DNA of 64,000 nucleotides from Paragordius varius (lineage: Eukaryota > Animalia > Nematomorpha), in the NCBI GenBank assembly GCA_964247055.1, contig OZ176050.1:6758001-6822000 (forward strand). The letters run 5' to 3'. The translations under genes and the position numbers were made by a program. Under the pieces are notes generated by a model. That model was not told the DNA's origin and did no database searches. It saw only the letters and a program-made list of their open reading frames with translations. Positions 1 to 64,000 of this stretch are shown piece after piece; position 1 is the first letter of the stretch, and each line of letters begins with the position of its first letter.

Positions 1-16
1 AAATTTTATATTTTAG

Positions 17-1523
17 ATATGCACGCCGTGACCTCTATCAAATTATTCCCTGTCGAAGTATATCGGACGGTATTATATTAGTTATTATTTTAAATCTATG
101 TCCAAATAGGCTGAGCAACAAAGAATAGATTCTGAAATTAAATCGCCTTCTACGGATTTCAGAAGATCTCCATTAGGTTATTTATAATAATAATAATTAA
201 TCGTATAAATATTTTTTAAATAATGCTTTGATGGTTTCATATGTTAAACTTTTCAAAATGGATTTAAAATATTAAAACATATCTCGATTATAATATCACC
301 TATGACTACACATCTTATATATGACATTCTTAAATAATAGCTACGAAAAGTCGAAATTTTAATAACTTATGCTCTCTTTTATATCATAATGCATGTTTCA
401 GTTTTAACTATAACATGATGAATTGTTAAATTAATAGCCATTTCATTGATTTACAATTTATATTTTTAGCACATTATGGTATAAACTTACAAAAAAAAAG
501 CTATGCTCTTTCTTACAAAAGAATAATCGTGTTTTATCTAATAACTAAATGGATGTAAACAAGATAAGCACCCCTTGTTTTGAAAAAAAAATGTTTTATC
601 ATTAAAAAATATTTTTCCGAAAACAATAAACACCCAAAATATTATTAACGTATAAATGGAGGCAATGATGGTAAATTTTGGGCACTTAATTCACACAATT
701 TTATTCCTCTCAGATAAATGTCATTCGTATATGGCATAACTCAGGAAAAATCTATCCAAAATTTGGTGTTTTTTTATTTGGCATTAAGAGAAAGATATGT
801 ATAAATTCTTTTAACAATGCTCACCCCTTTTGTCTTGTAAAGCTAATAGTGTATCATCTATATTAATTAGAATTTTTATAAAAGTTTGTTTTTGACTCAA
901 AATTTGGAACACATACAGTGTTAATATTCTTTTTTACAGTATGAGCAAAAATTCTTGATTAGCTCTTCATTAGATATAGCTCTATAGCATTTAGAGGATA
1001 CAGTGAAAAGTAAAACACTAATATTATATACCTGAAGAAAACAATATTTATAATTCTTGATTTCTTTTCAACCTAAATAATTACAGTTGTAAAATATTAA
1101 ATTAATGTTACCAATTTACATCTCTATTTCATATTCTTCAACCTAAAACAATAGGTAATCTCCTCAAAAATCAAGGTTAAAATATCGTCATTTACATGAT
1201 AAGCGTCTAGTTTTGTCTTTGTAATTTTAATTTTTACTATATAGTTTTGAGTAAAAGCGCAAGAAAAAGTAGAAATAAACATTTTTCACCAATTTTAAAC
1301 CATGAAAATAGCTTCTGTTCGCTATCTGGTAAAAACTAAGCAAATTTTTCTTATAATGTATCTTTAAATTTAATATATAGATCATCAAGGCAAAACACAT
1401 CATCACATGAGTAAGAAAAAGACAATATTGGTTATTTTGTTGACATGCATTGGAATAGGCGTATTGCTTTTCGTTGGTATGGCCGTTTTTAAACCCAACA
1501 AAAGTCCGAATCGTTTATACTAA
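17..1523 (+). CDS. LMAN2: 3' part of a VIP36/LMAN2-type L-type lectin cargo receptor (5' exons lie outside the window)
   Basis: AG/GT-bounded exons 17-69, 110-176 and 1381-1523 splice in frame to (D)MHAVTSIKLFPVEVYRTAEQQRIDSEIKSPSTDFRRSPLDHQGKTHHHMSKKKTILVILLTCIGIGVLLFVGMAVFKPNKSPNRLY*. This parallels the VIP36 C-terminus as recalled (DNHDIISMKLF...EPSVNFLKSP...TM helix...KRFY*). LMAN2 versus LMAN2L cannot be resolved. Confidence 0.75.
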
Positions 1524-1694
1524 AAAAACTCTAACATTTTGTATGTATTCTATTTATATATATACTTACACAAATTAATTTGCAATGTAATAAATTTAGA
1601 CATAATATGATGTTGTAATGGTAAATGACGGATTAATAATGTTTTTTGTGATTTCGGATTTATTAATTGTTACTTATATGATTTTATTAAACTA

Positions 1695-3742
1695 CCAGCT
1701 GGCCCTGTCACGCTTCGCTGTGACGTCTCGATAATTGTTCTTAGTCATTTGCAATAAATAGAGGTAATGGGGAAAAAATAATAAAAAAACATATATAATA
1801 AAAAGAATGTCTTTAATAATTCTTTCACGGGTTTTTGCTTAGGCTCAAATATTGTTTACTTGAAATTTACCATATTTAAACACTCCCTTATTAAAGTTAA
1901 TATTCAACTATCATTAGATTTATTTTAAGATTTTCGTTTTACGAAATCATGGTTAAAAGTTTTATTTTGAAATTTAGTTCACACACCTGGGATCAAGGGA
2001 TATAAAAAGTAAATCATTTGTGGTCTCTTTTTAAAGGAAAAAATGATATAAAATTTCCCAGAAATGTGTTTAATTTAACTCGTGTGGCTTCTTAAATTTT
2101 TTGAAAATTAGCTCTTTTAGACCGGTAGACCCTACCCATAGACCTATTTGGAAAAAGCGCTGAGTTAAATTCTTTGCCTTTATAGGGCAAATATTTGGAA
2201 TCATCTTTAATACCATCGTCTCATGGGTTATTCGAAAAGATACCTCAACACTAAATAATCGTTATTGAATGCGTATTTTTAGGGCATGAAGGCCCTAAAT
2301 TAGCGGCTAATAAAAAACGCTTGACCTTAATTTTTAACAAGTTACGGGTAATATTTCAAGCTTTTAATGAGCTCATATTGCTTCATAAATTTCTGTAAAT
2401 TAGCTCCAAAACAAAGCCATTTATATAGTGGCGCAGTTTTTGGCGGATAGTCCCTTACCAAGAGCACGTATAAAAAAGCGTTGGGCAAAATTTTTGCCTT
2501 TATATTGGGAATATCTGGAATTATCCAGGATTCCATATGCTCCTATTAGTTTCTGAAATTTGGCTCTAAAAGCATGCCGTATCAATATAGTGACGCAGTT
2601 TTATTCGGGTAGCCCCCTAACCAGGGCTGAAAAAAAAAACACTCGATTAAAATTTATGCCTTAATCCGGGTAATACCTGGGATCATGATTTATTCCATAT
2701 GCTCACATGGGATTTTCGAAAAATTATCTCAAAAACAAATCATTCTATGGTGGCGCATTTTTTAGGGCAAGGGGATAATAAAACAGCTCCACTTAAATTT
2801 TTGCCTTTTTACGGGTAATATTTCAGGCCCTTATTAAATTATATGGCCTTATAAGTTCTGAAAATTAACTCCTAAACCACGCAATTTCGATAGGTGACGC
2901 AGTTTTAGGTGGGTAGCTCCATACCCTGGGGCTGATAAAAAAGCGCTTGATTAAAATTTTTGCCTTTTTACGGAGAATACATGGAATGATTGATTCCATC
3001 TCTCATTAATTTTTGGAAAAATTGCCTTAAAACTGAAAAATAATTCTATGGGGGTGCATTTTTCACGACGTGATGGGCCTAATTAGGGGCTAATTTTAAA
3101 ACCGCCCGATCTAAATTTTTGCCTTGTTACGGGTATTATTTTAAGCACCAATTGAAATCATATGGCCTGATAGGTTTTCTGAAATTTAGCCCCAAAGGCA
3201 CGCTCTTTCAATATGACGGGGCAGTTTTTAGCGGCTATCTCCTTACCAGTAGCCAATATGAAAAAATGGACGCGTGAAATTTTTGCCTTTTAATTGGAAA
3301 TACATGGAATCCTGATCGAAATTTTACGGTCTCATACCTTGGGCCAAAAATATTCAAAAAATTATTTTTTCGCACTTAATTTTTTTGAAAAAAATGGCAT
3401 TTTACGGGGGGAGCGGGTAAAAAGAGGGCCTAAATTAAAAATATGAGCCGACTATGTTTGGCGCAATCAAAAATAAGTTAAATCATATTTGAAATCGAAT
3501 GGTCCAACAGGTCTTCCGGAAAATTGTCTCAAAGACACGATTTTTATGGACTTTTTTCAAAAAAACCCGTTTTTTACACGGGGTGGGCCCGAACTGGGGG
3601 TCTAATTCAAAAAAAGGGCGAAGCTTTTGTAGGAGCATTCCTTAATAATTATATTTTTTTGACATTTGAATTTGAACGGGTCTACCAGTTTTCCGGAAAG
3701 AGATTACAAAGCCACCACTTTCCATTTTTATAAATATTTAGA
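1695..3742 (-). mobile_element. Non-autonomous Helitron, copy 1
   Basis: Minus-strand 5' end TCTAAATATTTATAAAAATGG at 3742 matches copy 2. The 3' end is a GTCAC...GTGAC hairpin (1707-1724) followed by CTGG|T (CTRR motif, 1695-1698). Region ~2075-3742 is the reverse complement of ~45393-47160. No Rep/helicase ORF. Confidence 0.75.
2080..3400. repeat. Degenerate ~160-bp tandem array inside Helitron copy 1
   Basis: A motif of the form gtg(g/a)cgca(g/t)tttt recurs at about 2429, 2590, 2749, 2894, 3050 and 3214 (spacing 145-164 bp). Confidence 0.75.
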
Positions 3743-4739
3743 CAGATAATAATAATAATAATTAATCCTGATAAAGAATTTTGTATCTCTAAAATTATAA
3801 ACATTTCATTCGTTCCTAAATATTTGATTATATATATATGAATTGAAAATAATATTAAAGATATCAGTTTTTTCCTATTGATCGAAAAATATTTTTACCT
3901 CTTGGTAAAAAAAATCGACTCCGAATTCAGAGTTTTCTTCACGCAAAGTAATTCATATTCATAATATTCATATTTCATGGTTTATCGAAGCTATTTTTAT
4001 GTAACATATATCATGTGTACAACTAATGATTTTACAGATCATTACCGACCTTTGCCGTTGGCGCATTTTTATGCCCCAGTCAACACCGCTACTTCTTGAA
4101 ATATAAAATTATAAAGGTAGCTTTAAATTTTATTTTAAACCAATTTTTTAGGTCTTTTTATCCGACTATTAATAAATGGATAGTTAAGCCCTTAATAAAG
4201 CTTAACACATTTATATGATTTCAATTTTTGTCATCTAACGGGCTTTATGAAAAAACATATTAAGTTTAATATTATTAATGTATCAATTTGTATGAAGTGG
4301 GAGCGCATTTTAAATCCAGCATTTTAAGCGAGAAATTTTGGTTTTGCCACACAAATTGGTCACATAATATTCAGTGTCGGCTAGATAACCTCGATTGAAA
4401 ATTACGATTTGAATTAAGGACAATATATTTAACAACTTTGAACTGGATTCCTTGGAAAAAAATTCTGCAGAATGATGTATAAAAGAGTAGACTGTTCAAT
4501 TTGGAGATGATGAGAGTAGTGTCATCGGTAAGTTTTTGTGAGCATTCTTTCCATGGTATTTCTGTATTTAGTAAAAAAATAAGTTTTTAAAAAATATATA
4601 ATTTTAAATAATTCGACAATCTTAATGCTATTTTGGAAATATACATTGATAAAAAAGCATTGGAATTTTATGAGATATATTCAACAATTATTCTCAAATA
4701 CCATCAAAAAATAGATATAACAATAAAAAAATAATTGTA

Positions 4740-4980
4740 TATGGTGTATAAAGAAAAGGATGGAACAGACCAACGTCACCACTGTCCATAAAAGACGTTC
4801 CTTGCTGTCCCATACACCAGTCAATTTATAGTTCTAGTGACAGCCGCCTAGTTGTTTCGTTGGGTTCGCTTTTAGGGATATAATGAAATGTTAATCATAT
4901 AAGACATTTAAGAAATATTTGCTATAAACATTATTCAAAGTATAACGTATATAAATTCTAACTTAGTTTAACTAAGATAA
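4740..4980. repeat. Unclassified dispersed repeat with a GC-richer core, copy A
   Basis: Core AAGG(G/A)TG...CACTGTCCA...GACG...CATACACCA...GTGACAGCCG.CTAGTTG...GGGTT is shared with 31588-31890, 29968-30110 and partly 10581-10680. Confidence 0.6.
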
Positions 4981-5864
4981 GCACAATTAAAGTGTTTATG
5001 TTTATTACGACTTTTCAAGCATTTTTAAGCTCGATTAGTGTGTGTTTTGTTCGATATATAGACTTAATTTCTGTTCTTTAAGTATCTTATGTTTCTTAAA
5101 CAAATAAATATGGTATATTTTTGTATTACACCACATTGTCCACATAAACTATCCTGATGAATCAGGATTTAATGGTGCTTTTCGTTTGAGGCTTACGAGT
5201 TCAAAAATTATTAACATTTATGATAACTGCTCTGTATCAAAAAATGGCAAAATTTGCGCACTTTTTTTGATAATTTTTTTGAAACCTAATGCTTCAAAAA
5301 ATAACTAAAATATATTTTGAATTACAAATCAAATGTAAAACATTATTTTTATAAAATTTCATGTGTTCGAAAGTCTTATATTTTTAAAACCGTTCACAAT
5401 GGACAAGTTCTCTAAAATCAAAGACAAATAATATAAATTTATGATTTCGACAGCAAAAATTTTTTTAGAAAAATGAATTACTTGAAAATTAAATTTAGCA
5501 AAATTTCGGTGAGCTAGTTTTATGATTTTTCGAAGCATGTATCCATGCAACGCTGGACATTTTTATCGTCTCAGAAGTTTTATTTTTTGTTTGTTTCTTA
5601 TTTAAGTGAATTTTTGTTAAAAATGCAATTTATATTTAAAATAGATTTAAAAACGGAATTCTAAAAGCATAGAAATGCTCAGAATTTTTGAATCATAGTG
5701 AAAGAGTGCCCATCATGGCGCAACGTATGTATACAGTACAACTCAAAAACATTGCATTTTTGAACAAAACAGACATTTTTAGAAATTTTTTATTTTAATA
5801 CCTTAATCTAGCATATATTTAAAAAATTAATACGAAATCTCCGTATTTTGGCTTTTACTTTTAA

Positions 5865-6429
5865 CACTTGGATACAACACATTCATTTTAGTCCTTCGAT
5901 TCAAATTGGGGTAGTTGGATACCCCAGGCCTGTTTAAAATTAAATAATTTAAAAATTATGGAAGGAATAGAAACCATGGCAAAATTTTGCACTTATTTAA
6001 ATCGAAATATTTAAAAATTTTATTCAAAAACACTTGATATTACTTATTTTAAGGTAAAACCCAAGGTAAAAATTTAATCAATGTGACATGTGTGCATTGG
6101 CTAAATTGAAAAATAATACAAAATAAACCACTTCTATTTATATCAATAATAGATGGGTAAGTAAAAAATTAGCTTTAATTATACCTTAAAAAATAAATAA
6201 ACACGATATTTTGCAAAAATTTTGCAAAATATAAATGGCGTCCAAGTAGTTTGACATGGAACTTTTTTCTCAAAACGAAATTTCATTAAGATATTTTAGC
6301 TTATTTATATAATGTTTCTCAGGATAGAAGCATATATTTAAATTAGGACCGTTTCCTTCAGTAGTTTTTTTAAAATTTTAACTATAATTTGGTCTGGGGT
6401 ATTTAGATATTCCAAATCGAATCGAGGTG
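5865..6429 (-). mobile_element. piggyBac-derived MITE, 565 bp
   Basis: Flanked by TTAA at 5861-5864 and 6430-6433. Ends are CAC...GTG. The subterminal inverted repeat TCGATTC(A/G)A(A/T)TTGG...TA...TACCCCAG has asymmetric spacers (long at the left end, short at the right), as in canonical piggyBac. Confidence 0.85.
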
Positions 6430-6897
6430 TTAAGAAAGTTACCTCATCTTAGAGGGGGCAAATGTGCTTTCTTACCCCCCATCCAAAAATTAAATTATAA
6501 TTATATTATTTTACTTTTTTAATTAAATCAAATATTTTAACGATATTTTTTCCCAAAAAATTGGTATGTACACTAATATTGAAATTATACGATATCAAGT
6601 AATTACCACAAAAGTGCAAATATATATATTATATTACTCGTATAAAATCGCCAATAGTCCTGATATATTTAACCATCATAAATCCGATACTATCATAAAT
6701 CCGATGAGGCCTATAGTATTGAACACCCTTGCTTTGAATGATTGATCTTAATTCATTTATTTTTTTCGGATTCGGTATTTAAATTTTAGAAGTCAATCTT
6801 AACGTTTACTAAGGTATATTTTGTATATTTTGATTACAAAAAATATTTAATATATCTATTTAACATCTTTACTGTTAATATACTAATTTATAATTAA

Positions 6898-9810
6898 CAC
6901 ATCGATTCAAATTGGGGTATCTAAATACCCCAGACCTTTCTCAAATTAGTGTTTTTAAAAAACTACACAATACAAAGGCCCTAATTTAAATTTATGCTTC
7001 TATCTTTATAAAAATTATATAATTAAACCAAAATAACTTAATGAAATTAAGTTTTGAAAAAAAATTCTCATCTCGAATTGGTTGGCGCCAGAATTATTTT
7101 TAAATTTTTTACCAGAAATGCACAATCCCACCTCCAAACATATCATTTAAAGTATTTTCCGTTGCGAGCATTTATTTTGTTGTTATGGAAGATTGTTCAG
7201 ATAATTTTGATAGTAGCAGAGATTATAATGTAGATGACTCCTCATCTTCAAAGTCATGTATAAAATTATTTTATTAAGATTATTATATAATGAAAAATCT
7301 AACAATCCAAAATAATTCGTTTTATCCCCGGGCTCAAATCAATTATCCAGGACCCACTTACAACATTTAATTCTATCATAACCTATGACGTAAAAAATTT
7401 GATTATGAAAATCGAAAGACTAGATTAATTTGAACATAGAAGACTTTGATGGTATATTATCTATATACAAATTTAGGTATCTTGATTGTTATGGGCTTGC
7501 GCAAATCATACATGGTCCCTTAAATACAGTAATTGTTAATTTTTAATATCAAGAATATTTTTTTTAATCCATGTGGCATTTTTTTATCCTTTTATAATTT
7601 GTTGTACAAGTATATAAAAAATAACATTTACATATATATTTAAATGTACATACATGTCCCTTTTCGGTACAATATGAGATATATATTAACATTGCAATAT
7701 GTTCCCCTTCTCGCTACTTATCTTATTAGAGAAATGGTAACATTGCATATGTGTTGTGCCTACTTCATTAAATAATTTTTTAGGTTTTATATATAATTTT
7801 TTTTATAAAAAATTAAGTATTTATTAATTAAAAAGATATTTCAGAAAATCATTGATATTATATAAGACTATAAAAAAATATATTTGAAAAAACATATAAA
7901 TCGCTTATGTGCGTAATAAACCTTGTATTATACAAATTTAAATATAAATTTGATTTTGCTGACTTTTTTGAAAACACTATATCACCTAAAATTAGTTAAA
8001 CTGAGAAATGTCGACAAAAAATGGTAAAATAATATTTATAATTATTTGACAAGTGGTAATTTATTTAAGCAAATATTTTGCCAATTTTTTTGGTGTGCTC
8101 ATTATATTTAAAAATATGAATGTGCTAAATATTTTTAAGAATTTGAGTTAAGTTTTCAATCAATTCTTCCAGATTGAAATGACATCTTTCCGGACTTTTT
8201 TTGATCTCTGGAGTCTGGGTTATTACTGTGTTCCCATAGTTCGAATCTATTGTTGATGGCAAACTTACATTGACAAAAACTTAATATTTTATACAAAAAA
8301 TTATATATCAAACTTATAAATTAATAATTAAAATAAGCACAACACATAATATACTGATTAATACCTAATTTTATAAAAATTATATCAAACCTAAGTAAGC
8401 ACAACACATATGCAATGTTACCATTTCTTTAATAAGATATGTAGCGAGAAGGGGAACATATTGCAATGTTAATATATATCTCATATATGTGTACCGAAAA
8501 GGGACATGTATGTACATTTAAATATATATGTAAATGTTATTTTTTATACACTTGTACAACAACTTATAAAAGGATAAAAAATGCCACACAGATTAAAAAA
8601 AATATTCTTGATATTAAAAATTAACAATTACTGTAATCTTTTTCGGCTTTATAACGGTTCAATAATATTAATATGCCAAAAAGGTATATATACTTATATA
8701 TTCTACAAGGTGCTGCGTCGAAGATCTGTTCACAAAAAATCTGTAATATTTTGCCAAGCATGTCAACAAATAAACAATTATTTAGTGCGATCCTTTTAAA
8801 TTGTTTGCACAAACTATGAAAATAATCTAAAGAAATTATTTGGAAATAAGATTTTTTTATATTATATTTATCGATCAATGCTAAATCGGAATCCGTTGTG
8901 ATTATCCTTCTTGACAAATCTCATTAAAAATAATTTTTATTTTAATGTGCCTTGATGCAAGCTGAGACAAAACAAGATCGCTTTAGGAAATTAAATACTT
9001 GGATCAAATTTAACGAAATACCTATTAAACCAAATAAATTTTGAAGGGTTTAAAAATGAGAAATTAGCATTATTTTTTGAATCACAAAAAAATAATCTAA
9101 TAATTGGCATTAAAATAGAGGTGCCCTCCGCGGTAAGTTTCACTGATTTAATAATAAACGATTTACTTCTAGAGGGCAAAAAGCCAGTTTTGATTTATTT
9201 TGACTTAGAATAAATAAAAATACATGATTAGATATAAAGCATCAAATATAAAATTATTCGGTAGAACTATTTTGGGAGATCAAGATTTATATAAATTTTG
9301 ATGACCTGTTGACAAAACCATCTTGGTGTATATGATTCTGTTTCTTTTATGATATTTATACTATTTAGTAAACCTAAATCTTCAGAAAGTACGTGGAATG
9401 TTTTTAATTTAAGCAAGTCTTTTTACAAAATTTATGACTTATTTTTTAGTTGCTTCTCGAGATTCAATAACTGTCCAATATTTTACATAAGGATATCAAG
9501 TATTGTCTTTATAGGCCTATAAATTAGAAAAACTTACTTTTAAAGATTTTTTCCTTCTGTTATGGCGATGCTAAACATAAATAATAGATATTTGTTAATC
9601 GATTGTCTGAAGCATGTAAAGACTTGAATTAAAATGTAATTTTCCTGTTGTTAGTCAATTAGGCATTAATAAATATAAAATAAGCGATAGTTAAAAAACA
9701 ATAGGTGTATAGCAAATTATTTGCTTTTAAAAGGCCTGGGGTATCCAACTACCCCAATTTGAATCGAAGGAAACAACAAACATTTAATATCAATTTGTTA
9801 TTTGCATGTG
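6898..9810 (+). mobile_element. Degraded piggyBac element with transposase relics, interrupted by a Tc1-like insertion
   Basis: Left end TTAA|CACATCGATTCAAATTGGGGTATCTAAATACCCCAG. Transposase relics: acidic start MEDCSDNFDSSRD (ATG 7185), PGLKSIIQDPLTTFNSIITYD, LGILIVMGLRK (~7473; piggyBac GILIxMGL motif) and a Cys-rich-domain relic KKSVIFCQAC (~8735). Right subterminal repeat at 9737-9770; probable end GTG|TTGA at 9810, which is less certain. Confidence 0.7.
7527..8633. mobile_element. Non-autonomous Tc1/mariner-like element with ~240-bp terminal inverted repeats
   Basis: TA|CAGTAATTGTTAA... at 7527 and ...TTAACAATTACTG|TA at 8633. Arms 7527-~7764 and ~8395-8633 are near-identical reverse complements. 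TA target duplication; non-coding AT-rich middle. Confidence 0.85.
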
Positions 9811-9826
9811 TTGAACCTTTTTAAAC

Positions 9827-11445
9827 ATGGATTGGATGTACAATGAATCTAAAAACTTGTTGGACCGTGAGGCTTATTTATTGGGAAAAACTATTGATAA
9901 AAACTTTTTATCTTTGGAGCAAGAAGGTTTATTCATATTTTACCTAAAAGAAAAACAATTACAATCCACGGTTAACGAAAATGCCCATATATACCGTAAT
10001 CACAAAGATGATCCTATGACATTGGTTGAAATGAAAAAATATGAGTATAAAAAACGTATTTTAAGTAACCCAATAAAACTCAAAAAGCTTAAACAAAATT
10101 TAAATAATACGACGGAATCAAGTACATAATATTTTAAAATATAGAAGACATTATTAGTGACGTCGATTTAAAAATATTAAAGAAATGGAAAAAATTAAAA
10201 AAACATTGTTTTTATTTTCAAAATATATCATTAAAAGAATTCGCAGATCCTCTATTAAAGAAAATATCTGACAATGACCCTTCATCAAACCAAAGTTCAG
10301 AATCCGATGCTGATAAAAAGGTTTTACCTTTGCAACATAATATATAAATTTGTAAAGTAGCTTAAAAAAATTATGCTCTTATATTGTTCCAATAGGAAAA
10401 ACAAGCAAAGAATATTCAACCTTCCACAAAACACAATCATAAAAAGCATCATTACAATAAAACGCCTCCTCGTCCTTCCGCATATAAAATTAGGTATAAT
10501 TCTTATATCATATAAATTTTTTTTGCTTAAGCTTGTTATGGTTAAATTAGATTTTTTTAAACATTTAAAAGCGTGCTAAGGGTATCCAGGTATCCAGAAA
10601 AGGGTGTGACAGGCTAGCTCCTTACCGTCACTGTCCGCACAGGACGACCCTTACCGCCTTCCTACGCTTTTACTTATCAAATTTCATATAAATAAAATAC
10701 ACTCATGGATTCATAAAATCATTTATTGTATAATACATATATAAAATCTTTGAACTAAATCGATATAAGTTATACAAATATTTAAATGTTAAAATTAAAT
10801 CAATCTTAACATTTAATTAACATACTGTTTATATATAAATTCAACTATAATTTATTAAATTATTACAGTTAAAATTATTATCGTCATTCTAGAATTATAA
10901 ATCTCAACAAAAAATGTAGATTGGTAGGTATTAATAAACATAAATTATGCAGCGTATTGGAGTGAAAAATATCCATTTTATTTTTTTTACAAACCATTAA
11001 GTCCTATCCCTATTTTTATTTATAATATTTGACTCATTTTTAGGTTATATTGTCAGAAAAGAAATTTATGAATTAAATTGTGACTATAAAATATATTATC
11101 GTAACACACAACAACCATATTCATAAGCTCAGGAAAAAAAATTTCCGTTTAAAATCATTTACTCTTATATTGTATTTTAATATTTAAAAAGCCTATTTTT
11201 TACGCCAGCTTATCTTTTTTTCTGTCCCGTGTAGTAAAGATAAACAGCGAAGACAGGAAAATGAAATCGATGCCGCTGAACTCCGTAAACAAATGCGCTT
11301 AAATGCCGAATGGATTGAACAAAGGAGGCGAGATATGATACGAGACGAGGAAAAATTGCGAGCTAGTGAGGAGAGAAGGGAAGATGAAATGAGAAGGACG
11401 CTTGCTAATGAGCTAGCTTTGGAAAAATTGACAAAGTCAGTTTGA
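9827..11445 (+). CDS. CWC25: CWC25-like pre-mRNA splicing factor lacking the conserved N-terminus (truncated gene or pseudogene)
   Basis: MDWMY...DREAYLLGKTIDK and DDPMTLVEMKKYEYKKRILSNPIKLKKLK match CWC25 as recalled (LDWMY...RDEYLLGRPIDK; EDPLFIIRKKEEEKKREVLNNPVKMKKIK). The last exon QMRLNAEWIEQRR matches EMMENAKWREEER. Exons 9827-10121, 10145-10320, 10396-10493 and 11235-11445 join in frame, with optional in-frame mini-introns 9927-9950 and 10208-10237. No KKSWHP N-terminal exon was found upstream. Confidence 0.7.
10581..10680. repeat. Unclassified dispersed repeat, partial copy B, in a CWC25 intron
   Basis: GGTATCCAGGTATCCAGAAAAGGGTGTG...CACTGTCC...GACG...CCTTCC resembles 31588-31670. 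Confidence 0.5.
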
Positions 11446-12274
11446 ATTTACGTATTTTTTATTTAACAAATTTGTGTTACAAAAAATCGTTTATGGACCA
11501 TGGTTCGGAATCATATTCCCCATATTTTTTGACTCTGGTACCGATTATACATAATTTGTGGGGAAAAACGGTTTAAAAGTAACAATTTTGGTTTTGGTCA
11601 CAGAGAATTTTTCGCAAAAAAATTTGCAGTTCCATTGTTTTTTTGTTGTAGAAATTTGGTTTCAAACGGTTGTACTTCCATTATTTACACAAATTATTTA
11701 GTGCAATGTGAATTTTGCCAAAGAAGCAAGTTTAAAAATAATGTTTTACTACTCTTTCAACTCCAAGAGCTGTTTAATTATAGGCTGACTAGTGAGTTGG
11801 TAGTTAAATTTGCAAGTGTGTTGATATTCAATCAAATTTTTAGGATCCGATCAAAACAGCTAATAGCTGTCATGTAAAATTGAATAATATTTCAAAAATT
11901 ATTTATTTTTTAATATAGGATAAATGAGAAGGTTAAGTTAATAAATAGCAAATATATTTGGTCATATTTTTGGCACAAATTTATGTCTAAACTCCTTTGA
12001 AAACATATAATTAAAAACAAACAAAGAAAAGTTGTGTATATATTTTGGCGAAAATAAAAAATACGGTAGCTATTAATGACATGTAGCAATTATAAGAGAT
12101 AATAATACCAAATTTTTTTTGAAGTTTTCAGGACAACTCTAATTTATTTAAACACCTATGAAATGCATATATTTTAGATTAAAAACAATTAAAATCAGAG
12201 TATTATGAAATTTTTACTTTTAGCCATAAGTGTTATTTATTCATTTCGGTTTTTCCTATGTTATAGAGAACACC

Positions 12275-12830
12275 ATAACACATTATTATGTAGGGAACAT
12301 TTTGGGAAATCGCATTTTTAATTGGCCAAAAACACCCTCGATAATGGAGCGATCTTTGGCATGAATTTTATTTCTTTTCCCTTGAAGTCCTAAGATTACG
12401 AAACGGTGTATTAGGAAGTAGTGACTTATACTGATTCAATTTGAGCCTATGATAATACAGGTCATTATACTTAAATATCTTGGCATCGTGAACATTGCCA
12501 CGATATATCACCTTGAAGCTATTTAAAAAAGTAAAAGCATCCTTAATAGGTTTATTATTTTCTAAGGGTTATTCTTTTCTCACCATAGCCTAGCCGAACG
12601 TTCCAATTCGAATTGATTATTGAGCATTCTTATCCATTTATTAGCTAAACGGACATTTACATAACCAAATATTTTTATGAGATAGCTCCTTTTTATTCCA
12701 AAATCATTTGCAACACCATGCTGGAATCCAGGGTCACCTAAGTAGCGCAAAAACATTTCTATAGATTGTTTATAAGATAAAACTTCAAATCTTTTAATAG
12801 GTCCTAGATATATTGGGAAAATCTCATTTG
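12275..12830 (-). pseudogene. PIF/Harbinger (HARBI1-like) transposase remnant
   Basis: Minus-strand fragments SYKQSIEMFLRYLGDPGFQHGVANDFGI (~12690-12780), GNVHDAKIF (~12470-12500) and HAKDRSIIEGVFGQLKMRFP (12301-12363) occur in the canonical order, with stops and deletions. TIRs were not found. Confidence 0.75.
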
Positions 12831-14170
12831 TTATGAAGTCTCTGGAAATGTCCTATTAGTATAATCTTCAAGTGTAATGTATTCTCTCTCTCCGTGCCTT
12901 ATTATTGATAAAATATTTTAGTGCAAATATGTTAAATCTTTGGCCAAATCGGTACCATATTTTGTGCCTCAAATAAATATATTGTGAGGTTATGATTCCT
13001 AAAATGTGAGTAAAAAATCTGTTAAGCTTGTTTACAAATTTCATACTTTATACGTGTAAAATTTTATCCACACTGTATCAATATAATATAATTCAATTTT
13101 AAGCCATTAGTATTATTTCTTAAAAATGGTTGCTGAATTAAAGGTCAAATAACTGGAATCTAATAACCATTCCGGTTCTAATTCTGTTATAAAAAAATGC
13201 GAAGATATATATTCTTATATTTCGTTTTAAGCTATGTATTCATTGAAATGTTATAACACATCATTGTGAAATCGCACCAACACCAAATTTTTATTGTTAA
13301 AATCAGGCTAAAAGATCTAATACATAAAAACATTTCATTATTAATTTTTAATCATTTAATCATTGGATCAAATTTTAGTCTTTTTTTGTTTTTATTACAC
13401 CATTTAATTCATTTAAATGCATTGCTAGATCATTTTTGTATCATTTTTTATTCAACAAATTATTGCTTTAGAGGTTATCTAACATTTTTAATTCATTAAT
13501 TAATTTATATAATACGGATCTTTAAAAATTTTTTTAACAAATTATATTTTTTTGATAATAGACCTATCCTCAAAGAAATGGTTGCTTCCAATACATTAGA
13601 GTCCAGGATTCGAAATCATCGACATAATTTGCAAAGAAATTAGTTTAAAATATTTATTCATATGGATTAGTTTATGTAATAAATTATAATTTATTAAATT
13701 TTTTTCTTCCGGTATACATATTTGTTTGTGTCAACAATTTAACCTTGAATACTCTGAGAAGCTCTTTTTTACCTGTCTTTCATATTTCATTTTTTGGATG
13801 TGTGTAAAAAATCAATATTTTACTAGATATATATAATATGTCTTAATGTATAAGCTCTGTTCTCTGTGTACATGCACACATAGAATGTATATCGATTTTT
13901 AAGCATTTCTGTTATTGATGATTCATTAGGTATGTATGTTGCATTTCTTCTTTTTGGTCTCATCTGGGAATTGGTGATTTTATAATTATCATTAATAAAA
14001 GTTTTGTGATGGTTATATTTCCCAAAGATTCTAAACTAAATACTTTTTTAGCATTCATTCTAAATACCGCTAAAATTTTTAATCCAAATCATGTAGGAAT
14101 GTTTGGTCTGCTTTACTTGAATTTACTCTTCAATTTTAATATGTCATTTTGAAAAGTACCATTATTTTGC

Positions 14171-17100
14171 ATGTTACAGCGAAAACCTCTTTTAAAACCA
14201 ACGACCCAATTATTTTTATATCATAAAACCGCCACGAGTGAAGAAGACATTTTAACGAATAACTTTTTTGGATCAGAGGTTGAAAGCCAAAAAGAACAAT
14301 TATTACGTAATACAACTGGTGATGCTGGTAGAAAGCGTGCCAACAATAAAAGGAAATTGCACAGAAAATTGAAGTATCGATATTCTTCGATTCGTTCTAG
14401 TGATGTTTCTGGCATAAAATTTTTACGGTTTTTAACTCCAATCATACTAATCATTTTTGTGTTAATTATAATATTAATCATAGTTATTGAAGTTTTATTG
14501 ATTCAAAAATCGGTGTCCCAAAATTTGTATACACATTCTTCACAGTTTACAAATAAATTATATCAAGGATATAATCATTTTCCATACAAATTCAATAAAG
14601 TTGATTATGAAAGAGGGAAACGCCGACGAATCCCTTTGACTAATTATAAATTGTGGGATGATATTGGTGATTATCAATATTATGACGTTTATAAAGCGAC
14701 ACATGATAAATTAGATACTTTGGATTGGAATAATCATATATATTCACCTTTTTCAAATGTTCTTTTACGCCCCGAACCTCCACAAAATTTAGTTCATAAA
14801 AATAAGGTCTCCTCTTCACAACTAAATGGTAATCACATTTATAATTATATAAATTACAATTATAAACCGAGTATATATGCCAACCTAAATCAATACAAAA
14901 GTATATCTTCTCACAATCAACTAACGAAAAATATATTTGCTGGTCATGATTCGCCTTTATCTTACGTATTAGATCATAATTATCATAATCAAACCCATGA
15001 TTCAATAAGTAAACAAAGTCACTCAAAATCAAAAGAAACATTGTCTACGCAGCGATCTTTGATCTACAAAAATGCTCCATACACTATGTCAACCAAAAAT
15101 GTTGATATTCCAAGCACCTCATCAAATAATTTTGATATCCTTCCCCTTTTAAGTAAAGGGAAACGGCCATCAATATATTATAATTATATACTAATGAATC
15201 ATGTTCGCAACGTTATGCGAATTCAACAAATTTTAACCGAGGAATACCCAATGTATGTGCAAGTGAAGAAAATAAGCAATATAGAAACGAATTCAAACGC
15301 ATCGAAAATTGCTCAATCACTTTTATCGTGTTCAGGTCATAAAATTGCTCAGCCTCGATATTTATGTTATCCAGTACCATCTTTTTTGGGTAATAATTAT
15401 ATGTAAAACGAAAATATTCAATTACTTGAAGACTAATAAAACTTTGTTGTCACAATTCAAAAATTGTTTATGATTATTTTTTAAAATGTATATAAATTAT
15501 TTAATTTTAAATGAAATATATTAATTTAGTTAACAAAACTTCGAAGAATATCAATCGTGATACGACGGATTCACAATCGATATTACAATATAATGGTTCT
15601 TCTTCATGGCGATTATTAGCAGAGAAAATGAAAAATGATGTTATGTTGGGTGGATATTGGAAGCCCAAATCATGCATTTCACGACACAAAATTGCTATAA
15701 TAATCCCATATCGTGACAGAAATGATCATTTATTTCACTTACTCTCCGCTTTACATCCATTTCTCCAGCGTCAAGAAATATCTTACAGAATTTATGTGGT
15801 TGAACAGGTTAAGATACATAAATTTGAGATTTTTTACATTTTATATATATTAAAATAGTCATTTATTAAATTCATTATCATTGTAACCTAAACCTGATTT
15901 CTTATCGGCATTAGTTTTTGAATAATTTAACAAATCTAATTTTCCCATCGGGAAAGGTACAACATCCAATTACAAAAACCAAGTTTCGCTATATAAAAGG
16001 TGTGCCGTAAGACTGTAGTGTATATCCTAAGGCGCCTTGCCTTATTTTTTCCTAACCGACTAAAAAAATTAAATTGTTCACAAATAAATGTTGCCGCACT
16101 TCCTAAACTATTACAAATATTGATTAAAAATTTGCACCGATAAATATTTTATAAGTGGGTTAAATATTTTGCATATTAAATGCGTTTTTGCAAATCCAAA
16201 CTATTTATTAAATAAGAGTTATCGTTTCGCACATTAAATTCTAACTGGTTTTAACAGATGACAAATATTTAATTGTCTTATATTTATGGCCATTATTACA
16301 AAGGTTGGTACGGACACTTTCAACAAGGGCATGTTAATGAATGCCGGTTTCAAAGAGGCCTTTATGGAGGCCTCGGTACGATACGATTGCTACTTCTTCC
16401 ATGATGTAGATTTGATTCCAGAAAATATACAGAATATGTATTCTTGTTCAAACCAACCAAAGCACATGTCCGTTGCAGTTGATGAAATGGGATACAGGTA
16501 GCATACTTATATTGAAATATCTTTAAAAACAATTTTAATTTAGTTTTTTCCTTAAGTTAAACAAAACTATTTTAGGCAATAAAAAAAGCATTATTCACAT
16601 TTAAACTAAAAACTAATTTTTATCACTTTAATGGTGTTTTCTTTGAAAAATATCCTTGAATCATAAAAATTAAAAATATAATTTTACAAATTTTAAATAT
16701 TTTGTAGTTTATCCAAATCGAATAAACACTAATATTATAATCTTAATTACTAATATTAATTATTATTTCTAAAAATGATACCCTATGACGTATTTTCTTG
16801 AAATTTATTCCGTAGAAACCTTTTTATCAGCTGACAAATGAAAAATCAACCTTTTTGGAAAAAATAAGCGTTCAATGAATGACAAAATGTTTGGGCTTTT
16901 TGATGTTTATTATATTGTCAAATCTTTATACTCCTTCAAGAGTTTTTCTTCATTTCACATGTTAAATATTACTTGATTAATCAAATCATCCTATAGGCCT
17001 TTTAACTCAAATTACGTGATTAGGGGACCTAAGTTTTTTGTATTAACTAAACTTTCTTAGACATTAAATATAATAATGTCTTTTACTTTAATTATACTAT

Positions 17101-19020
17101 ATTTGTTTCGATCGTTAAAAAACTATTACTTGTTTTTTATGTCAATTCATATTACATTGACTCTTATAATTTTAAAATAGTTGTTTAATTAGGGTTAAGA
17201 CTTTTACCATTTATCTGGCATGACCTTGTTAGGTATTAATCATCGTGATAGACTATTTTAAAACATTTGTGCGAGTTTAAACGCCTGATAGATAAATAAT
17301 TAATAATTATGATTTTAAAAATTGATAAAAACAGTAAATATAACGTGTTAGAAATTTAATAAGAGTCAAATTTTATGTCAGGGCTGACGCAAACAGCGGA
17401 TATTCAACATATATCAAGTTGCTATTAAACTATAGCAATTTAAAGTAAATTATTTGCATTTCATAATAATCATATACAGTTATTTGGCTGTAGCACTAGC
17501 GATTTAAAAAAAATTATAGAAGAAAAATGGCGGCAAAAATGTTTAAGATGAGCATTATGTTACAATTATACATTTTCTAAGATTTTTTGGTATAAGGCCA
17601 CCAAAAGGCTAAAGAAAGCATATTTTCGAATTCCGCTAATACCTTAAATACCTTTAAGATATTTAAATTTGGGATATAAAACTAACCCAAAAGCTAATGG
17701 AGTGTTAAATCGTAAATACTAATTTGTCCTTAATATAAAACTAATTTGAACGGTTAACTTCATTTTGTTTATTAGCAGCAACTACATTTTACATTAGTAA
17801 AGATGAGTTCTGATCTAGAGGTACTATATTCATAAGCAGTCAGACCCGTTATTTATTTGACGGTCAAAACCCACGATATACATAATAGTTAACAGCTATT
17901 TTTCTTCTATTATTTCTCATTGAATTATTTTCTATAAGGATTGTGTTATTTCGACTAATAAATATGGATTATTATCAATATTATTCATTCGTTTTAAAAG
18001 CGGAATACTTTAAGGAAATATAATCAAATAATAAGTCACTCAATAAATAATGATTTTTATTGCTTGGATGCTTACTTTTTAACCCATTAATATAACTATT
18101 AGGCTTAAATATCAAATGTTGGTTGGTGGAGTGCTCATGTTCAGACCTGAACACTTCATTAAAGTAAATGGATATTCCAACTTGTATTGGGGTTGGGGCG
18201 CCGAGGATGATGATATGGCCTACAGGTTATTTTAAATATTATTTATACATGAGAAAGGTTTTTAGTAATTAATTTAGCTTTTAAATATGTTTTCCTTAAA
18301 AAACTAAATCTATATATACGAAATTGGCACTAAATAACACATTAAGTCATTATTATTACATTAAAAAATTGCATGACATAATTGTGATTATGACATTCAG
18401 TATGAGAAAATCGATATTTTACAAAATTCGCTTTTATTCCCTTACGTATAAATATATTATTCGCGTGATTGATTCTAATTAAATTAATGGTATTTAGAAT
18501 GCAATATATGAACCTACATGTCATAAGACCACCGGAATGGATTGGCCGTTATCACATGATAAAACATACAAAACGAACACCCATCGAACTGATCAAGAGG
18601 TATAGTTGTTAAAACCATCAAAATTTTATATTAAATATATTTTGCAATTTATATATTATTAATTTATGAAAAGGTAAAAATTTTACCCGATATTAATAAA
18701 AAAAGTAATAAAATGGTGGTTATTAAAATAGGTTCGTAAATTTTTGGCTCTAATTATGAATAAGGTTTTTAAATTTTTCCGTTTACCCTTTTCCATATAA
18801 AATTTGGCCCTTATAAACCTGAAAAAAGTAAAACGCCTTTATATACATATATTCTCAACATTGTTATTCCATTAGATACAAATTATTAACGACGGGTATG
18901 CGAAGGATTCAAATTGATGGACTAAATTCATTAACTTACAAACTTATTAAACGTATTAATAAACTCCTATATACTCACTTAATGATAGATGTAGGCCACA
19001 TGCCAGTTACTTATAAATAG
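14171..19020 (+). CDS. Beta-1,4-galactosyltransferase family (GT7) type II membrane enzyme, probably a beta-1,4-GalNAc transferase (bre-4-like)
   Basis: Exons 14171-15389, 15530-15807, 16304-16497, 18103-18225, 18498-18599 and 18876-19020 are all GT-AG and in phase. Features: a TM helix, a long stem, HKIAIIIPYRDR, FNKGMLMNAG, FHDVDLIP (DxD), YWGWGAEDDD, GRYHMIKH and DGLNSL. Confidence 0.92.
17450..17708. repeat. Second TTAA-ending repeat family (piggyBac-like end), in B4GALT intron 3
   Basis: Ends ...TAATGGAGTG|TTAA. Similar to ~58120-58303 and, reverse-complemented, ~54170-54290. The other boundary is not resolved. Confidence 0.45.
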
Positions 19021-19430
19021 TTTGGGGGCGAATCGGAACTTATTAACAGAAATTGAGCCAACAATCGGCATCATCTATTTTGGATAAAAGTGTGTGATTA
19101 TCATATTGTGTGATTTAGTACATATAGAGAAAAAATTATATTTATTACATATATATAAATAAATTTAAATAATTTGTTTGATTGTAATAAGTAATATATA
19201 GTTATTGCACTAAAAGAAATTTGTTATAAAATAATCTAACTTTGTTTTAAAAAATAAATATTTTTTGCAGGTAAAATAATGTGTTGATTATCGTCAAATA
19301 TTGCATAATTTGGATTCTTAGGCTCTAATTAATAAATGTGAGATCTATTTTGTAAAAGAGTAAATCATAAAAGGTAATTGCGAAATTGGAAATATTGGAT
19401 CATTATATATTCAAAATAAAAAATTTTATG

Positions 19431-20899
19431 CTAAAGATTTTCTAATTTATGAAGTTTTTGAGTTTCTTCCTCAGGACTTAATATGACAACAAATTTTTTA
19501 ATTTCCTTTAACCGTTTGAAGGCATTTTCATTGAATGGATTTGATCGAAAATTGCATAGTTTTAATGTATCCAGTTTGTGTAATTCGTCCAAATGAGTTG
19601 TAGGTATCTCTAAAAAAACATATATTTCAAGTTAATTTTGTCATATTATATTATACAAAATTCTGAATTTTTTATAAAATTGATTGACCATAAAATTTCC
19701 CAATTTATTAAGGAATAACGTAACCGATAATAATTCACAAAAAAATCTATTTATGATTTAAAACCACTATCATTAATAAAAAAATAAAATGCAAAAAAGT
19801 CATATCTACCATATTAAAAAATGCAAAAAAACGCTTTAATTTGCCAAAAAACTAAAATATCAGTTTTATGTCCATATATGGGCCTAAAAATAATCGGTCC
19901 TAAGAACTATATTCTATTTTTTGTATTTGTCTAAAAATAAAGTTAAAAATACCTTGAAAATAATTAATTTGAGCATGTAAATGGGTTAATTTTTTGAAGG
20001 CAAAAATCACAGTTGGAAGCGTGTTGAAGGAATTTTGTGATATATCAATACGACGTAATGGAGTTATTTCTTTCAAGCCTTCTGGTAATGCGTTTAAATT
20101 ATTACCAGACAAATCCAAACCTATAGTTTACGTGAAAATTAAATATTGAACAATATTTAGTTAATTTAAATAATACAATATTAAAAAATTCCATCTTTAA
20201 TTATTTTTTTCCTAAAATTTTTAAAATTGTATACCCATATGAAAATCGGCCCAATCAACGATATAATTTCAAATAGTCATGCGCGTTAATTATCATATTT
20301 CATACAAAGAAATCACAAAATTTAGATATCCGATTCCATTCTTAAACAATCATTACATTCCTAGTAAAACTACTTTGTTTTAATTAACACATAAATAATG
20401 CTGATTCAATCTATTAAAAAAGTGTCAAATAACGACCAACTCTATAATGAATCAAGATCTTACCGATGTATCAATTTAACAGAGTAAAATATTTACGTTG
20501 AAAAAATTAGTAAAAGATATTTTAATATTATAACCATATATATATTAGGTAATAAAATACATAGATAAAACAAATTGTAAAAAATAAAAACATACTGACT
20601 AAAAATCGGAATTTAACACCAAACTTTGGAGGAATTGTCTTAATTATATTTTGTGATAAATTACAATCAAAACAGTTGGTATCACGTAAAAGAAAGAATA
20701 TTGCATCAGGGAATGACTTTAATAAACACTTTGACAAATCTAATCATTAAAAATAATTTACCCAGCTTTTTATTTTGTTTGGCTCTTTCACATCTTTTCA
20801 CAACTCTTGTAACTGCTTTCCCTTGTTCACTTAATCTATAAGTAAATAAATCAATAATACAAACTTTTTTAAATCCACCGATGGATCAAGTTGGATCAT
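19431..20899 (-). CDS. LRRC20: Leucine-rich repeat-containing protein 20
   Basis: Exons 20899-20865, 20835-20762, 20739-20596, 20120-19953 and 19609-19431 give AVTRVVKRCERAKQNKKLDLSKCLLKSFPDAIFFLLRDT...NIIKTIPPKFGVKF...DISQNSFNTLP, matching invertebrate LRRC20 as recalled. Introns are 29, 22, 475 and 343 nt. Exon 1 is inferred from frame only. Confidence 0.85.
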
Positions 20900-20980
20900 T
20901 TTTAAAAAATTAAACAATAATGGTTTATGAATGAAGCAATATCATACATAAAAAAACGCGCCGTATTCGAATATAAAATA
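20900..20980. promoter_or_regulatory. Putative compact bidirectional promoter between LRRC20 and CHAF1B
   Basis: The two inferred ATGs (20899 on minus, 20981 on plus) are head-to-head and 81 bp apart. The interval contains one CG-rich motif, ACGCGCCG, at about 20956. Confidence 0.5.
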
Positions 20981-23900
20981 ATGAAAATATTTTGCCCTGA
21001 AATAGCGTGGCATGAATGTGATGCCATTTATTCCGTAGATATTGATCCAAAAAATAATGAAAATAATGGATATATATTTGCAACTGCTGGGATAGATACG
21101 ATAATACGAGTATATATATTTATTAAATTAAACAATAGATTTGGAAGTTAGGAAACATTCAAGCAGACATTGAGATTCGTCTTTTGCTAGAATTAAAGCG
21201 ACATCAAAAGACTATAAACAAGTTAAAATACAGTCCTGACGGAAATTATTTAGCTTCTGCCGATGATGAGGGCACCGTTTGTTTATGGCAAAGGTCTAAA
21301 GATGCAACCGAATATATTTTTACACTGGCTAGCGTTTTCAGGTGATTCTTTAAAGTTTGATCTATTTTAATCGGCTTTAAATACCTTTTAAAATTTTAAT
21401 TATTAACTATTTTTTTTGTTTAATTATTTTTTGTTGCCATTTATACATTGATATTGAAATATTAATCAGTCCCTACGTTATAAAGTTATCTTACAATATG
21501 GCTCTAAATTAACCTATATGTAACATTTTATTTTAAAAATGTTTACCCAAGTTTAAATATGACTGGAAAAAAAAAATATTTTTGATGTGATATAGACCCC
21601 ATTTGGAGGATATATGTGATTTAGCCTGGTCACCAAACAATGATAAATTAGTAACTGTTTCTCATGATACTGACTGCATTATATGGGATGTTGAAAAGGG
21701 TAAAATTTTTCACACCTTCAAAGAACATAAAGATTTTATTCAAGGTGCATGTTGGGATCCTCACAAATCATTTTTGGTAACGCTAAGTAGAGATAGGTAT
21801 ATTTCATAGTTGTTATATTTAGAACTTGTCGCATAATAAATGTGCAAACGAAGCAAACAATCCACAAATTATTAAAATGTAGCCTTGTTTTCCTCAGCCA
21901 AAATGAAAAGGAAACGGATAAAAATGTATATTACAATGTTTTTTAATTTAAATACTAATGTGCTGTAAAAAATATTTCTGACATATTTTATTTCAAATTG
22001 ATTCTGTATAATTTTATATATGCATTTGAATCTTTTTTTGGCAGACCAATCTTGTTTTTACCTCATGTAAAAAAGCTTTTATTCTTGCACAAATTAAATA
22101 TACTCAAAAAATGCTTATTTTAAATTATTTGCCCTCTATACATAATGTATATCATCAAAGCTCTTCTTCAAATAAAAATAGCTGAATCGAGATAGCTTTT
22201 TATTTTGGTTTCCAATTGTTTCTAATTTCCAGATCTTCTATTTAATTTGGCCACAGTAGGGTCGTATTTTGTACTGAGCTAACTTTTGAAGGTTTTCTTA
22301 GGTTTTAAGCTTGTTGTGGAGTAGGACATCATCATTGTATGGATATTTACCTTGGGGTCTATGATGGATATGAGGAACCATCTTGGTTTTTTGGCCCTTA
22401 ATAAGGGCTCAAGAGCCATGGTGATTTTGAGGATTTTGTAGGGATCAAATTGATTATTAAAATTTTCATCATGAAAAAAACTTCTTGCGTGCGAATTATT
22501 TTGAATTCGACCAATGATAATTAGTGATAAATTCGAATATAAAATTTGACCTTTTTGTGCGGTGAAATTCTATGGTATATGTTGGGTAAATATTTTTTTT
22601 GCAATCTAGACAAATTCTTTGGCCCAAACACATTTGTTTTACGATGAAAATATACGAACTTTTTTCCGACGTCCGACATTTAGTCCATGTGGATCCCTAT
22701 TATTTGTTCCATCCGGATGCATAGAAACGGCCAATAAAATACAACCTGTTACATACATTTTTGGACGCTCAAATTTACATACCCCGAGTAAGATACTTTA
22801 TATTTTACGATTATACTTTTTCAATGGCCATATTTGTGAAAGACTTACTGTTGATATCTTGTTTGGAAAAAAATAATCGGCTTCTTAAATAAATTATTTA
22901 AACAAAATTTAACGATATGTGGAACACTTTAATAGCAATTACAGACTACTTTAATACATTTTTAAACTCATCAATTTATTTGATCTGTATTTCTTAATAT
23001 CCATTTCGTATATATATATATTTATATATATATATATATATATATATAAACCTTGCGACATAAGTATAATTGATGTCGAGACACAATAACACTAAAACTT
23101 AAATAATATCTAATAATTTAACTTAAATACTGTAATCTTTTAAATTATAAAATAATATGATGAATACTTTAGCTTCATATATGAGACCATAAAATGTGTA
23201 ATAGCTATAACGCTATTAAATCTTTTTATTTTAGTTGCATACCTGCCATCCCCAATCAAATGCTCCTCCGTCGTTTCATGTTCTCCAATATTATATAAAT
23301 TGCGAAACGGTTTATCATCATACATTGGGTAATTTTTGACCAATATATAATTGTTAGTTTTATACAGCTAAACCTTTACGATGTCTGTTATAACGAATCG
23401 CAAATCTGCACATGAATAAATTTGCTGTATAAATTGTTAAAAAAGAACTGACATATTTAATACTATATAGGTCAAGCCTAATCATATAAGATTATATAAG
23501 GAAAAAATTGAAATTATCGTTAACTTTGGATATTTTTAAGTTGATGGCTTATAAAAAATTAATTAATAACATTGGGTAGTCTCATTTGAATTAAATAACT
23601 TATATTATTTAGCTAAATGATGAAAAAATTATGCATATTATTCATCATTTATACTTAATTGTCTATTTTAGCTTGCCTTACAGAATCATATTTGCCATTG
23701 CATGTGACAATGCTCTCATGATACACGATACGCAACAATTGAGTCCAATTTACATTATCAAGGATTTACATTATTGGTGGATTAGTGATTTGAGTTGGTA
23801 AGCTTAACACAAATCAATACATAAGAGAATAATGACTTTATTTTATAATACTAACTTTGATTTGAATGAATTAATGTATTTTCAGGAATTCGGTTATAAC

Positions 23901-24866
23901 AGCTCACTATTTATTTGGACCTCAAAAGCAATTATTTTTATAAAAGAATGCTATATAAACTATTCCAATTACTTTTTACTGGTAATATACTTATTTAATT
24001 AACAATTATTTAAAACATAGCAGTCTATAAAACATTTATATAATTTGATTGATAATAAACCTTTGTATATAAAAGTCATAAAAACCAAAAATGCCAATAT
24101 AAACCAGTCTGAGACCCAACTCAATTGTGATACTCGATAACTTTTTAAGTAGGTTATGAATTTTAAGCGAAATATTTTTTAAAAGGTCAAAAGATGGTTT
24201 GATATTAACCGCATCTTCCACCGATGGCTATGTGAGCATTTTAACATTTCAACCAAACGAATTGGGTGAAGTTTATGAGGAGTCGCAGATGGTAACGAGC
24301 CCTTGTTGGCCTGAAACGGTATTTATCTACACTTGATATAAAAAATGTTTTTATATAAAATAAGAAATGTCATGGAATTAATATTAAACTAAACGAAAAA
24401 ATTTCCATTTTAATCAATCTTTTCAGTTGTATTTCCATAAATTTTTCATCTGAATTGTTATTAACATTATTGTAGGGAATGTAAGTTTATACATAAATGC
24501 TTTAATTTATAAAATCAAACAATATTTGATATAATTATAGTAATGCGAATCATTCTTATTATTTAAGTTCTAAATTACATTAAACGATATTTCACCTTAT
24601 TGTTTTAGCATGGGTCAATCGAATCCAAAATAGAAAGCACTGCAAACCAAAATGAAGTGAATGAGGTGGTATTATGCGAAGAAAAAATGGTTGTTGAAAA
24701 TATTAGTAAGGAAGAACAAAATGATAAACTTATTCAACAAAATGGTGATGAGAAAAATGCGCCCATATGTCTTACATCTCAAGAACAAACGATTAAAACA
24801 GCTGATGGCTCAACCGTCAAAAAACGTCGTATTACACCAATAACAATTCAAACAACTGCCTTATAA
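20981..24866 (+). CDS. CHAF1B: Chromatin assembly factor 1 subunit B (p60, WD40)
   Basis: Exons 20981-21109, 21139-21341, 21596-21796, 21823-21925, 22610-22787, 23235-23328, 23672-23797, 24186-24291 and 24609-24866. Motifs: MKIFCPEIAWHE, GIDTIIR|IWK, HLEDICDLAWSP, LFYDENIRTFFRRPTFSP, LPYRIIFAIA, SSTDGY and a C-terminal ASF1-binding B-domain-like KKRRITP. An upstream in-frame ATG exists at 20927. Confidence 0.93.
23010..23048. repeat. (TA)n microsatellite
   Basis: Direct reading. Other TA tracts lie at about 43417-43442, 45348-45375, 47442-47464 and 60152-60173. Confidence 0.9.
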
Positions 24867-25240
24867 ATCATTTCATTATTTGTATATAAATAAAAATATT
24901 TTTTATTACATATAAATACTATAAAATAATAATATACAATAAGTTTTTCATATAATTTCGATATATCCTATCATATAGGGTACAATATCATTGCGAATTA
25001 AAAGTGAAAATTTCCTGATTAAACACGCTATGGCTTTGGAATTTAAAATGCATATTTAAATTTAAATATTTTTAGAAGTTGTATATGGTGGGACTACATG
25101 AGTAATGTTTTATGGTGTAATAAATGCTGGTACTAAGCCTTTTTCCCGCTTGTCTCATGAATTATAAAGATGCAAAAAACCTGTTTGCATTTTTTGAAAT
25201 TCTGTAACGCTGTTTTTTCATTTACTCTAGTCACAAATTT

Positions 25241-28200
25241 TTAATTTCGTTTTCGTTTACGGAATATGTGTAAGTGTTGTGATGAAGTTGCTACAATAGT
25301 ATGGCCTTCACCCGTTTCTGCATTATGATGAAGGGTGTCACATGAGGTTATGTCTAATATTGGGTGCGTGAGAGGAATGAGTTTATAAGCCATTCTGCCA
25401 GTTTGTGCATTCCAAACCCATATCTAACGAAAGTTAAATGTAATTTTATGCCGTTAAAGTATTTTTTAAATATGTATGATTGAAAAAATATCACAGTGAC
25501 ATATATGAAATAATAAATATTAAATGTATCCGATGAAGCCTAAAAAATTTTAACTGCCAAATACCAATTAAGTAATTTGGGGGATTGCAATCGCGATTAC
25601 TTTTAAATTGACTTCTATAAAAACAATACCCAATAACGAAATCTTTATTAGTTTTTAGATAAAAAAATATGCATTTTTAAAGACTAAATATTTTATCAAA
25701 CAAATTATACACCTTTACACACGAATAAGCCAAAATTTTGAAAAATAAAATTTATCTCTATACTTGTTTATGTTCTTCATTTCCAGCACATAAATGTAAA
25801 CCATCGTTAGACAGTGATGATGCTGAAATATGAGATTTCGGACTTAAATATAAATGACTCTTCGTAATTAATGTGTTAACAGTTCCTCCTATACCATATA
25901 AAAAGATATTGTCGAGTGAAATTCTATGGTAAAAAATATATTTAATCATATTACTTCTAAAACTTTTTATTAAATTTTCGATTTAAAACTAAAAGATTAG
26001 GCTAAATTGTCTTTTTCGTAAAAAATTATTTATTTTTAACCACAAATAAACATAGCATATTATGTATTTGTTTTAAGAAAAAAATTATTTTACATTGGTA
26101 TTTTTATATTTTATATAAAAATCTATATGGTATTAATTAAGAGTATGCTTATGATCTAATAAATTAACACAATATATAATGGCACAATTTTAGTTTAGAT
26201 TATAAATAACTTTTTCAACAAATAAACTCTTGTAATTATCCACAGATGTGGTAGTTAATATATATTAATGACTATGCTAACGAAACACAAAATAACTTTT
26301 ATAAATAAATTAAAAAAACTGTCTAAAAAAATAAGTTTATACCTTGAAAAGTGTTTATAACGTTACAATCTAGGCAAGAAGAGACGGAGTTATTGACCAA
26401 ATCATCATTGTTAAGAGGATTTAAAACATCTGATTTGTTTAAAGTGCTCTGCAATAAAGCTGAATCAAGAGTCTCTGGATTAGGTAATGTCATTAACTAT
26501 AAAGTTGTAGAAATATACCAATTAAGAAATGGTGTAATTACCTAAATACATAAATTTTAATATTATTCAAATATATTTTTTATTTTAATTCTGCACTTTT
26601 ATAAATATTTAACCGATTAACGTTGGTTATTTTTCAAAAAATTTAACATTGAATACAAACAACAATTATAAACAACAATATAACTAAAAGTATGTTTTAT
26701 ATAATTTAATTTATAGAATAAACTTGATATCGAGAATTCTTGAATTGTGCCGATGGTCTATGAGAGATAGCAATATGATTAGTTGATAATTCGCATTTAA
26801 TATCAACGATATTTGCTAAAAATTGACAAACTAGCATTAATTTTTTGTCATAATTATTTTTTGCATTTCCATATAAAAATAACATAAAACATGTATTATC
26901 AATTAAAAATTTCAAAATATAAAGATTCTCGAAACTTAAAAAAATTAATCATTTTGGGTTCTATATGGTTTATAAATTTTTAAAAAAAATACCATATGTG
27001 TTAAGCTGCACGGGTGTAAAGGTATCATTTGAGTTATGGTGAATGTAGTAACATTTGTCCAATTGACCAACTAAAATACCATGATTACTTTGGCTAAGTA
27101 AAATTAAAATTCTTAATAGATAATAATAGGTATCAATCTAAGTTTATGCTTTTTTCATCTTAAAACTATTATATACAAAAATTGTGGCAACATAATAATT
27201 TTTTTACATATAACATAAAAATCATCAAAGTAATATCAATTAAAACATGGTTTAAAAAAAATATGTTAAACAAACATTTATTATTTGTTTGAGAATAATA
27301 TGCTGTCCAGATTTAATTTTAAGTGCATAATTTATTACTCAACTCCAGGGGTGGTTTGCGATTCCGTCTCAACATAAGCCATAGAAACAATGGGGGATTT
27401 GGAAACGGATTGGCAATAATCAAATGCAAGGACATGCGAATTTAAATTGCGAATATCATATAAATGCAACATGCCATTACTTGAGCCTGTATAAAATTGA
27501 TTGGGATTATTAAAGTTCCACGCACAACTCCAAGCAGGTTGAGCACTTTCGAATCTTCAATATCGCAATACAAGATATAAAAATATTTATGGTGGTTAAT
27601 AAAGGAATTTCATACGATTTTTATAATACAAAAAGAATGGACCTTGTATTTAAAATTGGAAAAAATAGATGTTTCTCGAATCGTTTTTGGTTCCAAAACG
27701 ATTCAAAAAGCAGGTTGGCTATTCAATTTAATAATTTAATAAAATCAAAAAATAATTACAAACCGGGGTTCCCGAACAAACGGTCCCAAAAAAGCAAGTT
27801 GCATCCAATTTGATTAATAAAAATCCATATATTATTATCTACATTTTTTTAAATAATAATTTTTTGTTAGTTTAAAAGCGCTGTTTCATAAAAACCCTTG
27901 GGGATTTTGGTATATACAGCAAGTAAAAAAAATATCGCGCATGGCTATGATAGGCATATGTTTTTAAATGATGTGAAATGGATAAATTTGTAATTAAAAA
28001 CTAAAATAAAATTAATGTATGCATATATTTTATTATAAACTAGGAGAGTGTTAAGTATAACTTTAGGAGGGTCATATTGCTTCGTATGCTTGTTAAATGA
28101 ATCCCACGATCTAAACTCACAGATAAAAGGAGTGTTTCGTTGTGAGGAAATGGTAAAGATTCAACATTATTTTGATCTGCATTAAAGTGATTATATTGCG

Positions 28201-29611
28201 TATTAAAGCACATATCTTTGATTGGTTTGGCATGTAAACCAATAAAGTCTCCTCGTGTAAACTCAACGGCATCAATCTGTACAATAAAAAATTATCGATA
28301 ACAATATATATTATGTCAATTTTTTATTAATAAATGGCAAAATTGAATGTTTTTTAAGAGAAAAAGAGTGTTATAATATATTGGACCAACATTACCACAT
28401 TTAATATGTATAAATAAATAATCCATATTTATGTATGACATTTAACAAGTATCTCGACTTTGGGTAAATATATGCCCTTGCTAACCAACTCTGTGTCAGT
28501 TGTATAGATAGATATCCTTTAGGTAAACATTAATCCGCAGACCACACCGCTCTCAGCGGTGCAGTTTATAGCTTCATCTTAATAACTTGCAGGCGCAGAT
28601 CGAACACCTCTATTATAATTCATGGGTTAAGATCAGTTTTTACATCAAAGCAAAGCCATAATTTTAAAGGCAAATATTAATTAGAACATCATTATAGCGG
28701 ATATGGAATTGGTTAGTAAATGCATAACTTTATTAGAAGCCAAGGTCTTACCCTCTCCTATACCTATAAATTAATATAAAGGCTGCTGAAAGTCGATGAA
28801 CACATGTAAGTAGTATAGCTGATATTTAGAAATCAACAAAATAATATAAATTTAATATGAATATAATGTGTAAAATTGTATTTATTATAAATTTAAAATA
28901 ATAAAACCAAAATGTGTACCTTTTTTACACCATATCTAGGAAATAATGAGGAATCCATTCCTGTAGAAACAGCGAGAATGTTGGTTATTTTATCAAAACA
29001 AACAAGTCTTGCCGATTGATCTTTGCTAACCTCTATACATTGTTCCAAATTGTAATAAAATTGATTATCTACGTCAGTTACGCAATTCGCTGATGCTAGG
29101 CTTTCCAATTTCTTTTGATAAAATGTAATTTTACCAAGGAGAAAATCATATTCCTAAATTCAACATTCAGATATTTTACTCTACGGGCCATTTCCAATTG
29201 GAATCGGGTTTCATTTAACTTTGATTCAGTTTTTATCCTTAAATCTTTTTCTCTTTCGGCTAAATTAAGGGCCTTATCTCTCTCTACTGTATCAAGCACT
29301 CTTAATACACGTGCGTACAAAATGCGAATATCTTTTATTTTGGCATGGTGATTACACTGAGGGCATTTATCAGACTCTTTTAACCATCTTTTGATACAAT
29401 TTAATCCAAAGAGATGACCACATCGAAGGCAACACAGGCGATGATCACCATAATTTGCAAAAGAATCAAAACATATGGCACAATTCTAAAATTATGTTGT
29501 TAAATACTTCTTCATCGCATGTTAGGCTTACATTTTTGGTTAATAATTTTGAAGGGCTTTGTTCTATATGATAATTTAAATATAAATGCCTGAAGAAGGT
29601 TCCTCTGTCAT
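25241..29611 (-). CDS. RFWD3: E3 ubiquitin ligase RFWD3 (RING, coiled coil, WD40)
   Basis: Exons 29611-29590 (tentative), 29563-29508, 29485-29180, 29153-28920, 28276-28062, 27554-27339, 27093-26993, 26815-26724, 26496-26343, 25888-25764 and 25423-25241. RING CAICFDSFANYGDHRLCCLRCGHLFGLNCIKRWL...KCPQCN, then LYARVLRVLDT, LLSVSLD, PAWSCAW and TLITKS. The start codon is uncertain. Confidence 0.92.
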
Positions 29612-29967
29612 TTCCAATACAGTGATATATTTACACAGATGATTAACATCTTAGAGTAAGGAATTCAAATTTTTAAAGATATGAAATTAAACTAGAAATT
29701 AGTTGTATAATTTTTAATAATAAACCGTCATTATTAATTATTAATGGATAGAAAGAAGCAAAGTAATGTCTTATATGGTTAAAGGCCAAATTATTACAAT
29801 AGTTAGTGGTAAACTACGCGCTATTTCAAATAAAATATATAAAAACATTAATTATCAAAAGTTAATAATGAATATTGATTAAAAACTTTGGAAATTTTTG
29901 CTTGATCGGAAAAAATGAAAGATATTTTTGTGTAAAAATGGTTCATGAATTTTAAAAAAAATACATT

Positions 29968-30110
29968 AAAAAGGGTGTAGGGGACCACGTCGACACTGTC
30001 CACAGACTTGTTGACCTTCCATGCACCAGTGAATGACAGCCACCTAATTGTGTCCGGGGTTGGTTTCACTTTTATTGATATAATGATACGTTATAAATAT
30101 ATGTATGTAA
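29968..30110. repeat. Unclassified dispersed repeat, copy C
   Basis: AAGGGTGT...CACTGTCCAC...CCTTCCATGCACCAG...TGACAGCCACCTAATTG...GGGGTTGG followed by ATATAATGATA, as in copies A and D. Confidence 0.55.
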
Positions 30111-31587
30111 ATTAAATAAAGAAAATTTGGCACAAACTAGTTTTGTTTTATAAGTAAAACGTCTTATCTGCTATATTTTACTAATAATTCTATCATGGTA
30201 ATAACTTTTTTTAAAGTATAACTAGGGTGACCAGGTTTTTTGAAGGAAAAGCAAGACAAATCTGAGAAAGGGGGGTTACAACCAAAAATTTTTATGCAAA
30301 AAATTTATTATAAATATAAAAAACATTTTATTCTTTGGTATATTTTTTATTTGAATGAATGTGTTTTAGCTTTGTCATCATTTATTAAAATATTGTAGAA
30401 GTCTTCGCAAGGCCTTTATAGTTTCAACATTTAAAATTGATTTTTCCGATGTCCACGCCTGATTTACAGTGAAAAAAAACGCGCTCACTAGCAGCGTTGG
30501 TTCTAGTTAAAGTTAGTGCAAATTCCACAATTTTTAAAATATTATTGTATGGAACATAGTTTGTTTCAAAATGATGAAATATTTCTAACCATTTCTTTTC
30601 TACTGTATTTTCTGTTGTCCATAATTTAAGTTTTTCATTATTAATATATTTTTTAACTAATGATACTTCAGAAAAAAGATCATTTTCTGATTACTTTTTG
30701 GGAATTTTTGAGAGATGCAGATGTAATCAAACATTTTAAACATCGCACCAATTAAATTCTGGTTTTAATGTTATCCAATGAAAATGATCAATTTCATTGA
30801 ATTGCACAGTCCAGTCTTCCAAAAAATCTTTACAGTTTGTATAAAACATTTTTATATGGTACAGGATATCTTGGCGATTTTTAAACCTTGTTTTTCTAAA
30901 CTATTTATAATACTGCGGATTAATGGTATAAAATTATTTTCTAACCTTTCTTGACATTGGATATTAGGTTATTAACTTCATTGGCTACTTCGATTGCCGA
31001 AATTTTGTCACTTTCTATTAATTTAAAATCCTATTGAAAGAGAGCAGCTTGATTATGTAGAAACTCTAACCATATTTTTGAAGAATCACTTTCAAAAAAA
31101 ATTTCCAAAGTTGTAGGACATTTGTCCTGTGACAAAAAATAGGATTTTAAAAGATCATACATTTTTAAAATTCTTTCGATACCTGGCAGAAGAGCTAACC
31201 AACGAAATTTACAATATCCAAGCATTTTTTAATATTGATCTGCATTTTCACAGAATTCCTAAAGCAAAGCGTACCGTGTATATATAAAAATAGGAATATA
31301 TTTTAACAACTATATTTTCCACATCTAGGGGTAACAAATCAGCACCTGTTTGAATAGCGTTGTGTATAATATGCGCTGCACACCCAACGTCAATAATGTT
31401 TTGATTAAGAGTATCTGCTAATTAATAAAAAATATTTTTTGTTCCCATCCTTGCTTTTCCACCGAAGTTCGTATTGGTGTTGTCGCAATATGCGATAATT
31501 TTGTCTTTTAAATTATTTTTTTCTAAAAATTATGTCAGAATTTTCACCGAGTAGAAAAATAAAATCTAAAATTTTAATTATTACGCC

Positions 31588-31890
31588 GGTATCAAGGTGT
31601 ATCAAGAAAAGGGTGTGGCAGACCCAAGTTGCCACTGTCCACAAAAGACGTCCCTTGCTGCCCTTCCATACACCATTCAATGGTAGTCCAGTGACAGCCG
31701 TCTAGTTGCGTCGGGGGTTGGGTTGACTTCGAAGAATATAATGATAAGATTTATATATAGACATGTATAAAATTAAATGAAGATATATTTAGCATTTACA
31801 GATAAATATCTCCTATCAACTATATCCTTAATTCTATACTAATGTTTAATAGATCTAATTTATAAATATTTTAGTATAGTTTAACTAAAT
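31588..31890. repeat. Unclassified dispersed repeat, copy D, inserted in the hAT
   Basis: Same core as 4740-4980; homology extends to AGTTTAACTAA in both copies. Confidence 0.6.
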
Positions 31891-32220
31891 GATTTATTAT
31901 ACGTAACAGTATTTATATTGTTTAATACTATTTTATAAACCAAAAATTAACTTTAAACCCTATGTGCTAGTGGTGTGTATTTCCGTTTTTAATCCATAGG
32001 TTGTGTTTTATAGTTCATAAATTCCAGTTGGTATTCATAAAATATTTGATACTTAAATCAATTTCCTTTCATAGGATTAACATTTATAGATTAATAAAAT
32101 TCAATTTTTATATTAATCAATCTCTTAATAAAATAACTTCTTCCCTTTGTAATATCCTATTATACCGCATTCGTTATCTTTAATCTATAAATTCCAGTTG
32201 TTATTTCCCTTTATAATATA

Positions 32221-32402
32221 CAGTAGCGTATGCAGTAAAAGATTGTTATTGCAAAATAATCTTAATGAACACAAAACAGGGGGATATTATGGATATGTTT
32301 ATAAATAGGACTGAATGATAATTAATATATGAAAATTGTCCCCCTGTTTAGTGTTCATTAAAATTATTTTGCACTAACAATCTTTTACTGCATACGCTAC
32401 TG
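32221..32402. mobile_element. 182-bp Tc1/mariner-type MITE
   Basis: TA|CAGTAGCGTATGCAGTAAAAGATTGTTA... ~60-bp near-perfect TIRs ...CATACGCTACTG|TA. Confidence 0.9.
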
Positions 32403-32491
32403 TAATGACATTTACGCCGTATTAAAACATTTTTTAATATCTACTTATATCAACAGTAAAAATGGGTAAAAACCAACATTTTTTTCCCATA

Positions 32492-32673
32492 CAGTAGCGT
32501 ATGCAGTAAAAGATTGTTAGTGCAAAATAATCTTAATGAACACAAAACAGGGGGACAATTTTCATATATTAATTATCATTCAGTCCTATTTATAAACATA
32601 TCCATAATATGCCCCTGTTTTGTGTTCATTAAGATTATTTTGCACTAACAATCTTTTACTGCATACGCTACTG
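32492..32673. mobile_element. 182-bp Tc1/mariner-type MITE, second copy in opposite orientation
   Basis: Same TIRs and TA flanks; the internal segment is the reverse complement of that in 32221-32402. Confidence 0.9.
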
Positions 32674-34139
32674 TAGATAATAGAGGCATAAAATCTAATT
32701 AGGTCATTTAAAATTAGAAGTTCTTAAGGTAAAATAAGAATAAATGCTTATCTCTAAGTTAAGCAGGGTAGATCAAGAGGGACTACGTTCAGCTTGGTCG
32801 TAGCAACGAAACGTAAACTTTCCCGTGCCTGTGTCAATCTTTCCTCCTATGCGACTACAGCGGCACGCCCCTCAACGCTCCTATCATTATGCTAAAAAGC
32901 AAAGGCATACAAATGGAGAGCCTATTCCGGATCAAAATATCTTATTAAAGTGGGAAATAATTTTGTTTCCTTATGATTTGATGCATCAGAGTATAGCGAT
33001 ATGATATTAATTTTCTGCAAATCTTTTTTTATTTCAGAAAATGCATGTGGCGAAAGAACATTGCATACAATGGCTTCAGCCTTTGTACGGGCACATGTAA
33101 ATTTTTATTGAATAAGGTACGATTAACCTGTGAGGTACAATCCATATATCTAAAAGAATGATTGTGATTAACGGCGTGAAAAGATAAAACGCCTTCGGCT
33201 AGTGCCAAATTCTTTTCTTCTTCGCCAAAAGCGGTTTTTCGATATAAATCGCTCATTTTATAAGATGCCGCCATATTAACTTTTTATGTTTCTGTGTTTC
33301 CATATGCTTGGTAATATAATGCTTGCCGCCATGTGCTAGGGTAAATTCCCCCTCGCATAAAGAACATTTAACAAATGATTCATTCCTCGTTTTTTTGATA
33401 AAAGAAAATTCTTTCATTAATTCATCGTTGAATTTACAACCTCTTATTGTACTCATATTTTTAAACTAATATTAGTATTAAAAAATATTATATTACCTTA
33501 ATTTTTTGAAGTAAACGTATAAGCTACCGATTTTGGTATAAATTTGTCTTTTTGATAATGTTGGCAGTAGGAGTAGGAAGAAAAGTGTGTATAATTATAT
33601 GATTTGAATTCGAAAAAAATTAATATTTTTAAATTGATATAGATTCTAAAGATAACTAATGATAATAAAATTTAAACGGATTAAAAAAATAAATTTTTTA
33701 TAAAAAATTTAAATGTATTGAAAATTTTTTTTTTAAATAATCGTGAAAAAGCGGAACATTTCAAAAACGTAGCGGGATGCGGGCCAAAGTGTGGAAAAGC
33801 GGGACGTCTGGTCACCCTAAGTATAACGTATCATATATTTATTATAATCTAAATTAATTTAACCGATTATATGCATATTTATCATATTATTAGTAAATTT
33901 ATTTTGGTCAATACGATTTTTTAAAGCATTATCTTTGAGTAGTGTGTCTTCTGTTATTGGTATCGTCTGAATTTCCGTTTTTTTATGCACATTATAAATT
34001 CCATAAGATGCCACTTTTATATTTTTATTTCTGATATTAATTAACTCATAAAATTTATACATCAAAACTTTTTTATGGGATCTTGTTAACAGCCGCACAC
34101 GTCATTATCACATTTAATATTTTTTATAGTATAAATTCC

Positions 34140-34620
34140 GACTGCATTTTTCGAAACGGTGTTAAAACGCTTTAAGATATCATAAAAGCACTTTTTCTAG
34201 GTATGAAGTGAGCTTCAACAAAATTTTTCTAATTTGAAAAAAGTGTACATTATCTAAAATATATTTTAGTTGCTACCAAAATTAGCATATATTAAAAAAT
34301 GTTATCGAGCAATCTCGGCATATTTGCGTTTATTTTAAGAGAACCAGCCCATTTTAAAAGATCGAAAAATTAGGGACTTTCGGAGCCCACATCTTAAATT
34401 AAATTTTTAAAAAAATATTATTTTGCTTTTTATATGTAGTTTATGACATATTTTCGCCTTTTTGGATTGAAGCCTTAAGATGTCACCAAAAAAAAATTTC
34501 TCAAAAATATGTGCGATTTTGCCATTTATGGAGCATTTACCACAAAAGTGTAAATAACTTTCTTAAATCACTCGTAGGGGCTAAAACCAAAACCATGATA
34601 TTCCAGATCGATTAATCAGA
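34140..34620. repeat. Degenerate dispersed repeat, unclassified
   Basis: Shares motifs, direct or reverse-complemented, with ~41160-41620 and ~43470-43870: GGGA(C/T)TTTCGGAGCCC, ATGGAGC..TTACCACAAAAGTG and AAACGGT.T.AAAACGCTTTA.GATAT. Confidence 0.5.
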
Positions 34621-35371
34621 ATATATCTATTTTATCAGATAATTTTTTTTATACTTCCCGATTTTTGACGAAATGTAATAAAAGGAGTAGAGCTATCCAA
34701 AAATCGTGTCTTAAAAAAATTTCTGGAAAAAATCTGGCATATGAATTAATTATGCCCATACTTTATTAAGCTCCTGGGTTTGGCCATACATTTAAATTGG
34801 AATATTTTTAAAAATTTATTATTAAAAACCTAACTCTAAAGCCATTATCTCGAAAACGTAGACCATATTATTAAATGAATTATAGATAAATATTATAATC
34901 AAGCGCTCTTTTAATTACACTGGGCCCATAAATACCCTTTAAAAATCGATGTTTTGGAATAATGAGTGTACAGCCATTTAATTTAATTATAGAGCTTCAC
35001 ATTTCATTTATCATTGCGTCGATCACTTTTTCCCTCGAGGTTTTATACCCACTTTAAGTGAAAATAAATTGTAAAATTTAATATTCCTTGCAGTTTATAT
35101 GTTTATTCTATGATTATTTTTCAAACGTATTTATATAATTGGGCTATTAATGAAAAATGATAATTCCAAATAATAACCATTTTATCAAAAAAATGAGGGT
35201 GAAACCAAAGTTTTATAAAAAAAATTAAATCAAAATTCTTTCGCCCTGTAAATCGTAATCCAAGGAGTGAATGACACGGATATACTATTACCTTCTCTCT
35301 TTACTATAATTAAAAAAGGGTTAAATTTATTTCTTCATAATCAAAAATGTTCATTGAATAATAAATTTATT

Positions 35372-38300
35372 TTAAATATCATACATTATATTATTTATAT
35401 ATTCTTGGAGATCCATTACAATGTAATTATTGAGGAGCTTTTCTATTCCTTGGTCTTCTTCTAAAAGATATTATTTTGTTATTCAATTATACTAAATATT
35501 TTACATTCATATACGAAAAATTAAACGAAATTATAATAATGGGAAGTTTAATTATTGTTTTTCACCAATTCACAAAAAAATAGAAATAAAAATTAATTAA
35601 TATTAAATACATACATATAGATAATTACCTATAGATTTGTTATTAACATCTTGTTCGGTATTTAGCTGTGCAATAATATTATTTAGGTTCTCCAATAATT
35701 CCAGTATGATAGGTGAAGTCGATGGTTCGGTTGACAATTCCTAAAAATATATTTATAAAAATATATTAAGGAAAAAATATTATGGTTAAAGATTATAAAA
35801 TAAATTATAACGGTTAAATGTAAAATTAACATTCAATTTTTTTAATCACAATTTTTTATAGATAGGGAAATTCATTAATTAATAAAAATAATTTTTCTAC
35901 CAGCAATAATATTTTAATGGAAACAAGCGGGTGTCTTAGGCCGGGTAAACCCCATTTGAAGCAATTTTCCGATTTGAAAGTTTGAAGAGGCAGTTTAATT
36001 ATTTGTTTATCCGAGACACGACTTAAATGTGGTAAAGATAAAATTTTGCGTCCATATAATAGTGTATTTACAAAACATATGTAAGTTTTCAATATAGTGA
36101 ATGTTTGATAGAGGGCAATTTTATCATTTTTCTTAAAATGGTCTAGGAGAGTTTCCAAACATTCCACCATTTCGTAAAATATAATTTTATCTTCCTCAGT
36201 TTCAAACAATCTAAATTATTGAATTGAAAATTAAAATATATAGATTAGCCTTTTATGCAATAAAATTATTATATTTTTTATTGCAATATAAAAAAGATAA
36301 CAAAAGAATATTTTTGCAAAACTATAAAATAAATTGTTCAATGTAAATGTTAAAAAAAATTTATTAAAATTAATTAATTTTTTAACCTACTAAGTGGTGT
36401 TAATTATTTAAATATAAAAATCAAAAAAAGGCTAAATTTTTTAGTAAATATAAATATATGATATCATTTACCTCAACGTGAGTGCAAAAGTTAAATCATT
36501 AATTGATATGTAGCGTAAAAATGTGCTCCAAAGGTTTTGTAATATAACATTTTTTTCTGTATATGGTATGGTGTTTGATTGAATTTTTGAACGGATCGTC
36601 CAACTTAACATGCGCAAGTAACAATCAGCCATCGATTGAATAGGAAGGTTAACGTTCTACAAGGATTTAAAAAAATAATTTTAAGAAACTAACTTTTTAT
36701 ATTTTCCGCAATTATTATTTTTGGTTCAAAATTAGAAAAATAAAATATTAAAAACAGTTACCTTTTCCACCTCAGTGGTAAATAAAGCTTTCATTATTTC
36801 GGGACATGCGGGATCATTGGTTATCAAAAACTCAAGTAAAGATTGCCCTACTGTGACAACACTGGTCGGAAAATATTTGTGACTAGAACAATTTAAATAT
36901 TTTCATTATTTGAATAATTTATATTCTATAACAAGTAAAAGTAAATGTTATTTAATATTATAGCACAAACCTTGATAAATGAAACATATAAAGGGTGAAA
37001 TGCTTTATGGTTTTGCCAAAAGCAATTATTTTTGTAAAAAGTGCACTTTTCCGCGTCATCAAAGTGTCATTTATTAATATATTTTGGTAAACATATAAAA
37101 TAGTAGAGGTTGCTATTTTCTCATCAATGGGACAAAGCATATCAAATAATTTTATAATAGAGAGTTGCAGATTATCTGTTTAAAACAAATAAATATATGT
37201 GATAAATGTTGACTCAATAACAGTTCCAATAGAATTTTTATCATGTAAAAATTTACTATAATTTAGTGAAACTATAAAAGATTTTTTTTAATAAAATGGA
37301 GTAAAACAACTTTTTTAAAAAAACTTCATAGATATATAAAAGTAATATTATATTTAATAGAATTTGTGAACCAAAATACTATATGCAAAATATACCAATG
37401 TTAAAAGCAACATTCACAAGATTTTCAACAAAATTTTTATAATTATGGTTGGATAATATGGTTTCCGACAAAATATTTTTAGAGTCATGGATAATAGATT
37501 GTAAATAATTGGATTCTACCTAAAAAACAGAATAAATAATTAAAAATATATAGAATGTAGTCATTTAAATATAATTAAACCCATAAACAATTAATAGTTA
37601 CCTTGCAATTTTCCAAAATATCTTTATAAGGAAAATCACATTTCAACATTGTTTGTGGCAATAACCTAGTAAATGTTTCCAAATTATTTTTCAATTTTAT
37701 TTCCCCAATATCGAAGCTCTTTTCACCGATACTATTTATATATTCAAAAAATGTATTGATCAAAATTTCAAAAAGATGTGGTTGCAATTGATTGATCTTA
37801 CGACGAGTGAAGCAAACAAGGCTTTGAATAAGCTGGTCACACGATACCTATAATAGTGTAAAAAATATATTATAATTTTTTTAAATTGAACAGGTTCACT
37901 TTTAAATTAATTATTATGTATTTAATCTATATATCCTGTTTCAGAAAGCATGTATAATAAAATAACTTTAATGTCCGCAAAGGAACCAATCAAATCAAAT
38001 GTGTAAGTAATAAATCTTCGAATCTTATTGCCATCTTCACATTGTGTGCTTATATATTGACAAATTGAATGCCAAATCATACATATATATTTTGACATTT
38101 GGATTTGACAATCCGTTGTGTTCTGCCAAAAAAGTATTTATGAAATTAAATTATTATACAGGTTCTTGTCTTGTTTTAATGTCCATTTTCAAACTGCTAA
38201 TCTTATAAAAAGATTCTGATATTTGCATATAATCATCTAGTGGTAAATTTTTAATTGAATCACTTTCAAAGAGGTATGAAAGACTCTTTATAATAAGCAG

Positions 38301-41053
38301 CATATCTAAATTATAAATTATTATGATACATTTGTCATCTAAAATAATGTTTCCTTCCTTTTCCAATAACAACGACAATAAATCATGGGTAACTTTAACA
38401 TGCGTTTGGGTATCCCTACCTATTTCAGTTATTGAGGGGCATCTTTGAAGAATAAGGTTAAAATTTTTGGCATAATTGATGTTTTCTAAAATAATTTCAA
38501 AAAATTTATGCTAATTTCAGGATTAAAATTAAACATTATTTGGTTTCACTTTTTGTTGCAATATTTTGTGTTTGCAGGTTCTACATGTTTTTCGGGAAAA
38601 AACGGTTTTAAACCAAATTTTTTCGGTTCCAAAAAACTTGGTTCCGGTTCCAATCCCTACATATATATATGTCCATAAAAATGCCTATTATTCAATAACC
38701 TTACCATAATCAAATGGCTCCCAAAATTTAGGTATATTATGTTTGCAGTGTGATAAAACATTAACAAAAACATGTTGGATTATTTTAGTGGCATGTTCAG
38801 GAATCATTGGTAAGAATGTTTCTTCACAGGCACCTCTTTGATTAGAATCCGGTAATAAACCATCTTTTTCATCGATATCCATGTCCATTAAATCGTCAGA
38901 AACTATTTTTCCTACCGTACTTTTTTGATTAGATATGCGGGCAACAAATGAATCAGTGGTGTTTTGTGTTAAAATAGGACACACCATTAACATTACAATC
39001 GTTTGAAACGTTTCTAATCCTTGAGGAGTTTCAAATAACACCTTTTCAAGATAATCATAAAATTGTTTGCTCTTATTATCGGCTTCATCTAATTTATCTC
39101 CGCAATAAATTGGCCTTAAAGATTCTTCTATACTTTTCATAATTTTACAAATTTTATCGTGATCCGATGAAGTTATTCCATCAGGCGATATGAAATATAG
39201 TAATAAATCAAAAGCGCGAATAACAGTTAGTAAGCGTTTGAAAATTAAAAATTCTTCCTCTAAATGCGTTATATTGGTCTGTCTTATAACTTTATCTAAA
39301 CAGGCCTTTAAAATACTTATAAAAATTGGTCTATCATAATATAATACCATTAATGAGGCACCATTTAACGTAAAAACGTTTTTTATAATTCTCAAAATGG
39401 TTTCTAATAAATTTTCAATGGATAGATTGGTATCGGAACTTTTTATGCCGTTTTCATCTGTTAATACCCAGTGATCAATTATAGATCGGATGATAAACCA
39501 AAAATTGGTATATTTAAGAAGGGTGATTAAAATTGATGGAAACTGTTGGTCATCGATTTGAATCAAATACGTATCTAGATCAATAAAAAAGGAGGCAGTT
39601 TTTAAATAATTTTCTAAAACATTCAGAGATTCCATGAAATCGTGTTTAAAGTTTTCATTTAATGTAGACGGAATATTGGTATATGTTGCTTTAAATTGTG
39701 TTAAATATTCCAAAAAATTGATTGCTTTAATCAGGCCTAATAAGTAGTCTGAGTCATCTAAAGTTTTATTAGTCTTATAGACAAATTCTTTAATGTAATT
39801 CAATAATTTCATGAGAAATTCAGTATATATCAGGGCATAATTGGACACATTTTCATCGTATTTATGGGACGAAGAAAGGATTAATTGAATGATTAGAGCT
39901 TTAATAATATCTTTAGAATCATTTTTCATGCAATCGTTATCAATAAAATTAATAATATTATTAAAACCCTTTAAAATAATTTGATTAACAGCGTTTGATT
40001 GCCAAATTAAATGACAAAAAATGTTGTATAATCTTTTAGGATCAGATATAGGATTAGATTGAAGCATTTTGAATAAAAAATCATACAAAGGTTGAAAAAC
40101 GACAATATTCTCTGTTTCCGAAAGTGTTTTGGTGTCTATTTTGTCAAGCAACATTAATAATTTCTTTTCAAAATTTATAAAATCGTTTGATGACAGATGG
40201 ATATCATATAATAATGATTCCAATTCTTTTTCAATCTTTTGTTTATCGTTGGCAAATATATTTTCATTCTCAGACAACCTATTTAATCTGTCAATAATTT
40301 GATTTGCTTTCAATTTTCCAACAGAGGTATACAATGATAATAATGAATTGGATTTAAGTTCTAACGAAGGATCAATAAAGGTCAGAAGATGTATTTTATC
40401 TAATAGTTAAAAAAGAAGTAACCTTTGTTTAAAAGTCCAATATCATCACCCATAATTTTTTTGTTTAAATTATGACTAAAAATATTATTCAACTTTACTC
40501 GATCATATAATAGGCCAGAATTATATCTAAAATATTAAAAAGTTTACCTCGCTCATTTTTGAAAATGGTAGGACTTTTTCGAATTCCAATAACAGTTCGC
40601 CCAATTATTGCCAAAGAAAGACAATTATATTTGCCTAATATATTAAAAATTCTCACCTTGAACAATCAATCCGTCGCTAACAACTTGTTCCGATCTGATA
40701 CAAAAATTTTCCGTATTATAATCTTAAATAAAAAATAAGGCAACTTAATTTGGCTAGAGGGCTAAACGTAGATGTTTTAAGGTTATCTTCTTGAACATTA
40801 TTTGCAAAGAATCTTAAATCGATATTTGAAGGTAATGTAGCTCTATTAATATAAAGATTTTTAACCCAACACGGTATTTTCCTGGCAATAGGGTTTCGAT
40901 CATGTAACCTAAGGGTAAAACGCGTATTTCATCAACTATAACTGGTTCATCAAACTTAATAAAATCAACATTGGGACCATATTTTTCATAATGGCAAAAT
41001 GTTTCAAATAATAATAATTTTGTTTCTGAGGTCTCAAAATCCATAAGTGCCAT
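35372..41053 (-). CDS. VIRMA: Protein virilizer homolog (m6A methyltransferase complex subunit)
   Basis: The N-terminal VIR_N domain (LLLFETFCH...DFIKFDEPVIVDEIRVLPLG...SDGLIVQGKYNCLSLAIIG) is recovered only after removing tiny introns. Exons 41053-40866, 40842-40745, 40722-40657, 40634-40548, 40526-40499, 40475-40423, 40399-38705, 38419-38160, 38122-37957, 37847-37602, 37519-37396, 37175-36971, 36882-36762, 36656-36472, 36210-35901, 35740-35629 and 35460-35372. Identity rests on the N-terminus; the 3' end is uncertain. Confidence 0.8.
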
Positions 41054-41741
41054 GCGTTATAATTTTGCATACCTTTGGACAACTGTTTATGTTTTTAAAT
41101 ACACTGCAAATTGGGGTGTATAAAAAAATAACCTGATCAAATATATAATCCTTGATAGATTATGAGGAGTTAATGGTGCTTTTGGTTTTGGCCATTACAA
41201 GTGGTATAAAAAAGTTCACTTTTGTGGTAAGGGCTCCATATCAGAAAATAGCCAAATTTATGTAGATTTAAATAAAAATTTTATGGTAAAAGCTATGCTT
41301 TCCAAAAATATTATGAAAATATATTATAAACTACCTATAAGAACCAAAACAATATTTACAAAAAAATTAATTTTTAGATGTGACCTTAAAAAGTTTCAAA
41401 TTCTCTTGCTCGTGTAAATGGGCTTGTTCACTTAAAACTCAAAAATGCTATAATGCGATTTAAAATTTTAATATCTGTTATATTTTGAATCAACCAAAAA
41501 ATATTTTTTAAAAAATGCATTTTTAAAAATTTAATTTTTTGCATTATTTTGCTGAAGCGTACTTCATACCATTTTGAACCATGATGGAAATATAACTTTC
41601 TTATATTAGTCGTAAGGGCCAAAACTAAAAGAGCTTTTACAATCCTGATACATTTTCCTACCAGAATATATATATTTCAAAAGGTGGTTTTTGTGTTGAC
41701 ACTGTTATTTCCCAATAATATTTTACATCAGGGGTGTTGAA

Positions 41742-42286
41742 CACTTGGATACAACATATTCATTTCAGTCCTTTGAATTGGGGTAGTTGGATACTCCAGG
41801 CCTGTTTAAAAATAAATTCATTGAAAAATATGGAAGAAATCGAAACCATGGCAAAATTACGCACTTATATAACATTGATAAAAATTAAAAAATTTTATTC
41901 AAAAATACTTGATATTACATATTTTAAGCTATAACCCAAAGGTCAAAATTTAGTCAACGTGGCATGTGTGCAATCGTAAAATTAAAAAATAATACAAAAT
42001 AACCCGCTTTTTCTATTTCTTTCAATGTTAGATGTTATTTAATTAAAATTTAACTTTAATTTTACCCTTAAAATTAAATAAAGACGATGCTTTTCAAAAA
42101 TTTTGTAAAATAAAAATGGCGTCTAAGTAGTCTGACATGGAACCCTTTTTCAAAACAAAACTTTATTTGGATATTTTGGCATAATTATATAATTTTTATT
42201 ATAGAAGCATAAATTTAAATTAAGACCGTTTCCAGTAGTTATATTTTAGTCTGGGGTATTTATATACCCCAATTTGAATTGAAGTG
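41742..42286 (-). mobile_element. piggyBac-derived MITE (same family as 5865-6429)
   Basis: CACTTGGATACAACATATTCATTTCAGTCC... aligns along its length to 5865-6429. Flanks are degenerate (TGAA / TTTA). Confidence 0.8.
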
Positions 42287-42653
42287 TTTATGCAAATGGC
42301 TTCAGGGGCTGTGTTCGAAAAATATAGCATAATAAACGCGCGACTGCAAAATAATCACCAACACAATAACGATTATTTTTAACAAATTTTGCGAGTTCTT
42401 TGTCAAAATTTGGATATATTCTTTCAGAAAATTTTAAGATAATTCAATTTTTCGAGAATTCGTTAGACCTGGAGAATTATTGAATGTTCGCAGGCCGGAT
42501 ATATGTCTTGGAGGCTAACGTGTTTTACAATCCTTAAAAATGTCCTGTGTACTTTATTATTTTATAACAATAATAAGTTTGACTAAGAGTTTTCTGATAA
42601 TGTAATTAATTTTTTAAAAAGTAAATATCTGATTTAACAATATTTTCTTTTAA

Positions 42654-43197
42654 CACTTTGATTCAAATTAGGGTTATCTATATACCCCACACCTAATTAA
42701 AGTTCATATTTATAAAAACTACAGAAAGAAACGGTTTTAGTTTAAATTTATGCTCCATCCTAATAAAAATTATATATATAAGCCAAATTATCTAAATAAA
42801 ATTTAGTTTTGGAAAAAATTTCCGTATCAAACTACTGGACGCCATTTTTATTTACATTTTGCAAAATATCGTGATTAGGTTTACTTTATTAAACCACATT
42901 TAAGATTAATAAAAACATAAATAGTGATATTTTGCAGTATTTTTATATTTAGCTTATACACATATGTCATAATGGCTAAATTTTTGGCTTTGGGCTTTAC
43001 CTCTGAATAAGTAATATTAAGTAATTTTAAATAAATTTTTTATTATATTTCGGCTGATTAGTGTTATATAAGTCCAAACTTTTGCCATGGTTTCAACTTA
43101 TTCAATATTTTTTAAAATATTTAATTTTTAGCAAGCCTGGGATATCTAACTACCCCAATATGAATCGAAGGACTGAGATGAATGTATTGTGTAAGTG
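42654..43197 (+). mobile_element. piggyBac-derived MITE, inverted relative to 41742-42286
   Basis: TTAA|CACTTTGATTCAAATTAGGG... to ...GAATCGAAGGACTGAGATGAATG...AAGTG; more diverged than the other copies. Confidence 0.75.
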
Positions 43198-44048
43198 CCA
43201 ATTGAAAATTACAGTATGAGCAAGTATACATTGCTAGAAAGCTATTAATTATTGCCAAATAGTAATTAGAACAAAGGGCAGAAATAATTATAAGCCAATA
43301 ATACTGCCCTTTGTTGTATTTACTATTTGGCAATAATAAATAACTTTATTATAATTACTCATACTTATATACACTGCCTCCAATATCGGAATGGAGAGAA
43401 AAATATCCAGATGAAATATATATATATATATATATATATATATTCTGATAGATAAATAAAAAATTCTAATGGTGCTTTTGGTTTTGGGGTTTTGGGACAC
43501 CAGACAACTTGCACGTTTGCGGTGTCAATATCGTAAAATCGCAATCTTAGGCATATGTTTGATAAAAAATTTTGGTAACAGATGAATGCCGCATGCCAAA
43601 AAGTATCATAAAAATATATACTATATTCAAAAAGCTAAAAATATTAATTTTTAGATAGGGGCTCCGAAAATCCCAAATTTTTTCGCCCTTCACTACAATA
43701 GGCTAGTTTTTGTAAACGCTAAAATGCTGATATTTCGTGATAAAAATTTTAATTTATGATATATTATGGCATCAAAAATATTTCAAAAAGCACTTTATAC
43801 TATTTTGAGGCATGATGGAAACGGTATCAAAACGCTTTATGATATTAAAAAATTTTAGTATATAATTCGATGATGCTAAACATTATCACCTCGGAAACAT
43901 CGATTTTGGAAACATCTTTGACGGCGATCCGGATCTGCGAATTCTTTATATTTAAATTATTGGAAAATTTTGAAAATCTTTATATACACAATCAGTAAAC
44001 ACAAAAATAGCTTGATGAAATAATCATCAGTTAAAAGAAACTTTTTAA

Positions 44049-44174
44049 CCAAACGCAACATTTTTTCAAGCAAACGCATTTCAGCATGGACAACTAAAAA
44101 ATGCGTTTGGATGAAAAAAATGTTGCGTTTGATTGAAAAATTGTTGCATGGAGTTGAAAAAATGTTGCGCTTGG
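44049..44174. mobile_element. 126-bp TTAA-flanked foldback MITE (piggyBac-like)
   Basis: TTAA|CCAAACGCAACATTTTTTCA ... TGAAAAAATGTTGCGCTTGG|TTAA, with internal copies of AAAATGTTGC. Confidence 0.65.
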
Positions 44175-45341
44175 TTAAAAGTGTTGTTTTTGACTGAAAA
44201 ATGGTATACATGTATATTTTTAGCAAAATATTAAGCGTAAATTTATTTTGAACATAAACGGTTTGATCACATTATAACATTAAAAAAAAACTTTTTATAA
44301 ATTTAAAATTTGATTAGAACATTTGTTGATCTTTAAATTTAATTGAATTCCTTTTTTAAAACTTTAAGACGAACAAATCGAAATTCTGAGGAAACAGTAA
44401 TGTTTTTTGTCATTACATTATAAGAGAAAGTGTTTTTATAATGTTTAAAGTGTTTTTGGACCGATCCGAGTATGCTCCAAAATGACATACATGTCAATAA
44501 AATTTTAAATTTTTAAACACATGTTTTTTAAAAAATATTTCTTTAATGTCATAATAATCATATACTAAAATTCTTATCGCGCCATCTCGGCACCTTTTTA
44601 TTAATTTTAAGAATAGAGGGGCCAAAAAGTATAGACTTTGGGGCTAACATCTAAAGTTAAGATTAAGTAAATTTATTGTTATGCTTTTTAAATATATTTT
44701 ATGCACTTTTATTTTATTATATACCAAAAAAATTTATTTAGTATTTTAATTTGGGTAAATCGATAAATAATTTGTAATAATTTTTTATCACTCTTAAGAC
44801 CCAAAGGCACCATAAGAATCCCGATACATTTTTTTATAAGAATTTATATATATTTCATCGATGTTATGCACTGTGCATATGAGATAAATAAAACAATTCG
44901 AATTTAATTGTTTAGTTAATTAGCAAACATCGATTTATTGGAATTTGAATCAATTTAAATAGAGAGCTTATAGTAAAACCTACTAAAAGATCGTAAATTT
45001 AACAATTCTGTATTTCACTAGCTTACCTTTTGGGGCAGTTTACATAGCGATTTTTAAATATATCTGTGATATTGAGCCAAATTTTAGAAATAAGCATCAT
45101 ATAACCTTTTGGAAGCATACTTCATCAAACATATATGACAAAATTGCAAAAATCCTTAAACCGTTTGCAGCCATAATCTTTTTTAGATATTTTATTTTAA
45201 TACCGGCATAAAAAACATCAAAACTCAAAATTAATTTGTTTTCACTGCAATTTCAGGTAATTATTGAACTCTAGAACAGCTCTAGTTTCTTATAGATACT
45301 CAAGTCTAGCCTGTAAAAGTTGTTAAATTGTTTAAATTAGA

Positions 45342-45380
<39 letters not shown>

Positions 45381-45392
45381 TTATACATATAA

Positions 45393-47441
45393 TCTATATA
45401 TTTATAAAAATGGAAAATGGTGGCTTTGTGATCTGTTTCCGGAAAACCGGTAGACCCATTCAAATCCAAATGTCGAAAAAAATCAATAATGAATGCCCCG
45501 ACAATAGCTTTGCCCTTTTTTGAATTAGGTCCCTGGGCCCATCCCGAAACTGTTTTTTTGAAAACAAGTCCACAAAATCGTGTCTTTGAGATAATTTTCC
45601 GGAAAACGTGTTGCCCCGTAAAATGCCATTTTTTTTGAAAAAAATCAAGTCAACAAATATAATATTTTAAATCTATTTTTCGCCTAAGATAGGAGACCGT
45701 TAAAATTCAATAAGGATTCCAGGTATTAACTGTTAAAATGCAAAAATTTTAGTCGTGCGTTTTTTTCATATTGGCTGCCGGGTAAAGAGATACCGGCTAA
45801 AAACTGCTACACCATATCGAAATTGCGTTGTTTAGGAGTTAATTTTTAGAAAACCTATCAGGCCATATGAGTTCAATAGGTGCTTAAAATCCCGTAAAAA
45901 GTCAAAAATTTTAGTCGTGCGGTTTTTTAAAATTAGCCGTTAATTAGGCCCTTCACGCCCTAAAAAAATGCGCCACCATAGAATGATTTTCTAGTTTTGA
46001 GGCATTTTTTTACAAAAGCTAATGAAAGCATGTGGAATCAATCATGATTCCAGGTATTCTCCGTAAAAACACAAAAATTCTAATCAAGCGCTTTTTGTAT
46101 CAGTCTCTGGGTAGGGAGCTACCCGCCTAAAACTGCGCCACCACGAAATTGCGTTGTTTAGGAGTTAATTTTTAGAAAACTGATCAGGCCACATAAGTTT
46201 TATATGGGCCTGAAATATTACCCGTAAAATAAGTCTAGCGGATTTTTTAAATTAGCGGTTAAATAGGCCCTTTACGCCCTAAAAATGCGCTATCATTGAA
46301 CTCTTATTTATTTTTGAAGCCATTCTTCCATAAACTATTAAGAACATATGGAATGAATGATGATTCCAGGTTTTCCCCTATAAAGGCAAATATTATCGAA
46401 CGTTTTTTCATATTGGCCTATGGGTAAGGGGCTACCCGCCTACAACTTCGTCACTATATCGATACAGCATGACTTTGGAGCCAAATTTTAGAAAACTATG
46501 AGATTATGTGAGTTCAATAAGGGCCTAAAATATTTATTACCCCTTAAAAAACAAATATTTTAGTATTGGGGGTTATTTAATTAAGTCAGTAAAGTTTTAT
46601 CCACTGAAAAATGCGCCGCTATAGAACAATTTTTTAGTTTTGAAGCAATACTTCCAAGAACTTATAGGAACATATGGACATTACGATTCCAGATATTCCC
46701 CATATAAAGACAAAAATTTTGCCCGACGCTTTTTTATACCTGCCTCTAGGCAAGAAGCTACCCGCCAAAAACTGTGCCATTATATAGAAATTGCGTTGTT
46801 TTGGAACTAATTTAAAACTTATGCCATATGAGCTCATTTAAAGTTCGAAATATTACCCGTAACTATGTAAAAATTAAGATCAGCTTTTTTGTATTAGCCG
46901 TTAATTTGGGGCCATTATGCCCAAAAAATACGCCATCATATAACGATATTTAGTGTTGAGGTATTTTTTCGAATAACCCATGAGACGATGGTCTCAAAGA
47001 TGATTCCAAATATTTTCCCTATCAAGGCAAAAAATTTAACTTAGCGCTTTTTCCATATAGGCCTATGGGTAGGGGTCTACCGGTTTAAAACTGAGAGGCC
47101 ATACAAAAATGGCATGGCTTTGGAGCTTATTATCAAAAAACTTAAGAAGCCACACGAGTTCAATAAAGGCTTTAAATATTACCCCTAAAAAGGTAAAATT
47201 TTAGTATAGCGGTTTTTTCTAGCCATCGATTTCGGGCCTTTACAAAACTAAGCAATATATTAGTATGAATGCACCGTTTTGAAAATCCTATGAGATCATG
47301 GCTATTAAATAATGTTTCGAAATAATCCACATATATGGATCATTTTATTGATCCCTTTTATCAAAGAGCCCCCCCCCCCCTCCCCTACCAGAAGTCCGAA
47401 GGACTCCCTCGGGCTGCGTAGCAGCGCGAGATTTACGCTAG
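45393..47441 (+). mobile_element. Non-autonomous Helitron, copy 2
   Basis: 5' A|TCTATATATTTATAAAAATGG; 3' hairpin CTCG-G-GCTGC-GTA-GCAGC-G-CGAG (47408-47430), then CTAG|T (47438-47441). Inserted between A and T within a TA microsatellite, with no TSD. Internal ~160-bp monomers at about 45800, 45963, 46130, 46281, 46442, 46607, 46767, 46923 and 47082. Confidence 0.88.
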
Positions 47442-50233
47442 TATATATATATATATATATATATAATAAATTAATCAAAATGCTTTTCAGTTTTATATTG
47501 TTATTAACAAAATTCTTAACTAAGTTATTACCCGGCGAATTGGGATAGCGACTACTCGGCTTTTTAACTTAGATTGATCGCCTTTTACCTTTTTGGACGA
47601 TGAATGATAATTTTAATAGGCGGAGTCTATTTTATAAATTAGCCCATCTTTGTCTTGAAAATAAACGATATGGCGACTGTTGGGAGGTTGATCCACATTT
47701 TTATGGCGCTCTTATATTCTAAATGAATTTAAAGGAGTATCCAATCATAAAATTAAATTCACTTAACCATAACCTGTGCCTCCATAAAATTTTCAGTAAT
47801 AAATTTAAACCAAATACCATACTCCCAATTTTTTTGATTTAACGCTAAATTCCGGAAAAATTTAAAAGCAACATTTAACATTTATCTATATGAAATATTC
47901 GGGAATGAGATTTATCTATTGCAAAAAGACAGTGAAACCTATTTAGGACGCTGGTCAGAACCAAATCATTGACCATTTTTTTAAAATATTGTTCGCGCAA
48001 TTTTGATTGCGAATGCGATTGTTCATGCTGGATTAACTAAAACATTTGATGTATAAAAAATGGTCTTCACAAAGGTTCTATATATATTCATATATAATAA
48101 AGCTAACAAATTATGGCCAAATACTTAACTCACTTTAAAGAATTATTAGCAATAAAATATATGCGTACGAAGTATTACAGAAATCTTATTACAAACAAAA
48201 ATCAAAAATGTCATATCTCAATTAGCAGGTGCGTGTTTATTACAGATAATCTTTCAATTTAAGTTTAAATCCATATTAATAATGAATATTAATTAGTAAT
48301 TATTATATAAATCTTATTTTTGACAGATATTTTTTGAAAATGAACATTCCTTGATCGGGACGTATAAGAGTTTTTTAAAAAAGCTCTTGATGAGGATGGC
48401 AATATATGAAAATATTTTAGGTGTTTTGTCTTTGATCATAACAATTGGAAGACTTTTGGGGATATGTTTTCAAATAACGCTTACAGGGTAAATAAAATAT
48501 CTGAACTAAATAAAATTTATTCATGCCTGCAAGTTTTCGAAAAAATGTATCAATATTTAACAAAATAGGGTCAATTTTATGGTGGGAGCTACACCCAGTA
48601 ACTAATTGTTGAACCCGCCCTACTATGCTCGTCTACTTGGTAAGAAGATGGGTGCAGTATTGGATAATACAATAGATTTCCAATGTAAAAATATAAATTA
48701 AATATTAGCCACTAAATAGCATTGTCTTGAACCGAGACCACCCAAATCAATCAAAATCTTCCAAAATTGTACTACCGGTTTCGATTGGTAAACCACTCTG
48801 GTTTTAATTTAACTTTCTCGAGAATAACCCTGTTTGGAATTTATGATAAGCCAAGTTGTTCCAGTTCCATACTCCAACATAGCTGGTTTCTATGTTGTTT
48901 TTCAGACAGAGGGAAAGATAAAATCTTAGTTTATAATACAACAATTCTAGCAGCAAAGATCGATTTTTTCATTATTTAAATAATCGATATAAATGCATAT
49001 TAAAACATAATACCATATATTAAACTTTTGATTTTGTTTTTTATTCTAATGGTAAAAATATAACAATTAACTCCATGCCAAAACGGAGACATGGAAAATA
49101 GGAAACCCTTAATTTCATTATTTGACTAAAATTATTATAGCTACAATCGTATTTCAAGTTTTAATCCACTCTAAATAACTTATGTTCAGAAGGATTAGTC
49201 TAAAAGATATTTATTTAAAAATTTAACTACAACTCTATATAGTATTTTGGGAATATCGTTAATACAATAATCTTTAATAAAAATACATTATTAAAAGGTA
49301 TATTTATTTGATATATTTATTTAATTGTCAAAATGTAATTTGAGAAAAAGGAATGCTTGATAAAAATTGATAAACTCAGCATCCAAGTTAAAACCGGTTC
49401 CAATCAATATCAACGATTTGGCATTTATTAAAACCCTTTTTTCATTTAAGGAAGGTTATACTTTCACCGCTAAGAAACCATTCTGGGTTTTAATTTTTTG
49501 GTGGTCAGAAGCTCCAACAAGTTCCCTTTATTGCCGCTTTGAATGCATATTTTAAATTAATTAAGAAATGGTAGTTTCATAATTATAATGCCAATCTGGT
49601 AAAATTATTTTATTTTGCTAAATGTTTTACTATTTAAACTTACTTAAAAAAGCTGGATAATTTTAAATTAGAGAATAATTTTAATGATAACTTTAACTTT
49701 TCTTATATCAAACAATATCATGCATTTGGCACAGTAAAAACTTATTTTTCGATTTGCCTAATTTAATTAGCTAGATGCATCAAATAATATAAATAATTGA
49801 AATCAGTTTATAAATCATCTAATCTAATCATACCTTAGAATATATATTTAATCAGCTAAAAGTATCTATAACAAATTATGAAAATTTCATAATTATTGTG
49901 TAATTAGTTCAAATATAATCCTCAATATATTCATATGTCTAAAATTATTTAAAACATAATTCCTAAGTAGGTTGTGATATCAAATTTCTCAGTTGATTAT
50001 AGTCATATACTAACGATTTGTATTTAATTTCTCAGGAATCTTTAGTTCTATATTTTTTTATGTCGTTTTTTATGGCATTGATACAGTTTTCTGTTCATTT
50101 TATTTAACTAAATAATTAAGTAAGTATAAGTATATTAAATAATTATCTTGTCAAAACATATGCACGTACTAAAGAAAATAAATTTATGTATTATGGCAAA
50201 GATATATTTAAATTCTTACTTTAAAACAAATAT

Positions 50234-52523
50234 ATGTCATCATTATCATCGAAATACTTTCCGATTTGGTTAATTCTAGGTTTCGACACTATTATAGTCA
50301 ATTACATTCATGCTGGGCCAATTGTATTAGACCAAGACTATCTTAAAGCCTTGGGATATTCTCCAGACCTTAAATATTATGAAACAGAAAGCGGCGAAGT
50401 AATTGAACGCGTTAAAGATTCGCCCATGTTGGCCAAAGATAAAATACTTTCCATGATGATGGATCCTAGTTTTGATTTTTTTGATGAAAAGAATTTTCCC
50501 AACCATTGGTATCCCCCAGAACCGGAACTTTTGCTATCACGATTAGGGAGTGCCCATAGGCAAAGACCTAAACATATGTATTTTGGGGATGCGTCGAGAA
50601 AGCATAAAAAAGATGTGAAAAAAGCCGAAGACTTATACAACGTAGCGAATGATGTTAATGGAAAAAGCAATTTATATCAGCCCTATGAGTTGGTCCAAAA
50701 AGGTTATGCGAAAGAAATCCCTGAATTCCATGAAGGAGATAAGATAAAAGAAATTAAAGAAGATCTACAACCAAAAACAAACTACAAGCAAAAAGATTTC
50801 AATCAATATCAAAAATATGATTCAAATTTCGAGAAAGAAAATATCGGAACTTATCAAAAAAGCAGTAGTTATGCCAAATCTCAAACTTCTAATAACGATA
50901 TACCTGAACCTGATATCACGGAGAATGGAATCAATCAAAATGAACCTATTGTAAATGAATATTTTGATTTACGAAAGGATAAAACATACGAAGATTATTT
51001 AAAAAGAATTCCAGACTATGCAAAATATCCTACAAATCAACCAGATGCTGAGAAGCAAAATATTGACGTTACAACACCCAAACCCTATGTATCACCATAT
51101 GGATATGCCCATAGTGCACCCATTATGTCTTCAACGCCTACAAATAGAATCTTTTACAAATATAGTCAAAACAATCCAAATATTTATGTACGACATCCTG
51201 GATATTCTGATTCTCAGCAAAGATTACCATATTACAATAGTAATTTAGGTATTTATTTGCATGTTTTATATTTAACGCTGTCACAATTTTGTAAAATAAA
51301 TTTAAATCTGAATATAAAAAATTAGCTTCAAAAAATCGCCCGGGTCGAACAAAGAGGATGCACTAATTAATTATCTTTTAACATATATTTAAATAAAATG
51401 CTTATAATACCTAAATTGTTTTCTTCTGTATTTTATTTTTAAAGAATATAATTAAATTGTATCGATAAGAGTTTGAGGGTTAATACACCTGTCTGTTACA
51501 GCTAAGGGCACATGTTAATGAGATTACACATTTTATAGACCATATATATTTGTTTATCATTACATAGGATATTACTATCAGGTAGGCAATATAGTTATAC
51601 CCCCCGAGATTATAGCAAATGAAATTATTCGTCTCAACCATGAAAGTTATGACGCAAAATATGAAGACAATAAAGAACCGTCTTTGCCAGAACATTTGGG
51701 GCATCATGTCCAACCACAAACATCAATAGTTGATTACAACCAGATTGTCAGTTCGAATAAAATGCAATATAATCAAGCATATCCTAACAATAAATTTAAT
51801 TATCCGGTAAATAAGGTACAGCCACACCCATATTATTATTATAGTCCAAATCAAAACCCGTTACATAGTAATCAGAAACCCCACATTCCAAATACTGATC
51901 CACAATATAAATATGTATACTCAACACCAATAAATTCACAACCATTAAAATTAGCACAAGCAGAAAATCAATATTATTACCCTAATAATCTTGACGGATT
52001 GACGTCAAACTACGTTTCTAGTGAAGCAAATGTTGTGGCCCAGCCATCGGCGTCTTTTAATTTGATAAATGAAAACCAACTTGAACAAGAAGGGCCAGTT
52101 CAAAATGATCTCCAAAATCAAATATATCCTCCGCCGATTGAGGAAGACCCTGAGGACATTGAATCACAAAACGATAAAATTGAAATGACTTATCCATATG
52201 TCGTAATAAATGGCCAGGCTTATGATGTTCCAATGGAAACTAATGCTGGCATTAAAGTTCCAATAAAAAACTCTCCAAACAAAAAACGAACAGGTGTGAA
52301 AAATGGTAGAGGTGTACTGAAATCGGATACTGAATTGAGTGGTAATAAAATAACCTACGCTAAAGATCCTCAAAACATACCCAAAGCTGTGCATAAGGTA
52401 CCGTTAACGAAAAAAACTCACACCGACTTAGGTAAATATATCAAACTTATGATGCCCTACAAAAGATTTGTTAATCAACATCAACTCGTCAAGAGTGGTA
52501 AAGAATGGATTCAGATTTTTTAA
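50234..52523 (+). CDS. Uncharacterised secreted low-complexity protein rich in Tyr/Asn/Gln/Pro
   Basis: Exons 50234-51248 and 51568-52523 join in phase 1 (about 650 aa). N-terminal hydrophobic signal-peptide-like segment (...IWLILGFDTIIVNYIHA|GP). No domain recognised. A donor at 52498 could give an alternative 3' end. Confidence 0.7.
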
Positions 52524-52602
52524 TTTATACATTAATTTTTGATTTTTATAATGATTCAAGGTTAGAAAACAATAAATTTTATACAATTTTGATATTGTAA
52601 AT

Positions 52603-54110
52603 CAGGGGTGTCCAACACAAATGGCTTGAAGAGCCACCTTTTCGACCTCAAAATTCCAAAGAGCCACTTTTTATTATATATATCAAGACATTGGTAACAA
52701 ATTAATTTATTATATTAACATATAGATGTGCTAATTTTCATATCAAAAAGAAAATAAACAGTATATATATAAAATAATGCTTTGCTAATTAAATTATATC
52801 AATGTGTAAAAAAAAGATAAAAATACATGGATATGGTAAACTTATTACAATTCGATAGTATGACTAGAGTAGAGTGTGGTAAATTTAATCGCCAAAATGT
52901 AACCTTTTCTTATCTAATAAAAATAAAAGAAATAAATATTTTTCATTGCATAATTAAATTTTTAATGGGATATTTGTTTTGTATTTTTTTGGCTAAATTT
53001 ATTGAGATCTATATCAATATTTGATACAGCACATCTCAATTCATTCTCCAAGTTTTCATCAGTTAATAAAGAACGTGAAAAAGATTTTGTGTATTTCATT
53101 TTAGAAAAAAAAACTTTTACAAAGATAAATGGACCCAAGAGCACAAATTAATCTCTGTGCAAAAATTCTTAAATTAGGAAATTTATCAAATGTTATATAT
53201 TTTTTATAAAATTTAATTTTATTTGTTTGCCCAAATAATAATTTTAATTCATTATTGGATTGCAAATCTAGTAATTCATTTGTAAATTAATAGGAGTGTA
53301 GATAGCTTCAACGTAGATTGGACAACAAAATAAATCAAATATTTTTTCATATTTTGTCATATCCCCGTATCGATTATTAAAAGCTTTTGATAATATGTTA
53401 ATTTGATCTCCATATTTTGAAAAATCGTTAGTCGGCTTTAAATCTATTCAATTCTGGAAAATGTTCAGCATTATTTTTTTTAAATAGCATTCAAATAACG
53501 TCAATTTTTTAAAAAACGCTTTAATATGGTTATTCGCATCAACAATTTATCTTTCTTTTGCAAAGATTAATTTAATTGATTTAGTTTTTCGGTAATATCT
53601 ACGGAAAAGCATAAATCTGACAACCAATCTTCATTGGTTAATTCCTCTACCAAATAATTATTCTGCAATAAAAAAATATTTATTTCTTTTAATAAATAAT
53701 AAAACCTATTTTAACAATAATTTCACGGTTCCCTTGTTTTTTCCCATCATAGCTGAGGCACCATCTGTTGTCAAACAAGATAGCAATACATTTTAAAATT
53801 GCATGAAACATATTATCTCCCTTAGTTGTATATTTCATCAGAAGTTACCTATCATATCTTCTGTTATATTAAAAAATTCATATATCCTTCGAATAAAGAC
53901 TACCAATTGTGATATGTTGATTGAATGACAAGTAAAACGCCACAAAATTTTGATTTCTGTCTCTTAGGGAAAGTTGAATTTCTTCTGCGATGTCTGTAAT
54001 TCGTTGACACATAGTATTGCGCGAAAGACTTATAGTGATTGTACGCACTAAAAAAATAAACGCCATCCAGAGATATTTTAGAGATGTATGAAATCCTTAC
54101 CACATACTAT
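52603..54110 (-). pseudogene. hAT (Charlie/SPIN/GTF2IRD2-like) transposase remnant with one TIR
   Basis: TIR-like CAGGGGTGTCCAAC at 52603. Minus-strand fragments SLSRNTMCQRITDIAEEIQ, LTTDGASAMMGKNKG (catalytic Asp, ~53735-53775) and SRSLLTDENLENELR (dimerisation region). The other TIR was not found. Confidence 0.8.
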
Positions 54111-54702
54111 TTGCTAATTATTTTTTCTACCGCTAAAAATGTCCCAAATAAAAAATACTTAAAAATTAATTAATCCTAAAGGTATTTTATAACAGAGCTT
54201 GACTCCATTACCTATATGTAAAATTGTTAAAAATCTTCATCTCAAACTTTGCCGCCATTTCCAATAATTTTTAAAATCGCTTATGCAACAAACAAATAAA
54301 TGTATATTATGGTTAAAAATGTAAATTATTAACTTTAAAAACATTTTAGAGTACATTTTACCAGTAAAAACTTGATATATTTGGATAATACCAGCTATTC
54401 GTTTTAATCGTCTTTTACTGTCCCAATTGTAGAGTCCAACACACTGTAAAAATATATTTTATCTAATACATGAGAAAAATGTTTGATAAATTATTAACCA
54501 AAATAACTTTAAAAACTGTAGATCATTAACAAAAATAAGCCCAGGGGTATAAAACTCCCCCAAAAAGAAAACTGGCACAAAAAGAGTGAAAAAGGAATGA
54601 AGTGTTTAAAATAAATAACTATGGTTATATTCAATTATATTAACATTTAGCTATAATTAGAATATAATAAAATTAGGTCTTAATTTTTCTCCTAAATTTT
54701 AA

Positions 54703-55268
54703 CCATTCGATTCAAATTGGGCATCTAAATACCCCAGACTAAATTTTAATTAGGATTTTCAAAAAACTACTGAATGAAACGGTCCCAATTTAAATTTATG
54801 CTTCTATCCTAATAAAAATTATATAAATATGCTAAAATATCTAAATAAAATTTTGTTTTGAAAAAAAGTTCTATGGCAAACTACTTCGACGCCATTTTTA
54901 TTTTACAAAATTTTTGCAAAATATCGTTTTTATTTTTAAAATTAAGCTAATTTTTTATTTAAATTACAACAAACATTGATAGAAATAGAAAGAGCATTAT
55001 ATTTTGTATTATTTTTTAATTTTACCATTGCACACATGTCACGTTGACTAAATTTTTACCTTTTGGTTTTAGCTTAAAATAAGTGATATCAAGTATTTTT
55101 GAATAAAATTTTTTATATATATCGGTTTTTTAATGTTATATAAGTGCAAAATTTTGGCATCGTTTCGATTCCTTCCATATTTTTAAAAGAATTTAATTTT
55201 AAACAGACCTGGGGTATTTAACTACCCCTTGAATCGAAAGACTAAAATGAATGTGTTGTATCCAAGTG
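54703..55268 (+). mobile_element. piggyBac-derived MITE, 566 bp
   Basis: TTAA at 54699-54702 and 55269-55272; reverse complement of 5865-6429. Confidence 0.88.
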
Positions 55269-55350
55269 TTAAATTATTATAACTGTGGTATATTGAAAAT
55301 AATATCATCTAAGCATGTGAAACTTTATATTATTTTTGATCTTGTCCACA

Positions 55351-58300
55351 ATGTCTAGAGATAATTTGTCTCTGGAAATAAATAAATCTAGTCATCTTAG
55401 ACCAATAATAATTGATGGAAGCAATGTAGCAATGAAGTAAAATATTTTATATATTTTAGCCATGGTAATAAGAAAGTTTTTTCATGCAAAGGTATCGAAA
55501 TTTGTGTGAATTGGTTTCTTAGCCGCGGTCATGAGCAAGTTATTGTTATTGTACCACAATGGCGTACCGAAGGCTCAAAAGAGGAAACACCAATAGAAAG
55601 TTTTTGATCATATATAAATTAATATAGATCAGGAAGTTTTGCATTCTTTGGAGTCTACCAAACACCTTGTATTTACTCCTTGTCGTAAAGTTATCGTATA
55701 TGATGAAAACCCTGATAATTACAGTAAGGTTGAAAACGATGTATCACCAAAGAAAGAAAAATCTCTTCGATTGCGACCCCCGCCTAAATATAAAAAAATT
55801 GTATGCTATGATGACAGGTATAATATCAGTACCTCTTATTTATTTTTATTTAAGTCAATTTGATATCAAATTCAATATAGTATCTAACATTAAATATCTT
55901 CAGACAATGATATTTTTACGTATGTTTATTATGTCTTGCATATAAATATGTATAACCAACATATCCCGGAACTTGGCGATTGCATATTATTTGTCGTACT
56001 CTCTTTGTTGTCGTTATTTTAAACTCTCTTATTTTTAGATTAAATTTTAATATTTAAGGATATGTATTGATTATCTCAGCAATTTTTCTCGTGATGTATC
56101 ATGTGAATAACTCTAATTAATAATTTTAATTGTTTGTTTTTTAAAAATTATACTGTTTACAACCACTCAATTTTTAATATTAATTTTATAGTGTATATGT
56201 GATTTGTAAAATGCATTAACATTCAAGAGATCTTGCATTCTTATTATAACAAATTAATATAATTTTATCGGTAATTAATGTTCAACGATAGAATTTTTTT
56301 TAAATTGGAGGCATTGCTTATATTATAAATGATATTACTATCAAATTTGTTAATATGCTTTTGATAGACTAATTTTTGTTATAATAAGGATGTAAGATAT
56401 ATTAATTTTTTTATCAATATATTACTTAGTCTAATTTTTAAAATAAAATTATTATTGTTATTTATCGTTGATCATTTTTAAGTAAAGCATTATCCGGATT
56501 TGCTATCTCAGATTGACATATTTTTTTATTAATTACATTAATTTAAGAAAAAGTTTTTTGCTGATTCTTAATAAAAAAAATTTAAATATCTTGTAATAAT
56601 GGTGCGAAGCGAAAATGCTACATTATAAATCATATATTATTCGACTTCAGGATAATGAAATCGAATATAGCGGTTACAAGCTAGAAAAAAGTTATTATTT
56701 TTTTCGACTTTGTCAAAATCAAAAAATCGCATTTTTGTCGCACATTAGGCTGAATAAAATTATATAATGGAGAAAAACGCGTCAATATAATCATATTTGT
56801 TAATATATACCATCTTCTAAACGTATTCGATAAAGATTAATTTTTAAGTTGTTTTGAAGACTAACAAAAGTTAAACCTTAAATATCGCATTTTAGCGTCA
56901 AAATATCTTAAAAACTTGATATTAAGTGGTAAAATATTTTAATGTTTATCTTATATCATATATTTACTTATATATCTAGAGTGTACTCAATATATCACGT
57001 TAAAAATTAATTTAAAGCTAAAAAAAGTATTTTTTAAAGATTAGCGTATAATTTTTATAAAACTACCATATATTAATTATAAATAATCGGCTCATTTATT
57101 TGATTTGGGAATTTTTCGCCCCAAAGTTGTAATTGAGTGTTTAGTGCCATTTTGGTTACTGGGCTCTTCGGTAAAACTCCCTTACTCGTTAAACTATGTC
57201 GGTAGATCTTTTTTCTCCATCGAATTGTATACAAAGGTAGTTATTATATAAATATTAGGTGTTTACACCTCCGCTATGCTGCGAATGGTTAAATTCTTTT
57301 ATATAAACCTTAAATCATTTTTGAACGCGATATATTGGGTAAACTGGGATAGTTCAAATAAAATTCAAATTTTTTATCGCCTAAACACAAGTTTTTAGGA
57401 TTTTAATTTGAAAAGTGCGATTAGTTATGGTTCCTGTAAGACCTTCAAGGACCACTTGAAAAATTCTAAAATCTCTATCAATAATATTTTGTTTTTAGGG
57501 TTTCATGGGGAATATATTAACATATATTTCGTTGCGGCATTTTCTCCATTGTATTTAATTTAACCTAATGTGCGACAAAAATGCAATTTCTTGATTTACA
57601 CTTAAAGCGAAATTAACTTAACTTTTTCCTAGCCTGTTACCGCATCTATTACCGATATTCATTGCTTTGAAACTAATAGCTATCGAAGATATATGATATA
57701 TAAATGTGGCATTTTTGATCCCATTTTACCGCACAGTGTATTAACCGATCCACTTGTGCCATATGGCATGATTACTGAAATAAAATTTTTATAAATTTTA
57801 CCATTCTCTTTTTCTGTTACTTCATCACCTCTTTACCTTTTTGTCAGTTGACATATTGGGCTAGTTTATATCTTAGAGTTTCGTACATAAATGTTTTAAA
57901 AGTTATCTTCGTTAAAATTTAATTATCGGACATTCTTCTTATGTGTTAGATAAAAAACTTCCACAGTTTTGTGATTTCTCGAGTCTAAAATCGGGACATC
58001 TTTAAAACACGATTAAAACAAACAGCTGATATAACAATCCAAATTAATCAACTTTGCTGGTAAAATAAGCCTGAAAACTTTTCAAAGTTAAGTATTGACA
58101 TTTTCTAATCATAATATACCTTTATTTGCCTGTTGCATTAGCGATTTAATAAAATTTATATAAAAAAATAGCGGCAAAAAGTTAAAGATGAGGTTTTTTT
58201 GTATAATGCTCTCATATTTCTAACGGCTTAAGATAAATACTTTGAAGATAAATTTAAATTTCAAAGGGATATAAAATTACCTCAAAAGGTAATGGAGTGT

Positions 58301-61300
58301 TAATATATTTATTAATATTCATTATAAATAAATAGACTCAATATGTTTGTACCCAAAATCAATATTTTCTGACCTAGTCCGAGATCCGTGTGACATGGTG
58401 CCATTTTTAAAATTGAATATTATTGTTTTTAAAAAATTATTAAATTAATAATATATATTTCTTCACTTATAATGCGCCGATGCAGAATCGGACCATTTTT
58501 TTAATTAATTTTTGGAACCTGCCTTAACCCAATCTAAAAAATTCCTAAATATTTATCCACCAAAATCGCTTATAAACAATTTTTCGGGGAAATGCATTTA
58601 GATTTAATAATGGCATTATTTGTTCATCTCATAGCCGAGCCTTTTCAAATACTCCTCACCCCCGTAAAATTGTTTTTAACCAAAAAATTTAATCCCAAAT
58701 ATATTATTTCTTAAAAGCGAATTTTAGAAAACTTGTAAGACCATATAAAGTTAAAAATGTCTTGGATATTTCCAAAGGCGTCTTTTTTAAATTAGTCCCT
58801 GTGTAGTGTATTACCCTTTGTATAAACCCCCAAAAATCTGCATTTATATTAATTTAGAAACTTGTTATATTCAATCAATGGCCATTTTTTCCTTTAAGAA
58901 TGCGATGGTCAGTATAACTAATTTACAAATAATTGATTCGACTAAGTCCCATCGACGCGTGGCACGACAACTTATGTAATTTTGTTAATACAATGACTAC
59001 ACCTTCAGCATAGGACATGATAAAAAAGTAATCAATGCAATATTTTGCGCGAACCAACCTATTAATTATAAATAGAATTTGGAGGTCTCGATAAAAGTTC
59101 AAAAACTATGTTTACATTTACTGTGAAAATATTATCTTTTTTAATATTGTTATTGTTGTTATTAAAAGGTAGTCGCTAAGCGTTTTTTAGCTATCGTATA
59201 GATTAAAAGTTCTCTATTTCGGACGATCTTAGGCCACGTGAATAATTTCAAAAAACATATTAGGGTTGCCTCTTTTACGGGTTTTTCTATCAAACCTCTT
59301 TAGGTAATATTTTTCTCCTGATTCATTTTATTGTCAGTTAGCATAGAAAGTTTTATAAAGTTTATGACTATGCCTTATTCAATGCTCTCAAAGTTAACAC
59401 CAAGGTTTTTCAGGCCTTTAAGTGTGTAGCGATATTTCAATCGTTTAACCCTATATAATATAATTCGATGCAATAGTGATGCGTTTTTCGTTCAGAAGAT
59501 GCCCCAAACCCATATCTCTCTATTTACGCAAATGTATAGCGAAATATGAAAAATATATTGCTTATTATACCCTAGTTAAAGCTCACTTCTTTTTTAACAT
59601 TTTTTAGTTATTATCTTCACGTACAAAAATGTTTCTTGTCCGCAAAATAGCATTTTTCCAACCATTTTGTTTTTCCTCTTAATTTTGGGAAAAAGTGCAT
59701 TATTATTTTTTAGACTAATAAATAAAGTACATATATAGCCACCCACGATAACTTGCAAAATGCGTCATTCTATAATTTAATTGTGTTTAACAAGACAAGG
59801 TAAATTCGCCTTTTTATTACTCAAATAAATAATTTAAGGATGAAAAAGATCATTACTTGTTTTTTTCAAATTTTTTATAGAATGTTTCATATTATTATTC
59901 CAAATAATTTGTCGAAAATGATTTTTACCTTACAGATATATCATAAAGTTGGCCATTGAAATGAATGGTATTATCGTATCAAATGACAATTACCGCGATT
60001 TAGCGATGGAATCACCCACCTTTGCGCAAGTTATAGAAAAACGGTTACTCATGTACACCTTCATAAATGATAGGTAATTTCAATCATACATTAACATTTA
60101 ATTTTCATGCTTTTTTTAACTGTGAAATTTATTTATGAGATATATTCACATTATATATATATATATATATATACATATAACTGTTTCGTTTATAAATAAT
60201 TTATTGGATATTGATAAAGGTGTAACATAATTTATTGCTTTGCATCCATATATAATGTTGGCTATTAAATTGTTTTTTATATTAAATTTAAATTTTGTAG
60301 TACATTAACCTATTCTATAGTAATATTTCTAGAAGTTTTGCGTAATAGATTGTGATACACCCGGAATATATTAAAGATTATTTGAGTAAAGTCTTGAATT
60401 AAATTATATATATTTTAAAAATATTTTTAGCCATAAATTTTACAGGAAAAGAATTAATTATTTTATCATTAATTAACCTCCATTTTTGAAAAAAAAAATG
60501 ATAGTTACCAAAGCAATTTTTTTGTTTTAATAGATTTATGCCTCCGGATGACCCATTAGGGAGGGACGGACCTAATTTAGATGATTTCCTTAAATTTGAT
60601 GAAATAACTCCAACATCTGTGACTGATAGTGTTATGATACAATCACCGTCTAACACTAATTGCACATTGACGAATTCATTAGCTTCCGAAAGTGTTGGAT
60701 ATGAAACAACTCCTCAAGATAAAGCATGTCTTCTAAATCAATCAAAACAACAACCTATTATAACGCTTCCTGTCTGCCCCTATGGTATAAATTTGATTAA
60801 TATATTGTGTTAATGTTACATTTTCTGTTTCTTACTTAAATTGTTTGCTACGTTTCTTTCAATTTTCCCAATTACGCACAACTTTTTAATTTGTTATGGC
60901 ATCCTATAACTATTATTATTATTATTACGATAATTTTTTAAATTCGTATGTCGTTTTCAACTTGAACAATACACTCAATACAAATAATAATGGGAATAAT
61001 TCTTTATTTTCAGGACCTAAATGTACCTATGGCAATAAATGTAAATTTGATCACCCAGAAAAGACAAATTTGAAGAAAAAAGTTGTAACACATCAACAAG
61101 CGTACCAAGCCATGAAAGAAATGGAAAAATATTTGGCTAAAGATAACAGTAAAATATTTTTGCCGAATTTTTTTTTCAAATTATAATTCTTGAATGATTT
61201 ATATTGGTAACTTTTTTTATAAAGGTTAACTTTATAGATATAATATACGATGTGTCAATCAACAGAAAAACTGGCCCAAAAACAATTTTTAGAAGGCATA

Positions 61301-63510
61301 GCTAAATTATTTCGTGATCAGAGCAATTTCTGTTTTATCTTAATTATCATCTTCAACCACCGAATTTTTTGATATTTTATAATGAAAATTTTTTTAAGAC
61401 TTTTTCATACAAAATAATATTGAATTTAGAATCAATACAGAATTTGAGGAAATACATTTTTTATATTTTTACATAATGGATCGCGTGTTGTAAGTTTTAA
61501 GTCTTAATTTTGGAAATATAATTTTTTGGAACCGGTATTTAATAAACAAGATGCGACTTGCACAATTATTCCCTTACGTTTCTAGGCAAGCGGGTTTTGA
61601 AGCTTTCCTATCACCAAAATTATACTTATGATTACATCAATGATATTTAGATATCTAAATCGATCGGTTGGAAAACAATCATTGTTTTGCATATTTTTTT
61701 AAGTTTGTTTTAAGGATGATCGTATTAACAAAAGCCAAGCTATTTACTTTTAAAATGGTACAAGGGGACTCTTAAAACTTTATATTTATATTTCAGGTAA
61801 AAAATCATTGTGCCGAACTTTTTCGCTTCAAAGCACAGCCTCCAATTCAATGTATGGTTACAATCCTGTTGCTTTAACCTCCGGAGGATTGAATTTTGTG
61901 GTTTCTGGACCCAATAATTGTATGGCTGATTATCGATATGTTATGGGCCACCCTAACTCCACCCCTCAAAAACCATTTAAAAAGAAACATTCTAGTCTGA
62001 AGCATTATAATCATCGCCACCAACAAGGACCATTACATTTCTGTGATATTCGCCAAAACGGATCCCATAATTTATATGTAATGCCTAACAATTTTAAGAA
62101 TTATTCATATTTTTATAATAATTAATTATCTCGCTTTGCCCAAAATATATTATTATCAACCAGCTGTTTTTGTATCCTAACTATTAAAATGACTACTGTA
62201 GCTAGATATAGAAAATATGGATGTATGATACACTAAAATATATATTTTTTTATGAATATTTTGGTGTACAAATAATTAAAAATTTTAAATCTGTTTTTAG
62301 TTTGGTAGCGGGCAAAAGTTGCAAATTTCGACTTATCAAGACGGTGGTGCAATAAACGCTCCATTGCAAAGTGGATCAATGTGGCTTGATGCTAATAATG
62401 TTATACAGGGTCGATTAAATGAGATGCCTAGAGGAGGTTTTGGTCAAACTAATATCAGACCTTTTGGTAATGCTTGTTTTTAAAAAAAACTTAGATATGT
62501 AATTAAAAAAGTGTCATTTTAAATCTTTTGGAGATAATTTTTATTTAAGTTTGTTTATTACTTATAATCAAAAAGATTTTAAGCTTCCTGCCCTTTAATG
62601 AAGTAAAAAAATTCTTGTTTGTACCGTTCGAGCCTTTAATCATGTTTTTTTAAGTTATAAAGGGTGTATGAAATAAAAATGAATATTTTTGGTAAATTTA
62701 AAGCTATAAATCATTTGTTATAGTACTGTCGCGAAATATTTCGAAAGCAGATTATGTTAAAATATACACATCTCCTCCACTGAAATAATTTTATATTATT
62801 ATTAAATCCTAGGTCCAATGTTTTCAACCCCATTAACATTGAGCAATAACTACTCAAATGCCACAATCACGCCTAATTCCATCATTGAAACTTCAAATTT
62901 TTCGTCCATAAATCCAAGTGTTGATAACGCTACTTTTGTTAATGGCTTGCTTCAAAATGCTCAACAACCTGCCTTTTATCCAAATAATAACAATAATCTT
63001 TATCTCCCGACGTATCAACCAATGTTATCGACTTTACCACAAACCCCCAATTTTAACATTAATGCTTGTAGTTTAAATACTGTATCATTTCCACGTAAAC
63101 AGCATCTAAGTAAAACGATAAGTGATCCGGTTGGTGGGATTAACTCTTCTTTTGAAAATGCTTTGTTCCATTCGCAGCGGCCATCATGGGATATACCATT
63201 AGACTCTCCCTCTTTTGCAAAAGATATTTTATGGCAGCAAGATGCGTCTAAAATGGGCAATGGACAAAATTTACCTGCTATCAATGATAAAAATGGTTCC
63301 AGAATAAGTTCTGCAAAATTTTCTCAAATACCTTTGAATGAACATCAACCACATGATCTGGACGATATAAATATGGCTTTGGACAAAATTGAAATAACGA
63401 ATAATGATATAATGCCCAAAAATGAGATTGTTAAAGAATTTGAAAAGTTTTTAAATTTTGCTAAAAAATTATTTCATTTATTAAATTTTAATTTTTTACT
63501 CATCGATTGA
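55351..63510 (+). CDS. ZC3H12A: Regnase-1/ZC3H12 family PIN-domain endoribonuclease with a CCCH zinc finger
   Basis: Exons 55351-55436, 55460-55599, 55628-55817, 59936-60073, 60534-60784, 61014-61148, 61797-62077, 62301-62466 and 62813-63510 (or a donor at 63447 to a last exon near 63749). Motifs: [13 protein letters not shown]|[30 protein letters not shown] and [19 protein letters not shown]. All four catalytic Asp positions are present. Paralog assignment (A-D) is not meaningful for an invertebrate. Confidence 0.92.
56600..57720. mobile_element. Decayed long-TIR DNA transposon in the 4.1-kb ZC3H12 intron
   Basis: ~56600-56800 and ~57520-57720 are diverged inverted repeats; for example GCATTTTTGTCGCACATTAGG and its reverse complement CCTAATGTGCGACAAAAATGC. 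Confidence 0.6.
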
Positions 63511-64000
63511 CTGATAAAAAATTTACTAAAAAATAAATGACTAGTTTCTTGATATAAATAAAAAACTGAGACGTTAAAAAATATTTTGGATTCGTCCAAC
63601 GGAAGTTTAAACCATCACTATAAACCTAAGACATCGCATGAGACATGTTATCTCAAAGTTTAAATATATGAAAAATGTCAAGCATTAAGACATATTATAA
63701 AATTTGTTTATAATTAAATGTTAAATATGGTATGTGATATTTTTTCAGAATCAAGATATATTTCGACAGAAGCCATTTAGATATCAAAATATTTATTAAG
63801 AATAAGGAATTTTTATTTTAAAAATTATACCCAGTGATATCCAACATATAATTTTCGATATAATAATGGCCTTTTTGTATTATTATAGTTTGAATGCAAG
63901 ATCTCCAATATCATCGTTGCCCAATAACATATTAAATTTTCTTTATTCATATGACGCGCAATGTGATAAATCTATTCTTGGTACTATTTTTATATTATAT

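Follow-up and report, generated by a model that had tools for sequence, protein, structure and literature searches.

Putative introns of 21-23 nucleotides in the 5' region of a VIRMA gene of Paragordius varius

The 5' region of a gene for VIRMA (virilizer) is interrupted by six segments of 23, 22, 22, 21, 23 and 23 nt, all of which start with GT and end with AG. The locus was read on the minus strand of a 64,000-nt window of Paragordius varius contig OZ176050.1 (the window being the whole stretch of DNA analysed; its GC content is 27.6%). At least five of the six segments are very probably genuine U2-type GT-AG spliceosomal introns that are cut from the VIRMA pre-mRNA. This reading, drawn from the DNA, has good support from the reading frame, base composition, homology and DNA runs made independently. 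The remaining segment, a 21-mer, is likely to be an intron as well, yet an optional one. VIRMA acts as scaffold for the m6A writer complex (7VF2 is the human structure), and its ARM-like body binds WTAP and METTL3/14.

Gene structure and reading frame

The coordinates, lengths and GT-AG ends of the six segments are exactly those given in the original prediction. The gene, from its 5' end, is laid out as follows.

40866..41053, minus strand: VIRMA exon 1, 188 nt, with the ATG at 41051-41053; matches Pfam VIR_N 2-53
40843..40865, minus strand: putative intron 1, 23 nt, GT-AG, phase 2; in six of six paths of 20-25 nt; GC 0.13
40745..40842, minus strand: exon 2, 98 nt; open in the spliced frame; alone without a Pfam or PDB match
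40723..40744, minus strand: putative intron 2, 22 nt, GT-AG, phase 1; obligatory in 130 of 130 paths of 18-30 nt
40657..40722, minus strand: exon 3, 66 nt; forms a VIR_N motif with exon 4
40635..40656, minus strand: putative intron 3, 22 nt, GT-AG, phase 1; its removal builds the motif; in-frame stop if retained
40548..40634, minus strand: exon 4, 87 nt; in the spliced frame; forms the motif with exon 3
40527..40547, minus strand: putative intron 4, 21 nt, GT-AG, phase 1; optional, may be coding; GC 0.14
40499..40526, minus strand: exon 5, 28 nt; in the spliced frame
40476..40498, minus strand: putative intron 5, 23 nt, GT-AG, phase 2; stop in the first codon if retained; one alternative
40423..40475, minus strand: exon 6, 53 nt; in the spliced frame
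40400..40422, minus strand: putative intron 6, 23 nt, GT-AG, phase 1; obligatory in 130 of 130 paths; third base polymorphic
38700..40399, minus strand: exon 7, a long exon of about 1.7 kb with the 548-aa ORF; 3' end near 38700 tentative
35372..38699, minus strand: further VIRMA exons, separated by conventional introns of about 61-363 nt; from a tentative ab initio model

Once the segments are excised, a single frame of 743 codons runs from the ATG at 41053 to the stop at 38688 and enters the 548-codon ORF, which bears out the proposal that their removal opens one frame into that ORF. Five of the segments have lengths that are not multiples of three, while the 21-mer (40527-40547) is in frame and free of stops. 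That the five are needed and that the 21-mer is optional, as had been predicted, is confirmed both by the frame and by the enumeration of paths described below. Retention of intron 3, 5 or 6 introduces an in-frame stop carried by the segment itself (in the case of intron 5, its first codon). Retention of intron 1 or 2 shifts the frame, and a stop follows within 17 and 9 codons, respectively.

The ends of the segments share several features. Four of the six donors are preceded by G, and five read GTA, GTT or GTG followed by A. The acceptors are TAG or AAG, located behind a T-rich stretch in this set of six. By eye, and among six sequences, TTAAT or TTAAC is seen after a T-run in four segments, about 7-9 nt before the 3' end.

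Chance, alternative paths and composition

Paths through the region were counted with the frame of exon 1 and that of the long ORF fixed, in the absence of stops and with at most eight GT-AG segments. When the segments are 20-25 nt long, the real sequence has six stop-free paths. When the 466-nt stretch was dinucleotide-shuffled 1000 times, no shuffle contained such a path; of 1000 random genomic inserts drawn from the window, 0.8% did. The boundaries themselves were compared with a set of 144 control pairs, made of dinucleotides no commoner than GA (44 occurrences in the segment). GT-AG is the sole pair to yield a path among these 144 comparably rare boundary pairs, and other boundary dinucleotides give paths only when one of the two is a very common AT dinucleotide. 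The frame-restoring GT-AG chain is beyond chance. A census of ORF-bridging segments of 20-26 nt across the whole window gave no excess of GT-AG over control boundary pairs; this census is uninformative on the point, since boundaries displaced from those of a true intron bridge ORFs as well.

The six paths vary only by use of the 21-mer, by 40657-40681 in place of intron 3 and by 40552-40574 in place of intron 5. Introns 1, 2 and 6 are common to all paths of 20-25 nt, and introns 2 and 6 to all 130 paths when lengths of 18-30 nt are allowed. Composition separates the preferred segments from their surroundings, the six having a GC content of 17.9% against 31.5% for exons 1-6. Alternative segments have an exon-like GC of 0.30-0.44. 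With the long exon as training set, a codon model gives the spliced exons 2-6 log-odds of +33.8 bits in the spliced frame, whereas the other two frames score -47 and -80 bits.

It is very unlikely that the exons follow a different path, with intron 5 placed at 40552-40574 (the 21-mer then becoming obligatory) or intron 3 at 40657-40681. Both placements do yield stop-free paths with GT-AG segments of 20-25 nt, but their GC is that of exons (0.35 and 0.44, respectively) and they lack a T-rich 3' end.

There is a real chance, though still on the unlikely side, that the gene has only five introns here and that 40527-40547 is coding, adding seven residues, or is spliced part of the time. The 21-mer is a multiple of three, stop-free and in phase, so that the frame is open with or without it, and it lies downstream of the conserved motif, where homology cannot decide. 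Its GC of 0.14, however, is like that of the other five segments and unlike that of the exons. In addition, it starts with GTAAA and ends with TTTTAG, and its 3' half is almost identical to that of intron 3. These features point to an intron rather than to coding sequence.

Homology to VIRMA

Exon 1 matches the Pfam family VIR_N (PF15912) at positions 2-53 with an E-value of 1.4e-9 and 38.3 bits (cut-off 27.7). The match reaches residue 61 of the 62 in exon 1, which is therefore coding right up to the proposed donor. Exon 1 also aligns, weakly and in colinear order, with residues 6-55 of human VIRMA. A word-indexed protein search with exon 1 returned no candidates.

The junction between exons 3 and 4 was queried with a 41-residue peptide made of exon 3 and the start of exon 4, read across intron 3. 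This peptide matches positions 97-122 of the VIR_N profile (E 4e-4). Against 177,635 PDB sequences it has a single match, to residues 103-127 of human VIRMA (E 0.022). The block aligned with the human protein straddles the exon 3/4 junction and is colinear with the match of exon 1 at residues 6-55. Taken singly, exons 2, 3 and 4 have no match in Pfam (E up to 10) or in PDB. Splicing at intron 3 (40635-40656) thus rebuilds a conserved VIR_N motif, as read from the spliced sequence. Use of 40657-40681 as intron 3 is excluded, since the motif shared with VIR_N and human VIRMA would then be lost.

The original prediction had held that removal of the segments restores the virilizer motifs. This stands at the exon 3/4 junction, the sole one examined directly by homology. 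The support for introns 1, 2, 4, 5 and 6 consists of frame and composition; no homology is detectable for exons 2, 5 and 6, and introns 4-6 fall in a region past the portion of VIR_N whose conservation can be detected here.

The body of the protein is of a different kind. A search with its 569 residues against 1.8 billion representatives found no relatives. AlphaFold2, run on the body without an alignment, predicts an all-helical structure with low confidence (pLDDT 39). Look-alikes proposed by a language model, which are leads only, are jelly-roll-type families for exon 1 and generic ARM/HEAT solenoids for the body. Because the body has no detectable relatives, the gene is named VIRMA from its first ~130 residues only. 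The protein resembles VIRMA in having an N-terminal VIR_N domain above the Pfam cut-off, with colinear matches to the human protein, followed by a long body predicted to be all-helical. It is unlike VIRMA in that the body is too diverged for any sequence match.

Independent sequencing runs and selection

A run search found five runs that contain the stretch, while five RNA-labelled runs share 0.00 of its words. RNA-labelled run X6 contains nothing of the locus. Contigs were obtained from three runs made on three samples (X1-X3). A single 2248-nt contig of X2 covers 38836-41095 and passes through all six segments. It carries 34 substitutions (1.5% divergence), and its only gaps are one of 3 nt at 39462 and one of 9 nt at 39953; each lies in the long exon and keeps the frame, its length being a multiple of three. 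The contigs of X1 span 40370-40695 and those of X3 span 40499-40839, in both cases without gaps. Segment lengths are therefore unchanged in the three runs wherever these cover them, X2 being the one that spans all six. X1-X3 behave as genomic DNA, since their depth over a conventional intron (38437-38631, about 189 nt) and over the upstream spacer equals exon depth, and since a high-copy repeat piles up in them.

That repeat is dispersed in the genome and occupies 41128-41300, directly upstream of the VIRMA start. Its word depth in X1 and X2 is about 30- to 100-fold that of its flanks, and loose ends are numerous there, as are short joints that vary. The labels of the runs deserve a separate remark. 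X3 is filed under organism label B, and over 39333-40839 its contigs do not differ from the window; the runs filed under organism A are about 1-1.5% diverged from it. This may reflect mislabelling or closely related taxa.

Samples 1-1.5% apart thus agree in these segments. It is scarcely credible that the 5' region lacks introns and that the segments arose as insertions or indel errors of the assembly: they are present in contigs of three runs and samples, two of which are diverged by 1-1.5%, and indels arising at random would not share a length of 21-23 nt and GT-AG ends. The check for assembly indels that had been suggested with the original prediction thus came out in its favour, the segments being there in the contigs and no gap occurring within 40370-41095. 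As far as contigs can show, assembly indels are refuted by the three runs.

At position 40420 of the window, the third base of intron 6, the window reads GTT where X1 and X2 read GTA, which is nearer to the usual GTA donor.

Among the variants listed for the long exon in the three runs, 14 of 30 are synonymous, against 7.0 expected under the same mutation spectrum (P = 0.002). This synonymous excess indicates that the long exon is under purifying selection in the spliced frame and speaks against the 5' end being dead. A dead end of this sort would be a decayed remnant in which the GT-AG chain is coincidental, the long ORF being used from another start or remaining unexpressed. Such a state would fit a body without detectable relatives and a locus that is found in none of the five RNA-labelled runs. 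It is nonetheless highly improbable in view of the chance tests with shuffles, inserts and boundary pairs, the coding signal in the spliced frame, the conserved motif rebuilt across junction 3/4, and the synonymous excess and in-frame indels of the long exon.

Other introns of the gene and of the window

Past the long exon, the gene has introns of 61-363 nt down to about position 35372, according to a tentative model built with a codon-score dynamic programme and by reading of the sequence. The introns at ordinal positions 1-6 are thus 21-23 nt long and the later ones at least 61 nt, in this one gene and with the downstream model tentative. On that model, the micro-introns appear to form a class clustered at the 5' end, the other introns of the gene being ordinary. 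If the downstream introns are indeed of about 61-363 nt, one spliceosome must handle both sizes.

Elsewhere in the window, a B4GALT-type exon on the plus strand (15511-16310; Glyco_transf_7N, E 3.5e-26) ends after a conserved ...VVEQ, where the ORFs of unrelated relatives end too. The best relatives of this exon are metagenome contigs with 61-65% identity and a GC content of 33-37%. It is followed by an intron of roughly 500 nt, and ordinary introns therefore coexist with micro-introns in the window.

Further candidates for the short class lie on the plus strand. At 9827-10144, an exon that matches the splicing factor CWC25 (Pfam E 3.8e-9) is closed by a GT-AG candidate of 23 nt, 10122-10144, which bridges 102 and 66 open codons. 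Two AT-rich GT-AG segments of 23 and 28 nt, at 55437-55459 and 55600-55627, also bridge open frames.

Proposed mode of splicing

We infer that at least five of the segments are removed from the VIRMA pre-mRNA as U2-type introns of minimal length, with intron definition as the likeliest mode of recognition. The first seven exons of the resulting mRNA would encode VIR_N and the start of the helical body. The recurrent TTAAT or TTAAC found about 7-9 nt before the 3' end is a candidate branch site, as judged from the six sequences. Neighbouring introns would probably be excised one after another and not simultaneously, because exons of 28-98 nt leave scant room for adjacent spliceosomes.

The original prediction had placed these introns near the physical minimum and took them to imply a remodelled spliceosome. 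The first statement is overstated, as the ciliate Stentor splices introns of 15-16 nt (PMC13644364). The second is not supported, nothing at this locus requiring such remodelling. In myxozoans, conserved pairing of U2 snRNA with the branch site and the presence of U2AF1/2 led to the conclusion that conventional U2-dependent splicing suffices (PMC13644364).

Comparison with known short introns

In a survey of 51 animal genomes published in 2026, myxobolids and Dicyema were the only animals with introns shorter than 30 nt, and its authors predicted that further lineages would be found (PMC13644364). Introns measure 26.2 +/- 1.9 nt in Dicyema (PMC2222250) and have medians of 22-27 nt in the myxobolid cnidarians Thelohanellus, Myxobolus and Henneguya (PMC13644364). 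In Gyrodactylus, a short mode of about 32 nt is dominant at ordinal positions 1-2 (PMC4040987). Among ciliates, introns are of about 25 nt in Paramecium and of 15-16 nt in Stentor (for the latter, PMC13644364). The dicyemids and protists cited as precedents in the original prediction were correct for their time, but the myxobolids, the second published animal group, were missing from it.

Like those of Dicyema, the introns proposed here are animal GT-AG introns of less than 30 nt, with a narrow range of lengths and situated within conserved domains (PMC2222250, PMC13644364). Nearly all Dicyema introns are short and uniform, whereas here introns of 61-363 nt (tentative) follow downstream and one of about 500 nt is found in a neighbouring gene. 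The mode of 21-23 nt is also shorter than that of Dicyema.

Myxobolids share with this locus the size class and a genome rich in AT (the GC content is 29% in Henneguya and 27.6% over the window), as well as a short 5' signal, 'GTa', and A residues before the 3' AG as candidate branch points (PMC13644364). In myxobolids, however, the median intron of the whole genome is of the short class, and the genomes are compact and poor in transposable elements. Here it is clustered at the 5' end, beside ordinary introns and in repeat-rich DNA, and the 3' ends keep a T-rich run and TAG or AAG. The length of 21-23 nt thus belongs to the dicyemid and myxobolid regime below 30 nt. Unlike in that regime, the short class is not the typical intron here, judging from the tentative VIRMA model and from the B4GALT-like gene.

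The architecture recalls parasitic flatworms (Gyrodactylus and tapeworms), in which a discrete micro-intron mode dominates the first ordinal positions of genes that have long introns too (PMC4040987). The short mode of flatworms is of 32-36 nt, as against 21-23 nt at positions 1-6 here, a size below the 30-nt limit discussed for animals. The locus combines the size of dicyemid and myxobolid introns with the architecture of flatworm genes.

The likeness to ciliates concerns the size class, the canonical GT-AG ends and the conventional parts of the spliceosome. In contrast to ciliates, the genes here are of animal type (VIR_N and B4GALT-type Glyco_transf_7N) and use the standard code. The published GC content of the hairworm Gordionus, 26.9%, is near the 27.6% of this window. 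The literature searched, hairworm genome papers included, contains no mention of intron length in Nematomorpha.

Significance

If its lineage is neither dicyemid nor myxozoan, the locus adds to the known class of animal introns shorter than 30 nt. We lean, by a little, towards the view that this is a third animal lineage, outside dicyemids and myxozoans, with a discrete class of 21-23-nt introns at the 5' ends of genes that retain ordinary and kilobase-sized ones.

With a minimum intron length of 30-40 nt, aligners and gene finders would fragment this gene, as they would many more in the genome. Gene loss would then look greater than it is, in a group from which many conserved animal genes are already reported missing.

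Should the reading hold, one spliceosome processes both extremes of length within a single transcript, and the requirements of minimal introns could be compared within one genome. The presence of the 21-23-nt class and of normal introns in one pre-mRNA would then be a natural experiment on splice-site spacing and branch-point placement, and equally on the order of splicing across exons of 28-98 nt.
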